Shown here: in pieces, positions 1-32,000 of the stretch
Position numbering within the stretch: position 1 is the first letter of the stretch
Layout: every line of letters starts with the position of its first letter
DNA from: Sinorhizobium meliloti
GTDB lineage: Bacteria > Pseudomonadota > Alphaproteobacteria > Rhizobiales > Rhizobiaceae
Reading direction: 5' to 3'
DNA: 32,000 bases
Assembly: GCF_017876815.1 (NCBI RefSeq)
Contig: NZ_JAGIOS010000003.1
Coordinates: 1,200,001-1,232,000 of the forward strand
Made by a program: the position numbers and the translations under genes
The notes under the pieces: generated by a model
What the model was told of the DNA's origin: nothing
What the model saw: the letters and a program-made list of their open reading frames with translations, nothing else
Databases searched by the model: none

Positions 1-1
1 C

Positions 2-1105
2 GAGCCGACCAACAATCTGGATCGTGACGGCAGACGGGCGGTTATCGACCTTCTTTCCGGCTGGCGCAGCGGGGCAATTGTCGTTAGCCACGATCGTGAA
101 CTGCTCGAAGAAATGGACGCGATTATCGAACTGAGCTCGGTCGGGACAAAGCGCTACGGCGGGGGCTGGAGTTCCTATCAGGCGGCGAGGGCGGTTGAGC
201 TGGAAGCGGCGCAACAAAGCCTCGCACATGCACAGAAGACCGCCGACGAAATCGACCGCAAGGCACGTGCCTTGGCAGAGCGGCTGGACAAGCGTGGCGC
301 GTCTGGTACCCGAAAAGCGGCAAAGGGCGACATGCCGCGGATTCTAATGGGCCGGCGCAAGAGCAATGCGGAAGAAAGCCGGGGCAAGGGTGTGGAACTC
401 GCCGAGCGACAGCGCGCAGCCGCGCTCGACGCCGTCACAGCGGCCAAAGCGCGGATCGAGGTGCTGCAGCCGTTCTCTATCCGTCTTCCGCGAACCGATC
501 TTCCCGCCGGCCGGCAAGTCCTCGCGTTTGACCGCGTTACGGCGGGCTACGATCCCGCCCGTCCGGTCATTCGGGATCTATCCTTCTCGCTTGTCGGCCC
601 GCGGCGCCTTTCGGTCACCGGCCCCAACGGGGCGGGCAAAACGAGTCTTCTGAAGGTAGTCACCGGAGAATTGCGACCCTTTAACGGAACCGTTTCCGTA
701 AATGTTCCCTTCTCTCTGCTGGACCAGAGCGTCAGTATTCTGGAGCGCGGCGAGACGATCCTCGATAATTTCAAGCGGCTCAATCCCGGTGCCAGCGACA
801 ACGCCTGCCGGGCGGCCTTGGCCAGCTTTCGCTTCCGCGCGGATGCGGCCTTGCAAAGGGTGGAGACGTTGAGCGGCGGGCAGGTGCTGCGCGCCGGCCT
901 TGCCTGCGCACTCGGCGGTTCCGATCCCCCATCGCTGCTCATTCTCGACGAGCCGACCAACCATCTGGATATCGACTCCATCGAGGCGGTCGAAGCTGGG
1001 CTGCTCGCCTATGACGGCGCACTCGTCGTCGTCAGCCACGACGAGACATTCCTTGCAAACATCGGGATAGGCACGCGTCTGGAGCTTTCGACCTCCTGGG
1101 GCTGA
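2..1105 (+). CDS. ABC-F family ATPase (tandem ABC ATP-binding domains), 5' end outside window
   Basis: The reading frame is open from the window edge (EPTNNLD = Walker B of the first NBD). A charged linker follows, then a second NBD with Walker A GPNGAGKT, signature LSGGQ and Walker B LLILDEPTNHLD. No TM segments. Stop at 1103-1105. Confidence 0.85.
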   Translation, partial: EPTNNLDRDGRRAVIDLLSGWRSGAIVVSHDRELLEEMDAIIELSSVGTKRYGGGWSSYQAARAVELEAAQQSLAHAQKTADEIDRKARALAERLDKRGASGTRKAAKGDMPRILMGRRKSNAEESRGKGVELAERQRAAALDAVTAAKARIEVLQPFSIRLPRTDLPAGRQVLAFDRVTAGYDPARPVIRDLSFSLVGPRRLSVTGPNGAGKTSLLKVVTGELRPFNGTVSVNVPFSLLDQSVSILERGETILDNFKRLNPGASDNACRAALASFRFRADAALQRVETLSGGQVLRAGLACALGGSDPPSLLILDEPTNHLDIDSIEAVEAGLLAYDGALVVVSHDETFLANIGIGTRLELSTSWG

Positions 1106-1326
1106 TGCCGATCGAGATAATCGATGGGCACCCAATTCAGGGCACACTCAAAGCACAGCGCCTCGTCTGTGATGGGGCTGGCGCCGGCCATGAACCCCGC
1201 GGTCGAGTGCGGCAATTCCACCGGCTAACCGACCCTCTTCAGAGGCATTCCATCACGTTAAACGACCATGGCTGCGGTCATGCCCGTGTCGGTTGGCGCT
1301 CCGAGATATAGTTCATGCGTTGCTCC

Positions 1327-2294
1327 TTACGGGATCAAAAGCAGTTTTCCGGTGGTTGCACGGCTTGCCATCGCGGCATGGGCGCCGGCGGCGTCGGCAA
1401 GGCGATAGGTTTCGCCGATCGTCACCGTGATCGATCCGTCCTCGATCCAGTCGAAAAGCTGCTTGGTGCGATCGAGAAGGAGTTCGTGCGTGTGGATGTG
1501 GTCCATGAACGTTGCGTAGCCGATCTTGATGCTCTTCGGCGGTTCATGATCTCGAGCGGTCCAGGCCCGCCGAGCACTGGTCCGTACCAGCAGAAGGTAC
1601 CGGACCGGCGAAGCGCTTCGATCGACCCCTTGAAGGTCTTGGGACCGGAGCCATCGTAAACGACGTTCACGCCCTCGCCGCCAGTCAAGCGCAGGACTTC
1701 GTCGGCAAACCTTCCGTCGGTATCGACGATGACGTGCTCGGCGCCAGCCTTTCTGGCGATCGCGACTTTGTCTTCGGACGATACGCGTCCGATTACTCGG
1801 CCACCCCTTAGCCTTATAATCTGTGTCAGCAGCAGGCCGACCCCGCCGGCCGCCGCATGAACAAGGGCGATGTCGCCCGGCTGCACTGGATAAAAATCCG
1901 TCGCGAAGTGACTGGCTGTGAGCCCCTGCATCATAATGGATGCGGCCGTTCGGTCGTCCAGGGTATCGGGAATTTTCACGAGGGAGGCTGCCGGTATCGA
2001 CTGGCGCTGAGCATAACTTCCGGGAGCATAGACCCAGGCGACGCGATCGCCGATTGCAAACTCGCCCGCTCCGTCGCCGACGGCGAGCACTCGACCAGCG
2101 CCTTCGACACCCAGAACCTTCGGGTTAGGGATGTCGGTCCAGGCCATACCTTGGCGCACGCCGATATCCATGAAGTTCACGCCGGCCACGGCGACCTCGA
2201 CCACGACATGTCCCGGCCTTGCGACGGGCTCAGGGCGATCGACGAACTCCATCACGCCGGTACCACCAACGTCTTTCATCACAACGGCTTTCAT
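1327..2294 (-). pseudogene. qor: NADPH:quinone oxidoreductase (zeta-crystallin/MDR family) interrupted by one frameshift
   Basis: The N-terminal 240 aa (MKAVVMKDVGG...AAGGVGLLL...WYGPVLGGPGPLEIMN) are in the frame of ORF 1422..2294. The conserved C-terminus (PKSIKIGYATF...AAGAHAAMASRATTGKLLLIP*) is in another frame and ends at 1327. The frames join at about 1537-1544 (minus strand atgaaccgccgaag). Total span is 968 nt, not a multiple of 3. Confidence 0.8.
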
Positions 2295-2348
2295 GCATAT
2301 ATCCTTTTTTGACTACTCATTCCAGAAAGGGGCACGGTTTTTTGCCTG

Positions 2349-2915
2349 CTAGGTGACTGCGCGAAGCGCCAACCGGCTGAGGGACTGCAGATGTTCCCGA
2401 CCGGCTCCACCACGTGCGGCTATCCTGATACCGGCGATATTGGCAACGAGGAAATCGGCCACCGCCTCAGCGGGCAATGAAACGGCTAAGTCACCTGCAG
2501 CCTGAGCTTCTCTGATGCGTTCAACGACGACGGTCTTGAGCCGACGATCGGCGGCGTGATGCAGTGCCGCCAGGTCCGGCCGGCTTTGACCGAACTCGCA
2601 GATCGAGTTCACGCCGAGACAAGCTTGGCTTGCATTGTCCACAACGCGCTCCATCACCAAGCGGATACCCTCCAGTGCACGCGGTTTGCCGCGCAGCAAG
2701 GCGATATGAGCACTCGTCTCACTCGCCGAATAGCGTTCCACCGCGAGGCAGTAGAGCTTCCACTTGTCACCGAAGGTGTCGTACAGGCTCTGGCGGCCAA
2801 TTTTCATCGCCCGTACCAGCATCTCCGTCGAGGTGCCCTCAAAACCATGTTCGCGAAACACACCGATCGCAGCGTCCAATGCCTCGTCCCTGTCAAATTC
2901 CTTGATCCGCGCCAT
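2349..2915 (-). CDS. TetR/AcrR family transcriptional regulator
   Basis: 188 aa. N-terminal TetR HTH pattern (ALDAAIGVFREHGFEGTSTEMLVRAMKIGRQSLYDTFGDKWKLY) with a helical C-terminal ligand domain. Confidence 0.85.
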   Translation of the reverse strand: MARIKEFDRDEALDAAIGVFREHGFEGTSTEMLVRAMKIGRQSLYDTFGDKWKLYCLAVERYSASETSAHIALLRGKPRALEGIRLVMERVVDNASQACLGVNSICEFGQSRPDLAALHHAADRRLKTVVVERIREAQAAGDLAVSLPAEAVADFLVANIAGIRIAARGGAGREHLQSLSRLALRAVT

Positions 2916-2971
2916 AAAGCCTATTTAAGAATAATGGAACGATCTGTCAAGAATGAACTGCCGGTTATTCC

Positions 2972-4387
2972 TCAGGAGATTACCGCACGGGGCTCGAGGA
3001 AGGCTTCCAGGCCGAAGACGCCGAACTCGCGGCCGAAGCCGGATTGCTTGAAGCCCCCAAAGGGTGCAAGCGGCTCGTGCGGTGCGCCATTGATGATTAC
3101 GCGACCTGCCTCGATGCGATCAGCAGCGCGCTTTGCCCGTTCGAGGTCGGAAGAGAAGACATTGGCCTGCAGGCCGTAGTCGGTATCGTTGGCGATCGCG
3201 ATCGCTTCTTCCTCGTCGCGATAAGAAAGGACGCAGAGCACCGGGCCGAAGATCTCCTCGCGGGCGATGCGCATGTCGTTGCGGACGCCGGAGAAGATAG
3301 TTGGACGAACGAACCAACCTCGTTCGAGGCCTTCGGGACGCCCTTCGCCTCCGATCAGGAGAGTTGCACCCTCTTCCTGTCCGAGACGCAGGTAGCCTTG
3401 CACGCGGTCCCATTGCTTCTGGCTCACCATCGGCCCGATCCGCACCTCGCTATCACCGGGATCACCGAGCGTGAACACCTTTACCTCCTCTTTCAGGCGT
3501 GCCTCGATCTCGTCGCGACGATATTCAGGAACAAGGCTGCGGCTCCCGGCAATGCAGGCCTGTCCGCTATTGAGGAAGCCGGCAGCCAGAACCTGAGGAA
3601 CCGCAACTTGGAGATCGGCATCGTCCAGGATGATGCTGGGACTCTTGCCGCCAAGCTCCATGGTGACCCGCTTCATTGTCGTCGCCGCCATCTGGGCGAT
3701 GGCGCGGCCCGTGACGGTAGAGCCCGTGAATGTGATCTTTGAAACATCCCGGTTTGCGGTGAGCGCTGCACCCACGACATTGCCGTAGCCAGTGACGATG
3801 TTGAACACCCCCTTTGAGAGATCCGCTTCATGCAGGCATTCCGTGATGACCTGCGTTTGGATGGCGCTCATCTCGGAAGGTTTGATGACCATCGTGCTGC
3901 CCGACGCGATCGCTGCCGACAGCTTTCCGCAGATGAAGCTATAATTGCTATTCCATGGTGTGATCGCCACCGCCACCCCCGAAGGACGCATCTCCACGTC
4001 GGCACGGCCGATGCGTCGCCGGAAATCGTAGCTCTCCAATATTTCCGCCATATCGAGGAACACGTTTCCGGCTCGCCGCGCTGCAAAGTCGATGAAACTC
4101 GGCGGCGCTGCGTATTCCACCCGCATGGCCTCTACGAGATCGCCCGCGCGCTCAGAGACGGCCGCATGCAAGCGCTTCAGCATGGTGATCCGCTCTTCCT
4201 TCGACGTATTGGAGAATGCGGGAAATGCACGCCTGGCCGCTGCAACGGCGCGGTTTGCGTCTTCCTCATCCGCTAGGCGCACCTTTCCAATCTGTTCCTC
4301 GGTCGCCGGATTGAAGAGCGGAGCCCATTGCTCGCCGTGCGGTTCGACGAAGCTGCCGTCGATGTAGACTCTGTCGATTATACGCAT
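2972..4387 (-). CDS. NAD(P)+-dependent aldehyde dehydrogenase
   Basis: 471 aa. ALDH hallmarks present: ELGGKSP (catalytic Glu region), FLNSGQACIAGSR (catalytic Cys) and EEIFGPV. Confidence 0.9.
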   Translation of the reverse strand: MRIIDRVYIDGSFVEPHGEQWAPLFNPATEEQIGKVRLADEEDANRAVAAARRAFPAFSNTSKEERITMLKRLHAAVSERAGDLVEAMRVEYAAPPSFIDFAARRAGNVFLDMAEILESYDFRRRIGRADVEMRPSGVAVAITPWNSNYSFICGKLSAAIASGSTMVIKPSEMSAIQTQVITECLHEADLSKGVFNIVTGYGNVVGAALTANRDVSKITFTGSTVTGRAIAQMAATTMKRVTMELGGKSPSIILDDADLQVAVPQVLAAGFLNSGQACIAGSRSLVPEYRRDEIEARLKEEVKVFTLGDPGDSEVRIGPMVSQKQWDRVQGYLRLGQEEGATLLIGGEGRPEGLERGWFVRPTIFSGVRNDMRIAREEIFGPVLCVLSYRDEEEAIAIANDTDYGLQANVFSSDLERAKRAADRIEAGRVIINGAPHEPLAPFGGFKQSGFGREFGVFGLEAFLEPRAVIS

Positions 4388-4485
4388 CGACTCTCTCCTG
4401 TTATGGCTTCACCACAAAGATGGAATGCATTATCTGTTGCGGCTAGTCGGACAAAATCGGACACGCTGATGAGCTACATCGCGCA

Positions 4486-5342
4486 ATGAGGGCAAGCTTG
4501 AGCGAATTGGAAGCGGTTGCCGCGGTTGCCCGGCATGGCGGCTTTCGCGCTGCCGCCCGCCAGCTCGGCATGTCATCATCGGCATTGAGCCATGCAATAG
4601 TAGCGCTAGAAGAGCGCTTGGCGGTCAGGCTCTTCAACCGCACCACGCGCAGCGTCGTGCTCTCTGCTGCGGGAGAACAATTCCTCTCTGAGATCGCACC
4701 GGACTTGCAACAATCGAGAATGCGATCGAGCATATCGGCGAGCATTCGAGTCGGCCTCGGGAAGGCTTCGGCTCAACATGGCGCCGGGAGTTGCACGCAT
4801 GCTGCTGGAGCCGCTGCTACTCGAATACGTCCGCCGCTATCCGGAGGTCGAGCTTGAGGTCGTGTCGGAGAAGGGCCTCGATGCCGGGGTACGACTTCCT
4901 GAGCGATTTCGCCCGATATGGTGGCCATTCCGATCACCCGACCCCGTTCCCTGGTTGTCGGATCGCCTGAATATTTCAAGGGGCGTTCCAAGCCAATCGT
5001 CCCGCTCGATCTGGTGCAGCATCGCTGTATCGAGATGCGCATGGCGAACGGCAGAATGTATCGCTGGGAGTTCGAGCGCCGGGGTGAAGCGCACGTGTTC
5101 AAGTTGCCGGCAATCTGACGCTGACGCGACGGGCCTTATCCTGGCGGCCGCGCATTCGGGCGCCGCACTCGCTTATATCGGCGAGTATTCGCTCGCTGCG
5201 CATATGGCTGCCGGGCGCCTTAATCCGGTGGTGGAAGAGTGGTGCCCTGCTTATCCCGGGCTCAGCCTTTTTTTCGCAACGCCGCCACATGCCCGCCAAA
5301 TTGCGCGCCTTCATCGGCCCGATCAGGGAACAAGCTGTTTGA
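4486..5342 (+). pseudogene. LysR-family transcriptional regulator, multiply frameshifted
   Basis: The HTH (LEAVAAVARHGGFRAAARQLGMSSSALSHAIVALEERLAVRLFNRTTRSV) is in frame 1. Later conserved blocks are spread over all three frames: IENAIEHIGEHSSRPR, then RLRLNMAPGVARMLLEPLLLEYVRRYPEVELEVV, DMVAIPITRPRSLVVGSPEYF...YRWEFERRGE, ATGLILAAAHSGAALAYIGEY...EEWCPAYPGLSL and SQRRHMPAKLRAFIGPIREQAV*. One frame switch lies at a T7 run (5268-5274). Confidence 0.8.
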
Positions 5343-5390
5343 CCAATAGGGTAAAATTGCGCCAAATCATGGGGAGCATGCGCCGGCCCA

Positions 5391-5406
5391 ATTGATGCAG
5401 CTCAAT
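5391..5406. promoter_or_regulatory. Dyad ATTGA-N6-TCAAT (fits T-N11-A) upstream of katG, candidate regulator box
   Basis: Perfect 5-bp arms at 5391-5395 and 5402-5406, 56 nt upstream of the katG ATG. The sequence contains a T-N11-A arrangement typical of LysR/OxyR-type sites. Confidence 0.3.
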
Positions 5407-5431
5407 CGACTTAGCGGGCAGGCTGCTTTAG

Positions 5432-7645
<2,214 letters not shown>

Positions 7646-7650
7646 TTGGC

Positions 7651-7686
7651 GAGGCCAGGACGTGGCTTGAGCCATGTCCTGGCCTC
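7651..7686. terminator. Hairpin between convergent katG and the MFS gene (candidate bidirectional terminator)
   Basis: Perfect 11-bp stem gaggccaggac (7651-7661) / gtcctggcctc (7676-7686) with a 14-nt loop. It starts 6 nt after the katG stop. There is no clear U-tract on either side. Confidence 0.5.
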
Positions 7687-7708
7687 CCCCGGATGGTCGT
7701 GAAGCGCT

Positions 7709-8911
7709 CTAACAGTCTTCAGCTTCCTCCGCCGTGCTGCCGATCAGCGTAAGACACAGCAAAGCCAGTAGCGCAGCGAGGCTACTCGCCAAGGCTAGCG
7801 GCCACCAGCCTATGTTGATGAAAGGCGCCGCGGCGGCCGTACCTCCGGCAGTGATCCCAAGTATAGCGGCAACGACCAATGCGGCGCCGCGTGAATGATC
7901 GCCTCTTGAGGCAAGGATTGCCTGGTGGAAACCGATTGGTCCCCGGATGCCGAACGCGCCGTTGGCGGTCATCCACAGGGGCACGAGCACGGACAAACTG
8001 CGTCCGCCAAGGGATGTGTAGAGAAGAATCAGGAAGAAGCCGAGAACCAGACCTCCTGTACCAATCATGATCATACGTTCGGTACCAAATCTTCGGGCAA
8101 GTCCATTGGACGCGTTCGACGCAAGAATAAAGAGGGCAATGCCGAAAACTTGAAGGAGAATGAAGTCTCCGATGGTCATGCCCAATGCCCCTGTCATCAC
8201 TGCGGGGGCGCCGAATACAAAGATGAGAATACTGCCGAGGGAAAGCGCCTGGCTTAAGCCGTGCCGAAGAAAATCGCCATTGCGGATGATCGACATATAG
8301 CTTTGATGGACCTCAAGAGCCTCGAGCCGGTCTGGAAGTGATTGACGGTAAGCCCAGCTGCCGACGGCGCAGAGAATTGCAAGTCCGGCCAGCATGAGGA
8401 AAGAAGTCTGCCAGCCGCCCAACGTCATAAGATAGGCTCCGGCGATGGGGGCAAGAGCCGGCGTCAAGGACTCGATGGAGCCCAGCCTGCCGAACATGGA
8501 AGGCGCTTTGTCCCCAGGGTAAAGCCCGTGAATAAAGCCCGGCGCGAAAACCGCCGGGCCCGAGCCGAACGCGGCTTGCGCGAAACGCAAGATGACGAGC
8601 CATTCCAACGTCGGCGCGTAGGCAGACAGAAGAGACGTGACGGCAAACAGGCCCAGCGACCAGACCAACAGCTTGGGGCGAGAGTACCTCGCCCCAAGTT
8701 CGCCGAAGGTAAGCAATCCCACGAGCGTGCCTCCGGCATAGGCTGCGAGGACCATCTGCGCCAATGCCGCAGTCCCGCCGAGTGCGGTGGGCATCGCCGG
8801 AATTGCAGGCAGCACCAAGTCAGTCCCCGCGATTCCGAGGATGGTGCCGAATGAGATCAGCAGGAACATGACGGTCGGCGAAACATTCACGGTCATAGCT
8901 GCCCATAACAT
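7709..8911 (-). CDS. MFS transporter (Bcr/CflA-like drug-resistance type)
   Basis: About 12 hydrophobic segments and a degenerate MFS motif A (GELGARYSRPKLL). The start is uncertain: TTG 8926, ATG 8911 or ATG 8896. Confidence 0.8.
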   Translation of the reverse strand: MLWAAMTVNVSPTVMFLLISFGTILGIAGTDLVLPAIPAMPTALGGTAALAQMVLAAYAGGTLVGLLTFGELGARYSRPKLLVWSLGLFAVTSLLSAYAPTLEWLVILRFAQAAFGSGPAVFAPGFIHGLYPGDKAPSMFGRLGSIESLTPALAPIAGAYLMTLGGWQTSFLMLAGLAILCAVGSWAYRQSLPDRLEALEVHQSYMSIIRNGDFLRHGLSQALSLGSILIFVFGAPAVMTGALGMTIGDFILLQVFGIALFILASNASNGLARRFGTERMIMIGTGGLVLGFFLILLYTSLGGRSLSVLVPLWMTANGAFGIRGPIGFHQAILASRGDHSRGAALVVAAILGITAGGTAAAAPFINIGWWPLALASSLAALLALLCLTLIGSTAEEAEDC

Positions 8912-9088
8912 GCAGACTTCGCTCAACCAATTGCACTTTGCTTATCGGTTTCACCAAAAATCTTGATGGAACACTGCGGGTGCTCGACGAACAGCAACGG
9001 CGGCCCGCGCTCTACAGCGCCGCGCGTCTTATCAGACGCGCTAAGAGGGAAACCGTGCAGCGCTTTTCCGTCCGGCCCTGCCTAGCGT

Positions 9089-9766
9089 TCAGGGTAGCTG
9101 CAGTACGTCGGGATGCTGCAGCGGTGCATCCTTGATCCAGATCTCAGCGCCTTCGGGTCCGGTGATCGCTTCGAGCGCCTCTCCTGCGGGCAACCTGCCC
9201 CAACTCTGCGGCTCCAGTTGCTCGCCCCCGACTGCGAGGCCGCCGGAGAGGACGAAGAACTCGAGCCCACGGCGATTCTCGACGCTGACGGCTGAACCCG
9301 GCAGCCAGTTTTCTACCGACACGCGCTCTTTCCCGTCGTCAAACAGGGCCCGCGCTGCCTCGACCCCCTCGCGCAACGGCGCTGGTTCACCCTCTCCAGG
9401 GTGGCGAACGATTTGCGTGCCGTCGCCCTCACGATATTGCCAGAGCCGCACAAAAATCGTGCACCCATTCTTCGAGGCAGGTACATGCGAGGTGCCGGGC
9501 GGATTGCGAAAATAGCTGCCCGCAGGATAGTCGCCGTGCTCGTCCTCAAACGTCCCCTCGAGCACGAGGATCTCCTCGCCGCCGCTATGGACGTGGCGTG
9601 GGAAGGCGCTGCCCGGCGCATAGCGTACGATCGAAGTTGCGCGCGCAACTTCGCCGCCGACACGGTAGAGCATGCGGCGATCCACCCCTGCGGCGGGGCT
9701 CGGAACCCAGTCGAGTTTAGCCGAATGGACGATTACGGGTTTCGTCAGGTCTTCATTGATGCGCAT
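9089..9766 (-). CDS. ChrR-like cupin domain protein (anti-ECF-sigma ChrR C-terminal family), stand-alone
   Basis: 225 aa. Cupin motifs PRHVHSGGEEILVLEGTFEDEHGDYPAGSYFRNPPGTSH, then a second cupin-like half. GGGAGA RBS upstream. Confidence 0.7.
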   Translation of the reverse strand: MRINEDLTKPVIVHSAKLDWVPSPAAGVDRRMLYRVGGEVARATSIVRYAPGSAFPRHVHSGGEEILVLEGTFEDEHGDYPAGSYFRNPPGTSHVPASKNGCTIFVRLWQYREGDGTQIVRHPGEGEPAPLREGVEAARALFDDGKERVSVENWLPGSAVSVENRRGLEFFVLSGGLAVGGEQLEPQSWGRLPAGEALEAITGPEGAEIWIKDAPLQHPDVLQLP

Positions 9767-9860
9767 CTGACTGGTCTCCCATTGTCACGACTATATGGAA
9801 CTTCGCGTCACCGGACCCCTTTTTCTCAACAGTTCTGTGGTCCGCTCCAGCGGTTTGGGA

Positions 9861-11159
9861 TCAGCGCTGCAACACCGGGGGAACGTAGTCGCGTCCCATG
9901 TCGATCGAGGCAGGACGCCCGGAGAGGAAAAGCTCGCCGACGCGCGGCGCGGTTCTGGCGATAACCTTGCCCGCCTTGATGACGAACAGCCGGTTCGGCT
10001 TCAGCCGCAATGCCTCGGTGACATCCGCCGCCTGCAGCACGACGAGATCTGCCTTGCAGCCAATGTCGAGGCCGTAGCCCTGAAGCCCCATGGTCTTTGC
10101 CGAATTGACGGTGATCGCGTCGAAGATCTTGCACTTGTCCTCGATGCCGGCCATTTGCGCGACGTGGATCGCCATATGGGCGACCTCCAGCATGTCGCCC
10201 GAGCCCATCGAGTACCAGGGGTCCATGACGCAGTCATGCCCGAAGGAGACGTTCAGGTCGGCCGCCATCAGCTCCCGCACCCGCGTCATGCCGCGCCGTT
10301 TGGGATAGGTGTCGTGGCGGCCCTGCAGCATGATGTTGATCAGTGGATTGGGGATCACGTTGATCTCCGCCTCGGCCATCAGCGGGATGAGCTTCGAGAC
10401 GTAGTAGTTGTCCATCGAATGCATCGAGGTGAGATGCGAACCAGCCACGCGCCCCTTGAGGCCGAAGCGCACCGTCTCGGCCGCCAGCGTCTCGATGTGG
10501 CGCGACATCGGATCGTCGGTTTCATCACAATGCATGTCGACCGGGAGGCCGCGGTCGGCGGCGAGCCGGCACAGTGCCTCGACGGAGCGGGCGCCGTCTT
10601 CCATCGTCCGCTCGAAATGAGGAATGCCGCCAACGATGCCGATGCCCATGTCAAGCGCACGCTCGAGGGAGGCGACGCCGCCGGGCGCGCGGAAATATCC
10701 GTCCTGCGGGAAGGCGACGAGCTGCAATTCGATATAGGGTGCGACCTGTTCCTTGACCTCGAGCAGCGCTTCTGCCGTCACGAGGCGCGGATCGGACGTG
10801 TCCACATGGCTGCGAATGTAGAGAAGGCCCTGGGTGACGGCGAGGTCGCAATAACGAAGCGCTCGTTCGACGAGGGCTTCCTTCGTCAGCAGCGGCCGCA
10901 ACTCGCCCCAGAGCGAGATGCCCTCGAGCAGCGTGCCGGAGATGTTCATGCGCGGCAAACCGAGCGACAGCGTCGCATCCATGTGGAAATGCGGATCGCA
11001 GAAGGGCGGGCTGACCAGGCGGCCGGCCGCGTCGATCTCCTCGCCGGGGGTCGCAGTTATCGACTTCTCGATGGCGGCGATCTTGCCGCCGGCAAGGCCG
11101 ATATCAAAGCCCTGCCGGCCGTCCGGCAGGTTCGCATTGCGGATGATCAGGTCGAACAT
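9861..11159 (-). CDS. codA: Cytosine deaminase-family amidohydrolase
   Basis: 432 aa, collinear with E. coli CodA as I recall it: HFH metal site (CDPHFHMD), HCDETDD, LQGRHDTYPKRRGMTRVRELM, FGHDCVMDPWYSMG. GAGGA RBS. Substrate is not determinable from sequence; creatinine and other N-heterocycle deaminases share this fold. Confidence 0.85.
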   Translation of the reverse strand: MFDLIIRNANLPDGRQGFDIGLAGGKIAAIEKSITATPGEEIDAAGRLVSPPFCDPHFHMDATLSLGLPRMNISGTLLEGISLWGELRPLLTKEALVERALRYCDLAVTQGLLYIRSHVDTSDPRLVTAEALLEVKEQVAPYIELQLVAFPQDGYFRAPGGVASLERALDMGIGIVGGIPHFERTMEDGARSVEALCRLAADRGLPVDMHCDETDDPMSRHIETLAAETVRFGLKGRVAGSHLTSMHSMDNYYVSKLIPLMAEAEINVIPNPLINIMLQGRHDTYPKRRGMTRVRELMAADLNVSFGHDCVMDPWYSMGSGDMLEVAHMAIHVAQMAGIEDKCKIFDAITVNSAKTMGLQGYGLDIGCKADLVVLQAADVTEALRLKPNRLFVIKAGKVIARTAPRVGELFLSGRPASIDMGRDYVPPVLQR

Positions 11160-11180
11160 GGGTCAGTCCTCGGGTTTTCT

Positions 11181-12125
11181 TTAGCGCTCGCCGCGCCGGT
11201 ATGGTTGCATCAGGGCCTGCGGAACGCGGGCGCGACGGGCCATGAGCGCCAGCGCTGCGATCGACAGCAGATAGGGGATCATCAGGAAGATCTGATAGGG
11301 GACGACGCCGCTCAGCCGCGTCTGCAGGCGCAGCTGGAAGCCGTCGAACAGTGCAAACAGGAGCGCTCCGACGAGGGCGCGGCCCGGCCGCCAGGAGGCG
11401 AAGACGACGAGCGCTATGCAGATCCAGCCCCGCCCCTGCACCATGGTAGGAAAGAAGCTGTTGAAGGCGGAGAGCGTCAGGAAGGCGCCGCCGATGCCCA
11501 TCAGCGCGCTCCCGACGATGACGGAACCAAAGCGGATCGCCATCGGGTTGATGCCCTGCGCCTCGGCGGCGTGCGGATTTTCGCCAGTCATGCGGATCGC
11601 CAGGCCGAGCGGCGTTCGGAAAAGCACGTAGCCGAGTACCAGCGCCAGCAGGATCGCCACATAGGTCGGCGGCGTCTGTGTGAAGAGCGCCGGGCCTAGA
11701 AAGGGGAGGGATGAAAGCGCCGGGACGTCGATCGGCTGGAACGGCTCGATCGTCGGCGGTGTGCCCGCGACCGGTACCAGCAGACGGAAGACGTAGTAGC
11801 TGAAGCTCGAGGCGAAAAGCGTCACCCCGAGACCGGACACGTGCTGGGACAACCCGAGCGTCACCGTCAGGCCCGCATGCAAGAGGCCGAAGATCCCGCC
11901 AGAGAGGCCCGCGACGAGAATGCCCGTCCACAGGTCAGCGCCGTTATAGACCGTAAGCCAGCCGATCATCGCGCCGAAGGTCATGATGCCTTCGATGCCG
12001 AGATTCAGGACGCCCGAGCGCTCGCACAGGAGCGCGCCGAGCGTGCCGAGGATCAGCGGCGTGGCGATGCGCAGGACGGCCGCCCAGAGGCCTGCGGAAG
12101 CGAAAATGTCAGTGACGGCGTTCAT
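11181..12125 (-). CDS. ABC transporter permease (BMP/nucleoside-type system, second permease)
   Basis: Starts at MNAVTDIFASAGLWAAVLRIATPLILGTLGALLCERSGVLNLGIEGIM and is multi-TM. Its ATG overlaps the upstream permease stop by 4 nt (ATGA at 12122-12125). The longer 619-aa ORF in the track is an out-of-gene extension. Confidence 0.85.
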   Translation of the reverse strand: MNAVTDIFASAGLWAAVLRIATPLILGTLGALLCERSGVLNLGIEGIMTFGAMIGWLTVYNGADLWTGILVAGLSGGIFGLLHAGLTVTLGLSQHVSGLGVTLFASSFSYYVFRLLVPVAGTPPTIEPFQPIDVPALSSLPFLGPALFTQTPPTYVAILLALVLGYVLFRTPLGLAIRMTGENPHAAEAQGINPMAIRFGSVIVGSALMGIGGAFLTLSAFNSFFPTMVQGRGWICIALVVFASWRPGRALVGALLFALFDGFQLRLQTRLSGVVPYQIFLMIPYLLSIAALALMARRARVPQALMQPYRRGER

Positions 12126-13171
12126 CGGCGAATCCTGTACTGGGTGAAGAAGACACCGGTCAGCATGCTGATCAGCGACAGGGCGACTGTGACATCGGCT
12201 ATGTAAGAGGGAATACCCATGCTGCGGCTCATCCCGTCGGCCCCGACGAACATGACGGCCGTGAACAGGGCGGCAAGCACCACGCCCAGCGGATGAAGAT
12301 TGGCGAGCATGGCGACGACGATGCCGGAATAGCCGTAACCCGGCGACAGGTCCGTCGTCACATAGCCCTGCACGCCCATGACTTCGATAGCCCCCGCAAG
12401 GCCGGCGAGCCCGCCTGAAATGCAGGCCACCGTCACCAGGGTGCGGCCGAGCGGCACGCCTGCGAACACCGCCCCGGCCGGATTGAGGCCGGCTGCGCGC
12501 GACTGCATGCCGAACACCGTGCGCGACTGAACGAGATGGACTGCAACGGCCAGGACGAGTGCGATCATCAGTCCGATATGGAGGCGGGATCGGGCGAAAA
12601 GCTTTGGCAGGACCGCTGCGTCGGCAACCGGTTGGGACTGCGGCCATCCGAAGCCCATCGGGTCCTTGAGTGGTCCGTCGATCAGCATGGAGACGAAGAG
12701 CACGGCGACGAAATTGAGGAGAAGCGTGGTGACGACCTCGTCGACCGAAAAGCGCAGCCTCAGCCAAAGCGGCACGAGCAGCAGGACGATGCCGGCTGCC
12801 GCGCCGACGACGAGAAGCAGCGGAATCTGGAGGGGCGAGGGGAGGCCGCCGAAAAGGTGCGAACTGGCGGCGGCGACGGCAATCGCTCCGAGATAGAACT
12901 GACCCTCGGCGCCGATGTTCCAGAGCCTCGCGCGAAACGCGACCGCCGCGGCAAGGCCCGTCAGGATGAGCGGGCTGGCGCGGGTCAAGGTTTCGGTCGC
13001 CGAAAGCCGCGAGCCGAAGGCGCCGACGAGAATGCGCCAATAGGCTTCCATGACCGGGGCACCGGCGATAGCGATGAGCAGGCCGGCGAGCGCCAGCGCG
13101 CAGAGGATCGCAAGCACGGGTGTCGCGATCACCAGGGCGAGCGAACGATGTTCGCGTCGTTCAAAACGCAT
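12122..13171 (-). CDS. ABC transporter permease (first permease)
   Basis: Multi-TM protein with LWNIGAEGQFYLGAI typical of BMP-type sugar/nucleoside permeases. The ATG at 13171 has a GAGG 6 nt upstream; an alternative ATG lies at 13192. Confidence 0.85.
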   Translation of the reverse strand: MRFERREHRSLALVIATPVLAILCALALAGLLIAIAGAPVMEAYWRILVGAFGSRLSATETLTRASPLILTGLAAAVAFRARLWNIGAEGQFYLGAIAVAAASSHLFGGLPSPLQIPLLLVVGAAAGIVLLLVPLWLRLRFSVDEVVTTLLLNFVAVLFVSMLIDGPLKDPMGFGWPQSQPVADAAVLPKLFARSRLHIGLMIALVLAVAVHLVQSRTVFGMQSRAAGLNPAGAVFAGVPLGRTLVTVACISGGLAGLAGAIEVMGVQGYVTTDLSPGYGYSGIVVAMLANLHPLGVVLAALFTAVMFVGADGMSRSMGIPSYIADVTVALSLISMLTGVFFTQYRIRR

Positions 13172-14687
13172 GCGGAACCTCGTGCTCTTCATTCCATTCG
13201 CCGGCCATCATCAGGCCGAGTTTCGTGGCACTGGCGCTGTCGGCGGCGATCGGAGGCGAAAGCCGCCCGTTGACGATGGCCTGAATGCGGTCGGCGAGCG
13301 CCATGACTTCTTCCAGATCCTCGGAGATGAGGAGCACCGCGGTTCCCGCACGCCGCGCTTCGAGCAGCCGCTCGTGCACCGCGGCGACAGCCCCTTCGTC
13401 GAGCCCCCGCGCCGGCTGCGCCGCGAGCAGGATGCGCGGTCGGTCGATCAGATTGCGCCCGAGGATGAGTTTCTGCATGTTGCCGCCCGAGAGCAGCCGC
13501 GTGCGCGTCGTCGGCCGTCCGCCGCGCACGTCGAAGGCATCGATGATCTGGCCGGCGAATGCCTGGCCGGACGGCCGATCGACGAGGCCGTAGCGCGAAA
13601 ATCGCGGCAGGCGCTCGAGAACGGCGTTTTCCCAAATGGCCATTTCGCCGATAGCGCCTTCCTTGTTGCGATCTTCCGGAATGCGGCCGATCCCCGCTCG
13701 GACGGCGCCATCAACCGTGAGGTCGCCGATCGGCTCCCCGAACAGCAGGAGTTCGCCCTTGTCGCGCCGCGCCGTACCCGACAGGAGATGCGCCAGCGTC
13801 GTCTGGCCGTTGCCGGAAACTCCGATAATGCCGAGAATCTCGCCCGCGCGGAGGCTGAAATCGATGGACTTCAGCCGTTCGACGCCGTCGATGCTGACGC
13901 TCACATCCGCGACATCAAGCACCACCTCGCCGGGCGTCGAGGGATCGCGCACCGGCCGGGCAACCTTGCGGCCGACCATCAGTTCGGCAAGCTCGGCCTT
14001 GTTCGTCTCTTTCGCAAGACGCTCGGCCACCTTGCGGCCGCCGCGCAGCACGACGATCCTGTCGGCCGCGGCCATGACCTCGTCCAGCTTGTGTGAAATG
14101 AAGATCAGCGAAAGCCCCTCGCGCGCCATGTCCTTCAGTGTCGAGAACAGCCGCTCGGCCTCCAGATTCGTCAGCACCGCCGTCGGCTCGTCGAGCACCA
14201 GGATATGTGCGTCGTTGTAGAGCGCCTTCAGGATCTCGACGCGCTGCTGCTCGCCGACCGAGAGGTCGCCGACGCGCGCGTCCGGCTCCACCGTCAGGCC
14301 GAACCGCTGGCAAATGTGGTGCAGCTTCCGCCGTGCCGCGCTGGTGCCGGATCGGAGGTGCCAGAGGCGTTCGGTGCCGGCCATAACGTTTTCCAGCACC
14401 GTAAGGTTGGGGGCGAGCGAGAAATGCTGATGCACCATGCCGATGCCGGCGCGGATCGCCGCGCGTGGCTTGCCCGGAGGCAGTTCCCGTCCCTCGACCA
14501 GTACCTTGCCGCTGTCCGGCACATAATGGCCGAACAGGATGCTCATCAGCGTGGTCTTGCCGGCGCCGTTTTCGCCGAGGAGGGCGACGACCTCGCCCTT
14601 TCCGAGGCTCAGCGAGATGTCGTCATTGGCGAGATTGTCACCGAAGCGCTTGCTGACGCTGCAAATGTCGAGAATGGCTTCGCTCAT
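13161..14687 (-). CDS. ABC transporter ATP-binding protein (fused double NBD)
   Basis: 508 aa with two NBDs: GENGAGKTT / LSVGEQQRVEI / LVLDEPT, then GVSGNGQTT / LSGGNMQK. Its start overlaps the amidase stop (ATGA at 14684-14687). Confidence 0.9.
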   Translation of the reverse strand: MSEAILDICSVSKRFGDNLANDDISLSLGKGEVVALLGENGAGKTTLMSILFGHYVPDSGKVLVEGRELPPGKPRAAIRAGIGMVHQHFSLAPNLTVLENVMAGTERLWHLRSGTSAARRKLHHICQRFGLTVEPDARVGDLSVGEQQRVEILKALYNDAHILVLDEPTAVLTNLEAERLFSTLKDMAREGLSLIFISHKLDEVMAAADRIVVLRGGRKVAERLAKETNKAELAELMVGRKVARPVRDPSTPGEVVLDVADVSVSIDGVERLKSIDFSLRAGEILGIIGVSGNGQTTLAHLLSGTARRDKGELLLFGEPIGDLTVDGAVRAGIGRIPEDRNKEGAIGEMAIWENAVLERLPRFSRYGLVDRPSGQAFAGQIIDAFDVRGGRPTTRTRLLSGGNMQKLILGRNLIDRPRILLAAQPARGLDEGAVAAVHERLLEARRAGTAVLLISEDLEEVMALADRIQAIVNGRLSPPIAADSASATKLGLMMAGEWNEEHEVPHAF

Positions 14688-16099
14688 TCCGGAATTCCCG
14701 CGACCGCGAAACGGTGCTGCCAGCGGCCCTCTCTTTCCAGGCGTGCCGCAAGCTCGATGAGGAGGCGGTCGCCGCCCATGGGCGCCAGAATCTGCACCGG
14801 CAGCGGCAATCCGGCGTCATCCGCGCCGAAGGGGAGCGTGAGGGCCGGAAAACCGGTCGCATTGGCGAGTGTGGCGAGTGGCGCAAACGCGGTCATGCGG
14901 CGAATCTGAAGGTCGATATCGTCGTGGTCGAAAGGAAAGGATCCGATCGGAAGGGGTGCCGACGCAAGCATGGGCGTCAGGATACAGTCTACCCGGTCGA
15001 AAAGCGACCAGACCGCGTGGCTCGCATGGACGGCGTCGTCAAGTGTCGCCCAGAGCGCGGTCGCCTCGAGTTGCGATCCATGGTTGATGAAAGCCTGCGT
15101 CAGCCGTTCGGCGCGCCCGGCATCGAGACCGGCGGAAACGACGAAATTGGCAAGGTTGACGGCAATGATGTCGCGCAGAGCCCGGCCGCTCGTCGCAACG
15201 CATGCGGCAAACGCATCCCAATACATCTTAACGACGCTGTGGCCATCCGCCTCCAGTGCGCGCGCGGCCTCTTCGACAGCCTCGCTGCGCGCCGGTTCGG
15301 TCGGGTATTGGTCGCCGGTCTCGAGAAGAAGGCCGACACGTAAGGGGCCGGACGGGGAGGGGGCGAACCACGGATCGGCAAACGGCCCTCTGGCGCGTCC
15401 GGCTGCCGCGTTGAAGATCGCCGCCAGGTCGCGGACGGAGCGGCACAGCGCCAGTTCACTGGCGATGCCGCCGAGATGATTGCCGAAGGATGGTCCAGCC
15501 GCCATCGCACCCCGGCTCGCCTTGAGGCCGAGGAGACCGCAACATGCCGCGGGGACGCGAATCGACCCGCCGGCGTCGGTTGCATGGGCGATCGCCACGA
15601 TGCCCGCGGCAACGGCAGCCGCCGCCCCGCCGGAGGAGCCGCCGGGCGTCCGGCTCTTATCGAGGGGGTTGCGGCAGATGGGGCCGGCCGCCGGTTCGCT
15701 TGCGAGCGAAAGGCCCATTTCCGGCACGGTAGTCAGTCCGAAGAAGCAAAGGCCTGCTCCGCGCAGCCGCTCTGCCAGATCGCTGTCTTCCGCGACGGCG
15801 GCACGGCGCCCGAGCATGTTCGATCCGGCCGCAACCGGCAGGCCGGCGAAGGGGCCGCCCAGGTCCTTGGCAAGGCTCGGGACGCCGAGAAATGGTGGAA
15901 TCCCCCCGCCGCCCGGCTGGTGGCGCAAGCGGGCGTCCGCATTCCCGGCCGCCGTTCGTCCGAGCGTAGGGTCGAGATGGACGATCGCACCGATTTCTGC
16001 CCATCGGCCAGTCGCCGCAAGGGATGCTTCCATCGCTTCGGAAGCGGTGAGGCGGCCCATTCGGATCGCCTCACCGAGAGAAGTTGCATCACCTGCCAT
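14684..16099 (-). CDS. Amidase-signature (AS) family amidase
   Basis: AS motif GGSSGGAAAAVAAGIVAIAHATDAGGSIRVPAACCGLLGLKASRG. Start is either ATG 16099 or TTG 16105, 5-11 nt after the binding-protein stop. Confidence 0.85.
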   Translation of the reverse strand: MAGDATSLGEAIRMGRLTASEAMEASLAATGRWAEIGAIVHLDPTLGRTAAGNADARLRHQPGGGGIPPFLGVPSLAKDLGGPFAGLPVAAGSNMLGRRAAVAEDSDLAERLRGAGLCFFGLTTVPEMGLSLASEPAAGPICRNPLDKSRTPGGSSGGAAAAVAAGIVAIAHATDAGGSIRVPAACCGLLGLKASRGAMAAGPSFGNHLGGIASELALCRSVRDLAAIFNAAAGRARGPFADPWFAPSPSGPLRVGLLLETGDQYPTEPARSEAVEEAARALEADGHSVVKMYWDAFAACVATSGRALRDIIAVNLANFVVSAGLDAGRAERLTQAFINHGSQLEATALWATLDDAVHASHAVWSLFDRVDCILTPMLASAPLPIGSFPFDHDDIDLQIRRMTAFAPLATLANATGFPALTLPFGADDAGLPLPVQILAPMGGDRLLIELAARLEREGRWQHRFAVAGIPE

Positions 16100-16110
16100 A
16101 GACAAGCCGG

Positions 16111-17097
16111 TTACTTAGGCTCGTCAGTGATGCGTGGAACCTCGAAGGCGCCGGACTTGATCTCGGCACGCTTGGCTTCCATGGCCGCTTCGGCATCCGC
16201 CGGGGCGACGCCCTTGACATAGGCAACGTCGCTGCCGCCCTCCTTGAGCAGGCCGAAGGCGGTGTAGTCCTTGCCGACCGGCTTGCCGGCGGACACGTCG
16301 GCAATCGCGGCATTGAGGATCGGGCGGAAGCCCCAGAGCGCGTTGGCAAAGACCGTGTCGGGATAGCGCGGCGTGTAGTCGATCAGCGAACCCACGGATT
16401 TGAGCCCGCGTTCCTTCGCTGCGTCCGCGGTGCCGATGCGCTCGCCGAAGAGGATGTCGGCACCGGCGTCGATCTGAGCGAGGCCGGCTTCGCGCGCCTT
16501 CGGCGGGTCGAAGAAGGTACCGATGAAGGTGACGAGGTGCTTGGCATCGGGATTGACGGCCTTCACGCCCGCAGCGAAGGCATTGATCAGCATGTTGACT
16601 TCCGGGATCGGCATGGCGCCGACGGAGCCGACGACGTTCGACTTCGTCATCTTGCCGGCGAGCATGCCGGCGAGATAGGCGCCGTCGTGGTTCCAGGTGC
16701 CGAAAACGCCGAAGTTGTCGCCCGATTCCTTGCCGCTCGAGCCGAGAACGAAGGCGGTCTCCGGATAGTCGGCGGCGACTTCGCGGGCCTGTTTTTCAAC
16801 GGCATAGGCTTCGCCGATGATGAGCTTTGCACCCTGCTCGGCATATTCGCGCATCGCGCGGGGATAGTCCGTGCCCGAAATGCCTTCGGAGAAGACATAC
16901 TCGATCACGCCTTCGGCGGCCGCATCCTGCAGCGCCTTGTGCAGGACCGAGTTCCAGGCGTTCTCGACCGGGGAGGCGTGGACACCAGCAACCTTGATCG
17001 GCGCGCTGGCGCGGACGGCCGGCGCCAGGGCGCTCACGCCAAGCACCAGGCCCGACGCAAGCACATTGCGCCGGCTCATCATCAAATCTCTTGTCAT
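16111..17097 (-). CDS. BMP-family (Med/PnrA-like) ABC transporter substrate-binding protein with Tat-type signal
   Basis: 328 aa. N-terminal SRRNVLASGLVLGVSALAPAVRASA signal, and BMP-family pattern (KVAGVHASPVENAWN..., GSVGAMPIPEVNMLINAFAAGVKAVNP). Confidence 0.9.
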   Translation of the reverse strand: MTRDLMMSRRNVLASGLVLGVSALAPAVRASAPIKVAGVHASPVENAWNSVLHKALQDAAAEGVIEYVFSEGISGTDYPRAMREYAEQGAKLIIGEAYAVEKQAREVAADYPETAFVLGSSGKESGDNFGVFGTWNHDGAYLAGMLAGKMTKSNVVGSVGAMPIPEVNMLINAFAAGVKAVNPDAKHLVTFIGTFFDPPKAREAGLAQIDAGADILFGERIGTADAAKERGLKSVGSLIDYTPRYPDTVFANALWGFRPILNAAIADVSAGKPVGKDYTAFGLLKEGGSDVAYVKGVAPADAEAAMEAKRAEIKSGAFEVPRITDEPK

Positions 17098-17137
17098 GGA
17101 TGGTGTTCCCCTTTTTACCGATTGGTAGAATCTTTAT

Positions 17138-17158
17138 TTTGTACAAAGTTTTGTCAAG
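17138..17158 (-). promoter_or_regulatory. Candidate promoter -35 (CTTGAC) with a 10-bp palindrome TTTGTACAAA in the spacer, upstream of the BMP-ABC operon
   Basis: On the minus strand, CTTGAC (17153-17158) matches the rhizobial sigma70 -35 consensus as I recall it. The perfect palindrome tttgtacaaa (17138-17147) lies in the 17-nt spacer. The binding-protein ATG is at 17097. The -10 is weak (aaagat). Confidence 0.4.
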
Positions 17159-17399
17159 CAGCGCGAATGAGTAGAAAAGCGGCAACGGAACACATGCTGG
17201 GTTATCTCGCAGAAGTTTCATATCTGCCGGGTGAGCGCGACAGGTGTCGTATTGCCTTCGCGGAACAAGCCCGACGTGCGTTCGTTTCCAACTTGCGAAG
17301 GAGCATCAAGACAGAAGTGCCCAAGGAAGCCTCCGTGTGCCAAGGCACATGTGAGGCTTCCTTGTGCGGGGTGGTCGAGCCGTCAACCCGGAGCTGTTC

Positions 17400-18176
17400 A
17401 TGGAAGAATTTATCCTGTTCGCGTTGGTCGGCTTTCTCGCTCAGGTGATCGATGGTGCTCTAGGCATGGCCTACGGCGTCATCTGCTCGACGGTGCTTCT
17501 TGCCTTCGGCGTGCCGCCTGCCCAGGCGTCGGCGTCAGCCCATGCGGCGGAATTGTTCACCACTGCCGCTTCCGGATCGGCCCATCTCTATCACCGCAAC
17601 ATCGATTGGAAGCTGTTCTGGCGGCTCATTCCCTTTGGCATCGCCGGTGGCATGCTGGGTGCCTTCGTGGTGACCTCGTTTGACGGAGATCAGGTCAAGC
17701 CTTTCGTCACGGCCTATCTTGCAGTGATTGGAGCCTGGCTGCTTTACCGCTCCTTTCATCGCATTCCCACAAACCCGGTCAAGCTGAGGATCGTGGCACC
17801 GCTCGGCGCAACCGCGGGGTTCCTGGATGCCGCTGGTGGCGGCGGATGGGGACCCGTTGCGACCACCGGTCTGCTCGGCGCCGGTGGACAGCCGCGCTTC
17901 GTCATCGGGACCGTCAATGCGAGCGAGTTTCTGATCGCACTTTCAGTGTCTCTGAGCTTCCTGGCCACGGTTCTAACCGGTCACTGGGAACAGGCTGGCG
18001 ATTTCCGCGATCATCTTACATCCATAGGCGGGCTGATTACGGGCGGCGTGCTGGCGGCGCCTTTTGCAGGATGGGTGGTCAAGGCACTGCAAGAGAAAAC
18101 GCTTCTGCGGCTCGTCGGATCTTTGATCACGCTTTTGGCAGGCTATCAGACGCTCGAACTTACCGGGTTTCTCTGA
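17400..18176 (+). CDS. TSUP/TauE-SafE family membrane transporter
   Basis: MEEFILFALVGFLAQVIDGALGMAYGV... has multiple TM segments and a GGGGWGP motif in the second half. The track ORF begins 36 nt upstream at a non-ATG codon. Confidence 0.8.
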   Translation: MEEFILFALVGFLAQVIDGALGMAYGVICSTVLLAFGVPPAQASASAHAAELFTTAASGSAHLYHRNIDWKLFWRLIPFGIAGGMLGAFVVTSFDGDQVKPFVTAYLAVIGAWLLYRSFHRIPTNPVKLRIVAPLGATAGFLDAAGGGGWGPVATTGLLGAGGQPRFVIGTVNASEFLIALSVSLSFLATVLTGHWEQAGDFRDHLTSIGGLITGGVLAAPFAGWVVKALQEKTLLRLVGSLITLLAGYQTLELTGFL

Positions 18177-18187
18177 ACACCGGTTTC

Positions 18188-18919
18188 TCAGATGGCATAA
18201 AGCTCAATCGGCTTCTCAAAGCCCTTGAGGCGGTATTCTCGGCCCTCGCTTGCCGCCGTTTGGCTCTGCGCGCGCTCGCAAACGGCCCTGGTCACGAGGA
18301 TTCGCCCCGCCTCGGCGGCGGATTGGGCCCGAGCGGCAGTATTCACAACCGTACCGATAGCAGTCAGGTCGCGGTGCGATCGGCCGAACTCTCCGAAGCT
18401 GGCCTCACCGGTGTCGATGCCGATGCCAACCCCGAGCTCACTTCCGTCCAGGCCGGCACCTTCCGCCAAGCGAAACTCACGGCGCAATTGGCATCGGCGC
18501 TGGATCTCCCGCGCCGCGAGCACAGCGCGCTCAGCGTGATCCTGGTGGGGGATCGGAAAGTTGAAGATTGCCATGATCGCGTCCCCGACCGTCTTGTTAA
18601 GAAGGCCGTCGAACTCCCAAATCGCCGCGGCACATTCATCGTAGAAATCATCCAGCAGCGACGAAACAATATCGGCCGAGAGCGATTGCGAAAGCGCCGT
18701 GTAGCCTCGCAGATCTGCAAAAAGGACGGAGACGTCAACAGTGATCTTGCGGGCTTTCATCACGCGCGTGAACATTAGTTCACAGATCGTGCAGGTATTC
18801 GGGTTCATCCGGCTCGGGCGGATGCCAAAGGCGCGGAAGGGAATGGAAGCCGGCCCGCGCAGGGGCACGGGAATACGCATCTGCTCCCAGCATCCCTTGC
18901 AAATCCTGGATTGAGACAT
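18188..18919 (-). CDS. Class III adenylate/guanylate cyclase with N-terminal Cys4 (CxxC...CxxC) module
   Basis: Cyclase core VLFADLRGYT...NKTVGDAIMAIFN...IGIDTGEASFGEFG...TAIGTVVNTAARAQ. N-terminus carries CKGC and CTIC 32 aa apart. Confidence 0.8.
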   Translation of the reverse strand: MSQSRICKGCWEQMRIPVPLRGPASIPFRAFGIRPSRMNPNTCTICELMFTRVMKARKITVDVSVLFADLRGYTALSQSLSADIVSSLLDDFYDECAAAIWEFDGLLNKTVGDAIMAIFNFPIPHQDHAERAVLAAREIQRRCQLRREFRLAEGAGLDGSELGVGIGIDTGEASFGEFGRSHRDLTAIGTVVNTAARAQSAAEAGRILVTRAVCERAQSQTAASEGREYRLKGFEKPIELYAI

Positions 18920-19024
18920 GTTGCCGCCGCCCTGCTTGCGTGACGCAATGCGACTTTCGCATATATCGGCAACAAAATCTCCCGAAAACCCTCGGGTGTC
19001 TGTATTTGAGACCGCGACAGTCCG

Positions 19025-19147
19025 TTAGCCTTCAGACAGTTGTTCGGCTGTGGCCGCTATGGGTGCATTCCCCAAGGAATTATTGACGTACTTGAAAGCA
19101 AGTATGCTGATAATCGAGGCGACTATAACTAAGATGACGAGACGCAT
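19025..19147 (-). CDS. Hypothetical 40-aa single-TM peptide (candidate)
   Basis: ATG...TAA ORF encoding MRLVILVIVASIISILAFKYVNNSLGNAPIAATAEQLSEG. Not in the ORF track (under 60 aa) and has no clear SD. Lies in the AT-rich islet. Confidence 0.3.
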   Translation of the reverse strand: MRLVILVIVASIISILAFKYVNNSLGNAPIAATAEQLSEG

Positions 19148-19341
19148 GAAAATTTACCATGTTCGTTGCACCGAGAAACTCTCTCGGAGACCTCGTTGTT
19201 CCAGCACCTCCGATTCGGTGGGAACGCCAACTGACTACATGAGCAGTAATTCATGGATAAGCCTGACGAAACCGGTGCCTGCCTTTTCGGCGGCAACCGA
19301 TGGCTCTCACCTGTCCGGGCGACCTCTCGAAAAGTCTTTCC

Positions 19342-19521
19342 TCAACGATCCTGTGTTTGCGCGACAGGCAGATAGACTTTCGAGCCGACGTGCTCGCCAC
19401 CAGTCAACGAGTTCCCGACCAGCAGGTAGGCTGATATTCCGAGGACCGACAGCAGCAGAATGCTTACGGGCAGTCCCGTTGAGACGTGATGTTCCGGTTC
19501 CTGATAATTCCATCTAGTCAT
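19342..19521 (-). CDS. Hypothetical 59-aa single-TM protein (candidate)
   Basis: MTRWNYQEPEHHVSTGLPVSILLLSVLGISAYLLVGNSLTGGEHVGSKVYLPVAQTQDR, with GGAG 9 nt upstream of the ATG. An extended -10-like TGGTATAAT sits on the minus strand at 19631-19639. Confidence 0.35.
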   Translation of the reverse strand: MTRWNYQEPEHHVSTGLPVSILLLSVLGISAYLLVGNSLTGGEHVGSKVYLPVAQTQDR

Positions 19522-19801
19522 TCGAACGTACTCCACTCTACACAAAGTGAGAACGAGCCACCGATGCAGCAGTTCCTGCACCGATGGTTGAACCTGGGTA
19601 ACGATGTTCGAGGCGTTGTAACGAGCCGGCATTATACCATGCCGTCGCTGCCGCGGAGGGGTTATTGGCGGGGTATCATTCCGCCATGTTCACCGACCGT
19701 TCCTACCTATTTCAGGCGCGGCTGAGGCTGCAGCGGGGATGAGGGAAAGTGCGTGCGGTTTCAGGTCGCTGGAGATGCGGACTCACTCCGCCACGGTCCG
19801 C

Positions 19802-19924
19802 TTACCAGAACACGTCGTAAAGGGTAATAAAGACAATCATTCCAATGCAGACTGCTGGCGTCGACCTGATCGCGAAGTCGACTGGATTGAATTGGTATCC
19901 GAAGCTTTCAACATAAGATTTCAT
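19802..19924 (-). CDS. Hypothetical 40-aa C-terminally anchored peptide (candidate)
   Basis: MKSYVESFGYQFNPVDFAIRSTPAVCIGMIVFITLYDVFW, preceded by GGGAGGA 10 nt upstream of the ATG. A hairpin GCGGAC...GTCCGC lies just downstream. Confidence 0.4.
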   Translation of the reverse strand: MKSYVESFGYQFNPVDFAIRSTPAVCIGMIVFITLYDVFW

Positions 19925-20197
19925 GACTTTTGTTTCCTCCCTGTGAGTTGTCTGGGACCCAGAACGGTCAGAGCACTTCCAGGAAAAGTGTCGTAACGGT
20001 ATTCCGTCCGGACCGCTCGCTTCCTTCTGAAGCGACCTTCGCAACATTCGATCACGACCCGCGGAGCTTGTTTGACTCCACGGCAGCACGAATAAGTGCC
20101 GCCATACCTTAGTACTTCAGCAGCAGAGAAGGTTTGCGCCTTTGAGGAGTAGATCGATTATCGGAGAGTTGATGGTAGGACGTTAGAGCCACGCCCG

Positions 20198-20534
20198 TCA
20201 ATGAGTACGGTTAATCGTTGGGGCATAAATATGGCGAAACCAAGATTTATCAAGGTATTCCTGATGAGAAGCCAGAAAATCAACGCGAATTTTTTCAACG
20301 TCTCCGGATTTTACTAGAGTGACGACTTCCCATATTCTTGGTATTTTTCTCACGGATGCCGATAAAGTTTCCTGCTTGGTCATTCAGGATTTTATTTTTA
20401 CTTTGCAGCGGCAGACCGCCGAAAACGCTCTCGGCCACGAGCTTCGCCTCGCGCATGCTGCATGGCTGGGTTGCGAATTCCGCTCTACGATCGGAGCGAG
20501 ACTGTTGTATAGTCAATTCATCGAAGCGATGCAC
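20198..20534 (-). pseudogene. Frameshifted ORF relic of unknown family (weak BrnT/DUF497-like pattern)
   Basis: Two overlapping minus-strand ORFs (20295..20534 and 20198..20383) join at an A5 run (plus-strand T5 at 20344-20348). The joined product is ...REAKLVAESVFGGLPLQSKNKILNDQAGNFIGIREK/IPRIWEVVTLVKSGDVEKIRVDFLASHQEYLDK.... About 38% GC. The family assignment rests only on pattern recollection. Confidence 0.25.
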
Positions 20535-20680
20535 CTCCTCCCGCAGAGCTTCGATATGCGAGCGACCTTTCCTCCTCCCGAGTTCGCTTGCGGGATCAGC
20601 GCTACTCCTCCTCCCGGAATGCTGATCGGTTCTTTTGGAAAAGCCTGCCGCACCTCCTCCCGCGGTAGGCTTTTTCGTTT
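20518..20680 (+). ncRNA. alpha-r14 / 'cuckoo' / NfeR1-like trans-acting sRNA with four CCUCCUCCC anti-SD hairpin loops
   Basis: Exact 10-mer CCTCCTCCCG at 20534, 20571, 20607 and 20653, each in a hairpin loop. Stems: 20521-27/20548-54 (7 bp); 20558-65/20584-91 (8 bp, one GU); 20594-600/20621-27 (7 bp); 20639-50/20663-74 (12 bp, one GU). The last is followed by TTTTTCGTTT, giving an intrinsic terminator. A -10-like TATAGT lies at 20508-20513. Confidence 0.7.
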
Positions 20681-20701
20681 CTGGTCAGCCCGAAGACTGC
20701 G

Positions 20702-21838
20702 TCACAGCGCCAGGGCGAGCTGCGGCTCGCTCCGATCGTCCACCGTATCGAGAGACGAGAGCGTGACCCCGAGCAACCGAATGCCTTTTGGGACTGGAAA
20801 GATTGGTGACAGGAGCAGCTCCGCGATTTCGCGCATTTCTGCGACGCTCGCTATCGGCGCGACGATGGTCTTGCTTCTGGTGATCTGCGTGAAATCTGCC
20901 CACTTCACCTTCAGTGTCATGGTCTTGCCGCGAATGCCGCTGGCTTCACAATAGTGCCAGACCTTGTCGATCAGAGGCTTGAGGCCCGCGCGGGCCGTTT
21001 CAAGATCATGAACATCCTCCCGAAACGTATCCTCGGCGCCGATCGATTTTCGGATGCGGTCGGGCTTGACCTCACGCTCGTCAATGCCGCGGGCGATCCA
21101 GTAGAAATACGGCCCCGACTTGCCGAAATGCTGCTGAAGGAAGGCGAGATCACGGGATTTGAGATCGGCGCCGGTTTCGATCCCAAGCCTTTTCATCTTC
21201 TCGGCCGTTGCCGGTCCGACGCCGTGAAACTTTTTGACAGGAAGCGCCTGCACGAATTCTGGACCGCGCTTCGGCGTGATGACGAACAACCCATCGGGCT
21301 TGCGCTGATCCGACGCCATCTTCGCAAGGAACTTGTTGTAGGAGACGCCGGCGGATGCCGTGAGGTGCGTCTCGGCCTTGATCCTGGTGCGAATCTCTTC
21401 GGCGATCTCGGTTGCGAGCCTCAGTCCCTTCAAGTTCTCGGTGACGTCGAGGTAGGCCTCGTCCAGCGACAATGGTTCGATCAACGGCGTGTATTCGGCG
21501 AAGATCGCCTGGATTTGCCGCGAGACGGCCCGGTAGACGTCGAAGCGGTGCGGAACGAAGATCAGGTCCGGACATTTGCGCTTGGCCGTCACCGAGGGCA
21601 TAGCCGAGTGAACGCCGAACTTGCGCGCCTCGTAGCTTGCGGCCGCCACCACCCCGCGCGCCTCCGGATAACCGACTGCGACCGGTTTGCCTCGAAGCTC
21701 CGGATTGTCGCGCTGCTCAACCGAAGCATAAAATGCGTCCATGTCGATATGGATGATTTTGCGAACGCGGCCGCCGGGGGTGGGGGCAAGTGCCCCACCG
21801 CTCCTGTCACCTTCCTCTGGCTCTCCGCCCACCGGCAT
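20702..21838 (-). CDS. dinB: DNA polymerase IV (Y-family)
   Basis: IIHIDMDAFYASVEQRDNPELRGKPVAV, SLDEAYLDVT and GVSYNKFLAKMASD are all DinB hallmarks. 378 aa. Confidence 0.92.
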   Translation of the reverse strand: MPVGGEPEEGDRSGGALAPTPGGRVRKIIHIDMDAFYASVEQRDNPELRGKPVAVGYPEARGVVAAASYEARKFGVHSAMPSVTAKRKCPDLIFVPHRFDVYRAVSRQIQAIFAEYTPLIEPLSLDEAYLDVTENLKGLRLATEIAEEIRTRIKAETHLTASAGVSYNKFLAKMASDQRKPDGLFVITPKRGPEFVQALPVKKFHGVGPATAEKMKRLGIETGADLKSRDLAFLQQHFGKSGPYFYWIARGIDEREVKPDRIRKSIGAEDTFREDVHDLETARAGLKPLIDKVWHYCEASGIRGKTMTLKVKWADFTQITRSKTIVAPIASVAEMREIAELLLSPIFPVPKGIRLLGVTLSSLDTVDDRSEPQLALAL

Positions 21839-21995
21839 TCATTTCCTCTCGCTATAGCGCTGTCTATTCTACCCGAACCTCCATCGCCTTCTTAGCCGTA
21901 AAGTTGCTCGAAATAGATGTGGACGACCGCCACTCCAAAGGAGTTGCCGAGGGCGTGTGGAGACGAGCACCACGCGTCCTCGGCCTATCGCTGTT

Positions 21996-24197
21996 TTAGC
22001 TGATTTCCGGAAGCTCGTTGATCAGCTTGTCGAGCGTGATGGGATACTGCCGTACCCTTATGGCGGTCGCATTGTAGATAGCGTTCGCGACAGCTGCCGC
22101 GACACCGCAGATCCCGAGCTCGGCGATACCCTTGGCCTTCATCGGCGAGGACATCGGGTCGGTCTCGTTGAGGAAGACGACCTCCTGATGCGGAATGTCG
22201 GCGTGCACTGGCACCTCGTAAGCGGCGAGATCGTGATTGACGAAGAAGCCGCGCTCCTTGTCGACGACGAGCTCCTCCGACAGGGCGCCGCCGACGCCCA
22301 TTGTCATCGCACCGATCACCTGGCTGCGTGCGGTGATCGGATTGAGGATCCGGCCGGCGGCGCAGACCGCCAGCATTCGCCGGATCCGTGTCTCTCCTGT
22401 TGCGACATCGACCGCGACCTCGACGAAATGAGCGCCGAAGGTGGATTGCTGATGGGTCTTGGTGAGGTCACCAAATTCTATCTGGTCCTCCGCCACGAGC
22501 CCCTCATCGCCGGCAGCTTGCGCGAGCGGCATGCGCCGGTCTCCCGACCGGACTTCACCTTCTGCGAAGATCAGGTCGTCGGCGCTGTTGAAACCGAGCT
22601 TCTGCGCCACGGCTTCCCGCAGCTTGGCGCAGGCCGCGTATACGCCGGCGGTGGAGCAGTTTCCTCCGAACTGCCCGCCCGAACCCGAGGAAACAGGGAA
22701 GCGCGAATCTCCCAGGCTTACGGCGACCTTCTCGATCGGGACACCAAGCATTTCGGCCGCCGTCTGGGCGATGATCGTGTAACTGCCCGTGCCGATATCG
22801 GTCATATCGGTCTCGACGGTGACGATGCCCTCGCGGTCGAGCCGGACGCGGGCGCCGGAGTTCAGCACAAGATTGTTGCGGAAGGCCGCGGCCACTCCCA
22901 TGCCGATCAGCCAGTTTCCTTCGCGCCGAGCGCCAGGTTGCTTGCTCCGGTCTCGCCAGCCGAAGCGCTCCGCGCCGGTGCGCAGGCAGCCGACGAGATT
23001 GCGGTGCGAGAAGGGCCGTTCGGGCTTCTCCGGGTCGACCTGGGTGTCGTTGATGATCCGGAATTCGACGGGATCGAGACCCAACCTTTCGGCCATTTCG
23101 TCGATGGCGATCTCCAGCGCCATCATGCCGGGCGCCTCGCCGGGAGCGCGCATCGCGTTTCCTTCTGGAAGATCGAGTGTCGCAAGCCGCATGGCTGTCA
23201 TCCGGTTCTCGCCGGCATAAAGCAGGCGAGTCTGCTGGACGGCCACTTCGGGACCACCGCCCGGAAGGTCCCCGGACCAGCTTTCATGCGCGATCGCCGT
23301 GATCTTGCCGTCGCGCCCTGCACCGATTCTGATCCTCTGGATCGTCGCCGGGCGATGTGTGGTGTTGTTCATCAGGAAGGGGCGGGGGAGGGCGACCTTT
23401 ACGGGGCGCTTTGCTTCACGCGCGGCAAGCGCCGCCAACACCGCATCCGCGCGCAGGAACAGCTTCACCCCGAAGCCTCCACCAATGAACGGCGACATGA
23501 GATGCACCTTGTCCTTGTCGATCCCAAGCGTCGTCGCGAGGTCAGTCCGCCACCAGTCGATCATCTGGCTCGATGTCCAGACCGTCAGGTCGTCGCCGTT
23601 CCACGCGGCGATGGAAGCGTGCGGCTCCATCATGGCATGCGACTGGTCCGGGGTGGTATAGATCTGGTCTAACTTGACGGGGGCTGCTTCGAAGGCGGCA
23701 TCAAAGTCGCCCGCCCCGGAGTCTCCGCCGCCTTCCGGCTCGACAGCGCTGTCCTTCGCCGCGGCCAGATCGAAGGCGCCTTTTTCCTCGGCATAATCGA
23801 CCTTGACGAGCGCGGCGGCGGCGCGGGCCTCCTCGAATGTTTCGGCGACCACGACGGCGATCGCCTGGTGGTAGTGCTGAATTTCGGTGCCGCCGAAGAG
23901 CTTGGCGGTGTTATATTTGCCCTTCTTCAGTTCCCCCACGCCATCGGAGGTGACGACCGCTATCACGCCGGGAGCATTCCTCGCGGCCGCGACATCCATC
24001 GACCTGATCCGGCCCTTGGCGATTGCCGAACCGACGATATAGCCATAGGCATAGCGGGTATTCGGATCATGCCACTCATAGGCATAAATTGCTTTGCCGG
24101 TGGTCTTGAGCGGACCGTCGATGCGGGTGATGGGCTTGCCGATTACCTTGCCCTGATCAATCGGGTTCGTCGTTGCTGGTGTGTCGAATCTCATCAT
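21996..24197 (-). CDS. Xanthine dehydrogenase-family molybdopterin-binding subunit (PaoC/YagR-like)
   Basis: Starts at MMRFDTPATTNPIDQGKVIGKPITRIDGPLKTTGKAIYAYEW, 733 aa, with an AAGGGA RBS. The track ORF (819 aa) runs upstream into the FAD-subunit gene. The start is 1 nt after the FAD-subunit stop. Confidence 0.9.
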   Translation of the reverse strand: MMRFDTPATTNPIDQGKVIGKPITRIDGPLKTTGKAIYAYEWHDPNTRYAYGYIVGSAIAKGRIRSMDVAAARNAPGVIAVVTSDGVGELKKGKYNTAKLFGGTEIQHYHQAIAVVVAETFEEARAAAALVKVDYAEEKGAFDLAAAKDSAVEPEGGGDSGAGDFDAAFEAAPVKLDQIYTTPDQSHAMMEPHASIAAWNGDDLTVWTSSQMIDWWRTDLATTLGIDKDKVHLMSPFIGGGFGVKLFLRADAVLAALAAREAKRPVKVALPRPFLMNNTTHRPATIQRIRIGAGRDGKITAIAHESWSGDLPGGGPEVAVQQTRLLYAGENRMTAMRLATLDLPEGNAMRAPGEAPGMMALEIAIDEMAERLGLDPVEFRIINDTQVDPEKPERPFSHRNLVGCLRTGAERFGWRDRSKQPGARREGNWLIGMGVAAAFRNNLVLNSGARVRLDREGIVTVETDMTDIGTGSYTIIAQTAAEMLGVPIEKVAVSLGDSRFPVSSGSGGQFGGNCSTAGVYAACAKLREAVAQKLGFNSADDLIFAEGEVRSGDRRMPLAQAAGDEGLVAEDQIEFGDLTKTHQQSTFGAHFVEVAVDVATGETRIRRMLAVCAAGRILNPITARSQVIGAMTMGVGGALSEELVVDKERGFFVNHDLAAYEVPVHADIPHQEVVFLNETDPMSSPMKAKGIAELGICGVAAAVANAIYNATAIRVRQYPITLDKLINELPEIS

Positions 24198-24198
24198 C

Positions 24199-25149
24199 TC
24201 ATCCCTTCGCTTCGACAAGAACCGCGCGCAGCGCGCGTTCGACAAGCGTGAGCTTGAAGGCGTTCTGTTCCGTCGGGCGGGCACCGGCAAGAAGCATTGC
24301 GGCCACCGCCTTTGCTCCGTTCGCCAGCTCCTTTTCGGCCGCCTCGTCACGCCATGGTTTCGGCGCGATACCGCCAACGGCGACGCGGCCAGTCCCATCC
24401 GGCTGCACGACGGCGCCGACGGAGACGAGCGCAAAGGCGTAGGAGGCCCGGTCACGAACTTTGCGATAGATCTGCTTGCCGCCAGCCGGCTTCGGCAGGA
24501 CGACCGCGGTGATCAACTCGCCTCGCTCAAGGACATGTTCGATATGCGGCGTGTCACCGGGCAGGCGATGAAGATCTCCCATCGGGATGCTGCGCGTCGT
24601 GCCGTCGGCTCGCACGGTCTCCACGACGGCGTCGAGGGCGCGCATGGCGACCGCCATGTCGCTCGGGTGGCTGGCAATGCAGGCATCGCTGACGCCAACC
24701 ACCGCAAGCTGGCGGCTGAAGCCGGCGAGAGCCGAACAGCCGCTGCCCGGTTGCCTCTTATTGCACGGCTGGTTGGTATCGTAGAAATACGGACAGCGGG
24801 TGCGTTGAAGCAGATTGCCCGCGGTCGTCGCCCTGTTGCGCAACTGTCCCGATGCCCCCGCGAGCAGGGCGCGCGACAGAAGAGCGTAATCACGGCGGAC
24901 CCGTTCGTCGGCGGCAAGATCCGTATTGCGGACCAGGGCGCCGATACGCAGACCCCCTTCCCGCGTAGCTTCGATCCTGTCCAGACCCAGTCCGTTGACA
25001 TCTACGAGATGTGTCGGCGTCTCGATCTCCAGCTTCATCAGATCCAGGAGATTGGTGCCGCCGGCGATGAATTTCGCGCCATCTGTGGCGGCCGCGGCCC
25101 GCGCCGCCGCTTCGATCGACGAGACGCGCTCGTAACTGAAAGCTTTCAT
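24199..25149 (-). CDS. Xanthine dehydrogenase-family FAD-binding subunit (PaoB/YagS-like)
   Basis: [43 protein letters not shown] (CO-dehydrogenase flavoprotein fold). GGGAGGAAGG RBS. ATGA overlap with the FeS-subunit stop at 25146-25149. Confidence 0.88.
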
Positions 25150-25781
25150 GCCTTCCTCCCAGCGACTTCTGTGATGGCTTCGACGATGTTCGAATAGGCG
25201 CCGCAACGACAGATATTGCCGCTCATGCGCTCGCGGATCTCGGCGGGCGTGATTTCGGCCGGCGCCGTGAGATCCACGGTCACATGGCTTGGAATATTGG
25301 CCTTGATTTCATTGAGCATTGCAACGGAGGAACAGATCTGGCCGGGCGTGCAGTAGCCACACTGGAACCCGTCGTGTTTGACAAAGGCGGCCTGCATCGG
25401 ATGGAGGTTCTCCGGCTGCCCCAAGCCTTCGAGCGTGGTGATGCTGTCGCCCTCGTGCATGATGGCGAGCGTCAGGCACGCGTTGACGCGGCGGCCTTCA
25501 ATGAGAACCGTGCACGCTCCGCACTGACCGTGGTCGCACCCCTTCTTGGTACCCGTCAAATGCAGATGCTCGCGCAGCGCGTCGAGAAGCGTCGTTCGGT
25601 TATCGAGCTGAAGCTCCCGGCGTTCGTCGTTCACCGTGAATGTGACCTTCGTGCTCTGGGGTGCGGTGGAGGCATTGGTCTGCGCGTGACCGAGCGAGTG
25701 TGCGCTCACCACTGTCACGGTAGCGGCCGAGGCGGCGAGCAGGTCGCGCCGCGAGATTTCAAGTGCGCCAGGACTTTGCAT
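25146..25781 (-). CDS. (2Fe-2S)-binding subunit with twin-arginine signal (PaoA/YagT-like)
   Basis: [33 protein letters not shown] signal, then [11 protein letters not shown] and CGYCTPGQ / CRCGAY cluster motifs. The ATG at 25781 has GGAG 6 nt upstream; an alternative ATG lies at 25793. Confidence 0.88.
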
Positions 25782-26094
25782 ATCCAACTCCATGTCTTGA
25801 TGACGAAAGGTCTAAAGCGCGTCGCATCCCTAGGATTTATACGCCGCGCTTTAGGTCTTGTTGTGCATGCCGTAGTCGCAAAAACCGCTGCACACCTCTG
25901 GCGACATGCATTGGGACCAAGCGGCCGTGAGCCGCGAACGCGCAACAACCAAGCCCGAGAAATGATCCGGCAGGCGCGTTCACAAGTGAGTTAGGGCGGG
26001 TAGCGCGTGTGACTACCGTCCCGATCCCGATAAGGCCTATGAACGGAGTTCATGAATGGCGGCATTGAAGCAGGCGCCTTCCTAGAAGACGCGA

Positions 26095-26134
26095 CTTGAC
26101 GAAATGGGCATCATGTAACATAGGTTGTTACATG
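26095..26134 (+). promoter_or_regulatory. CTTGAC -35 plus 9-bp-arm palindrome CATGTAACA-N5-TGTTACATG overlapping the methyltransferase start codon
   Basis: CTTGAC at 26095-26100. Perfect inverted repeat at 26112-26120 / 26126-26134. The right arm ends in the ATG (26132-26134). Confidence 0.4.
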
Positions 26135-26833
26135 AGTGAGAGTGACCGCAGAATGAGATTTCCCAGCGTCAATGGTCCAGCTTTTACCGCGGCGCATGCC
26201 AGTTCGTACGTCGAAGGGACGTCGAGGAAAGTACCTGGGTTGGCCGCTCTCCATCGCATGACGTCGATGTTGGTCGCGGAACGTGCGCCGGTGCAAGCGC
26301 GAGTTTTGGTGCTCGGCGCCGGCGGCGGTATGGAGCTCAAAGCTCTCGCCGACGAGAATTCAGATTGGAGTTTTTGCGGCATTGACCCGTCGGCGGACAT
26401 GCTTCGTGTCGCAGAACAGACGGTGGGACCCCATTTGCCGCGTGTCCATCTGCAGCAGGGCTACATAGGCGCCGCACCGGAGGGGCCGTTCGACGCGGCT
26501 GTCTGCCTGCTCACGCTCCACTTTGTTGGTCGCGCTCAACGTCTCGACACACTCGAACAGATTCGTCGCCGTTTGGTGCCGGGCGCTCCGTTCGTCGTCG
26601 CGCACATTAGTTTCCCGCAATCGGAACCCGAGCGCTCGACCTGGATCGCCCGTCACGTCGCGTTCGGCGGAACAGCCTCCGGCGAAGCTGAAAGTGCAAG
26701 ACAGGCGATCGCCACGAAGTTATCGGTTCTCTCGCCAGAGGAGGACGAGGCGGTGCTTCGCAAGGCGGGCTTCTCGGATGTTCGCTTGTTCTATGCGGCT
26801 ATGACCTTCAGGGGCTGGGTGGGATACGCCTGA
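26132..26833 (+). CDS. Class I SAM-dependent methyltransferase
   Basis: Motif I VLVLGAGGGMEL, then CGIDPSADML and FDAAVCLLTLHF. The track ORF starts at TTG 26096; ATG 26132 is the first ATG in frame. Confidence 0.8.
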   Translation: MSESDRRMRFPSVNGPAFTAAHASSYVEGTSRKVPGLAALHRMTSMLVAERAPVQARVLVLGAGGGMELKALADENSDWSFCGIDPSADMLRVAEQTVGPHLPRVHLQQGYIGAAPEGPFDAAVCLLTLHFVGRAQRLDTLEQIRRRLVPGAPFVVAHISFPQSEPERSTWIARHVAFGGTASGEAESARQAIATKLSVLSPEEDEAVLRKAGFSDVRLFYAAMTFRGWVGYA

Positions 26834-26854
26834 ATTCTCAACATCCTGCAGTGC

Positions 26855-27184
26855 TCATGGTTTCCCCGTCCGGCGCCCGCGAGAGAAGATCATACCGGCG
26901 TGATGCAGAACGCCGTCGATAAAATCTCCATCCGCGGTAAAGCCGGTATCGTCCCAATAATCGATATGCGTGCCCATCACTTGGTAGCGTCCCTCATAGG
27001 CGCGCTCACGCGTACCGCGGGCCTCGATATAGCGACCATTCGGCAGGAGCTCATGGCGGATGTAACTGTCTTCTGTGACCCAAAGGCCGACATAGGGGTG
27101 ATTGGCCTGCATTTCGGCTTCCTCGGCTTTTACGGATTGGCATAGGAGTGCGGCGGTCATCAAGGTCGCAAAGGTACGCTGCAC
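26855..27184 (-). CDS. Atu4866-domain protein with signal peptide
   Basis: HPYVGLWVTEDSYIRHELLPNGRYIEARG...YWDDTGFTADGDFIDGVLHHAGMIF matches the Atu4866 family as I recall it. GTG start at 27184 has GAGGAG 6 nt upstream, giving the signal VQRTFATLMTAALLCQSVKA. Confidence 0.7.
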   Translation of the reverse strand: MQRTFATLMTAALLCQSVKAEEAEMQANHPYVGLWVTEDSYIRHELLPNGRYIEARGTRERAYEGRYQVMGTHIDYWDDTGFTADGDFIDGVLHHAGMIFSRGRRTGKP

Positions 27185-27273
27185 GGCGATCTCCTCGTGA
27201 TCGGTGATTGCGGGATTATGCTGCGGCTGCGCAGGGCCGAAACAGACATTTCGGTTCCGGCCCCGACCAGCGG

Positions 27274-27804
27274 TCATTGGGAACGCGGCTCGTTGTTGTC
27301 GACAACCGCGTGATAGGCGGCGAGATCGAGAAAAGCTTCGGCCTCGACCACCGCTCCGTTCTTCATCAGGAATATCCAGACGAACTTATTTCTGTAAGGC
27401 GCTCCCGAAGTCGTGGTTGCCGATCCGTCGAACCGGACGATGACCGTGTCTCCATCGGCCCAGATATGATGCACCCTTGGCACCAGAGGGGTTGCGAGAC
27501 GGCTGATCAGGGGAGCCGAGGCCCGCTCGACGAAATCCTCGACGCCACGGTAAGTGCCGGCCACGGGAGCGGAACCGTGGATTGTCCAGACGACATCTGG
27601 CGCGAGAAGCTCTGCAAAGATGTTGCCGTCTGCTCGCCACTTATCGAATGCCGCGCGCACGGTGGTTATATTCTGCGCCTCGATATCGGCCGTTGGCGCG
27701 ATGGTATCGGCATGCGCCGGTCCCATGCTGGCCCCAACCGCCGAGGCGATCAGCAGCTTGCGGCCGCCGCCGGCGAGGCGATCTGTCATTAAGGAAAAGA
27801 TCAT
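27274..27804 (-). CDS. NTF2/SnoaL-like fold protein with signal peptide
   Basis: MIFSLMTDRLAGGGRKLLIASAVGASMGPAHA signal, then an approximately 140-aa alpha+beta domain (NITTVRAAFDKWRADGNIFAELLAPDVVWTIHG...WADGDTVIVRFDG...FLMKNGAVVEAEAFLD). Confidence 0.65.
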   Translation of the reverse strand: MIFSLMTDRLAGGGRKLLIASAVGASMGPAHADTIAPTADIEAQNITTVRAAFDKWRADGNIFAELLAPDVVWTIHGSAPVAGTYRGVEDFVERASAPLISRLATPLVPRVHHIWADGDTVIVRFDGSATTTSGAPYRNKFVWIFLMKNGAVVEAEAFLDLAAYHAVVDNNEPRSQ

Positions 27805-27860
27805 GGAATATTCCTTTCGTCGGGACGCGGGAAAAAGCCCCGAGATCGGTTCGCGCCGGG

Positions 27861-28583
27861 TCAATTGCCCGATGCGGTCGGTCTGATCGTGATCTCGGTG
27901 GTGTCCACGCTCTGCGGGGCCTCGATCACCTGCCGGACCGCACGGGCGATGTCGGCAGGCTGAAGCGCGATGGCGCGATAGGTGTCCATCGCCGCCATGG
28001 TCTCCTCGTGGGTGATGGTTCCAGCAAGTTCGCTTTCGACGACGCCGGGATTGACGCAGGTGACGCGGATATTGGTACTCTCCTGGCGCAGTCCGTCAGA
28101 GATCGCGCGGACTGCGAACTTCGTTGCGCAATATACCGCGGCTGTGGGTACGACCGACAGCGCTCCGATCGAGCCGATATTGATGATCTGCCCGCTACGC
28201 TGTGCCTCCATGATTGGCAATACGGCCCCGATGCCCCAAAGCACGCCCTTGATGTTCACGTCGATCATGCGCTCCCACTCGTCCACCTTAACTGCGGCAA
28301 GCGGCGAGAGCGGCATGACGCCGGCATTGTTCACCAGGACGTCGATGCGTCCCCAAGTGTCGACCGCGGCCTGCGCAAAGGCTGCCATGGAGTGACGGTC
28401 GGTCACGTCCAGCACCTGCGCCAGGGCGGTACCTCCTGCGTCTCGAATCTCCGTGGCAATGGCCTCGATACGGGCCTGGCGGCGTGCACCCAACAATATT
28501 TTCCCACCGGCGGCGCCAAGCTCTCGAGCGATGCCCTCGCCGATGCCGCTGGAGGCGCCAGTGATCAGAATGACCTTGTCCAT
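27861..28583 (-). CDS. Short-chain dehydrogenase/reductase (SDR)
   Basis: MDKVILITGASSGIGEGIA (TGxxxGxG), NNAG, and catalytic Y-x3-K (YCATKFAV). GGAG RBS. 240 aa. Confidence 0.9.
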   Translation of the reverse strand: MDKVILITGASSGIGEGIARELGAAGGKILLGARRQARIEAIATEIRDAGGTALAQVLDVTDRHSMAAFAQAAVDTWGRIDVLVNNAGVMPLSPLAAVKVDEWERMIDVNIKGVLWGIGAVLPIMEAQRSGQIINIGSIGALSVVPTAAVYCATKFAVRAISDGLRQESTNIRVTCVNPGVVESELAGTITHEETMAAMDTYRAIALQPADIARAVRQVIEAPQSVDTTEITIRPTASGN

Positions 28584-28682
28584 GGTGTACTCCGTCCTTT
28601 GAGTTGCACGGAGAAGATGGACTTTGATGACTGTCGCGGGTACCCATCGCTCACTGAACTCAATGGTTAGCAGCACTCTACA

Positions 28683-29565
28683 ATGTTAGACATGAACCTT
28701 CTGCCGCTCTTCCTGGCTGTCGCCGAGGAGGACAACTTCCGTGCTGCCGCCGATCGCCTCGGTGTGACCCGCTCGGCTGTCAGCCAAGGAATGCGGCGGC
28801 TCGAAGATGCCTTTGGTACGACGCTCGTCACCCGCACGACGCGTTCAGTTCGCCTGACCGAAGCGGGGGAGCGTCTGCGCGAGGCTCTGTCGCAGCCCTT
28901 GTCGGATATTGCGACGGCGCTTCGATCGGGTAGCGGGTGATGAACCCCGCGGTCTCTTGCGGATCGGCGTCACCTCGATCGCCGAGCAATTCCTTTCCGG
29001 TCCGCTCATCGCTTCCTTTGCTCAGGCCCATCCCAAGGTGACGATAGACGTCACCGTCACGGACGAGGAGTTCGATATCGTGGCCGCTGGTTTCGACGCG
29101 GGCGTCAGGCTTGGCGAGGTGATCGAGCAGGACATGATCGCGGTGCCGCTGACGGGCGATCAGCGCGAGCTGGCCGTTGCTGCCCCCGCCTATATCGCAG
29201 TCCACGGCACGCCGGCGCACCCGCGTGAGCTGGTCCATCATCGCTGCATAGGCTGGCGGCGAGCGCCGAATGTCGCGCCCTACAGGTGGGAATTCGAGGA
29301 GAATGGTGTTCCCTTCGACGTGGCGGTCGAGCCCCAGATTACCACCAATGACCTGCGCTTCATGCTCCGCTCAGCCCTCTGCGGGGCCGGGATCACCTTT
29401 GCAACGGAAGAAACGTTCCGCCCGTTCGTAGAAACCGGTGAACTCGTCCCGCTGCTGCAGGATTTCCTGCCCCCATTCCCCGGTTTCTTTCTTTATTTCC
29501 CTCACCGCCGCAACATGGCGCCAAAGATGCGAGCTTTGATCGAGCATATACGGCGGTGGCGATAA
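28683..29565 (+). pseudogene. LysR-family transcriptional regulator with a single frameshift
   Basis: The HTH part (NLLPLFLAVAEEDNFRAAADRLGVTRSAVSQGMRRLEDAFGTTLVTRTTRSVRLTEAGERL...SDIATAL) stops at 28938-28940. The rest (DRVAGDEPRGLLRIGVT...FLYFPHRRNMAPKMRALIEHIRRWR) continues in the +1 frame. The junction is at about 28918-28925. Divergent from the SDR gene. Confidence 0.8.
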
Positions 29566-29615
29566 CCGGCGCTTCCGGCGCAGCGTCGAGAAGGTCCCAC
29601 GCTCGCCCGAATTCC

Positions 29616-29630
29616 TTATCTTTTCTTTAT
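29616..29630 (+). promoter_or_regulatory. T-rich direct repeat (TTAT-N7-TTAT, 11-bp period) upstream of kdp, candidate KdpE-type site
   Basis: ttatcttttctttat lies about 80 nt upstream of the first kdp-associated ORF. OmpR-family regulators bind direct repeats about one helical turn apart. No kdpDE is visible in the window. Confidence 0.25.
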
Positions 29631-29711
29631 GTGGTCGCCAAACCATCCCAATCGATAATTGACGCGGCGCGGGCGCATCATCCGGATCTTGGATCAATCT
29701 GGAGAGTGCCC

Positions 29712-29795
29712 ATGTCCGATTTTCTTTTCCTTGCCGCCGGTATTGGCGGCCTTGCCGCGCTCGCGCTTTATGCGCGCGCCCTGAGCCGGCTTTAG
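29712..29795 (+). CDS. 27-aa hydrophobic peptide, KdpF-like, immediately upstream of kdpF (candidate)
   Basis: MSDFLFLAAGIGGLAALALYARALSRL. GGAGAG lies 6 nt upstream of the ATG. Its TAG stop is embedded in the TAGGAGG RBS of kdpF. Confidence 0.45.
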   Translation: MSDFLFLAAGIGGLAALALYARALSRL

Positions 29796-29804
29796 GAGGG
29801 TCCG

Positions 29805-29891
29805 ATGGCCGAGGCTTTGATCGGGCTCGTCGTCGCCGTCGCGCTCGCGGTCTATCTGATCGTGACGCTTGTCCGGCCGGAACGCTTCTAG
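29805..29891 (+). CDS. kdpF: K+-transporting ATPase subunit F
   Basis: MAEALIGLVVAVALAVYLIVTLVRPERF (28 aa): a single TM helix with the C-terminal PE(R/K)F ending typical of KdpF. AGGAGG RBS. Confidence 0.75.
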   Translation: MAEALIGLVVAVALAVYLIVTLVRPERF

Positions 29892-30020
29892 AGCATTTCC
29901 GCTTTTCTCAGAACCGCGGAAACGCTCCAACCTTTCATTTTGCCGCAACTCCGCACGGAAAACCGCTGCGCGTTTTTCCTGGAATTGCTCGAGCGCTCCT
30001 TCACCCCACGGAGACTTCTC

Positions 30021-31730
30021 ATGTCTGTCATCGGATGGCTGCAGATCAGCCTCCTTTTTCTCGCCGTTCTCGTCGTCGTTAAGCCGCTGGGGCTTTACAT
30101 GGCTGCGGTTCTTTCCGGCGAACGCAATGTCCTTTCGCCGATTCTCCGACCGGTGGAGCGTGGTCTTTATGGTGCCGCCGGCATCGATCCGGCACGGGAG
30201 CAGGGCTGGCTCGCCTACACGCTCTCCATGCTCGCTTTCAGCATTGCGGGCTTTGCGCTGCTTTACGCGTTCCTGAGACTTCAGACATGGTTGCCCTTGA
30301 ACCCGCTGGGCTTCGGCAACGTGCCACCGGACCTCGCCTTCAACACCGCCGTCAGTTTCGTCACCAACACCAATTGGCAGAATTACGGCGGGGAGACGAC
30401 GCTCAGTCACTTCAGCCAAATGATGGGGCTGACCGTGCAGAACTTCGTTTCGGCCGCCACCGGCATTTCGATCGCGCTTGCCGTTACCCGCTCCTTCGCC
30501 CGCTCAGCCGTGCCGACGATCGGCAACTTCTGGGTCGATCTCACCCGTTCGACACTCTACGTCCTCCTGCCGCTTGCCGTGCTGGTGGCGGTCGCCTTCG
30601 TGGCGATGGGCCTGCCGCAGACGTTCCGCGCCTCGGTGGAGGCCACGACCCTCGAGGGGGTGAAGCAGACCATCGCTCTGGGCCCGGTTGCCAGCCAGGA
30701 AGCGATAAAGCAGCTCGGTACCAACGGGGGCGGCTTCTTCAACGTGAATGCCGCACATCCGTTCGAAAATCCGACTGCGCTTTCCAATTATCTCAATATC
30801 TTCGCGATGCTGTCGGTTTCGGCGGCGCTGCTCTACACATTCGGGCAACTCGTCGGCAACCGGCGGCAGGGCTGGGCCTTCATCGCCGTCACCTATGCAT
30901 TTCTGATCATCGGTGTCGGGGTCGTCTATTGGGCCGAAGCGGGGGGAAATCCGGTCCTGTCGCAGCTCGGTCTCGACCCGGCTCTCGGCAACATGGAAGG
31001 CAAGGAAGTCCGCTTCGGCCAGGCGATGACTGCGCTTTACACGACGGTTACGACCGGGCTTTCGGATGGCGGCGTCAACGGCATGCACGGCTCGTTCACC
31101 GGCCTCGGCGGTCTCGTTCCGATGTTCCTCATGCAGCTCGGCGAGGTCCTGCCCGGCGGCGTCGGCTCGGGCCTCTACGGCATGATTGTCTTCGCGATCC
31201 TCGCGGTTTTCGTCGCTGGTCTTATGGTCGGCCGCACTCCTGAGCTGCTCGGCAAGAAGATCGAAGCGCGCGAGATGAAATACGCGATGCTCGCCGTGCT
31301 CATTCTGCCGGCTGCAATCCTCGGCTTCACGGCCATTTCAGCCGTCACGCCCTCGGCCGTCGCCAGCATCGGTACGCCCGGGCCGCACGGGCTCTCGGAA
31401 ATCCTCTACGCCTATACGTCGGCCGCCGGCAACAACGGCTCTGCCTTCGGCGGGCTTTCGGGCAACACGCTCTGGTACAATACGACACTTGGCTTTGCGA
31501 TGCTGCTCGGCCGCTTCGCTTATGCCGTGCCGGTGCTTGCCATCGCCGGCTCGATCGCCGCCAAGACGCGCGCCTCGGCATCCAAGGGTACGTTCCCGAC
31601 CGATACGCCCCTCTTCGTCGGTCTCCTGATCGGTATCATCCTCATTCTCGGCGGGCTGCAGTTCTTGCCGGCGCTCGCGCTCGGTCCGATCGTCGAGCAT
31701 TTCGCCATGCTCTCCGGCCAGACCTTCTGA
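30021..31730 (+). CDS. kdpA: K+-transporting ATPase subunit A
   Basis: [24 protein letters not shown]... and [43 protein letters not shown]. 569 aa. GGAG RBS. The track ORF begins 81 nt upstream at a non-ATG codon. Confidence 0.95.
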
Positions 31731-31741
31731 AGGAACCAGGC

Positions 31742-32000
31742 ATGTCAAACAAACCCAAGACCCCGAACCTCTTCGACCCGAAGATACTCTTCCCGGCAGC
31801 GAGAGCCGCTTTCGTCAAGCTTGATCCGCGCCAGCTCGTGCGCAATCCGGTGATCTTCGTCACCGAAGCCGTGGCGGCGTTGGTGACCCTCTTCTTCGTT
31901 CTCGATGTGGCAACCGACGGCGGCAGCCTGCTCTTCTCGGGCCAGATCGCCGCCTGGCTATGGTTTACCGTTCTCTTCGCCACCTTCGCCGAAGCCGTTG
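31742..32000 (+). CDS. kdpB: K+-transporting ATPase subunit B (P-type ATPase), 3' end outside window
   Basis: MSNKPKTPNLFDPKILFPAARAAFVKLDPRQLVRNPVIFVTE...AAWLWFTVLFATFAEAV matches the KdpB N-terminus. It starts 11 nt after the kdpA stop. Confidence 0.9.
   Translation, partial: MSNKPKTPNLFDPKILFPAARAAFVKLDPRQLVRNPVIFVTEAVAALVTLFFVLDVATDGGSLLFSGQIAAWLWFTVLFATFAEAV

Follow-up and report, generated by a model that had tools for sequence, protein, structure and literature searches.

Six co-directional genes read from the minus strand of the Sinorhizobium meliloti pSymA megaplasmid (positions 9861–17097 of the window, the whole 32,000-nucleotide stretch of DNA analyzed here) quite probably form a nitrogen-scavenging pyrimidine-base operon that imports and deaminates cytosine and carries an accessory amidase. 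The order is binding protein, amidase, ATPase, permease, permease, and deaminase. We propose that a periplasmic BMP-family protein would capture cytosine, and probably also 5-methylcytosine, and pass the base on to an ABC importer of the CUT2 type, which has two permeases and a single double ATPase. In the cytoplasm, a metal-dependent deaminase of the CodA type would then convert the base to uracil (or thymine) and ammonia. Cytosine is put forward as the substrate because amidase-less relatives of the set are widespread, because the genetics of Azospirillum and the phenotype of pSymA loss point to it, and because the deaminase has the corresponding subfamily score and residues. The first-pass annotation had read the genes as a dedicated route for an unnamed amino- or amido-substituted heterocycle. 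Its architecture, protein families, amidase position, lack of an adjacent regulator, and coupling of uptake to hydrolysis all stand, whereas the same evidence points to plain cytosine as the substrate. The reading offers a testable gene assignment for a published phenotype, the requirement of pSymA for cytosine use by S. meliloti, and supports renaming a widespread set of genes in Alphaproteobacteria and Betaproteobacteria, now called "BMP family" and "amidohydrolase family," as genes for cytosine import and cytosine deamination.

Gene order and upstream region

Start and stop codons were read for all six genes, and Pfam matches agree with the order and families given earlier. The junctions along the locus are 11, −4, −11, −4, and 21 nt, in keeping with the claim that gaps do not exceed 21 nt. 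Both ATGA overlaps (14684–14687 and 12122–12125) were read directly. The −11 junction means that the ATPase and permease 1 genes overlap by 11 nt, an overlap that had gone unmentioned. The unit had been extended to 17158, but that end is non-coding: the binding-protein reading frame cannot begin upstream of 17097, and a CTTGAC element resembling a −35 box starts at 17158. Neighborhood comparison recovered the full six-gene set in identical order amid unrelated flanks in R. leguminosarum, Tianweitania, Haematobacter, Neorhizobium, Ciceribacter, Ectorhizobium, and others, and this recurrence argues that the arrangement is not due to chance. A search for internal terminators within the six-gene locus gave no convincing candidate, and gene order is kept across genera. 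In type B loci, the deaminase gene lies upstream of the binding-protein promoter and its operator-like box, so that it could be transcribed separately there. A gene for a ChrR-like double-cupin protein (9089–9766, minus strand; PF12973) lies 94 nt downstream of the deaminase gene. No terminator was found between the two, and the ChrR-like gene was absent beside the cassette in all other genera compared; judging from the sequence, it is possibly co-transcribed with the six genes in S. meliloti while lying outside the conserved cassette.

A sigma-70-type promoter ahead of the binding-protein gene would drive transcription. The −35-like element CTTGAC (17153–17158, minus strand) was read directly, and CTTGAC(A) occupies the same place in 11 orthologous loci. 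It matches the rhizobial sigma-70 consensus, CTTGAC-N17-CTATAT. A putative −10-like element, AAAGAT (17130–17135, minus strand), follows 17 nt after it, and orthologues have hexamers of the CTATGA, CCTAGA, or CCTACA type at this spacing. A scan for E. coli-type promoters found none at 17130–17158. A 16-bp RutR-box-like palindrome, TCTACCAATCGGTAAA (17114–17129, minus strand), follows the −10 element and precedes the ribosome-binding site; it is a candidate operator 32 nt upstream of the start codon, and its position is conserved across genera. It agrees with the E. coli RutR consensus TTGACCAnnTGGTCAA at 10 of 14 positions, key positions 4 and 13 included, with four mismatches. Eleven orthologous loci have better copies than the one in the window (for example, TTGACCAATTGGTAAA and TGGACCAAATGGTCAA), placed at −29 to −37, and a RutR-like site falls within 200 nt in 18 of the 32 clade I loci, where the background frequency is 0.25 per kb.

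Published work gives the consensus bound by RutR in E. coli and shows that uracil releases the protein (PMC2475637), and both codA and predicted ABC transporters for pyrimidines figure in reconstructions of proteobacterial RutR regulons (PMC5343134). RutR, a TetR-family protein responsive to uracil and thymine, governs pyrimidine catabolism. The S. meliloti operon resembles this regulon in its box-like palindrome but differs in that its regulator is not encoded nearby and the window's site is degenerate. As had been noted, no regulator gene adjoins the operon: the TetR gene of the window lies at 2349–2915, and the LysR-family gene adjoins katG. An NCBIfam search with the TetR gene returned no RutR match, only a weak ScbR-family match. 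The promoter and the palindrome together fit a distant pyrimidine-responsive regulator, and a RutR-type regulon would explain the absence of a regulator gene nearby. A TetR-family protein encoded elsewhere and responsive to pyrimidines would probably repress the operon through the RutR-like candidate box.

Probable cytosine deaminase and proposed base import

The deaminase (9861–11159, minus strand; 432 aa; PF07969/PF01979) scored 795.7 bits against the NCBIfam cytosine-deaminase subfamily NF005748 (PRK07572; cut-off 438). With E. coli CodA it shares 45% identity (E 1e-110 against 1k6w). H57, H59, H210, and D309, which correspond to the CodA metal ligands His61, His63, His214, and Asp313, are invariant in the alignments, as are Q152, E213, and H242, the counterparts of the catalytic and substrate residues Gln156, Glu217, and His246. 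With all metal, catalytic, and cytosine-contact residues present, the protein belongs to the CodA family. The sole notable change is Cys310 at the specificity position Asp314 of CodA, a replacement found in all alphaproteobacterial members examined. The strictly cytosine-specific E. coli type of CodA (NF006685, PRK09230) was rejected for this enzyme (440 bits vs. a cut-off of 483, and Cys for Asp314). PMC6186785, citing Hitchcock 2014, states that Asp at 314 excludes 5-methylcytosine and that Kpn00632 of Klebsiella pneumoniae has Ser there, the loss of Asp allowing 5-methylcytosine to be deaminated. Kpn00632 (PDB 4r7w), a 5-methylcytosine/cytosine deaminase, is a CodA-family member that likewise lacks Asp at 314 (E 2.6e-96 to the S. 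meliloti enzyme); it differs in having Ser rather than Cys, and the S. meliloti enzyme is nearer to E. coli CodA. Replacement of Asp314 by Cys leads us to predict 5-methylcytosine activity for the whole PRK07572 subfamily. Judged by its residues, the S. meliloti deaminase most likely acts on cytosine and probably also on 5-methylcytosine. In each S. meliloti megaplasmid record, it was the only CodA homologue detected.

Genetic results from two species bear on the substrate. S. meliloti without pSymA no longer uses cytosine, and a transplanted pSymA restores the ability (bioRxiv 10.1101/296483), a phenotype seen at the level of the whole replicon. In Azospirillum brasilense Sp245, RB-TnSeq showed that growth on cytosine depends both on AZOBR_RS31895, a cytosine deaminase, and on the neighboring ABC operon RS31875-RS31885 (Price et al.; bioRxiv 10.1101/072470). 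We read the gene order in strain Sp7, whose cluster presumably corresponds to that of Sp245 and where it is BMP-ATPase-permease-permease-deaminase, the S. meliloti order minus the amidase, preceded by the uracil-catabolism genes URC1-URC4-upp. The Azospirillum deaminase is 67–68% and the transporter subunits 47–67% identical to those of S. meliloti, whereas three positions of the candidate ligand site in the binding protein hold other residues. A RutR-like box was sought upstream of the Azospirillum cluster and not found. Across 80 loci in a genome scan, about 45 pair a PRK07572-type deaminase with the same type of transporter, and amidase-less versions are common. E. coli codBA likewise links the uptake of cytosine with its hydrolytic deamination in the salvage of nitrogen and pyrimidines, and the metal, catalytic, and cytosine-contact residues of CodA are identical in the S. 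meliloti enzyme. The two systems differ in uptake, by the NCS1 permease CodB in E. coli and by a binding-protein-dependent ABC importer in S. meliloti; in deaminase type, PRK09230 with Asp314 vs. PRK07572 with Cys; and in the amidase gene embedded in the S. meliloti operon.

The transporter genes encode a 508-aa ATPase with two fused nucleotide-binding domains (13161–14687, minus strand; two PF00005 stretches), whose start overlaps the amidase stop in ATGA; permease 1 (12122–13171, minus strand; 349 aa; PGAP start); and permease 2 (11181–12125, minus strand; 314 aa), whose gene overlaps that of permease 1 in ATGA. Both permeases are BPD_transp_2 proteins (PF02653), and one double-PF00005 protein with two PF02653 proteins identifies a CUT2-type ABC importer. 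The top NCBIfam match of the ATPase is a BMP-type transporter ATPase, at a score under the cut-off. The NCBIfam "putative B6 ABC transporter" (NF047927-30) was rejected, with scores/cut-offs of 101/400, 421/670, 225/400, and 191/465 bits. The binding protein, SMa2361 by its pSymA coordinates (16111–17097, minus strand; 328 aa), matches PF02608 (E 8.5e-33; 114 bits, cut-off 24), which places it in the BMP/PnrA-like family. It has a twin-arginine-type signal (SRRNVL...VRA/SA) and no lipobox Cys. Both its protein and its mRNA are expressed at pH 7 (PMC4941405).

The closest structures to SMa2361 are AtzT (6pi5; 31% identity, E 1e-32) and Brucella 3s99. This likeness belongs to the case for a triazine-type salvage route (s-triazine, ammelide, or 5-azacytosine), since the lower atrazine pathway uses the same three families: the BMP binding protein AtzT, the CodA-like hydrolase AtzC, and the AS amidase AtzE. 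AtzC is second to CodA as a match for the deaminase (E 1e-48), and the amidase has a weak AtzE-family similarity (138 bits; E 3e-28 to the structure 6c62). We consider such a route highly improbable. Of nine AtzT ligand-site residues (Tyr45, Ser97, Phe98, Thr139, Glu165, Asn169, Trp194, Asn218, and Asn220 in AtzT numbering), SMa2361 keeps only Glu165, as E166; the other positions hold N49, A97, Y98, A140, L170, F195, E219, and a gap, and membership in the purine-binding AtzT/3s99 subgroup was rejected on this count. The deaminase is far nearer to CodA (375 bits) than to AtzC (170 bits), with its cytosine-contact residues kept; the AtzE score of the amidase is far under the cut-off of 461; and the cassette holds neither a cyanuric acid hydrolase nor an AtzG-like partner.

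BMP systems are classically importers of nucleosides, and some source annotations label the ATPase and a permease "general nucleoside transport system." A PnrA/Bmp-type importer of cytidine, or of nucleosides in general, that merely adjoins a deaminase is nevertheless very unlikely here. SMa2361 scores 117 and 108 bits against the nucleobase-binding AtzT and 3s99, to which it is much nearer than to the nucleoside binder TmpC/PnrA, with 46 bits; the CodA substrate is the free base rather than cytidine, and the published phenotypes concern cytosine itself. We infer that cytosine is the ligand of SMa2361. The predicted ligand-site residues E45, W48, E96, E166, L170, E219, and R220 are invariant or nearly so (at least 55 of 59 sequences) in both clades, the Azospirillum type included. 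At the candidate site, the Azospirillum protein departs from SMa2361 by N49V, A97V, and F195W, and A140S is additionally common among other clade II members. Overall, SMa2361 is 66–71% identical to its counterparts in amidase-less cassettes and 47% identical to the Azospirillum protein.

The embedded amidase

The amidase gene (14684–16099, minus strand; 471 aa) starts at an ATG, with an in-frame TTG at 16105, and its position between the binding-protein and ATPase genes is unusual, as had been observed. Its cytoplasmic product belongs to the amidase-signature (AS) family by profile match (PF01425, E 1.9e-66) and by a Ser-cisSer-Lys triad in GGSSGG and GGS[IM]R motifs. The triad (K78/S155/S179) is invariant across 23 cassette orthologues, and a dN/dS of 0.22 indicates purifying selection. 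The protein reaches the cut-off of none of the NCBIfam amidase equivalogs, the best model being PRK07869 (250/418). Besides AtzE, the named AS enzymes rejected by score/cut-off were allophanate hydrolase (88/511), GatA (110/481), and indoleacetamide hydrolase, IaaH (134/532). All 197 plasmid matches at E ≤ 1e-40 carry the cassette's amidase, and the top 196 amidase matches (at least 53% identity, one place per record) come from taxa and records that also have the cassette. The cassette context was checked directly in six plasmid records, including the most divergent, from Ruegeria (43% identity). The subfamily thus seems confined to the cassette, directly after the binding-protein gene.

The amidase is a facultative accessory gene in what is probably a cytosine utilization operon of known kind. 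It is present in 23 of the 33 clade I cassettes and missing from 10, among them those of sister Brucella species with identical flanks, and it is frameshifted in one Sinorhizobium strain. When amidase-plus and amidase-minus loci are compared, none of the partner proteins (binding protein, ATPase, permeases, and deaminase) has a residue that tracks the presence of the amidase. The first-pass annotation had said that its proposal would fall if the deaminase grouped tightly among genuine cytosine deaminases and the amidase could be dispensed with, and at the evolutionary level these data largely show both. The amidase and cassette trees are congruent (r = 0.82 for the correlation of distances), and the amidase evolves at twice the rate of its partner proteins. 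This distribution would be accounted for if the gene entered the cassette once, after the binding-protein gene and before the ATPase gene, and then descended with it and was lost several times over, and the protein would be an active yet non-essential accessory enzyme.

A system for cytosine and nothing else would leave the amidase without a role, yet purifying selection keeps it in most close cassettes. One alternative is the single substituted heterocycle of the first-pass annotation, which would need both enzymes, either as an N4-acyl-cytosine or as a deaminase-made cyclic amide that the amidase opens. The former could be N4-acetylcytosine from ac4C-containing RNA, de-acylated to cytosine by the amidase and then deaminated; an example of the latter is conversion of creatinine to N-methylhydantoin, which the amidase would open. 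An intact triad under selection and a subfamily found only in the cassette, always translationally linked to transporter genes, speak for this model. The closest solved relatives also cleave a cyclic diamide (NylA), carbamates (urethanases), and aryl acylamides, which makes N-heteroaryl amides or lactams chemically plausible substrates. Against it stand the 10 cassettes without the gene, the frameshift, the lack of a covarying partner residue, and the faster evolution of the amidase, and we regard it as unlikely.

Within the cytosine operon, the amidase might, as a low-confidence suggestion, free extra ammonia from an amide or ureide of pyrimidine breakdown (ureidopropionate-, ureidoacrylate-, or ureidomalonate-like) or de-acylate N4-acyl-cytosine for the deaminase. 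It is doubtful, though conceivable, that it performs an undescribed step of pyrimidine nitrogen salvage, for instance de-acylation of N4-acyl-cytosine from modified RNA or nucleoside antibiotics, or hydrolysis of a ureide or lactam independent of ATP and oxygen. If so, the six-gene version would be a two-enzyme route yielding more nitrogen, or accepting more substrates, than the plain cytosine system. The substrate of the amidase, once found, could reveal an unrecognized pyrimidine-derived nutrient or catabolic step. Its closest solved relative, the AS-family 6-aminohexanoate-cyclic-dimer hydrolase NylA (3a2p; profile E 1.6e-64 over the full length), has the same Ser-cisSer-Lys triad but is distant, with an unrelated genomic context and a nylon by-product as substrate that is irrelevant here.

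Gene Order and Predicted Substrate of the Operon

The six minus-strand genes described in the first-pass annotation are all present, in the order and with the families that it gave: a BMP-family binding protein (16111-17097), an amidase-signature (AS) amidase (14684-16099), a double ABC ATPase (13161-14687), permease 1 (12122-13171), permease 2 (11181-12125), and a CodA-like amidohydrolase (9861-11159). We read the junctions directly in the sequence and found both of the ATGA overlaps it had reported (14684-14687 and 12122-12125), an 11-nt overlap between the ATPase and first permease genes, and gaps of 11 and 21 nt at the other two junctions. Its outer coordinate of 17158 had to be abandoned: this base is noncoding and is the first of a CTTGAC −35-like element, and the binding-protein ORF has no possible start upstream of 17097. 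No terminator was found between the deaminase gene and the ChrR-like double-cupin gene 94 nt downstream (9089-9766, minus strand), the terminator-like matches in a scan of the operon all lay within coding sequence, and an Rfam search of the operon returned no riboswitch and no leader.

We consider it quite probable that these genes form an operon for the uptake and deamination of cytosine (and probably 5-methylcytosine) in nitrogen scavenging. Against NCBIfam NF005748 (“cytosine deaminase,” PRK07572; cut-off 438), the deaminase reaches 795.7 bits; with the E. coli-type model it reaches 440 bits, short of the cut-off of 483. We take Rhodobacter Rsp0341, the Hitchcock et al. 2014 enzyme, to be a possible member of the same PRK07572 subfamily. 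E. coli cytosine deaminase, CodA, is 45% identical to the window deaminase (E = 1e-110 against 1k6w), whereas the atrazine-pathway enzyme AtzC is a far weaker match (E = 1e-48). Our deaminase alignments show no variation in the metal ligands (H57, H59, H210, and D309) or in the residues for catalysis and cytosine contact (Q152, E213, and H242). The motif GHDDVFDPWY of CodA, however, reads GHDCVMDPWY in the window deaminase, so that CodA Asp314 becomes Cys310; this cysteine occurs in all alphaproteobacterial deaminases aligned, with or without an accompanying amidase. According to the summary of Hitchcock et al. (2014) in PMC6186785, Asp314 is the bar to 5-methylcytosine in CodA, a Klebsiella 5-methylcytosine deaminase has Ser at this position, and an Asp-to-Ala mutant of CodA gains 5-methylcytosine activity. 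Because the CodA residues are kept and Asp314 is replaced by Cys310, we infer that cytosine, and probably also 5-methylcytosine, would be substrates.

The binding protein has a signal of the twin-arginine type (SRRNVL...VRA/SA; the RR does not vary) and lacks a lipobox cysteine, which suggests a soluble, periplasmic protein. AtzT (31% identity) and Brucella 3s99, both nucleobase binders, are the structures nearest to it; TmpC/PnrA, which binds nucleosides, is much more remote. When the nine published AtzT ligand-site residues (PMC6834077) were mapped onto the binding protein, Glu165 alone was kept, which argues against binding of guanine or hydroxyatrazine; AtzT itself binds cytosine only at 800 μM. 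A triazine substrate is rejected as very unlikely on these binding-site residues together with the family scores, and a nucleoside substrate on the apparent relationships of the binding protein and the chemistry of the enzyme.

[quoted passage not shown] The cassette deaminase is the only CodA homologue that we found on each S. meliloti megaplasmid record. In transposon fitness data from Azospirillum brasilense Sp245, cytosine use requires the cytosine deaminase AZOBR_RS31895 and also the adjacent ABC operon RS31875-RS31885 (bioRxiv 10.1101/072470). The sister strain Sp7, to whose locus the Sp245 tags were matched by gene order only, has BMP-ATPase-permease-permease-deaminase, which is the window order minus the amidase. 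The core system is known, as codBA in function and as an ABC variant for which Azospirillum gives genetic evidence and which has been predicted in regulons of RutR, the TetR-family pyrimidine-responsive regulator. The six-gene form with its embedded, cassette-restricted amidase is an uncharacterized variant. A specialist would find the operon unsurprising; the amidase is a modest, well-defined puzzle.

Promoter and Putative RutR-Type Control

Comparison of the regions upstream of 12 loci with the window gene order (type A) gave three common elements. The first two are CTTGAC(A) and, ∼17 nt later, a CTAT-like hexamer, at 17158-17153 and 17135-17130 in the window; an E. coli-type promoter scan of the operon found nothing. 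The third is a palindrome, (T)ACCA-NN-TGGT(A/C)AA, immediately before the ribosome-binding site, which in the window reads TCTACCAATCGGTAAA (17129-17114). In E. coli, the consensus for RutR is TTGACCAnnTGGTCAA, in which positions 4 and 13 matter most; the repressor is released by uracil (PMC2475637). The window box agrees with this consensus at 10 of 14 positions; orthologous boxes, which sit at −29 to −37 relative to the start codon, agree at up to 13 of 14 (e.g., TTGACCAATTGGTAAA and TGGACCAAATGGTCAA). A RutR-like site lies within 200 nt at 18 of 32 loci of clade I, the window’s own group, against a background of 0.25 per kb, and at just 3 of 27 loci of clade II, the Azospirillum-type group. 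Published reconstructions of the RutR regulon include codA in 13 genomes and two predicted pyrimidine ABC transporters in 10 each, as well as a homologue of GTP cyclohydrolase II and, in one genome, a “predicted amidase” (PMC5343134 supplement). Membership of the operon in a RutR-type pyrimidine regulon is probable. The window lacks a gene for the presumed regulator of the putative box; its TetR gene (2349-2915) was rejected as RutR, having no NCBIfam RutR match and just a weak ScbR-family match.

Between the −35 and −10 elements there is also a perfect 10-bp palindrome, TTTGTACAAA (17138-17147, minus strand), which occurs in S. meliloti and is absent from the orthologous promoters of other genera. 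The published transcription start map of strain 1021 places, at window positions of about 17111-17139 and 17296, SMa_TSS3278 and the RpoE2-dependent start of SMa2359, the divergent TauE gene. SMa_TSS3278 is an antisense or divergent start, and its predicted promoter includes the reverse complement of the RutR-like box.

Using published pSymA coordinates, we identify the binding-protein gene as SMa2361 on three counts: an sRNA candidate between SMa2355 and SMa2357 coincides with ar14 at window 20552-20677, SMa2359 (1330682-1331458) maps to the TauE gene, and the position of the amidase in strain 1021 fixes the coordinate conversion. The sRNA is a plus-strand match to the Rfam alphaproteobacterial family ar14 (RF02344, 87 bits) and coincides with candidate A6 in the SMa2355/SMa2357 interval (del Val et al. 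2007). The SMa2361 protein was seen at pH 7.0 and not at pH 6.1, and its mRNA fell (M = −3.05) (PMC4941405). Since protein and mRNA were detected, the promoter is active in defined medium.

Cassette Types and the Embedded Amidase

The identical six-gene order recurs between unrelated flanks in R. leguminosarum, Tianweitania, a Haematobacter plasmid, and Neorhizobium. We scanned one genome per species with a deaminase profile, classified the best 80 of at least 597 relatives, and annotated these loci by BLAST against the window proteins. Within these best 80 of at least 597, the window order, here called type A, accounted for seven loci and one truncated locus; type B (deaminase-SBP-amidase-ATPase-permease-permease, SBP being the binding protein) for 11, including Chelativorans, Devosia, Brucella tritici, Afifella, and Pseudooceanicola; type C (type B without the amidase) for eight; type D (SBP-ATPase-permease-permease-deaminase, the amidase-free Azospirillum type) for ∼30; and type E (URC1-URC4-upp-deaminase, without a transporter) for four; in ∼20, the deaminase stood alone or adjoined an unrelated BMP system. 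Two additional plasmid loci (L007 and L009) have the type C arrangement. The closest deaminases outside S. meliloti and S. medicae among the best 80 of at least 597 (89-92% identity; Ensifer loci L015-L017) lack both a BMP transporter and an amidase in the 9 kb to either side, so the deaminase gene also travels separately from the cassette.

Homologues of URC1 (GTP cyclohydrolase II), URC4, and upp lie directly before the deaminase in Azospirillum and several Betaproteobacteria, and they precede the cassette at several type D loci. URC genes stand upstream of the deaminase, with or without the transporter, at loci L013 (1000-4132), L066, L069, L077, L081, L073, L074, L076, and L089. These loci look like a complete bacterial module leading from cytosine to uracil and on to URC catabolism.

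A neighbor-joining tree of the five shared proteins (1850 columns, transporter-linked loci) resolved two clades, with types A, B, and C in clade I and type D in clade II. Clade I binding proteins are at least 67% identical to that of the window, and its 23 amidase-containing and 10 amidase-free loci are intermixed in the tree. Brucella tritici and B. pecoris carry the amidase; B. pseudintermedia and a related isolate, whose flanks are the same, have in its place only a 69-nt spacer. The flanks of the 33 clade I loci held no recurring neighbor beyond the cassette and lineage-specific synteny. In Sinorhizobium sp. M103, a frameshift splits the amidase gene and the neighboring genes are intact.

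Amidase groups match those of the cassette tree (pairwise distance correlation r = 0.82), with the amidase diverging twice as fast (0.45 vs. 0.22). All 197 plasmid records with an amidase match at E ≤ 1e-40 appear to hold the cassette version: the taxa and records of the top 196 (at least 53% identity) are also those of the cassette, and the most divergent (43%, Ruegeria) lies in a type B cassette by direct check of its context. No relative in another plasmid context was found at this threshold, and all six contexts checked directly were the cassette. The simplest reading of these patterns is one ancient insertion of the amidase followed by repeated loss.

The amidase is a cytoplasmic AS enzyme. 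K78, S155, and S179 do not vary across 23 orthologues, and the amidase dN/dS between the SM11-type allele of the window and the strain 2011-type allele is 0.22 (neighbors, 0-0.13). It is an apparently active accessory enzyme, dispensable in evolution. It stays below cut-off for all named NCBIfam amidase models: the highest score, from the uninformative PRK07869, is 250/418 bits (score/cut-off), and AtzE gives 138/461. Among solved structures, the closest to it is NylA (6-aminohexanoate-cyclic-dimer hydrolase), with urethanases next, and a PDB profile search with the amidase alignment found nothing beyond these. The amidase could act upstream, as a de-acylase of N4-acyl-cytosine, or downstream of or alongside the deaminase, hydrolyzing a pyrimidine-derived ureide or amide and freeing more ammonia. 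No residue in any of the five partner proteins tracks its presence. The AtzT-equivalent positions of the binding protein and W48, E45, E96, and R220 are the same in amidase-plus and amidase-minus clade I proteins, and E45, W48, E96, E166, L170, E219, and R220 are also (nearly) invariant in clade II. Because no partner protein covaries with the amidase, we slightly favor the downstream or alongside role over the upstream one.

Megaplasmid Setting and Strain Variation

The window shares 100% identity with the pSymA-type megaplasmid of S. meliloti SM11 and 97.3% with the pSymA of strain 2011, where the operon is intact. Between these alleles, the amidase (14684-16099; 9743-11158 in L002, the strain 2011 locus) is the most divergent operon gene, with 94% amino acid identity vs. 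98-100% for its five neighbors. The dS is unusually high, ∼0.1, from the binding protein through permease 1 and 0.03 in permease 2 and the deaminase, a jump that suggests a recombination boundary within the operon.

About 5 kb from the cassette lies a three-subunit molybdenum hydroxylase operon of the PaoABC/xanthine-dehydrogenase family (21996-25793, minus strand; 819-aa large, FAD, and Fe-S subunits). It shows no synteny with the cassette elsewhere, and a tie to oxidative pyrimidine catabolism is pure speculation. The LysR-type gene upstream of katG, annotated as an intact 296-aa protein in strain RCAM1115, occupies at least two reading frames in the window (4486-5395, plus strand; 4486-4857 and then 4778-5395) and could be a pseudogene or reflect sequencing errors. 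In strains 2011 and 1021, ∼1 kb is inserted between the MFS gene and the cupin gene, outside the operon (window 8927-9088), and some field isolates have an ISRm17-family insertion in the matched region (plasmid hits H9-H11 and H24).

Follow-up and report, generated by a model that had tools for sequence, protein, structure and literature searches.

Results and discussion

Features of the dinB–cyclase intergenic region

The window, that is, the whole 32-kb stretch of Sinorhizobium meliloti DNA that was analysed, is a 100% match to pSmeSM11c (the pSymA megaplasmid) of S. meliloti SM11. An AT-rich islet in it, located at 18960-20520, corresponds to the intergenic region (IGR) between SMa2355 (dinB) and SMa2357 (a cyclase gene) of strain 1021. 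The following features were ascribed to the islet and its borders, the micro-ORFs being termed A, B and C:

18920..19024, minus strand: A–cyclase spacer, with a hairpin and U-run at 18981-18996 and the cyclase's own start-site region
19025..19147, minus strand: micro-ORF A, 40 aa, MRLVILVIVASIISILAFKYVNNSLGNAPIAATAEQLSEG; N-terminal hydrophobic helix, conserved acidic tail
19177..19202, minus strand: putative RpoE2-type promoter of A, GGAACAACGAGGTCTCCGAGAGAGTT, by motif match; predicted start ~19169
19203..19341: B–A spacer, fast-evolving
19342..19521, minus strand: micro-ORF B (SMa_ORF_29 of 1021), 59 aa, MTRWNYQEPEHHVSTGLPVSILLLSVLGISAYLLVGNSLTGGEHVGSKVYLPVAQTQDR; predicted single-pass membrane protein
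19552..19576, minus strand: putative RpoE2-type promoter of B, GGAACTGCTGCATCGGTGGCTCGTT, by motif match; predicted start ~19543
19629..19637, minus strand: extended -10-like element, TGGTATAAT, ~110 nt upstream of B; putative promoter
19688..19702, read on the minus strand: direct repeat GAAC-N7-GAAC, the form of an alpha-proteobacterial LexA/SOS box
19802..19924, minus strand: micro-ORF C, 40 aa, MKSYVESFGYQFNPVDFAIRSTPAVCIGMIVFITLYDVFW; C-terminal hydrophobic helix
19933-19941, minus strand: ribosome-binding site of C, GGGAGGAAA; strong
19966..20021: copy of a dispersed intergenic repeat found at 900 places in 248 Sinorhizobium/Rhizobium plasmid records
20022..20519: AT-richest stretch, 0.46 G+C; non-coding, between C and the divergently oriented sRNA gene
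~20450-20519: conserved ar14 upstream region, with a likely -10 (TATAGT) at 20508-20513
20520..20677, plus strand: ar14-family sRNA Smr14A2, four hairpins, each loop with CCUCCUCCC; right neighbour of the islet

Base composition and synteny

The hand counts on which an earlier note on this DNA had based a G+C dip (23/60 at 19081-19140, 23/60 at 20201-20260, and 40/60 at 13001-13060) were exact on recount, and the dip was borne out by a computed profile, with a G+C of 0.516 (51.6%) at 18960-20520 against a window mean of 0.618 (61.9%). This is the lowest value of any 1.56-kb segment in the whole window, in which stretches of 1561 nt outside the islet never fall below 0.587, and 300-nt windows drop to 0.46 at 20050-20500. 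Short true IGRs of the same window were found to have G+C contents of 0.508 (17098-17363), 0.543 (9767-9860) and 0.554 (21839-21995). Since these are similarly low, a dip of this kind is to be expected wherever this replicon is non-coding over most of a long segment. The AT-richness of the islet can be ascribed to its being mostly regulatory or spacer DNA, which has ca. 51-55% G+C in this replicon, and to its sole coding sequences being three very small, weakly codon-biased genes restricted to Sinorhizobium/Ensifer. These micro-ORFs contribute to the dip with a G+C of 0.46 for A and 0.43 for C, and a GC3 of 0.54-0.56 vs ca. 0.7-0.8 in neighbouring genes.

The whole 1.64-kb islet shows 88% DNA identity between SM11 and 1021, and dinB, C, B, A and the cyclase gene follow one another in this same order in S. 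meliloti, S. kummerowiae, Sinorhizobium sp. K101, Ensifer sp. USDA 6670 and S. medicae. Neither an integrase nor any domain-bearing ORF was found in the islet, nor flanking direct repeats around it, nor a tRNA gene across the whole 32-kb window. With no integrase, tRNA, flanking repeats or patchy distribution, and with synteny kept across species, the islet shows no sign of being a genomic island, in agreement with the earlier statement that it is not a classical one.

Three micro-ORFs are conserved

The 27 ORFs of at least 25 aa present in the islet were tested for intactness and for pN/pS against S. meliloti haplotypes, Sinorhizobium sp. K101 and S. medicae (four divergent relatives). Only A, B and C are intact in all four, the rest being broken. 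All three lie on the minus strand and show pN/pS values indicative of purifying selection (0.22, pooled, for A; 0.43 for B; 0.10 for C), and each contains a hydrophobic 17-mer with a KD mean of at least 2.05, consistent with one hydrophobic helix apiece. The three micro-ORFs that had been held plausible are therefore, by conservation and pN/pS, exactly the three credible ones, and the description of the islet as almost gene-free has to be abandoned, given that two of these conserved genes have mapped RpoE2-dependent starts in 1021. No match with E < 0.01 was found for A, B or C among Pfam, NCBIfam, PHROGs and PADLOC profiles, and a word-index search of 5.8 billion proteins matched only close Sinorhizobium/Ensifer relatives. 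The peptides are also absent from the portion available to us of the supplementary tables of the S. meliloti Ribo-seq/proteogenomics paper.

Larger ORFs of 61 aa (20198-20383), 79 aa (20295-20534), 155 aa (19050-19517, plus strand) and 96 aa (an extended B) were considered as genes and rejected because of stops or frameshifts in relatives or a pN/pS of ca. 0.6-0.8, together with the lack of Pfam matches. In the case of the 61-aa and 79-aa ORFs, stops or frameshifts occur in 1021, ml59, R28, K101 and S. medicae, and pN/pS is 0.74-0.82. These two ORFs, previously taken as an ORF relic, have homology to nothing and constitute a non-conserved open frame upstream of the sRNA gene. The claim that no ORF of at least 60 aa has a recognisable domain holds, since none in the islet matched Pfam, nor did the three of them that were also scanned match NCBIfam. 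As to whether relatives carry a normal annotated gene here, they do so in part: some annotate B, C and even the spurious 61-aa ORF, all of them as hypothetical proteins. The reference records seen, whose gene tables are incomplete, list no features in this 1.6-kb stretch.

Micro-ORF A and its link to the cyclase gene

Micro-ORF A is intact in all relatives. It was found in 12 species genomes of Sinorhizobium/Ensifer, its length being 40 aa in 11 of them, and has an invariant tail (SILAFKY..N.L.NAP..ATAE.LS) and a variable hydrophobic stretch (KD mean of 2.79 for residues 3-19). Its ribosome-binding site is weak (GGTAA/GGAAA). An RpoE2 box is found 55 nt upstream of its ATG in this window, is kept 53-64 nt upstream in 11 of 12 species genomes, and is also present before the dispersed copies of A in S. 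fredii and S. americanum. The corresponding start in 1021, at 1329684, is rpoE2-dependent and was located by both RNA-seq and 5' RACE (Schlüter 2013), but its transcript was classed there as a putative 5'-UTR of SMa2357, the cyclase gene, and not as a gene. A second start of the 1021 cyclase mRNA was located 29 nt upstream of the cyclase ATG (TSS3271; Schlüter 2013).

5' RACE primers placed inside the cyclase gene of 1021 also reached the upstream RpoE2 start, which indicates that A and the cyclase gene are co-transcribed in that strain. Because the A transcript runs at least partly into the cyclase gene in 1021, A would be the first cistron, or a leader ORF, of a joint A–cyclase message driven by RpoE2. 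No conserved neighbour gene of A was found across clades. A terminator-like hairpin after A (18981-18996) was considered and discarded, since its stem is broken in 1021 and RACE shows read-through. Across 19150-19350, SM11 and the 1021/R28 alleles are separated by indels and are just 58-70% identical in those 50-nt windows that diverge most, vs 94-100% in the flanking genes.

Micro-ORF B and its putative RpoE2 promoter

Micro-ORF B is intact in all relatives, although its pN/pS is just moderately low, and in each of 8 close genomes it is among the called genes, with 59 aa; its 1021 ortholog is the 'new ORF' SMa_ORF_29 of Schlüter (2013). The family of ca. 60-aa proteins to which it belongs comprises 37 clusters in 1.84 billion proteins, and the eight clusters whose source names were checked are all from Sinorhizobium/Ensifer, with one from a compost metagenome. 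No profile match is common to more than 2 of 30 family members (none in Pfam or NCBIfam), and no conserved neighbour gene of the B paralogues was found across clades.

The RpoE2 box of B lies, as in A, 55 nt upstream of the ATG in this window, these being the two occurrences of GGAAC-N15-18-GTT in the islet, with none before C. S. medicae and E. canadensis have kept it; the paralogues of LMB1 and S. fredii have lost it. The start of the 1021 ortholog, at 1329308, 22 nt before the ATG, has been determined by 5' RACE and RNA-seq and is rpoE2-dependent (Schlüter 2013). In published rpoE2-overexpression arrays, signal log ratios of 2.52 and 2.46 were obtained for the 1021 orthologues, and 5' RACE was scored 'Yes'. 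RpoE2 control of A and B has thus been demonstrated for the 1021 orthologues, and we infer it for the present DNA from the conserved GGAAC-N16-GTT boxes. The regulation was measured in 1021, whose islet is 88% identical to the present one.

Further elements upstream of B

The leader region of B is long and conserved and includes a covarying hairpin. The extended -10-like element, TGGTAT(A/G)AT, is kept upstream of the aligned B homologues, including non-syntenic ones, with varying flanks and with the variant TGGTGCTAAAAT in E. canadensis. Further upstream, the direct repeat at 19688-19702 is the sole perfect match in the 32 kb to GAAC-N7-GAAC, which has been described as the alpha-proteobacterial LexA motif (PMC3323433, PMC6237742). 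Its half-sites are invariant, with a spacer sequence that differs between five lineages. The repeat precedes every close B homologue examined, one of them with an N6 spacer, and is found at the aligned position before the non-syntenic B paralogues of LMB1, S. fredii and RCAM1750. Away from B genes, ca. 10 matches were counted in 308 kb of loci (ca. 0.03 per kb), some of them in near-duplicate loci. The centre of the repeat is ca. 71 nt (ca. 81 nt in paralogues) upstream of the start predicted from TGGTATAAT, and no promoter closer to the repeat than TGGTATAAT was identified. Among 40 of 341 DnaE2-peptide matches there was no Sinorhizobium record from which an imuA–dnaE2 cassette could provide a positive-control LexA box. 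The presence of two extra conserved elements upstream of B, the extended -10 and the GAAC repeat, suggests a second input besides RpoE2.

It could be the case that B encodes a LexA/SOS-controlled small membrane protein, for instance a SidA-like inhibitor of cell division, with RpoE2 as a second, lineage-specific input, although we consider this unlikely. In favour of it, the repeat is perfect, with invariant half-sites and a spacer free to vary, and it has been kept in three non-syntenic paralogue lineages, as against ca. 0.03 matches per kb elsewhere, whereas the RpoE2 box is missing in several paralogues; moreover, SidA is itself a 29-aa SOS-induced inner-membrane protein. On the other hand, the repeat stands upstream of the core promoter, an unusual place for a repressor, and its two spacings (51 nt vs 60-61 nt), one helical turn apart, would suit an activator of the OmpR/PhoB type equally well. 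One perfect match per 32 kb is what chance alone would yield for the motif, the adjacent dinB has no GAAC-N7-GAAC box, and neither do the more distant members of the B family. It is similarly doubtful, if conceivable, that the GAAC repeat, the extended -10 and the 59-aa peptide together form a mobile, LexA-controlled, damage-induced module to which RpoE2 wiring was added in the S. meliloti lineage. If this were true, the B module would be a rhizobial counterpart of SidA/TisB, and a single micro-protein would be the meeting point of two major stress pathways. To our knowledge, no damage-induced small membrane protein or division inhibitor has been described in rhizobia, and a literature search likewise found none.

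Micro-ORF C and the right-hand part of the islet

Micro-ORF C, annotated in some genomes as a hypothetical protein, has the lowest pN/pS of the three. Between SM11 and 1021 its product shows 100% identity, although the DNA of the islet has just 88%, and the S. medicae protein is 85% identical; the identity of paralogues is 75% for those on accessory plasmids and 40-50% for those of E. canadensis and S. fredii. No promoter of C was identified; a sigma-70-like site at 20172-20201 (minus strand) was discarded as such, its -10 being destroyed in R28 and K101. No relic was found in the window of an 83-aa partner gene that precedes the C paralogues on accessory plasmids.

R28, K101 and S. medicae have islet alleles that lack the short dispersed repeat next to C (19966-20021). 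The AT-richest stretch that follows (20022-20519) contains the non-conserved 61-aa and 79-aa ORFs as well as the conserved ar14 upstream region, the segment 20450-20560 being kept before the ar14 copies on plasmids of Ensifer, Pararhizobium, Rhizobium and Agrobacterium. The sRNA that had been noticed beside the islet is a bona fide ar14: Rfam RF02344 matches 20552-20677 (plus strand) with 87 bits vs a gathering threshold of 58.8, the fold of 20512-20680 has a z of -5.3, with an extra 5' hairpin at 20520-20555, and the published Smr14A2 Northern probe matches 20550-20574 (del Val 2012). Smr14A2 gave no Northern signal in 1021 in TY broth (del Val 2012). The 1021, R28, S. medicae and M162 loci likewise have this ar14 copy, which K101 lacks.

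A reading of the islet

Taken together, these results make it probable that the islet is the long dinB–cyclase IGR of pSymA, carrying three tiny membrane-protein genes, of which A and B are RpoE2-driven, together with the upstream region of Smr14A2. For each of A, B and C, with its one hydrophobic helix, a single-pass inner-membrane protein would be the most likely product. Under heat, salt, oxidative stress or starvation, to which the general-stress ECF sigma factor RpoE2 responds, this factor would switch on A and B, the former as first cistron or leader ORF of the A–cyclase message, and B might receive a second regulatory input through the extended -10 and the GAAC-N7-GAAC repeat. By analogy with other stress-induced small membrane proteins, we infer that under stress the peptides may become inserted in the inner membrane and act there as modulators of larger membrane complexes. 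The pN/pS of B (0.43), the weak ribosome-binding site of A, the lack of an identified promoter for C, the absence of the peptides from the Ribo-seq/proteogenomics supplements as far as available, and the 88% identity to the islet of 1021, in which regulation was measured, weigh against this explanation.

That the micro-ORFs encode type I toxin–antitoxin toxins checked by antisense RNAs, serving megaplasmid stabilisation or stress-induced dormancy, seems to us improbable. All three do have 40-59 aa with one hydrophobic helix and are plasmid- or chromid-borne, their paralogues being scattered on accessory plasmids, one adjoining repC, and the long conserved leader of B, with its covarying hairpin and SOS-type box, is reminiscent of tisB and dinQ. 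However, the only RNA family found by Rfam is ar14, there is no conserved antisense promoter, and the mapped 1021 starts of the region are all sense-strand in the available portion of the published start list, which does not include TSS3266, 3269 and 3270. Moreover, A and B are under a stress sigma factor with short leaders of 22-27 nt, unlike long structured toxin mRNAs, and K101 keeps all three ORFs though it has lost the neighbouring sRNA. It would be about as surprising if the conserved blocks acted as RNA rather than coding for protein, A being, for instance, merely a regulated 5'-UTR of the cyclase gene. The start was filed in that way by Schlüter (2013), RACE ties it to the cyclase gene, and the ribosome-binding site of A is weak; against this, A and its promoter are found with no cyclase gene in several species, S. 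fredii, S. americanum, S. terangae and E. aridi among them, the frame and length of A are kept in 11 of 12 species, substitutions are mostly synonymous or conservative, and expression of the IGR did not track that of the cyclase gene. Least credible of all, and very improbable, is a decaying piece of horizontally acquired AT-rich DNA in which the ORFs are meaningless leftovers. The lowest G+C of the window, the atypical GC3 of the micro-ORFs, spacers down to 58-70% identity between strains and an inserted dispersed repeat could be taken as its traces, but gene order has been kept from S. meliloti to S. medicae, selection maintains three ORFs while their surroundings decay, the promoters are conserved across species, and there is no integrase, tRNA or flanking repeat. 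The xenogeneic remnant that had been suggested is hence at odds with an arrangement common to five Sinorhizobium/Ensifer lineages and with a G+C that is that of other intergenic DNA here.

The preferred reading, that of a long IGR with three membrane-protein genes, corrects the gene map of a well-studied model symbiont by three conserved micro-protein genes in 1.6 kb, and adds three Sinorhizobium/Ensifer-restricted families to the poorly charted small membrane proteins of the alpha-proteobacterial general stress response. Micro-ORF A would also explain a published puzzle, namely an rpoE2-dependent '5'-UTR' signal out of step with its supposed gene, and the SOS-type operator motif conserved with the B family provides one testable lead. 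The newness of these findings is moderate, and they do not overturn current understanding.

Comparison with known systems

The islet resembles genomic islands and xenogeneic DNA in its locally low G+C and atypical codon use, and differs from them in having conserved synteny and a replicon-typical intergenic G+C, with no integrase, tRNA or direct repeats. Smr14A2 agrees with the ar14 family (cuckoo, NfeR1-type) in scoring above the Rfam threshold and in the anti-Shine-Dalgarno CCUCCUCCC of its loops, but this copy adds a fourth, 5' hairpin outside the Rfam model. The sRNA adjoins the AT-rich body without belonging to it, and its upstream region makes up the islet's right edge.

Like the DNA-damage-induced membrane proteins SidA and DidA of Caulobacter, the products of A, B and C are small and have a single transmembrane helix, and B has a LexA-type motif upstream. 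TisB and DinQ of E. coli are DNA-damage-induced small membrane proteins to which the likeness is one of size and single helix. There is no sequence similarity to any of the four, and the position of the box of B is atypical for repression; B also differs from sidA, described as a lone chromosomal gene of Caulobacter, in having several paralogues on plasmids.

A comparison can also be made with the direct targets of RpoE2 (EcfG type). An RpoE2 box is lacking in C, Schlüter (2013) did not recognise A as a gene, and the older and more widely kept upstream elements of the B family are not of the RpoE2 type. A and B, on the other hand, carry GGAAC-N16-(c)GTT, B is orthologous to SMa_ORF_29 and the 1021 starts are rpoE2-dependent, in a set in which 150 of the 202 rpoE2-dependent protein-coding genes are without predicted function (Schlüter 2013).

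Composition and genomic position of the islet

The AT-rich islet at 18960-20520 has a G+C content of 51.6%, against a mean of 61.8% for the window. The computed profile thus bears out the dip that the earlier note had read from hand counts, which were exact (23/60 G+C at both 19081-19140 and 20201-20260, and 40/60 at 13001-13060). For stretches of 1561 nt this is the minimum across the 32 kb (those clear of the islet go no lower than 58.7% G+C), 300-nt windows fall to 46% at 20050-20500, and the dip is unique within the window. True short intergenic regions of the same window show 50.8% (17098-17363), 54.3% (9767-9860) and 55.4% (21839-21995); the islet stands out by how long its non-coding-like stretch is rather than by its base composition.

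The islet is 100% identical to positions 27562-29202 of plasmid pSmeSM11c (pSymA) of S. meliloti SM11, about 50 pSymA-type records contain it entire, and its counterpart in strain 1021 is the SMa2355–SMa2357 intergenic region. The S. meliloti haplotypes are only 82-88% identical in the islet, yet they keep the order dinB–islet–cyclase, which was also found in S. kummerowiae, Sinorhizobium sp. K101, Ensifer sp. USDA 6670 and S. medicae. As had been stated from the sequence, this is not a classical island, there being no tRNA in the window, no flanking direct repeats and no integrase-like ORF. The suggestion of a foreign remnant fared less well: a recent insertion is rejected, given the synteny conserved across species and a G+C content typical of intergenic DNA. 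The islet is an ordinary but under-annotated intergenic region, whose features and flanks are as follows.

Features of the islet and its flanks
18188-18919, minus strand: adenylate/guanylate cyclase gene, 243 aa (flank)
19025-19147, minus strand: ORF A, 40 aa, pN/pS 0.22
19342-19521, minus strand: ORF B, 59 aa, pN/pS 0.43
19629-19637: extended -10-like element TGGTAT(A/G)AT upstream of B, from the paralogue alignment
19688-19702: direct repeat GAAC-N7-GAAC, 51 or 60-61 nt upstream of the -10-like element, from the paralogue alignment
19802-19924, minus strand: ORF C, 40 aa, pN/pS 0.10
20022-20519: AT-richest 0.5 kb, separating C from the divergent ar14 sRNA gene
20702-21838, minus strand: dinB (flank)

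A copy of the block dinB – ar14 – A – cyclase – TauE – BMP lies on accessory plasmid A (416 kb) of S. meliloti M162; evidently replicons exchange this region. Among eight close S. meliloti genomes, three have dinB called only as a 164-aa C-terminal fragment, and the pSymA copy may be disrupted in some strains.

Three conserved micro-ORFs

The islet had been described as almost gene-free, but it holds three conserved ORFs under purifying selection. When the islet was aligned from seven genomes and every ORF of at least 25 aa was tested for intactness and pooled pN/pS, three of the 27 (A, B and C, all on the minus strand) were intact in 1021, R28, K101 and S. medicae, and these had the lowest pooled pN/pS among ORFs without overlap with another conserved frame. 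In relatives the remaining ORFs are interrupted by stops or frameshifts, and pN/pS is near 1 in most; a 61-aa ORF called in some annotations, a 79-aa ORF, a 155-aa plus-strand ORF and a 96-aa extension of B were rejected as genes, being broken in relatives. The conserved blocks of the seven-genome profile are A, B with 200 nt upstream, C, and the sRNA upstream region, and the spacers at 19150-19340 and 19950-20450 contain indels and are as little as 26-70% identical over the 50-nt windows where they diverge most. A Pfam scan agreed with the earlier note that no islet ORF of at least 60 aa has a domain, and A, B and C had no match in Pfam, NCBIfam, PHROGs or PADLOC.

Each of the three has a single, strongly hydrophobic 17-residue stretch (residues 3-19 in A, 19-35 in B and 24-40 in C), and the peptides are probably translated and inserted in the membrane. 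In A the tail SILAFKY..N.L.NAP..ATAE.LS is invariant and the hydrophobic part freely variable, consistent with a membrane anchor whose exposed tail is functional or with a signal peptide followed by a short mature peptide. Among 185,579 species, each represented by one genome, A was detected in 12, all Sinorhizobium/Ensifer, with a length of 40 aa in 11 of them; beyond the S. meliloti/S. medicae clade it lies in unrelated contexts with no cyclase nearby. The B family of ~60-aa proteins comprises 37 clusters at E <= 0.001 in 1.84 billion representatives and shares PE..S.GLP, a helix, AYL.VGG and VYLP. Eight clusters were checked for source: all are from Sinorhizobium/Ensifer except one compost-metagenome record, and wherever named they are hypothetical or uncharacterised proteins. 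Paralogues of C occur on accessory plasmids (75%) and in E. canadensis and S. fredii (40-50%), having in common F.P(V/L)(D/E)F.IR and a C-terminal ...TFYG.FW. The low GC3 of the micro-ORFs (0.54-0.60 vs. 0.67-0.84) and their genus-restricted, scattered distribution are consistent with small genes that are young or mobile.

A strong ribosome-binding site, GGGAGGAAA at 19933-19941, precedes C in all alleles. No promoter for C was identifiable, and a sigma-70-like site at 20172-20201 was discarded for lack of conservation.

Paralogues of C and B also lie in variable clusters of small hypothetical genes, on accessory plasmids (L018, L019, L023), in S. fredii (L021, L022) and at two further loci (L041, L043). 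These clusters include a protein of 83 aa with a WE(A/S)EGGAP motif, whose translation is coupled to that of C, as well as one of 86 aa and a member of the Y4lK family. A cyclase gene is again nearby where the cluster is on accessory plasmids.

Control of A and B

The islet has two instances of the pattern GGAAC-N15-18-GTT of the general-stress sigma factor RpoE2, 19177-19202 and 19552-19576, both on the minus strand and each 55 nt upstream of an ATG, that of A and that of B, respectively. The box of A is kept in 11 of the 12 species, including cyclase-less loci. In strain 1021, as described by Schlüter et al. 2013 (PMC3616915), RNA-seq and 5' RACE placed one start 27 nt ahead of the ATG of A (1329684) and another 22 nt ahead of that of B (1329308), which is named SMa_ORF_29 there; an RpoE2 motif precedes each and both were scored rpoE2-dependent. 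Array probes over the segments of A and B rose, with signal log ratios of 2.52 and 2.46, when rpoE2 was overexpressed. Control by RpoE2, demonstrated for 1021, probably holds for the present strain.

That study assigned the start upstream of A to a putative 5'-UTR of the cyclase gene, and its authors reported an intergenic signal without correlation to the cyclase coding region, a discrepancy for which the unrecognised ORF A accounts. The RACE primers sat inside the cyclase gene, so that the reported transcript reads through into it, and strain 1021 has only a degenerate form of the hairpin that follows A; in that strain, therefore, at least some transcripts span both A and the cyclase gene. 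SM11 has an intact hairpin and U-run (18981-18996), so termination may be stronger in it.

Further RpoE2-type boxes (GGAAC-N15-16-GTT) lie at 17262-17286 (plus), ~80 nt upstream of a TauE/SafE-family gene (17364-18176), and at 683-708 (minus). The former suggests that the general stress regulon extends across the neighbourhood.

Conservation is higher in the 200 nt upstream of B than in B itself. Of the non-syntenic paralogues aligned to this region (LMB1 pA, S. fredii CCBAU 83666, RCAM1750 p_2 and E. canadensis pT173d), every one keeps the -10-like element and the GAAC repeat, and only some the RpoE2 box. The half-sites of the repeat are invariant while its spacer differs between five lineages (N6 in E. 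canadensis); the perfect form occurs once in the window and at ~0.03 per kb away from B genes (308 kb of fetched loci). The repeat is a conserved putative operator, and LexA is the leading candidate for its occupant, the published alpha-proteobacterial LexA motif being GTTC-N7-GTTC (PMC3323433, PMC6237742). A simple SOS repressor fits less easily: the repeat is centred ~71-81 nt upstream of the predicted start, its spacings are one helical turn apart, which suits an upstream activator, e.g. of the OmpR/PhoB type, just as well, and distant B-family genes have no GAAC box. On the preferred reading, A, B and C would act as stress-induced modulators of membrane complexes; readings of the peptides as SOS effectors or as type I toxins are less likely.

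A hairpin (19640-19687, minus) lies between the repeat and the TGGTATAAT element, with stems that covary between paralogues (SM11 GGCGG..CCGCC, S. fredii GGCAG..CTGCC, RCAM1750 GGCAGG..CCTGCC). The region upstream of dinB (21839-21995) has no LexA-type box.

The right-hand part and the ar14 sRNA

At ~19966-20021 the SM11 and 1021 alleles carry a 45-55-nt intergenic repeat of a dispersed kind, with 900 occurrences in 248 Sinorhizobium/Rhizobium plasmid or chromid records; the R28, K101 and S. medicae alleles lack it. Other genera also have the right-hand 70 nt of the AT-richest segment, in conserved form, ahead of their ar14 copies. The sRNA is identified as Smr14A2 by a Rfam hit of 87 bits and by agreement with the Northern probe of del Val 2012; no signal for it was seen there in TY cultures of 1021. 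Its fold (20512-20680, plus) has four hairpins with CCUCCUCCC on each (z = -5.3), the first of which, 20520-20555, begins upstream of the Rfam model start at 20552. Positions 20517-20555 are 97-100% identical in Rhizobium and Agrobacterium plasmids, above the rest of the sRNA, and the likely -10 is TATAGT at 20508-20513. K101-type plasmids have lost the sRNA copy and kept A, B and C.

In pK101b of Sinorhizobium sp. K101, dinB and the cyclase gene enclose A, B and C, but ar14 and most of the AT-richest segment are missing. A perfect 14-nt inverted repeat, ACGATCGGAGCGAG / CTCGCTCCGATCGT (20487-20500 and 20726-20739, the right arm within the dinB 3' end), flanks the sRNA gene on both sides; the chance expectation for such pairs in 2 kb is about 0.01. 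The scattered 'cuckoo' distribution of ar14 copies may be related to this repeat.

Compared with what has been published, SMa_ORF_29, the RpoE2 start sites and Smr14A2 were already described; the additions are modest, namely A as a gene, C as a conserved gene and a LexA-type candidate operator of the B module.

Follow-up and report, generated by a model that had tools for sequence, protein, structure and literature searches.

The window analysed here, a stretch of 32,000 nucleotides, belongs to the Sinorhizobium meliloti megaplasmid pSymA and contains, next to a convergent dinB gene, a small RNA (sRNA) gene with four hairpins. The 2.4 kb around the sRNA are 100% identical to SM11 pSmeSM11c and to the RU11/001 megaplasmid, and the pSymA of strain 1021 differs from the window by 2 substitutions and 0 indels across 281 aligned nucleotides. 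The alignment with strain 1021 allowed published coordinates to be converted (window position = 1348853 minus pSymA coordinate). The features of the locus are as follows; note that the transcript ends come from RNA-seq data of strain 1021/2011, another strain than that of the window.

20450-20475, plus strand: conserved upstream box CGCG-CATGCT-GCAT-GGCTG-GGT-TGCG, about -69 to -44 (promoter alignment A4)
20508-20513, plus strand: putative -10 element TATAGT (family consensus TATNNT), 6-11 nt upstream of the published 5' end
20519-20678, plus strand: sRNA transcript SmelA099 (also A6/SmrA6, Smr14A2 and SMa6570), 160 nt; published ends mapped via the strain 1021 alignment
20520-20555, plus strand: hairpin 1, an 8-bp stem plus a 3-bp inner helix, with CCUCCUCCC at 20534-20542; outside the Rfam ar14 match
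20558-20591, plus strand: hairpin 2, from the fold, loop motif at 20571-20579
20594-20627, plus strand: hairpin 3, loop motif at 20607-20615 within CUCCUCCUCCC, the first two bases of the motif mostly paired in the ensemble
20637-20676 (element to 20680), plus strand: hairpin 4, the Rho-independent terminator, loop motif at 20653-20661, T-tract at 20671-20675
20702-21838, minus strand: dinB (DNA polymerase IV), convergent and given as context only; Pfam IMS, IMS_C and IMS_HHH, and dinB in the strain ml46 annotation

Judged by its sequence, the sRNA gene at 20519-20678 (plus strand) is the already catalogued SmelA099, and we present it as a re-discovery with nothing new in the gene itself. SmelA099, a trans-encoded sRNA of 160 nt that corresponds to the earlier prediction A6, was mapped to positions 1328175-1328334 of the minus strand of pSymA(1021) (PMC2873474). 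The locus was predicted as A6 in 2007 (del Val), sequenced as SmelA099 in 2010 (Schluter) and probed in 2012 (del Val) under the name Smr14A2 (PMC3346310); the Northern probe of that study, GAGGAAAGGTCGCTCGCATATCGAA, is the reverse complement of window positions 20550-20574. A 2020 review enters it as SmelA099/smrA6, which the annotation of strain 2011 tags SMa6570 (PMC7143759). An earlier, sequence-only reading of the same DNA had placed an sRNA at 20518-20680, nearly the interval to which the published ends map (20519-20678), and had expected a plus-strand transcript, of which a 160-nt equivalent is on record at this locus in strain 1021/2011 (PMC2873474). It had also supposed that annotation had missed the locus, which is incorrect for strain 2011, where SMa6570 is its tag (PMC7143759). 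The reading of raw sequence did recover a real sRNA gene that is unlisted in the public plasmid annotations examined. A coding interpretation of the region was rejected: the overlapping open reading frames at 20338-20625 (plus strand), 20513-20653 (minus strand) and 20198-20383 (minus strand) have no Pfam match.

Exactly four copies of the 10-mer CCTCCTCCCG are present in the 32 kb of the window, at positions 20534, 20571, 20607 and 20653, always on the plus strand, as the sequence-only reading had reported. Dinucleotide-preserving shuffles contained 0.18 copies on average and 2 at most, and four copies were reached in 0 of 100. Copies 1 and 4 share the 14-mer gcacctcctcccgc (20531-20544 and 20650-20663), again in agreement with that reading. 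The minimum-energy fold of 20505-20680 consists of four consecutive hairpins of 36, 34, 34 and 40 nt (-67.3 kcal/mol, z = -5.2, matched by 0 of 200 shuffles). Their outer stems measure 8, 8, 8 and 15 bp, with an extra 3-bp inner helix in each of hairpins 1-3; the lengths of 7, 8, 7 and 12 bp given earlier are close enough to these. CCUCCUCCC, present in all four loops, is the complement of a strong Shine-Dalgarno sequence. The mean unpaired probabilities of the loop 9-mers in the ensemble are 1.00, 0.96, 0.77 and 1.00 for hairpins 1 to 4, so that the earlier description of one motif copy per hairpin loop is borne out by both the fold and the unpaired probabilities (0.77-1.00); as modelled, the third loop motif is partly sequestered.

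Hairpin 4 has a GC-rich core of 9 bp, extended by pairs between an A-tract and a U-tract and followed by TTTTTCGTTT, as expected of the intrinsic terminator that had been proposed for the last hairpin. A simple terminator scan did not list the sRNA terminator, because its 10-nt loop exceeds the limit of 3-8 nt set in the tool. On the minus strand, the A-tract on the 5' side of the hairpin yields UUUU after the terminator hairpin, and 23 nt separate the sRNA 3' end from the dinB stop codon (20702-20704). The modelled terminator may thus be bidirectional and also serve the convergent dinB.

BLAST searches of plasmids returned matches in 484 records, many of which covered just query positions ~78-241, that is, the transcript; the locus is >99% conserved in 33 plasmid records. 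Sixteen plasmid homologues from Sinorhizobium, Ensifer, Rhizobium, Agrobacterium, Neorhizobium and Peteryoungia were studied further, and all 16, folded singly, adopt a four-hairpin structure in which each loop carries the motif. RNAalifold applied to a plain MAFFT alignment missed hairpin 2, the stems being misaligned, and was replaced by these single folds and by a covariance-model alignment. For the latter, a four-hairpin covariance model (R1) was built and the 16 homologues were re-aligned with it (alignment A5). In this alignment, 94.4% of the cells are paired, compared with 35-48% when the partners are slid by 1-3 columns, and 14 pairs show compensatory double changes; the observed values were reached in 0 of 500 shuffles. 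The double changes affect 1 of 11 pairs in hairpin 1, 8 of 8 in hairpin 2, 2 of 8 in hairpin 3 and 3 of 14 in hairpin 4. Hairpin 1 is nearly invariant in sequence among the 16 plasmid homologues, its stem included.

A scan of species, one genome each, with the hairpin-1 pattern matched at least 120 stretches, and R1 finds about 80 full-length four-hairpin RNAs (136-190 bits) in the first 100 of these loci. A larger covariance-model alignment of 91 sequences (alignment A6) contains 28 covarying pairs, with 8/8 in hairpin 2, 8/8 in hairpin 3 and 10/14 in hairpin 4; its loci were picked through hairpin 1, so it is uninformative on the conservation of that hairpin. Both alignments have a bias towards the structure, having been fitted to the model, and the single-sequence folds agree with them independently. 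Thus, hairpins 2-4 are supported by covariation and hairpin 1 by sequence invariance instead. S. meliloti and S. medicae also differ in the hairpin-2 stem by paired substitutions that preserve pairing, such as C-G to U-A. Conservation in relatives, on which the sequence-only reading had staked its proposal, therefore extends to the four motifs and to compensatory changes in the stems. In eight Ensifer and Sinorhizobium species, the RNA has three hairpins: 1, 3 and 4 are kept and hairpin 2 is absent, which fits the published view of modular hairpin gain and loss. The window has four intact loops; strain KH46 carries a decayed third motif, CCTCCTACC.

The Rfam ar14 model (RF02344) aligns in full, over model positions 1-123, with 20552-20677 (plus strand), scoring 87 bits (E = 1.2e-14) against a gathering score of 58.8 bits, and the earlier assignment to the ar14/cuckoo family, as a paralogue of NfeR1, stands. 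RF02344 describes three hairpins and covers hairpins 2-4 only. It "assumes exactly 3 hairpins", which leads to mis-annotation of four-hairpin members (PMC4615179), and pipelines that rely on it would set the 5' end of this RNA about 33 nt too far downstream. In 2011, Reinkensmeier et al. made separate models for the three-hairpin RNAs (RFMSmelA075) and the four-hairpin RNAs (RFMSmelA099), the latter named after this very locus (PMC3927594). Reinkensmeier and Giegerich merged them in 2015 into the cuckoo family, with 2-4 hairpins and 66 four-hairpin (HP4) members (PMC4615179). The literature assigns four hairpins to A6 and to SmelA099 (PMC4615179, PMC3927594), and according to the 2015 table each S. 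meliloti strain has exactly one HP4 RNA, with no conserved neighbourhood assigned to any of these RNAs (PMC4615179).

Cuckoo RNAs are built of hairpins of 24-50 nt, two to four in a row, with loops of 9-27 nt that leave CCUCCUCCC unpaired (PMC4615179), and the window RNA has both these hairpin sizes and this loop motif. It also combines a conserved loop motif with variable stems that keep their pairing, hairpin 1 alone being invariant and not covarying. With four motif hairpins and orthology to SmelA099, it falls into HP4/RFMSmelA099, of which the window locus is the type member. The four-loop copy is accordingly no unrecognised expanded variant, as the sequence-only reading had it, but a representative of a described class (PMC3927594, PMC4615179). 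R1 scores 174.8 bits on 20517-20680, partly by construction since the window was in its seed, and 70.6 and 85.1 bits on the three-hairpin paralogues SmelA075 and Smr14B, respectively. The Rfam model of CcsR1 (RF02791) scores 25.3 bits on the window RNA, below its gathering score of 65.3 bits.

Upstream of the transcript, the conserved box follows the family consensus YGCR-N6-GCATRGCTG(CAC)TGCR at about -70 to -44. In an anchored comparison of 120 of the loci (at least 120 matched), GCATRGCTG was found at a fixed distance in 91 and the exact TGCA-N6-GCAT, at -70 to -72, in 33; many Rhizobium and Agrobacterium loci carry the perfect palindrome GCTGCA-C-TGCAGC within the box. TGCA-N6-GCAT is the sequence that LsrB binds at -72 to -57 of the NfeR1 promoter, where it is indispensable for transcription (Garcia-Tomsig et al. 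2023, PMC10746234). The corresponding part of the window, CGCG-CATGCT-GCAT at -69 to -56 (20450-20463), has an intact right half, and its left half reads CGCG, not TGCA. The upstream box thus resembles the LsrB site of NfeR1 in sequence and position, and LsrB might bind here too. This family-wide conservation of a box resembling the LsrB site of the NfeR1 promoter may be new.

The T-A-T of the putative -10 element forms invariant columns in promoter alignment A4, and gTAT..T is kept in 91 loci. A good -35 element at 17-nt spacing is absent (CTACGA is found there), which explains why a consensus promoter scan did not call the sRNA promoter and which fits an activator-dependent promoter. From these elements, we infer a promoter that is probably activator-dependent and possibly LsrB-dependent, with a weaker left half-site; the review table gives no predicted sigma or promoter motif for SmelA099 (PMC7143759). 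A sigma-54 reading of TGGCTGGGTTGCG (20464-20476) was rejected, its GG/GC spacing being 9 and not 12 nt and its distance from the mapped 5' end 45-55 nt. The alphaproteobacterial LexA box (GTTC-N7-GTTC), searched with up to 1 mismatch, gave 21 matches in the window compared with 25 expected, none of them at the sRNA or dinB promoter; the sole perfect match (19688-19702) is what chance gives.

The 160-nt SmelA099 transcript was recovered by RNA-seq from strain 2011/1021 (PMC2873474), and the review's column for expression in nodules lists zones ZII/IZ/ZIII (PMC7143759). On Northern blots of strain 1021, the Smr14A2 probe gave no signal in logarithmic or stationary TY cultures (PMC3346310), which indicates low expression in free-living cells; according to the review, this method gives reliable detection for just one copy out of six (PMC7143759). 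An activator-dependent promoter with a weak left half-site, as read from the sequence, would fit the negative Northern in rich medium.

The neighbourhoods of the relatives, drawn from the at least 120 matched loci, were annotated by tblastn with proteins from annotated plasmids. Among the 94 species loci with enough downstream sequence, the gene convergent on the sRNA is dinB in 16 and a gene for an SOS response-associated peptidase (SRAP) in 5; in the remaining 73 it is neither. In several loci with enough flank, ligD follows the SRAP gene. Upstream, a DUF1127 gene lies about 190 nt away in 46 of the 98 loci with enough sequence on that side, often preceded by a gene for an RNase T-type 3'-5' exonuclease, and a 108-aa gene without a Pfam match is found in 5 of the 98. 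The recurring order is exonuclease, DUF1127, sRNA and convergent dinB and SRAP, of which S. meliloti and S. medicae retain the dinB side alone. Searches by tblastn with two DUF1127 proteins gave no match in the window, which thus has no adjacent gene of the CcsR/CIN1 type, and no remnants of the upstream DUF1127, exonuclease or 108-aa genes were found in the window by the same method.

The convergence of dinB or SRAP genes on the sRNA in ~22% of the relatives may be new; the paper that defined the cuckoo family does not mention polymerase, repair or damage genes (PMC4615179). The loci share descent, so the dinB/SRAP count is a lead and not a statistical test. It raises the idea that the four-hairpin subfamily is functionally tied to DNA-damage tolerance, the sRNA being co-regulated with these genes, regulating them or sharing a terminator with them, with S. 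meliloti keeping the dinB half of an ancestral module; we consider such a tie unlikely. As a smaller version of this idea, SmelA099 may be a second LsrB-controlled cuckoo sRNA, active under conditions that have not been sampled.

As to how the RNA would work, transcription is predicted to begin about 6 nt past TATAGT, under the upstream box resembling the LsrB site, and the RNA would start straight with hairpin 1 and stop at the terminator hairpin. By analogy with NfeR1, the four CCUCCUCCC loops are most likely redundant seed regions, which would pair with the ribosome-binding sites of many mRNAs and occasionally with sites in coding regions; this pairing would block translation initiation and promote mRNA decay. 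For NfeR1, genetic evidence has established ribosome-binding sites, such as the one of ntrB, and some sites within coding regions (gdhA) as pairing partners of the CCUCCUCCC loops; it has also shown that this pairing represses translation and destabilises the mRNA, and that the motifs are redundant, regulation being abolished only when all three loops are mutated (PMC10746234, bioRxiv 10.1101/2025.11.14.688489). SmelA099 exposes this motif in four accessible loops, and the best-supported mechanism, carried over from the paralogue, is hence repression in which the loops would pair with ribosome-binding sites. The sites relevant to loop pairing would be ribosome-binding sites of the GGGAGGAGG type, and in the window the start region of one gene, at 24199-25149 (minus strand), has a match, which reads GGGAGGAAGG. 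An RNAduplex prediction of targets, with the whole sRNA against 13 start regions of the window, was discarded, as it ignored intramolecular structure and returned long, unrealistic duplexes.

Taken as a whole, the locus very probably encodes SmelA099, a 160-nt trans-acting cuckoo sRNA of the HP4 class, whose loops would pair with mRNAs as those of NfeR1 do; no target, phenotype or regulator of SmelA099 has been reported. [quoted passage not shown] A rival possibility is that SmelA099 is a little-used, decaying paralogue, barely transcribed in S. meliloti and with no regulatory role of its own, while NfeR1 does the work. The Smr14A2 Northern, negative in TY where NfeR1 is readily seen (PMC3346310), points in this direction, as do the reliable Northern detection of one copy alone out of six (PMC7143759), the degenerate left half-site of the upstream box, the missing DUF1127 gene, present before 46/98 relatives, and the decay of the third motif to CCTCCTACC in KH46. 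However, RNA-seq did find the 160-nt transcript, and the review lists nodule zones ZII/IZ/ZIII for it. The paired substitutions that maintain hairpin 2 between S. meliloti and S. medicae, the intact state of all loops in the window and the >99% conservation in 33 plasmid records also speak against this possibility, which we regard as unlikely. Less probable still is a role mainly in binding or titrating a protein, be it of the DUF1127/CcaF1 type, Hfq or ribosomal components that recognise a 16S-like CCUCC. Hairpin 1 is near-invariant across genera, stem included, beyond what base pairing requires, a DUF1127 gene lies ~190 nt upstream in 46/98 relatives, and CcaF1 binds and matures the related CcsR RNAs in Rhodobacter (PMC8034643). 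Yet the invariance of hairpin 1 in the large set is partly produced by the selection of the loci, the window sRNA has no DUF1127 gene beside it, and the loops of NfeR1 are regulatory elements that act at mRNA ribosome-binding sites.

Two further explanations concern the extent and the nature of the element, and both seem to us extremely improbable. According to one, the RNA would be the three-hairpin stretch 20552-20677 only, where the Rfam ar14 match begins and spans the whole 123-position model, and the first motif would be an element acting at the DNA level or near the promoter. The Rfam model is, however, fixed at three hairpins and mis-annotates four-hairpin members (PMC4615179), whereas the published 5' end maps to 20519, a TATNNT element lies upstream of hairpin 1 and no promoter-like element is seen between hairpins 1 and 2. 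The four-hairpin model R1, at 174.8 bits, includes hairpin 1, which is present in ~80 relatives among the first 100 of at least 120 loci. According to the other, the element would be chiefly a structured intergenic spacer, serving the convergent dinB as a bidirectional terminator and lacking any function in trans. This would account for the dinB stop codon 23 nt from the sRNA 3' end, for the UUUU that follows the last hairpin on the minus strand and for the convergence of dinB or SRAP in 21/94 relatives. It would leave unexplained why a terminator, for which one hairpin suffices, has four identical loops, why 73/94 relatives have a downstream gene other than dinB or SRAP and why the element has its own conserved promoter.

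The SmelA099 reading can be set against the known systems closest to it. The CcsR1-4 RNAs (RSs0680a-d, RF02791) of Rhodobacter sphaeroides have the same loop motif and modular hairpins as the window RNA, and they adjoin a DUF1127 gene, as do many relatives of the window RNA, which itself has no such neighbour. Unlike it, they consist of two hairpins, are processed from the ccaF1 3' UTR and are under RpoHI/HII control. According to published descriptions, the chromosomal paralogue NfeR1 (Smr14C2, SmelC397) has the same loop motif, Rfam family and type of terminator hairpin, and forms three hairpins, the number given in the sequence-only reading, in 123 nt; SmelA099 is longer by one module, and its 5' hairpin is almost without variation. 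Their promoters carry similarly placed boxes (TGCA-N6-GCAT at -72 to -57 in NfeR1, CGCG-N6-GCAT at -69 to -56 in SmelA099). NfeR1 is highly expressed under nitrogen stress, under salt and in nodules, whereas SmelA099 is Northern-negative in TY, and the regulators of NfeR1 (LsrB and NtrC) and its targets (ntrB, gdhA and ABC transporter mRNAs) have no reported counterparts for SmelA099.

Compared with SmelA099 of strains 1021/2011, the window RNA has the flanking dinB, the four hairpins and the terminator in common, and it differs from strain 1021 at two positions: 20519, the mapped 5' end, is C in the window and A in 1021, and 20667 is T in the window and C in 1021, so that a G-C pair in the terminator stem becomes G-U. 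With the HP4 class as a whole, it shares four adjacent hairpins of 34-40 nt with CCUCCUCCC in loops of ~10-18 nt, variable stems with compensatory changes, a terminator as the last hairpin and a plasmid-borne location in Rhizobiaceae, and it differs from the class in nothing structural.

In eight Ensifer and Sinorhizobium species, the relatives of the four-hairpin sRNA SmelA099 are three-hairpin versions of about 122 nt, in which SmelA099-type hairpins 1, 3 and 4 are present and hairpin 2 is missing, leaving a 38-nt gap against the four-hairpin covariance model. These versions represent a clean case of a single internal module lost or gained. In two Ensifer genomes, weaker matches to the model, probably further cuckoo RNAs grouped close by, lie a few kilobases from the main match (L-numbers denote stretches of related loci).

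L029 134-255 and L063 7150-7271: three-hairpin versions
L026, L040, L051, L069, L092 and L102: further three-hairpin versions
L029 5607-5758, minus strand: weaker match to the four-hairpin model, 45 bits
L063 2584-2735, plus strand: weaker match to the four-hairpin model, 38 bits

Differences were also found between strains. Compared with strain 1021, the sRNA locus carries two SNPs, namely, C instead of A at 20519, coinciding exactly with the mapped transcription start, and T instead of C at 20667, which converts a G-C pair of the terminator stem to G-U. In strain KH46 (L017), loop motif 3 has decayed to CCTCCTACC.

Among the species loci in the matches listed, DNA-damage genes recurrently stand tail-to-tail with four-hairpin sRNA relatives (for example, in L010, L011, L014, L016, L019, L020, L037, L039, L090 and L095). 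Of the 94 species loci with sufficient 3' flank, 16 have dinB directly 3' of the sRNA and 5 have a gene for an SRAP peptidase, with SRAP followed by ligD in several loci; the 5' side often carries genes for an RNase T-type 3'-5' exonuclease and a DUF1127 protein. S. meliloti retains dinB alone of this neighbourhood, which is not mentioned in the cuckoo-family paper (PMC4615179).

20637-21838: sRNA terminator hairpin and dinB, tail-to-tail

No convincing gene was found in the ~1.6 kb 5' of the sRNA (18920-20500), where the G+C content is 0.43-0.57 versus ~0.6 in the flanks. Annotations of other strains place only two short hypothetical ORFs in this stretch, and a Pfam search with the ORF at 20198-20383 returned no match. 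The single perfect GTTC-N7-GTTC site in the window, resembling a LexA box (19688-19702), is a chance expectation. The last gene before the gene-poor stretch encodes a cyclase domain.

18188-18919, minus strand: 243-aa ORF whose catalytic domain is that of a class III adenylate/guanylate cyclase (Pfam PF00211, E = 4.5e-19)

Elsewhere in the window, the only near-copy of the loop motif is CTTCCTCCC (25152-25160, plus strand), which is complementary to a very strong Shine-Dalgarno sequence. The gene that it serves, annotated as a xanthine dehydrogenase family subunit M in a paoABC-like operon, is a possible local target, with a 7-nt match between this site and the sRNA loops.

25152-25160: ribosome-binding site GGGAGGAAGG of the minus-strand gene 24199-25149

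Upstream of the sRNA lies a conserved box, which 91 of the 120 related loci among the matches listed also carry at the same position.

20450-20475, ~-70 to -44 of the sRNA: conserved box YGCR-N6-GCATRGCTG(CAC)TGCR

In many Rhizobium and Agrobacterium loci, the box contains a perfect palindrome, GCTGCA-C-TGCAGC, and the identical palindrome lies just 5' of the pSymB paralogue Smr14B (L139, ~300-320). By sequence, the left part of the box consensus corresponds to the published site of the activator LsrB in the promoter of NfeR1, the three-hairpin chromosomal paralogue, with a possible second half-site in the right part.

Follow-up and report, generated by a model that had tools for sequence, protein, structure and literature searches.

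The window, a 32,000-nucleotide stretch of the pSymA plasmid of Sinorhizobium meliloti SM11, carries three open reading frames on its minus strand that each match a Pfam domain profile, as the original prediction of a three-gene module had it: a short-chain dehydrogenase/reductase (SDR), a SnoaL_2/NTF2-like protein and an Atu4866-domain protein (Table 1). Start sites were chosen by ribosome-binding site (RBS) and family conservation. The SDR begins with ATG at 28583 behind the RBS AAGGACGGAG, the SnoaL protein with ATG at 27804 behind AAGGAA 6 nt upstream, and the Atu4866 protein with GTG at 27184 behind GAGGAG, also 6 nt upstream. Longer forms of all three proteins (271, 196 and 140 aa, respectively) were rejected, as homologues in other genera do not conserve the added residues and good RBSs precede the shorter starts. 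A sigma-70 consensus scan of the locus found no promoter, and a terminator scan found none on the operon strand.

Table 1. Coordinates of the module genes and associated features in the S. meliloti SM11 pSymA window.
Feature	Position	Strand	Description
SDR gene	27861..28583	minus	240 aa; classical short-chain dehydrogenase/reductase; Pfam adh_short, 2.3e-56
SnoaL_2/NTF2-like gene	27274..27804	minus	176 aa; Pfam SnoaL_2, 5.6e-12
Atu4866-domain gene	26855..27184	minus	109 aa, GTG start; PF11512, 2e-38
SnoaL predicted signal peptide	27709-27804	minus	32 aa, ending AHA before DT
Atu4866 predicted signal peptide	27125-27184	minus	20 aa, ending VKA before EE
LysR-family regulator pseudogene	28683..29565	plus	divergent from operon; HTH_1 and LysR_substrate in separate frames
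Putative LysR recognition site	28664..28682	.	degenerate inverted repeat adjoining the LysR start codon
Divergent promoter region	28584-28682		99 bp between SDR and LysR

The SDR has the features of a classical family member, with the TGxxxGxG cofactor motif (TGASSGIG at residue 8), GARR at 32, NNAG at 85, and the catalytic Ser-Tyr-Lys (S138 and Y151-x3-K155). With the Rossmann motif TGASSGIG already at residue 8, there is no room for a signal peptide, in agreement with the earlier expectation that this protein lacks one, and its sequence predicts a cytoplasmic, NADP(H)-preferring enzyme. It is essentially the same protein as PDB entry 3TFO (~98% identical over 240 aligned residues with few substitutions, 1e-146), which we take to be a Sinorhizobium meliloti structural-genomics entry; this solved structure is an addition to the original prediction, which had credited only the Atu4866 family with one. 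The deposited name of 3TFO, "putative 3-oxoacyl-(acyl-carrier-protein) reductase", is unsupported. The FabG models score far under their cutoffs (TIGR01830, 136.1 versus 297.75 bits; PRK12826, 146.5 versus 222), and the gene context is unrelated to fatty-acid synthesis. No NCBIfam model reached its cutoff among the best 25 of 223 matches. The next-best PDB matches are clavaldehyde dehydrogenase (2JAH, 2.7e-46), an NADPH-dependent aldehyde reductase and the nearest characterised relative, and 3P19 (1.1e-44). Together with the NADPH-dependent SDRs of the YdfG or "blue fluorescent protein" clade, 2JAH shares with the window SDR the catalytic S-Y-K and, following strand 2, an Arg-Arg of the NADP type; however, these best characterised relatives are only moderately similar to it, act on unrelated substrates, and have no exported partners.

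The second protein matches the SnoaL_2 profile at 46.6 bits versus a cutoff of 27. Its AlphaFold model consists of helices followed by a curved sheet, with pLDDT exceeding 90 in residues 40-160 and staying under 50 in residues 1-34. A Foldseek search with this model returned 338 PDB matches at E<=0.001, and all 50 of the matches listed have the NTF2 fold, so that profile and modeled alpha+beta cone fold both place the protein in the NTF2-like superfamily. Its structural neighbours include TerC, LEH-type epoxide hydrolases, and polyketide cyclases, as well as IdmH and ChaU; TerC is among the top structural matches (E 2e-8) and gives a weak sequence match (0.02). The NTF2 fold is typical of isomerases, dehydratases, epoxide hydrolases, and cyclases. 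Eight residues are invariant among homologues (Y85, R102, R124, Y137, N139, E156, D160, and Y164). NCBIfam models gave no family-specific match to either this protein or the Atu4866 protein, and PADLOC defence-protein models gave no matches to any of the three proteins.

The Atu4866 protein covers all 75 positions of the PF11512 profile at 131.1 bits versus a cutoff of 25. It matches PDB entry 2JMB, Atu4866 of Agrobacterium tumefaciens, at 6.1e-34 with ~70% identity over 75 residues, and the AlphaFold model, which has eight strands and a core pLDDT above 90, matches 2JMB by Foldseek at E 4.3e-9 (TM 0.84, rmsd 2.0). The model thus predicts the same eight-stranded antiparallel beta-barrel as in 2JMB. 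This 75-residue barrel has a lipocalin-like fold, as is typical of proteins that bind small ligands or partners, and more weakly resembles envelope lipoproteins such as YedD, potempin, and NlpE. A structure has been available for the family since 2007, but the two proteins share the domain and a lack of assigned function; literature searches found no functional study of Atu4866, PF11512, or 2JMB, which bears out the description of the family as one of solved fold and unassigned function. Candidate S. meliloti 1021 locus tags (SMa2337-2359) likewise yielded no functional study, and SMa2337, SMa2339, and SMa2341 belong to the rhizobactin cluster. A conserved metal-binding site in the barrel was considered and rejected, as distant members of the family have lost the His residues.

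Both downstream proteins had been predicted to carry N-terminal signals ending in AHA and VKA, and both do have signal-like segments with these endings, whose features are conserved family-wide. The SnoaL protein begins MIFSLMTDRLAGGGRKLLIASAVGASMGPAHA followed by DT, in the layout RK...LLIASAVGASMGP-AHA before D, and the Atu4866 protein begins MQRTFATLMTAALLCQSVKA followed by EE, in the layout MQR-TFATLMTAALLC-QSVKA before E. Each has a Sec-type basic n-region, a hydrophobic h-region, and small residues at -3 and -1. Signal-peptide support here consists of such sequence features and their conservation across the family: the n-h-c order, the small residues at -3/-1, and the acidic residues that follow are kept across homologues while the sequence itself varies freely. 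A signal-like N-terminus is present in 70 of 76 Atu4866 homologues, which are mostly 103 aa with the pattern MQRxFAxLIxAxLLxQPxxA before EE, and a hydrophobic N-terminal segment in 117 of 120 SnoaL homologues, where the mature part is highly conserved and the N-terminus variable. Such a pattern is what a genuine signal peptide would show, and both segments are predicted export signals. Since the n-region of the SnoaL protein runs to ~16 aa, which is long, and RR occurs in some homologues, export of this protein by the Tat pathway is also conceivable. A lipoprotein reading of the Atu4866 N-terminus (ALLC) was rejected, as other S. meliloti strains have Ser in place of the Cys and the residue at -1 does not suit a lipoprotein signal. 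The expectation of an exported Atu4866 protein holds for the signal-like segment seen here but does not extend to the whole family: the 79-aa 2JMB protein lacks an N-terminal signal, whereas the window protein and most alphaproteobacterial homologues have a signal-like extension of ~20-27 aa, and the signal is also missing at five alphaproteobacterial loci and in a fusion protein from Curtobacterium described below.

The module had been placed beside a LysR regulator. A divergent LysR gene is indeed present, but in this strain it is a frameshifted pseudogene, with HTH_1 in an 85-aa open reading frame (28683-28940) and LysR_substrate in a different frame (28909-29565). Alignment with strains ml21 and R28 locates a +1 frameshift, a single extra T, at 28921-28922, an allele that ml46 and RCAM1750 share. 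Strains ml21, Rm41, 2011, and USDA 6670 have an intact gene (293-294 aa), and in R28 it is an intact CDS according to PGAP; a single intact divergent protein with HTH_1 and LysR_substrate is thus absent from the window but present in other strains and genera. NCBIfam models gave only sub-threshold matches to the LysR sequence. With its regulator inactivated, the module may be silent or decaying in SM11. Alignment of the intergenic regions of 19 loci with an SDR and 22 with an aldo/keto reductase (AKR) revealed a shared element adjoining the LysR start (CATTG-GTyyAG-N5-CTAACCA or TGGTAA-N7-TTACCA, 41 aligned loci). This conserved palindrome in the divergent promoter is a putative LysR box; it is perfectly palindromic at two loci (L013 and L033), and the left half of the window copy is degenerate.

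To place the locus among its relatives, we used 80 species-level loci fetched with the Atu4866 protein, the 80 most similar of at least 595. The exact LysR-SDR-SnoaL-Atu4866 arrangement, with LysR divergent, occurs at 13 of these loci in several orders. Judging from a tally of architectures, an orthologous divergent LysR gene lies upstream in most of the 80. Orthologues of the SDR (55-94% identity) and of the SnoaL protein are each present at ~41. The co-occurrence that the original prediction depended on extends well beyond close relatives, to Rhizobium, Mesorhizobium, Devosia, Aureimonas, Paracoccus, Pelagibius, Skermanella, and Stappiaceae. At 22 of the 80 loci an AKR (PF00248, 3.4e-75) replaces the SDR at the same position beside a similar operator, so the chemistry of the cytoplasmic partner is conserved though its family changes. 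The exported partner also varies, being SnoaL_2, a second NTF2-like protein, or a CMD-family protein, and SnoaL is optional. The trio in the window is one configuration of a mix-and-match module. Each of the three genes is absent from some loci, and certain S. meliloti strains have lost SnoaL by deletion; since any gene can be missing, the proteins could act independently. In Ensifer USDA 6670, an in-frame deletion has left a hybrid signal peptide preserved.

The same subfamilies also occur as single polypeptides. An Atu4866::SDR fusion of 323 aa, its SDR part 58% identical to the window SDR, is found in Curtobacterium genomes (104 cluster members), and a SnoaL_2::Atu4866 fusion of 251 aa (44% identical) is found in Bordetella spp. 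Both fusion genes lie beside a divergent ligand-type regulator, one MmyB-like and the other AraC. The Curtobacterium fusion has no signal, which places its Atu4866 domain in the cytoplasm, and one SnoaL::Atu4866 fusion (P0288) is likewise cytoplasmic, while the Bordetella and Bacteroidetes-like fusions have lipoprotein-type signals. Given the Curtobacterium fusion and the signal-less homologues, the role of the barrel is not strictly periplasmic, and the existence of such cytoplasmic forms means that the data do not demand a pathway running in sequence from periplasm to cytoplasm. The mature domains retain 65-80% identity across orders. With the arrangement found again in many genera, and with fusions of the same subfamilies, the association is more than chance: the locus is a genuine module common to many bacteria. 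Neither the co-occurrence nor the conservation of the signals speaks against its description as an uncharacterised module, and the literature offered no function for it.

On pSymA, the module is surrounded by genes for a Tat-signal PaoABC-type aldehyde oxidoreductase, an aldehyde dehydrogenase, a quinone oxidoreductase, KatG, and an MFS efflux pump. These detoxification-type neighbours are Sinorhizobium-specific, and the flanks differ in other genera. In a genome-wide association study (GWAS), variants within or adjacent to the Atu4866 and methyltransferase genes were associated with lower S. meliloti fitness specifically in the nad1 host, which is defence-overactive (PMC12904279). The association is correlational and could tag linked genes. 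Neighbours and GWAS are circumstantial support for the two-compartment reading set out below.

Taken together, the data suggest, at slightly short of an even chance in our estimate, a two-compartment inducible system that handles a carbonyl-, quinone-, or aromatic-type small molecule and is encoded by a self-contained, horizontally shared operon. A divergent ligand-sensing regulator, here LysR-type and frameshift-inactivated in SM11, would turn the operon on. The target would be a membrane-permeant reactive or hydrophobic carbonyl, quinone, or aromatic compound, plausibly a plant or microbial defence metabolite, which the exported SnoaL and Atu4866 proteins would bind or convert in the periplasm. 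The SDR would then act as an NADPH-dependent carbonyl reductase that removes the carbonyl function in the cytoplasm, where NADPH is at hand; the reductase role is suggested by the GARR motif, the 2JAH relative, and the AKR swap. Of this picture, the identities of the genes, the conserved module with its interchangeable reductase, the fusions, the conserved promoter element, and the conserved signal-like N-termini are observed directly; what we infer is that the two proteins are in fact exported, what the substrate is, in which order the steps occur, and whether the partners touch. In a more specific form, which we regard as unlikely but worth stating, the Atu4866 barrel and its NTF2 partner would be the periplasmic half of an undescribed two-compartment detoxification, a binder and enzyme pair that captures and converts a host- or competitor-derived quinone- or aldehyde-type toxin, with an interchangeable NADPH reductase (SDR or AKR) finishing the process in the cytoplasm; the system would have spread horizontally among plant and soil bacteria and would affect rhizobial survival under nodule defence.

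There are precedents for operons that span two compartments and adjoin a divergent regulator. Two detoxification systems, RclR-rclABC of E. coli and the Lin pathway of Sphingobium, each place an oxidoreductase of the cytoplasm and small proteins of the periplasm under a single regulator that senses a ligand or a stress; the Lin pathway comprises the periplasmic NTF2-fold LinA, the SDR LinC, and the LysR-type LinR. Both systems are related to the module at the superfamily level at most, and neither is known to have a counterpart of the Atu4866 barrel. A chemical parallel is TerB/TerC of terfestatin biosynthesis, an SDR reductase and NTF2-fold dehydratase pair acting on a quinone, in which TerC is the dehydratase working with the SDR. 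However, TerB and TerC are both cytoplasmic and belong to a biosynthetic cluster, whereas the window NTF2 protein has a predicted signal peptide and no synthase lies nearby.

It is possible, if on balance doubtful, that the genes form a co-regulated stress regulon, in which an electrophile or oxidant is sensed, the exported proteins protect or mend the envelope, and the reductase detoxifies the cytoplasm with no shared substrate. The E. coli rclABC operon is of this general kind. Such an arrangement would account for the loss or exchange of each component while the others stay, for exported partners drawn from unrelated families (SnoaL_2, SnoaL_3-like, and CMD), and for the likeness of the barrel to envelope lipoproteins. 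It sits less easily with the fusions, which link the barrel covalently to SDR and to SnoaL and thus argue that the proteins act together on one target and not separately, or with the extreme conservation of the mature domains, which fits a specific ligand or partner. Considerably less probable is an all-cytoplasmic module, in which the hydrophobic segments are poor export signals or none and the barrel and NTF2 protein are accessory subunits of the reductase. The export of both proteins is a prediction from sequence, and the signal-less Atu4866::SDR fusion, the signal-less Atu4866 homologues, and the cytoplasmic fusion P0288 would all suit this arrangement; against it, the signal-peptide pattern persists in nearly all homologues of both families despite sequence drift, the Bordetella and Bacteroidetes-like fusions have lipoprotein-type signals, and the USDA 6670 deletion preserved a hybrid signal peptide.

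We give little credence to a biosynthetic or tailoring cassette, with the SDR as ketoreductase and the SnoaL protein as cyclase or dehydratase making or modifying a diffusible aromatic or polyketide-like metabolite or signal, and the barrel as carrier. An SDR paired with an NTF2-fold enzyme is a typical feature of natural-product pathways, and TerC, IdmH, ChaU, and other natural-product enzymes are among the nearest structural neighbours of the SnoaL model. However, no synthase or core biosynthetic gene is conserved near the examined loci, the tailoring enzymes would sit on both sides of the membrane, the reductase family is swapped freely, and the divergent arrangement with a ligand-sensing regulator is suggestive of catabolism or defence. 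Accidental adjacency of unrelated genes on a variable plasmid, for which we see almost no room, could draw on the mosaic nature of pSymA, the strain-to-strain variation of the flanks, the presence or absence of SnoaL, and the decay of the regulator in some strains; it is already contradicted by the recurrence of the arrangement across orders, the conserved operator, and two independent gene fusions.

For both the Atu4866 protein and the SDR, then, structures were solved and neither has a function, and what was an isolated domain of unknown function is now a testable module: it has a regulator and a putative operator, its reductases are interchangeable, its partners are predicted to be exported, and fused forms occur in nature. 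S. meliloti itself provides natural knock-outs, in the form of the LysR frameshift alleles and the SnoaL deletions. Should plant defence compounds be what the module handles, it would bear on rhizobial fitness in the nodule, where the GWAS points to this locus. Otherwise, the locus still offers a clean case of non-orthologous replacement, of an SDR by an AKR, beside one operator.

Window positions 26000-29700 are 100% identical to the SM11 plasmid pSymA (NC_017327.1 34642-38342). Three consecutive minus-strand ORFs were found where the original prediction had placed an SDR, an NTF2-like (SnoaL) and an Atu4866-domain gene. The mechanical ORFs exceed the likely gene lengths for all three. Ribosome-binding sites lie directly 5' of shorter starts (AAGGACGGAG for the SDR, AAGGAA for SnoaL and GAGGAG for Atu4866) and the N-termini of homologues are conserved from these starts onward; since the extensions from longer in-frame upstream starts also lack conservation in other genera, the shorter starts were taken to be the real ones. 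The Atu4866 start (26855-27277) is inconsistent among public S. meliloti annotations, which give proteins of 101, 109, 140 or 153 aa. Family conservation and the GAGGAG site point to the GTG-initiated protein of 109 aa as the probable product, and the 101-aa PGAP version cuts into the predicted signal peptide. The intergenic gaps are 56 and 89 nt, and a terminator scan found no terminator-like sites on the strand of the trio.

Features of the module and its surroundings (window coordinates)
Feature	Position	Strand	Details
PaoABC-type molybdenum aldehyde oxidoreductase	21996-25793	minus	three subunits
Class I SAM-dependent methyltransferase	26096-26833	plus	converges on Atu4866; 21 nt between stop codons
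Atu4866-domain gene	26855-27184	minus	PF11512 2e-38; start GTG 27184; 109 aa
NTF2-like (SnoaL) gene	27274-27804	minus	Pfam SnoaL_2 5.6e-12, above cutoff; start ATG 27804; 176 aa
SDR gene	27861-28583	minus	Pfam adh_short 2.3e-56; start ATG 28583
Putative LysR box	28664-28682		left half degenerate
LysR gene	28683-29565		divergent from SDR; extra T at 28921-28922
LysR/kdpFA junction	29572-29700		suggested insertion or deletion
kdpF/kdpA	from about 29806		SM11-type plasmids

The SDR is about 98% identical to PDB 3TFO, a structural-genomics entry deposited as a putative FabG. A FabG identity was rejected, with FabG and other NCBIfam equivalog models far under cutoff among the best 25 of 223 matches. 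Among characterized proteins, the SDR is closest to clavaldehyde dehydrogenase and YdfG-like NADPH enzymes, and it has an Arg-Arg of the kind usual in enzymes that use NADP(H). The predicted SnoaL structure is nearest to uncharacterized NTF2-fold proteins, followed by TerC, limonene-epoxide-hydrolase-type enzymes and polyketide cyclases. The Atu4866 model resembles 2JMB, the structure of Atu4866 from Agrobacterium tumefaciens (TM 0.84), and its other matches, to small lipocalin-like barrels such as YedD, potempin E, FABPs and NlpE, are weak (E about 0.01-0.5). The solved fold credited to the Atu4866 family stands, with the addition that the SDR is solved as well.

A scan for Atu4866 relatives in one genome per species yielded >595 loci, and the window proteins and proteins from gaps were mapped onto the 80 most similar of these. 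Among these 80, the window arrangement, LysR divergent from SDR-SnoaL-Atu4866, was found at 13 loci, in Rhizobium, Mesorhizobium, Devosia, Aureimonas, Pelagibius, Skermanella, Paracoccus, a Rhodospirillales MAG and Stappiaceae. With these exact repeats in several genera the trio co-occurs well past close relatives, and chance adjacency is excluded. An aldo/keto reductase (AKR, PF00248) takes the place of the SDR at 17 loci that retain SnoaL and at three with Atu4866 only. LysR also diverges from SDR-Atu4866 (at least 10 loci), from SnoaL-Atu4866 (5 loci) and, in Azospirillum, from SDR-CMD-Atu4866, with a CMD-family protein in the place of SnoaL (5 loci); about 10 loci have a second NTF2-like protein with predicted export. 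Independent gene calls and precomputed Pfam assignments corroborated the four-gene unit in Paracoccus alkanivorans, Aureimonas altamirensis and a JGI metagenome contig, where the flanks are unrelated. A search started from SnoaL gave the same co-occurrence picture, and one Afipia locus in it carries LysR-SDR-SnoaL without Atu4866. Cross-order identities to the window are exceptionally high (SDR 86% in Pelagibius and 82% in Paracoccus; LysR about 80%), which together with the differing flanks suggests horizontal spread of the module. Many AKR-type loci (L014, L025, L026, L034-L038 and others) have extra divergent LysR-SDR pairs about 400-4000 bp downstream of Atu4866, about 37% (LysR) and 29% (SDR) identical to the window proteins; such loci resemble islands in which several redox modules stand under LysR control.

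Searching 1.84 billion cluster representatives returned 450 Atu4866-domain proteins, several of them fused. Protein P0268 (323 aa) is a signal-less Atu4866 domain followed directly by an SDR 58% identical to that of the window; it belongs to a 90% cluster of 104 members, drawn from Curtobacterium and Frigoribacterium genomes, some complete, and its gene adjoins a divergent MmyB-like XRE regulator. In Bordetella spp., P0251/P0405 (251 aa) join a lipoprotein-type signal, a SnoaL_2 domain (44% identical to that of the window) and Atu4866, beside a divergent AraC regulator. P0275 is a similar fusion with predicted export, and P0288 is a SnoaL-Atu4866 fusion without a signal. These fusions link the three families functionally and, as judged from sequence, show a barrel able to work in either compartment.

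The SDR has no signal peptide, as predicted, because its Rossmann motif TGASSGIG begins at residue 8. Predicted cleavage follows MIFSLMTDRLAGGGRKLLIASAVGASMGPAHA in the SnoaL protein (before DT) and MQRTFATLMTAALLCQSVKA in the Atu4866 protein (before EE), and these signals were assessed by conservation of N-terminal character across homologues. In the best 120 Atu4866 homologues, mostly of 103 aa, the N-terminal pattern is MQRxFAxLIxAxLLxQPxxA before EE; length, charge and hydrophobicity persist although the residues differ, and identity over the mature 75 residues is 65-80%. SnoaL homologues vary in the sequence and length of signal and linker around a nearly invariant domain, and in the AlphaFold model residues 40-160 are confident and 1-34 disordered. 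The SnoaL n-region is long, with RR in some homologues and absent from most, and the protein may be exported by either Sec or Tat. Signal-like segments were present in 117/120 SnoaL homologues and on Atu4866 in 70/76 evaluable genomic loci, so the cleavable-looking signals originally noted probably hold; conserved character despite drifting sequence is what cleavable export signals usually show. In five loci with a LysR-NTF2-like-Atu4866 arrangement (L063, L062, L065, L068 and L070), the NTF2-like partner is predicted to be exported and the barrel, which has no signal peptide, to be cytoplasmic; in L063, Atu4866 overlaps the stop of the upstream gene by ATGA.

LysR is separated from the SDR start by 99 bp. 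Aligned across 19 SDR-type and 22 AKR-type loci, this stretch shows a conserved inverted repeat adjoining the LysR start codon, in GGTTAG-N5-CTAACC and TGGTAA-N7-TTACCA forms and as a perfect palindrome in two loci (L013 and L033). The same regulator and putative operator type thus lie upstream of either reductase family. The predicted LysR gene is present in the window but not intact: the extra T (+1 frameshift) breaks it into an HTH piece of 85 aa and an effector domain in another frame. S. meliloti ml46 and RCAM1750 share this allele, which rules out a sequencing error. LysR is intact in ml21, Rm41, 2011 and USDA 6670, and is annotated as intact in R28 by PGAP.

Sinorhizobium strains differ in whether they carry the SnoaL gene, and two different deletions of it exist. 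That of R28 (L082) leaves the ribosome-binding site and signal of Atu4866, whereas Ensifer sp. USDA 6670 (L001) and the Atu4866-domain protein P0008 have an in-frame hybrid signal, MIFSLLTDRLAGGGRKLLIAS-TLMTAALLSQSVKA, joined from both signal peptides. The methyltransferase is kept beside the module only in Sinorhizobium/Ensifer (L001), and the PaoABC-type genes beside the module appear Sinorhizobium-specific; a twin-arginine signal on the iron-sulfur subunit predicts a periplasmic enzyme. Gene content of window 1-21000, read from the annotation of the collinear strain ml21, comprises a quinone oxidoreductase, TetR, aldehyde dehydrogenase, LysR with katG and an MFS efflux pump, along with an ISRm17 transposase, cupin, amidohydrolase/amidase/ABC transporter cluster and adenylate cyclase; much of it is stress- or detoxification-flavored. 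LysR abuts kdpFA on SM11-type plasmids, and in 2011, BL225C, GR4 and others the match ends at 29572 and resumes elsewhere in the record, suggesting an insertion or deletion at the junction. A 15.4-kb rhizobactin region (SMa2337-SMa2341) is variable between strains (PMC4468178). A GWAS (PMC12904279) tied variants at the Atu4866 and methyltransferase genes to lower strain fitness, an effect confined to the nad1 host, in which defence is overactive.

Taken together, the data firmly indicate a conserved, mobile functional module that unites a regulator of ligand type with an NAD(P)H carbonyl reductase of the cytoplasm, exchangeable in family (SDR or AKR), and with one or two small proteins, usually with predicted export. 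The best reading is inducible two-compartment handling of a carbonyl-, quinone- or aromatic-type compound: this membrane-permeant target would be bound or converted by the periplasmic proteins and reduced by the cytoplasmic reductase. Circumstantial backing for a small-molecule role comes from the detoxification-type pSymA neighbors (PaoABC-like, aldehyde dehydrogenase, quinone oxidoreductase, KatG and MFS) and the nad1 association. Each component is dispensable somewhere, which weighs against a strict two-compartment pathway, as do the Curtobacterium fusion and signal-less homologues, which would put the barrel in the cytoplasm. The main rival reading is a stress regulon with independently acting members; a fully cytoplasmic complex is less likely, as is a tailoring cassette.

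Each trio protein belongs to a known family, two have solved structures, and as a unit the trio and its divergent regulator resemble an ordinary operon. Mixed-compartment detoxification operons exist, such as rclABC and the Lin pathway, which the module appears to resemble in this respect, so its layout is unusual and not unprecedented. The new element is the recurring partnership of Atu4866 barrel, NTF2-fold protein and NADPH reductase with predicted split localization, for which, as for any function, no description was found in the literature, in agreement with the original view of an uncharacterized module. Strains with the frameshifted LysR provide natural knock-outs of the regulator inside a single species.

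Follow-up and report, generated by a model that had tools for sequence, protein, structure and literature searches.

The kdp operon of Sinorhizobium meliloti carries, just 5′ of kdpF, a 27-codon gene whose product, here called X, is a member of an unnamed small-protein family that is without a family model and is linked, in at least four phyla, with kdp operons. In the window, by which we mean the whole 32,000-nucleotide stretch of DNA that was analysed, X is best explained as the first gene of an operon X–kdpF–kdpA–kdpB–(kdpC). Arguing by analogy, we give a probability of about 0.5 to the reading that X acts in trans, as a membrane peptide with a single span which is produced along with KdpF and would assist the Kdp pump as an accessory partner. 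An earlier note on this DNA had offered several identities for the frame upstream of kdpF; the best reading of X is the one that it called an unannotated extra subunit, and the note underestimated the scope of X, which is not peculiar to Rhizobiaceae.

The head of the kdp operon

The X open reading frame occupies positions 29712–29795 of the forward strand, with an ATG start at 29712 and a TAG stop at 29793–29795, and its 27 codons encode MSDFLFLAAGIGGLAALALYARALSRL. Its Shine–Dalgarno site, GGAGAG (29701–29706, forward strand), lies 5 nt 5′ of the ATG. The kdpF Shine–Dalgarno site, AGGAGG (29794–29799, forward strand), shares the last two bases of the X stop codon, and kdpF follows on the same strand at 29805–29891, encoding the K+-transporting ATPase subunit F, a peptide of 28 residues (MAEALIGLVVAVALAVYLIVTLVRPERF). 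The sequence and the listing of open reading frames both agree with the earlier description of a 27-codon frame that has a GGAGAG ribosome-binding site of its own and a stop codon inside the ribosome-binding site of kdpF. The kdpF that the earlier note had called textbook is genuine: besides having its AGGAGG site, it passes PF09604 (E 5.1e-10, 39.4 bits) and TIGR02115 (34.7 bits), above both cut-offs, and identical S. meliloti plasmid records carry it under the name kdpF. Many such plasmid records are 100% identical to the window over positions 29400–30400, and the window belongs to an S. meliloti megaplasmid. Directly upstream of the kdp region in the window lies a LysR-family gene that is frameshifted.

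Downstream of kdpF, a spacer of 129 nt (29892–30020) precedes kdpA, as against a gap of 7–30 nt in most other loci. This spacer is the rhizobial intergenic repeat 'Repeat Sm-5', the class to which del Val et al. 2007 (PMC2780559) assigned candidate A4 of the kdpA/SMa2335 intergenic region; its fold consists of two hairpins (−35.6 kcal/mol, z −2.47), and it is an insertion that stands outside the conserved operon design. The K+-conducting subunit is encoded by kdpA at 30021–31730 of the forward strand (TIGR00680, E 1.3e-225, 750 bits; S. meliloti records likewise give it the name kdpA). The next gene is placed by comparison with CP050559.1, in whose annotation kdpB begins 12 nt past the kdpA stop: kdpB would start at 31742 on the forward strand, fill the window to position 32000 and continue beyond its end.

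Upstream of X, an alignment of seven Rhizobiaceae-type loci brings out a direct-repeat box, CCTTATCTTTTCTTTAT (TTAT-N7-TTAT, in an 11-bp register), at 29614–29630 of the forward strand; the box is nearly invariant in the seven loci, and nothing upstream of it is conserved. Matches with at most four mismatches occur in 12 of 75 regions upstream of X, 11 of them 92–103 nt before the X start, and in none of 75 control stretches taken from within kdpA. A looser form, CTTTAT-N5-TTCCTAT (TTTAT-N6-CTAT), recurs in Bradyrhizobium-type loci. We take the box to resemble the KdpE site of E. coli; it is a putative site for a KdpE-type response regulator and would hence mark a putative K+-limitation promoter of the operon. 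Between the box and the leader lies a second motif, CCCAATCGA (29647–29655, forward strand), possibly a −10 region or other promoter element, which recurs with 0–2 mismatches 60–65 nt before the X start in Sinorhizobium-type loci; a generic sigma-70 scan returned no promoter at this motif. Read 5′ to 3′, the aligned loci have the order repeat box, CCCAATCGA-type motif, variable leader, Shine–Dalgarno site and ATG.

Longer forms of X have been annotated, with 67 residues in SM2011_a2335 and in WP_275598604.1 and 77–79 residues in other strains. These forms start inside or before the putative promoter and are therefore probably gene-calling artefacts. Within the S. meliloti group, the residues just before the X methionine vary (RVP, RMP, RMS, RIP), and the 27 residues of X differ at one position.

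Conservation, coding signature and spread of X

Upstream of its ATG, the X frame of the window remains open as far as a GTG at 29556, for a total of 79 residues, and across loci it is open for 79–117 codons. An open frame of this length in high-GC DNA is unremarkable by itself, and conservation is what exceeds chance. We compared 80 kdp loci from species-representative genomes (KdpA 57–84% identical), all alphaproteobacterial by title or context, by locating kdpF in each locus by pattern and then the open reading frame that ends just 5′ of it. A homologue of X of 26–27 codons is present in 78 of the 79 assessable loci (L075 is without X, and the truncated L066 was left out), that is, in 74 of the 75 loci that match the kdpF pattern and in four loci whose KdpF ends PEWF, PEMF or SEKF. 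Relatives that share this kdp organisation thus keep the frame, a point on which the earlier note had let its proposal depend.

Several features of these loci, counted in the 74 relatives together with the window (75 loci), bear on what is conserved. The X start codon is ATG in 72 loci and GTG in 3, and a Shine–Dalgarno-like motif stands 4–17 nt 5′ of it in 70 of the 75. The spacer between X and kdpF measures 1–18 nt in 72 of 75 loci (median about 10 nt); between the X stop and the kdpF start, 67 of the 75 have a Shine–Dalgarno-like motif for kdpF, at or next to that stop. Loci L040 and L041 carry 55–65 nt inserted between an intact X and kdpF. All three relative frames of X and kdpF are used (37, 19 and 19 loci), so the conserved thing is the peptide, not an RNA or an extension of kdpF.

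The codon statistics of the same 75 loci have a coding pattern. Entropy at codon positions 1, 2 and 3 of X is 1.23, 0.91 and 1.43 bits, as against a flat 1.93 bits in the 78 nt upstream; the GC fraction at the three positions is 0.62, 0.39 and 0.78 in X and 0.70, 0.37 and 0.79 in kdpF; and the synonymous share of codon differences in X is 0.25 in frame, compared with 0.10–0.12 in the other frames. Together with the conservation, these signatures show that X is a real gene under purifying selection at the amino-acid level.

The family consensus is M-L-D-x3-L-A-x-G-x2-F-F-x-L-x3-Y-x2-A-C-D-R-L. Conservation is 100% at M1, 97% at D3, 76% at L7, 69% at G10 and 86% at F14 and, in the C-terminal part, 97% at Y20, 78% at C24, 74% at R26 and 78% at L27; specific residues are shared by the Alphaproteobacteria, Deinococcus and Actinomycetota. 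The S. meliloti clade is missing C24, the best conserved residue of the cytoplasmic end, and has ALSRL in place of ACDRL, so some family features are absent from the window copy. The 27 residues include a hydrophobic core at residues 4–24, and the helical periodicity of conservation is statistically not clear. An acidic N-terminal end (net −1) precedes a hydrophobic stretch of about 20 residues, and this end, together with R26 at the C terminus, suggests that the topology of X is probably N-out/C-in, like that of KdpF.

In other lineages, small open reading frames adjoining kdpF were scored with a profile built from the 75 alphaproteobacterial X peptides only. The scores were 27.0 bits in Burkholderia arboris and 28.2 bits in B. 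stagnalis, 20.2 bits in Deinococcus radiodurans and 18.9 bits in D. psychrotolerans, 20.1 bits in Nonomuraea and 13.1 bits in Streptomyces, 19.3 bits in Mycetohabitans and 15.8 bits in Paracoccus, and 15.5 bits in Subdoligranulum (Clostridia), 10.6 bits in Bacillus badius and 9.4 bits in Bacillus sp. Over about 2590 other small open reading frames of the same loci, a background drawn solely from high-GC alphaproteobacterial DNA, the maximum was 6.0 bits; with 1000 shuffles per peptide, none scored as high as the real sequence. The scores in Rhodococcus (5.8 bits), Listeria (2.0 bits) and Cupriavidus (0.2 bits) are not significant, and in these three genera homology to X is argued from position and architecture. 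No X-type open reading frame was found in the kdp loci of E. coli K-12, Halobacterium, the cyanobacterium Trichormus or Lactiplantibacillus.

Among metagenome contigs, a KdpA profile built from diverse sequences picked out 80 loci, 72 of them with enough upstream DNA, and X at 9 bits or more stands directly 5′ of kdpF in 64 of the 72. When members found by the profile without regard to context were checked in their contigs, X was followed by kdpF, kdpA and kdpB in 5 of 5. B. arboris and B. stagnalis have X between kdpF and kdpA (kdpF–X–kdpA), Deinococcus has the order kdpB–X–kdpF–kdpA–kdpC, and the X and kdpF frames overlap (ATGA) in Mycetohabitans and Rhodococcus. X therefore stays with kdpF and kdpA, though not always 5′ of kdpF. 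In the examined loci it always occurs with a kdpF-like frame, so that it adds to KdpF and never replaces it. On these profile matches and gene neighbourhoods, X is strictly linked to kdpF and kdpA in at least four phyla, with homologues recognisable outside Alphaproteobacteria in Deinococcus, Actinomycetota, Bacillota and Betaproteobacteria.

Annotation, expression and reported leaders

Scans of X and 16 homologues against Pfam and NCBIfam gave no family match, only noise, and an Rfam scan of positions 29400–30200 at E ≤ 10 gave chance matches only. A tblastn search of plasmid sequences with the 27-residue peptide returned no match. A profile search of 5.8 billion proteins, using an alignment headed by the 79-residue open frame of the window, returned 565 matches at E ≤ 1. 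The 120 of these that were listed are all unnamed or called 'hypothetical protein' and have no Pfam domain, and each of the 20 examined in sequence consists of X and a spurious N-terminal extension. An exhaustive HMMER scan of 1.84 billion cluster representatives gave 2865 matches at E ≤ 0.001, of which 842 reach E ≤ 1e-10; in the best 150 of the 2865, the X match reaches the C terminus of the protein or stops at most one residue short of it. The label 'potassium ABC transporter ATPase' is attached to one member, from a betaproteobacterium. In S. meliloti 2011 the X frame is annotated as SM2011_a2335, an over-long 'hypothetical protein' of 67 residues, and strain 1021 lists a gene SMa2335 beside kdpA, which we infer to be the same open reading frame. 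The earlier description of X as unannotated thus needs a correction, as a gene call exists in over-long form.

The over-long call also has expression values. In Table S6 of PMC10117765, SM2011_a2335 has RIBO rpkm values of 22.7 and 48.7, RNA values of 27.4 and 24.5 and a translational efficiency of 1.4, figures that come from a non-induced culture in non-limiting medium and were computed over the 67-residue annotation. Both the RNA signal and the ribosome occupancy of SM2011_a2335 in this medium are low-level. The main texts of the S. meliloti Ribo-seq paper and of the 2026 uRBS paper do not mention kdp, and a 'kdpF' match in a supplement proved to be a chance K-D-P-F string within another protein. 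Our full-text literature searches found no description of the X peptide, and reviews from 2023–2025 give the complex as KdpA, KdpB, KdpC and KdpF only.

Two reported leaders have lengths that would accommodate X. In the Caulobacter kdp operon (PMC8552747), about 100 nt before kdpF has been taken as a 'highly structured', functional 5′UTR, and in M. smegmatis a mapped start site defines a 120-nt 5′UTR before kdpF. Because these lengths fit a leader, an 84-nt open reading frame and a spacer, and because relatives of these bacteria (Phenylobacterium, Streptomyces and Nonomuraea) carry X at this place before kdpF, both leaders may encode X.

As far as we know, Kdp, which serves as the model for high-affinity K+ pumps, is alone among P-type ATPases in working via a channel-like partner, and every Kdp structure and the bulk of the biochemistry derive from E. 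coli, a species without X. If X is a fifth component, the Kdp parts list changes for rhizobia, Caulobacter, mycobacteria, Streptomyces, Deinococcus and Bacillus. The 'structured 5′UTRs' before kdpF in Caulobacter and mycobacteria would then be coding sequence, and thousands of over-long 'hypothetical protein' calls would be corrected. X is a clean example of how the 90-nt length floor of annotation hides conserved genes. The family is also easily testable, as a single 27-codon gene with a clear inducing condition and existing purification protocols.

Function of X and comparison with known systems

In the mechanism that we propose, X would be translated under K+ limitation as a 27-residue single-span peptide of the inner membrane. 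Since the stop codon of X falls within or next to the kdpF ribosome-binding site (67 of 75 loci), X and KdpF would be expected to be made together. X would then act in trans on the Kdp pump as a small accessory partner, with the conserved face of its helix (D3, L7, G10, F14 ... Y20, C24, R26, L27) packing on the membrane domain of KdpA or KdpB beside KdpF, and would stabilize or tune the complex. Translation under K+ limitation, membrane insertion, topology and pump binding are what we infer for X here; a review (PMC12648545) describes single-helix peptides encoded within the operons of membrane complexes as typically subunits, KdpF and CydX among them. Since the E. coli Kdp pump works without it, X is not essential to the pump mechanism.

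In most bacteria, then, a small partner of the 'four-subunit' KdpFABC pump has probably been overlooked. A stronger form, that X is a stoichiometric fifth Kdp subunit in most bacteria and that an ancestral complex KdpXFABC was reduced by loss in Enterobacteria, we advance only tentatively. Were KdpXFABC the ancestral state, the E. coli structures and the textbook 'heterotetramer' would represent a reduced form.

The main alternative, though a rather unlikely one, is that X is a trans-acting regulator, which would bind KdpD in a feedback of the MgrB/PhoQ type or tune KdpB in the manner of sarcolipin and phospholamban. The evidence for a conserved, kdp-linked membrane peptide fits this alternative equally, mycobacterial KdpF itself is reported to bind KdpD in two-hybrid assays (PMC3618439, PMC10730256), and other P-type ATPase families have single-span regulators (PMC10654040). 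It accounts less readily for the position of X, which stays beside kdpF and kdpA even in the rearranged operons of Deinococcus and Burkholderia; a tie to kdpF this close predicts output in step with structural subunits, not with regulators. As far as sequences can say, KdpA, KdpB and KdpD are each compatible with the present evidence as a putative partner of X.

The tight spacing of X and kdpF could also mean that X is chiefly a cis-acting upstream open reading frame whose released peptide is functionless, with a role in delivering ribosomes to the kdpF–kdpA start, in protecting the leader from Rho or in bringing the mRNA to the membrane. We consider this distinctly improbable. The X stop lies in or next to the kdpF Shine–Dalgarno site in 67 of 75 loci, with spacers of 1–18 nt, as such a device would have it; the Caulobacter kdp operon is reported to show Rho-dependent control with an abrupt drop in reads after kdpF (PMC8552747), and the region before kdpF is treated as a functional 5′UTR in Caulobacter and M. 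smegmatis. Yet D3, F14, Y20, C24, R26 and L27 are kept across phyla while synonymous sites vary, which is more than a pure coupling device requires. X also stands after kdpF in two Burkholderia species and remains intact in L040 and L041 despite the 55–65 nt inserted before kdpF, and there is no Rfam family or terminator between X and kdpF. As for attenuation, a spacer of 1–18 nt leaves no room for a terminator, and no terminator-like site was found in it. The 'leader peptide' that the earlier note had considered is unlikely on the same grounds, namely the conservation of the amino-acid sequence across phyla and the position of the gene after kdpF in the two Burkholderia species. The place of the X stop and the ATGA overlaps of Mycetohabitans and Rhodococcus are compatible with translational coupling, an arrangement that subunits of a single complex also usually have. 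A purely cis-acting leader peptide is thus unlikely, and a cis effect could coexist with a function in trans.

That X arose as a tandem duplicate of kdpF and now fills a second KdpF-type site is highly improbable, even though the two genes are adjacent, the peptides have similar lengths (27 residues in X, 28–29 in KdpF) and both have an acidic residue at position 3–4, a tyrosine near the cytoplasmic end and a charged C terminus. An hhalign comparison of the two family alignments aligned 3 columns, with a probability of 2.4%; no KdpF peptide exceeds 4.5 bits on the X profile, nor does any X peptide among those tested exceed about 5 bits on the KdpF profile; and neither X nor its 16 homologues match PF09604 or TIGR02115 even at E ≤ 10. 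The KdpF tail [RK]PE[RK]F, whose P25 and E26 do not vary among 71 KdpF sequences, is missing from X, as the earlier note had already observed for PE(R/K)F: X ends A-C-[DE]-R-L, or ALSRL in the window, with no proline. Since X and KdpF can already be told apart in Deinococcus, Actinomycetota and Bacillota, a duplication, if there was one, would lie too far back to be detected. The same comparisons speak against the note's terms 'KdpF-like' and 'diverged paralog'. What X shares with KdpF, a single predicted transmembrane helix of about 25–30 residues adjoining kdpA, is architecture and not evidence of membership; the resemblance is that of two single hydrophobic helices and nothing more.

We rejected a type I toxin-like peptide as an identity for X: X is always within the kdp operon, and matches to PepG1 and Hol-Tox were noise only (E 2.9–9.9, in one distant homologue). 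That X is a functionless chance frame of GC-rich DNA, as long random open frames in this genome (79–117 codons) and the missing family model would allow, has a next to negligible probability and is ruled out by conservation, coding signature and linkage to kdp, all of which contradict it.

For X as an accessory partner, a parallel in gene order comes from Clostridium acetobutylicum, in which orfZ and orfY (kdpZ, kdpY) are reported to encode small hydrophobic peptides and the complex is reported to have six subunits. These are two small open reading frames before kdpA, like X and kdpF. None of the later reviews consulted extends this arrangement to other bacteria. Where PMC5401905 cites this operon, it uses the name kdpZYABCXDE. 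Because Subdoligranulum and several Bacilli carry an X-like frame before kdpF, orfZ may be the clostridial X. If it is, the reported six-subunit clostridial complex would be direct support for the partner reading.

KdpB is a P1A-type ATPase. Among P-type ATPases, sarcolipin and phospholamban (SERCA), FXYD proteins (Na,K-ATPase) and yeast PMP1 are peptides of about 30–50 residues with one transmembrane helix that attach to the membrane domain of the enzyme and tune or stabilize it (PMC10654040). Unlike X, they are eukaryotic, and their sequences are unrelated to it; binding of X to KdpB is purely conjectural. CydX and CydH of cytochrome bd oxidase and AcrZ of AcrAB–TolC are small one-helix proteins that annotation long overlooked; their genes lie with those of a membrane complex or share its regulation, and they later proved to be subunits (PMC4325964, PMC7267776). 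They belong to other complexes and have no sequence similarity to X, and whereas their association has been proven by experiment, that of X is putative.

MgrB, SafA and PmrR, which are small peptides of the membrane, act as regulators of sensor kinases or enzymes. Like X read as a regulator, they are short products of a regulon that feed back on a membrane sensor; in contrast to X, they are usually separate transcription units that are not translationally linked to structural subunits, and the Pfam and NCBIfam scans gave no similarity of X to any of the three.

Among the closest known systems is also KdpF itself (E. coli b4513; PF09604, TIGR02115), the 29-residue stabilizing subunit of KdpFABC. 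It differs from X in sequence, with which no relationship is detectable: X has an M-x-D start and a Y-x2-A-C-[DE]-R-L end where KdpF has its [RK]PE[RK]F tail, and X is absent from E. coli. Like X, KdpF is one hydrophobic helix of about 27–29 residues, has the same predicted orientation, with an acidic N-terminal end and a basic C-terminal end, and is encoded in the kdp operon beside kdpA; it is co-transcribed with the pump genes, as would be expected of X. By this analogy, KdpF offers the best model of the way in which X probably works.

Order, spacing and absence of X beside kdpF

X, the 27-codon ORF for a single-span membrane peptide (window 29712-29795, + strand), lies directly ahead of kdpF (29805-29891), and this arrangement varies among the numbered kdp loci from other genomes and metagenomes with which it was compared. 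The micropeptide pair is reversed, giving the order kdpF, X, kdpA, in Burkholderia arboris (L088, 967-1173) and B. stagnalis (L194, about 670-873), and the KdpA of the Burkholderia kdp locus with this order is nearest to Deinococcus KdpA (56% identity). The gap between X and kdpF holds 55-65 nt extra, against the usual tight spacing, in L040 and L041, which come from Xanthobacter autotrophicus and an uncultured alphaproteobacterium; a GC-rich inverted repeat lies within the insert of L041. The 34-aa X homologue of Mycetohabitans endofungorum (WP_212667346.1; L086, 1008-1112) overlaps kdpF by 4 nt; its RefSeq name, 'potassium ABC transporter ATPase', is misleading for a one-helix peptide.

A few of the kdp loci compared, L075 (2150-2480), L145, L168 and L183, have no recognisable X beside a good kdpF, so some lineages can do without X or have something else in its place.

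Sequences flanking the micropeptide genes

Directly 5′ of the kdp promoter lies a LysR-family regulator gene (window 28683-29565, + strand) in which comparison with S. meliloti RCAM1115 (CP050559.1) shows an extra T near 28921. The 1-nt insertion splits the gene into two ORFs, 28683-28940 and 28909-29565, so that the gene is a pseudogene unless the extra base is an error of sequencing.

On the other side, the unusually long kdpF–kdpA spacer (window 29892-30020) consists of an intergenic repeat of rhizobia that del Val 2007 lists as 'Repeat Sm-5' and for which folding predicts two hairpins (z -2.47); a related motif occurs on the minus strand at window 9055-9070. A mechanical TTG-initiated ORF (29940-31730) runs through the repeat, whose translation in this frame is [17 protein letters not shown], and in strain 2011 the same repeat carries a bogus protein annotation, SM2011_c00661, of 41 aa.

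Published kdp leaders, and X-like ORFs in Bacillota

The published kdp descriptions for C. crescentus (PMC8552747) and M. smegmatis MSMEG_5391 (PMC5401905) each place a 'UTR' of 100-120 nt ahead of kdpF. Judging from relatives, both leaders probably contain the X ORF; MSMEG_5391 itself is mis-annotated, covering the 'UTR' leader together with kdpF.

X-like ORFs also precede kdpF in Bacillota, in Listeria innocua pLI100 (L192), Bacillus badius (L193), Bacillus sp. (L111) and Subdoligranulum (L109). They share with X the start M-(x)-D-[IVF]-[IVFY]-M, differ in a polar tail that is longer and in many cases carries a W-C-[DN] motif, and score 2 to 15.5 bits against the profile built from 75 alphaproteobacterial X peptides (background maximum, 6.0 bits). 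The Bacillota ORF is possibly the counterpart of the clostridial orfZ, one of two small ORFs ahead of kdpA in the Clostridium acetobutylicum kdp operon.
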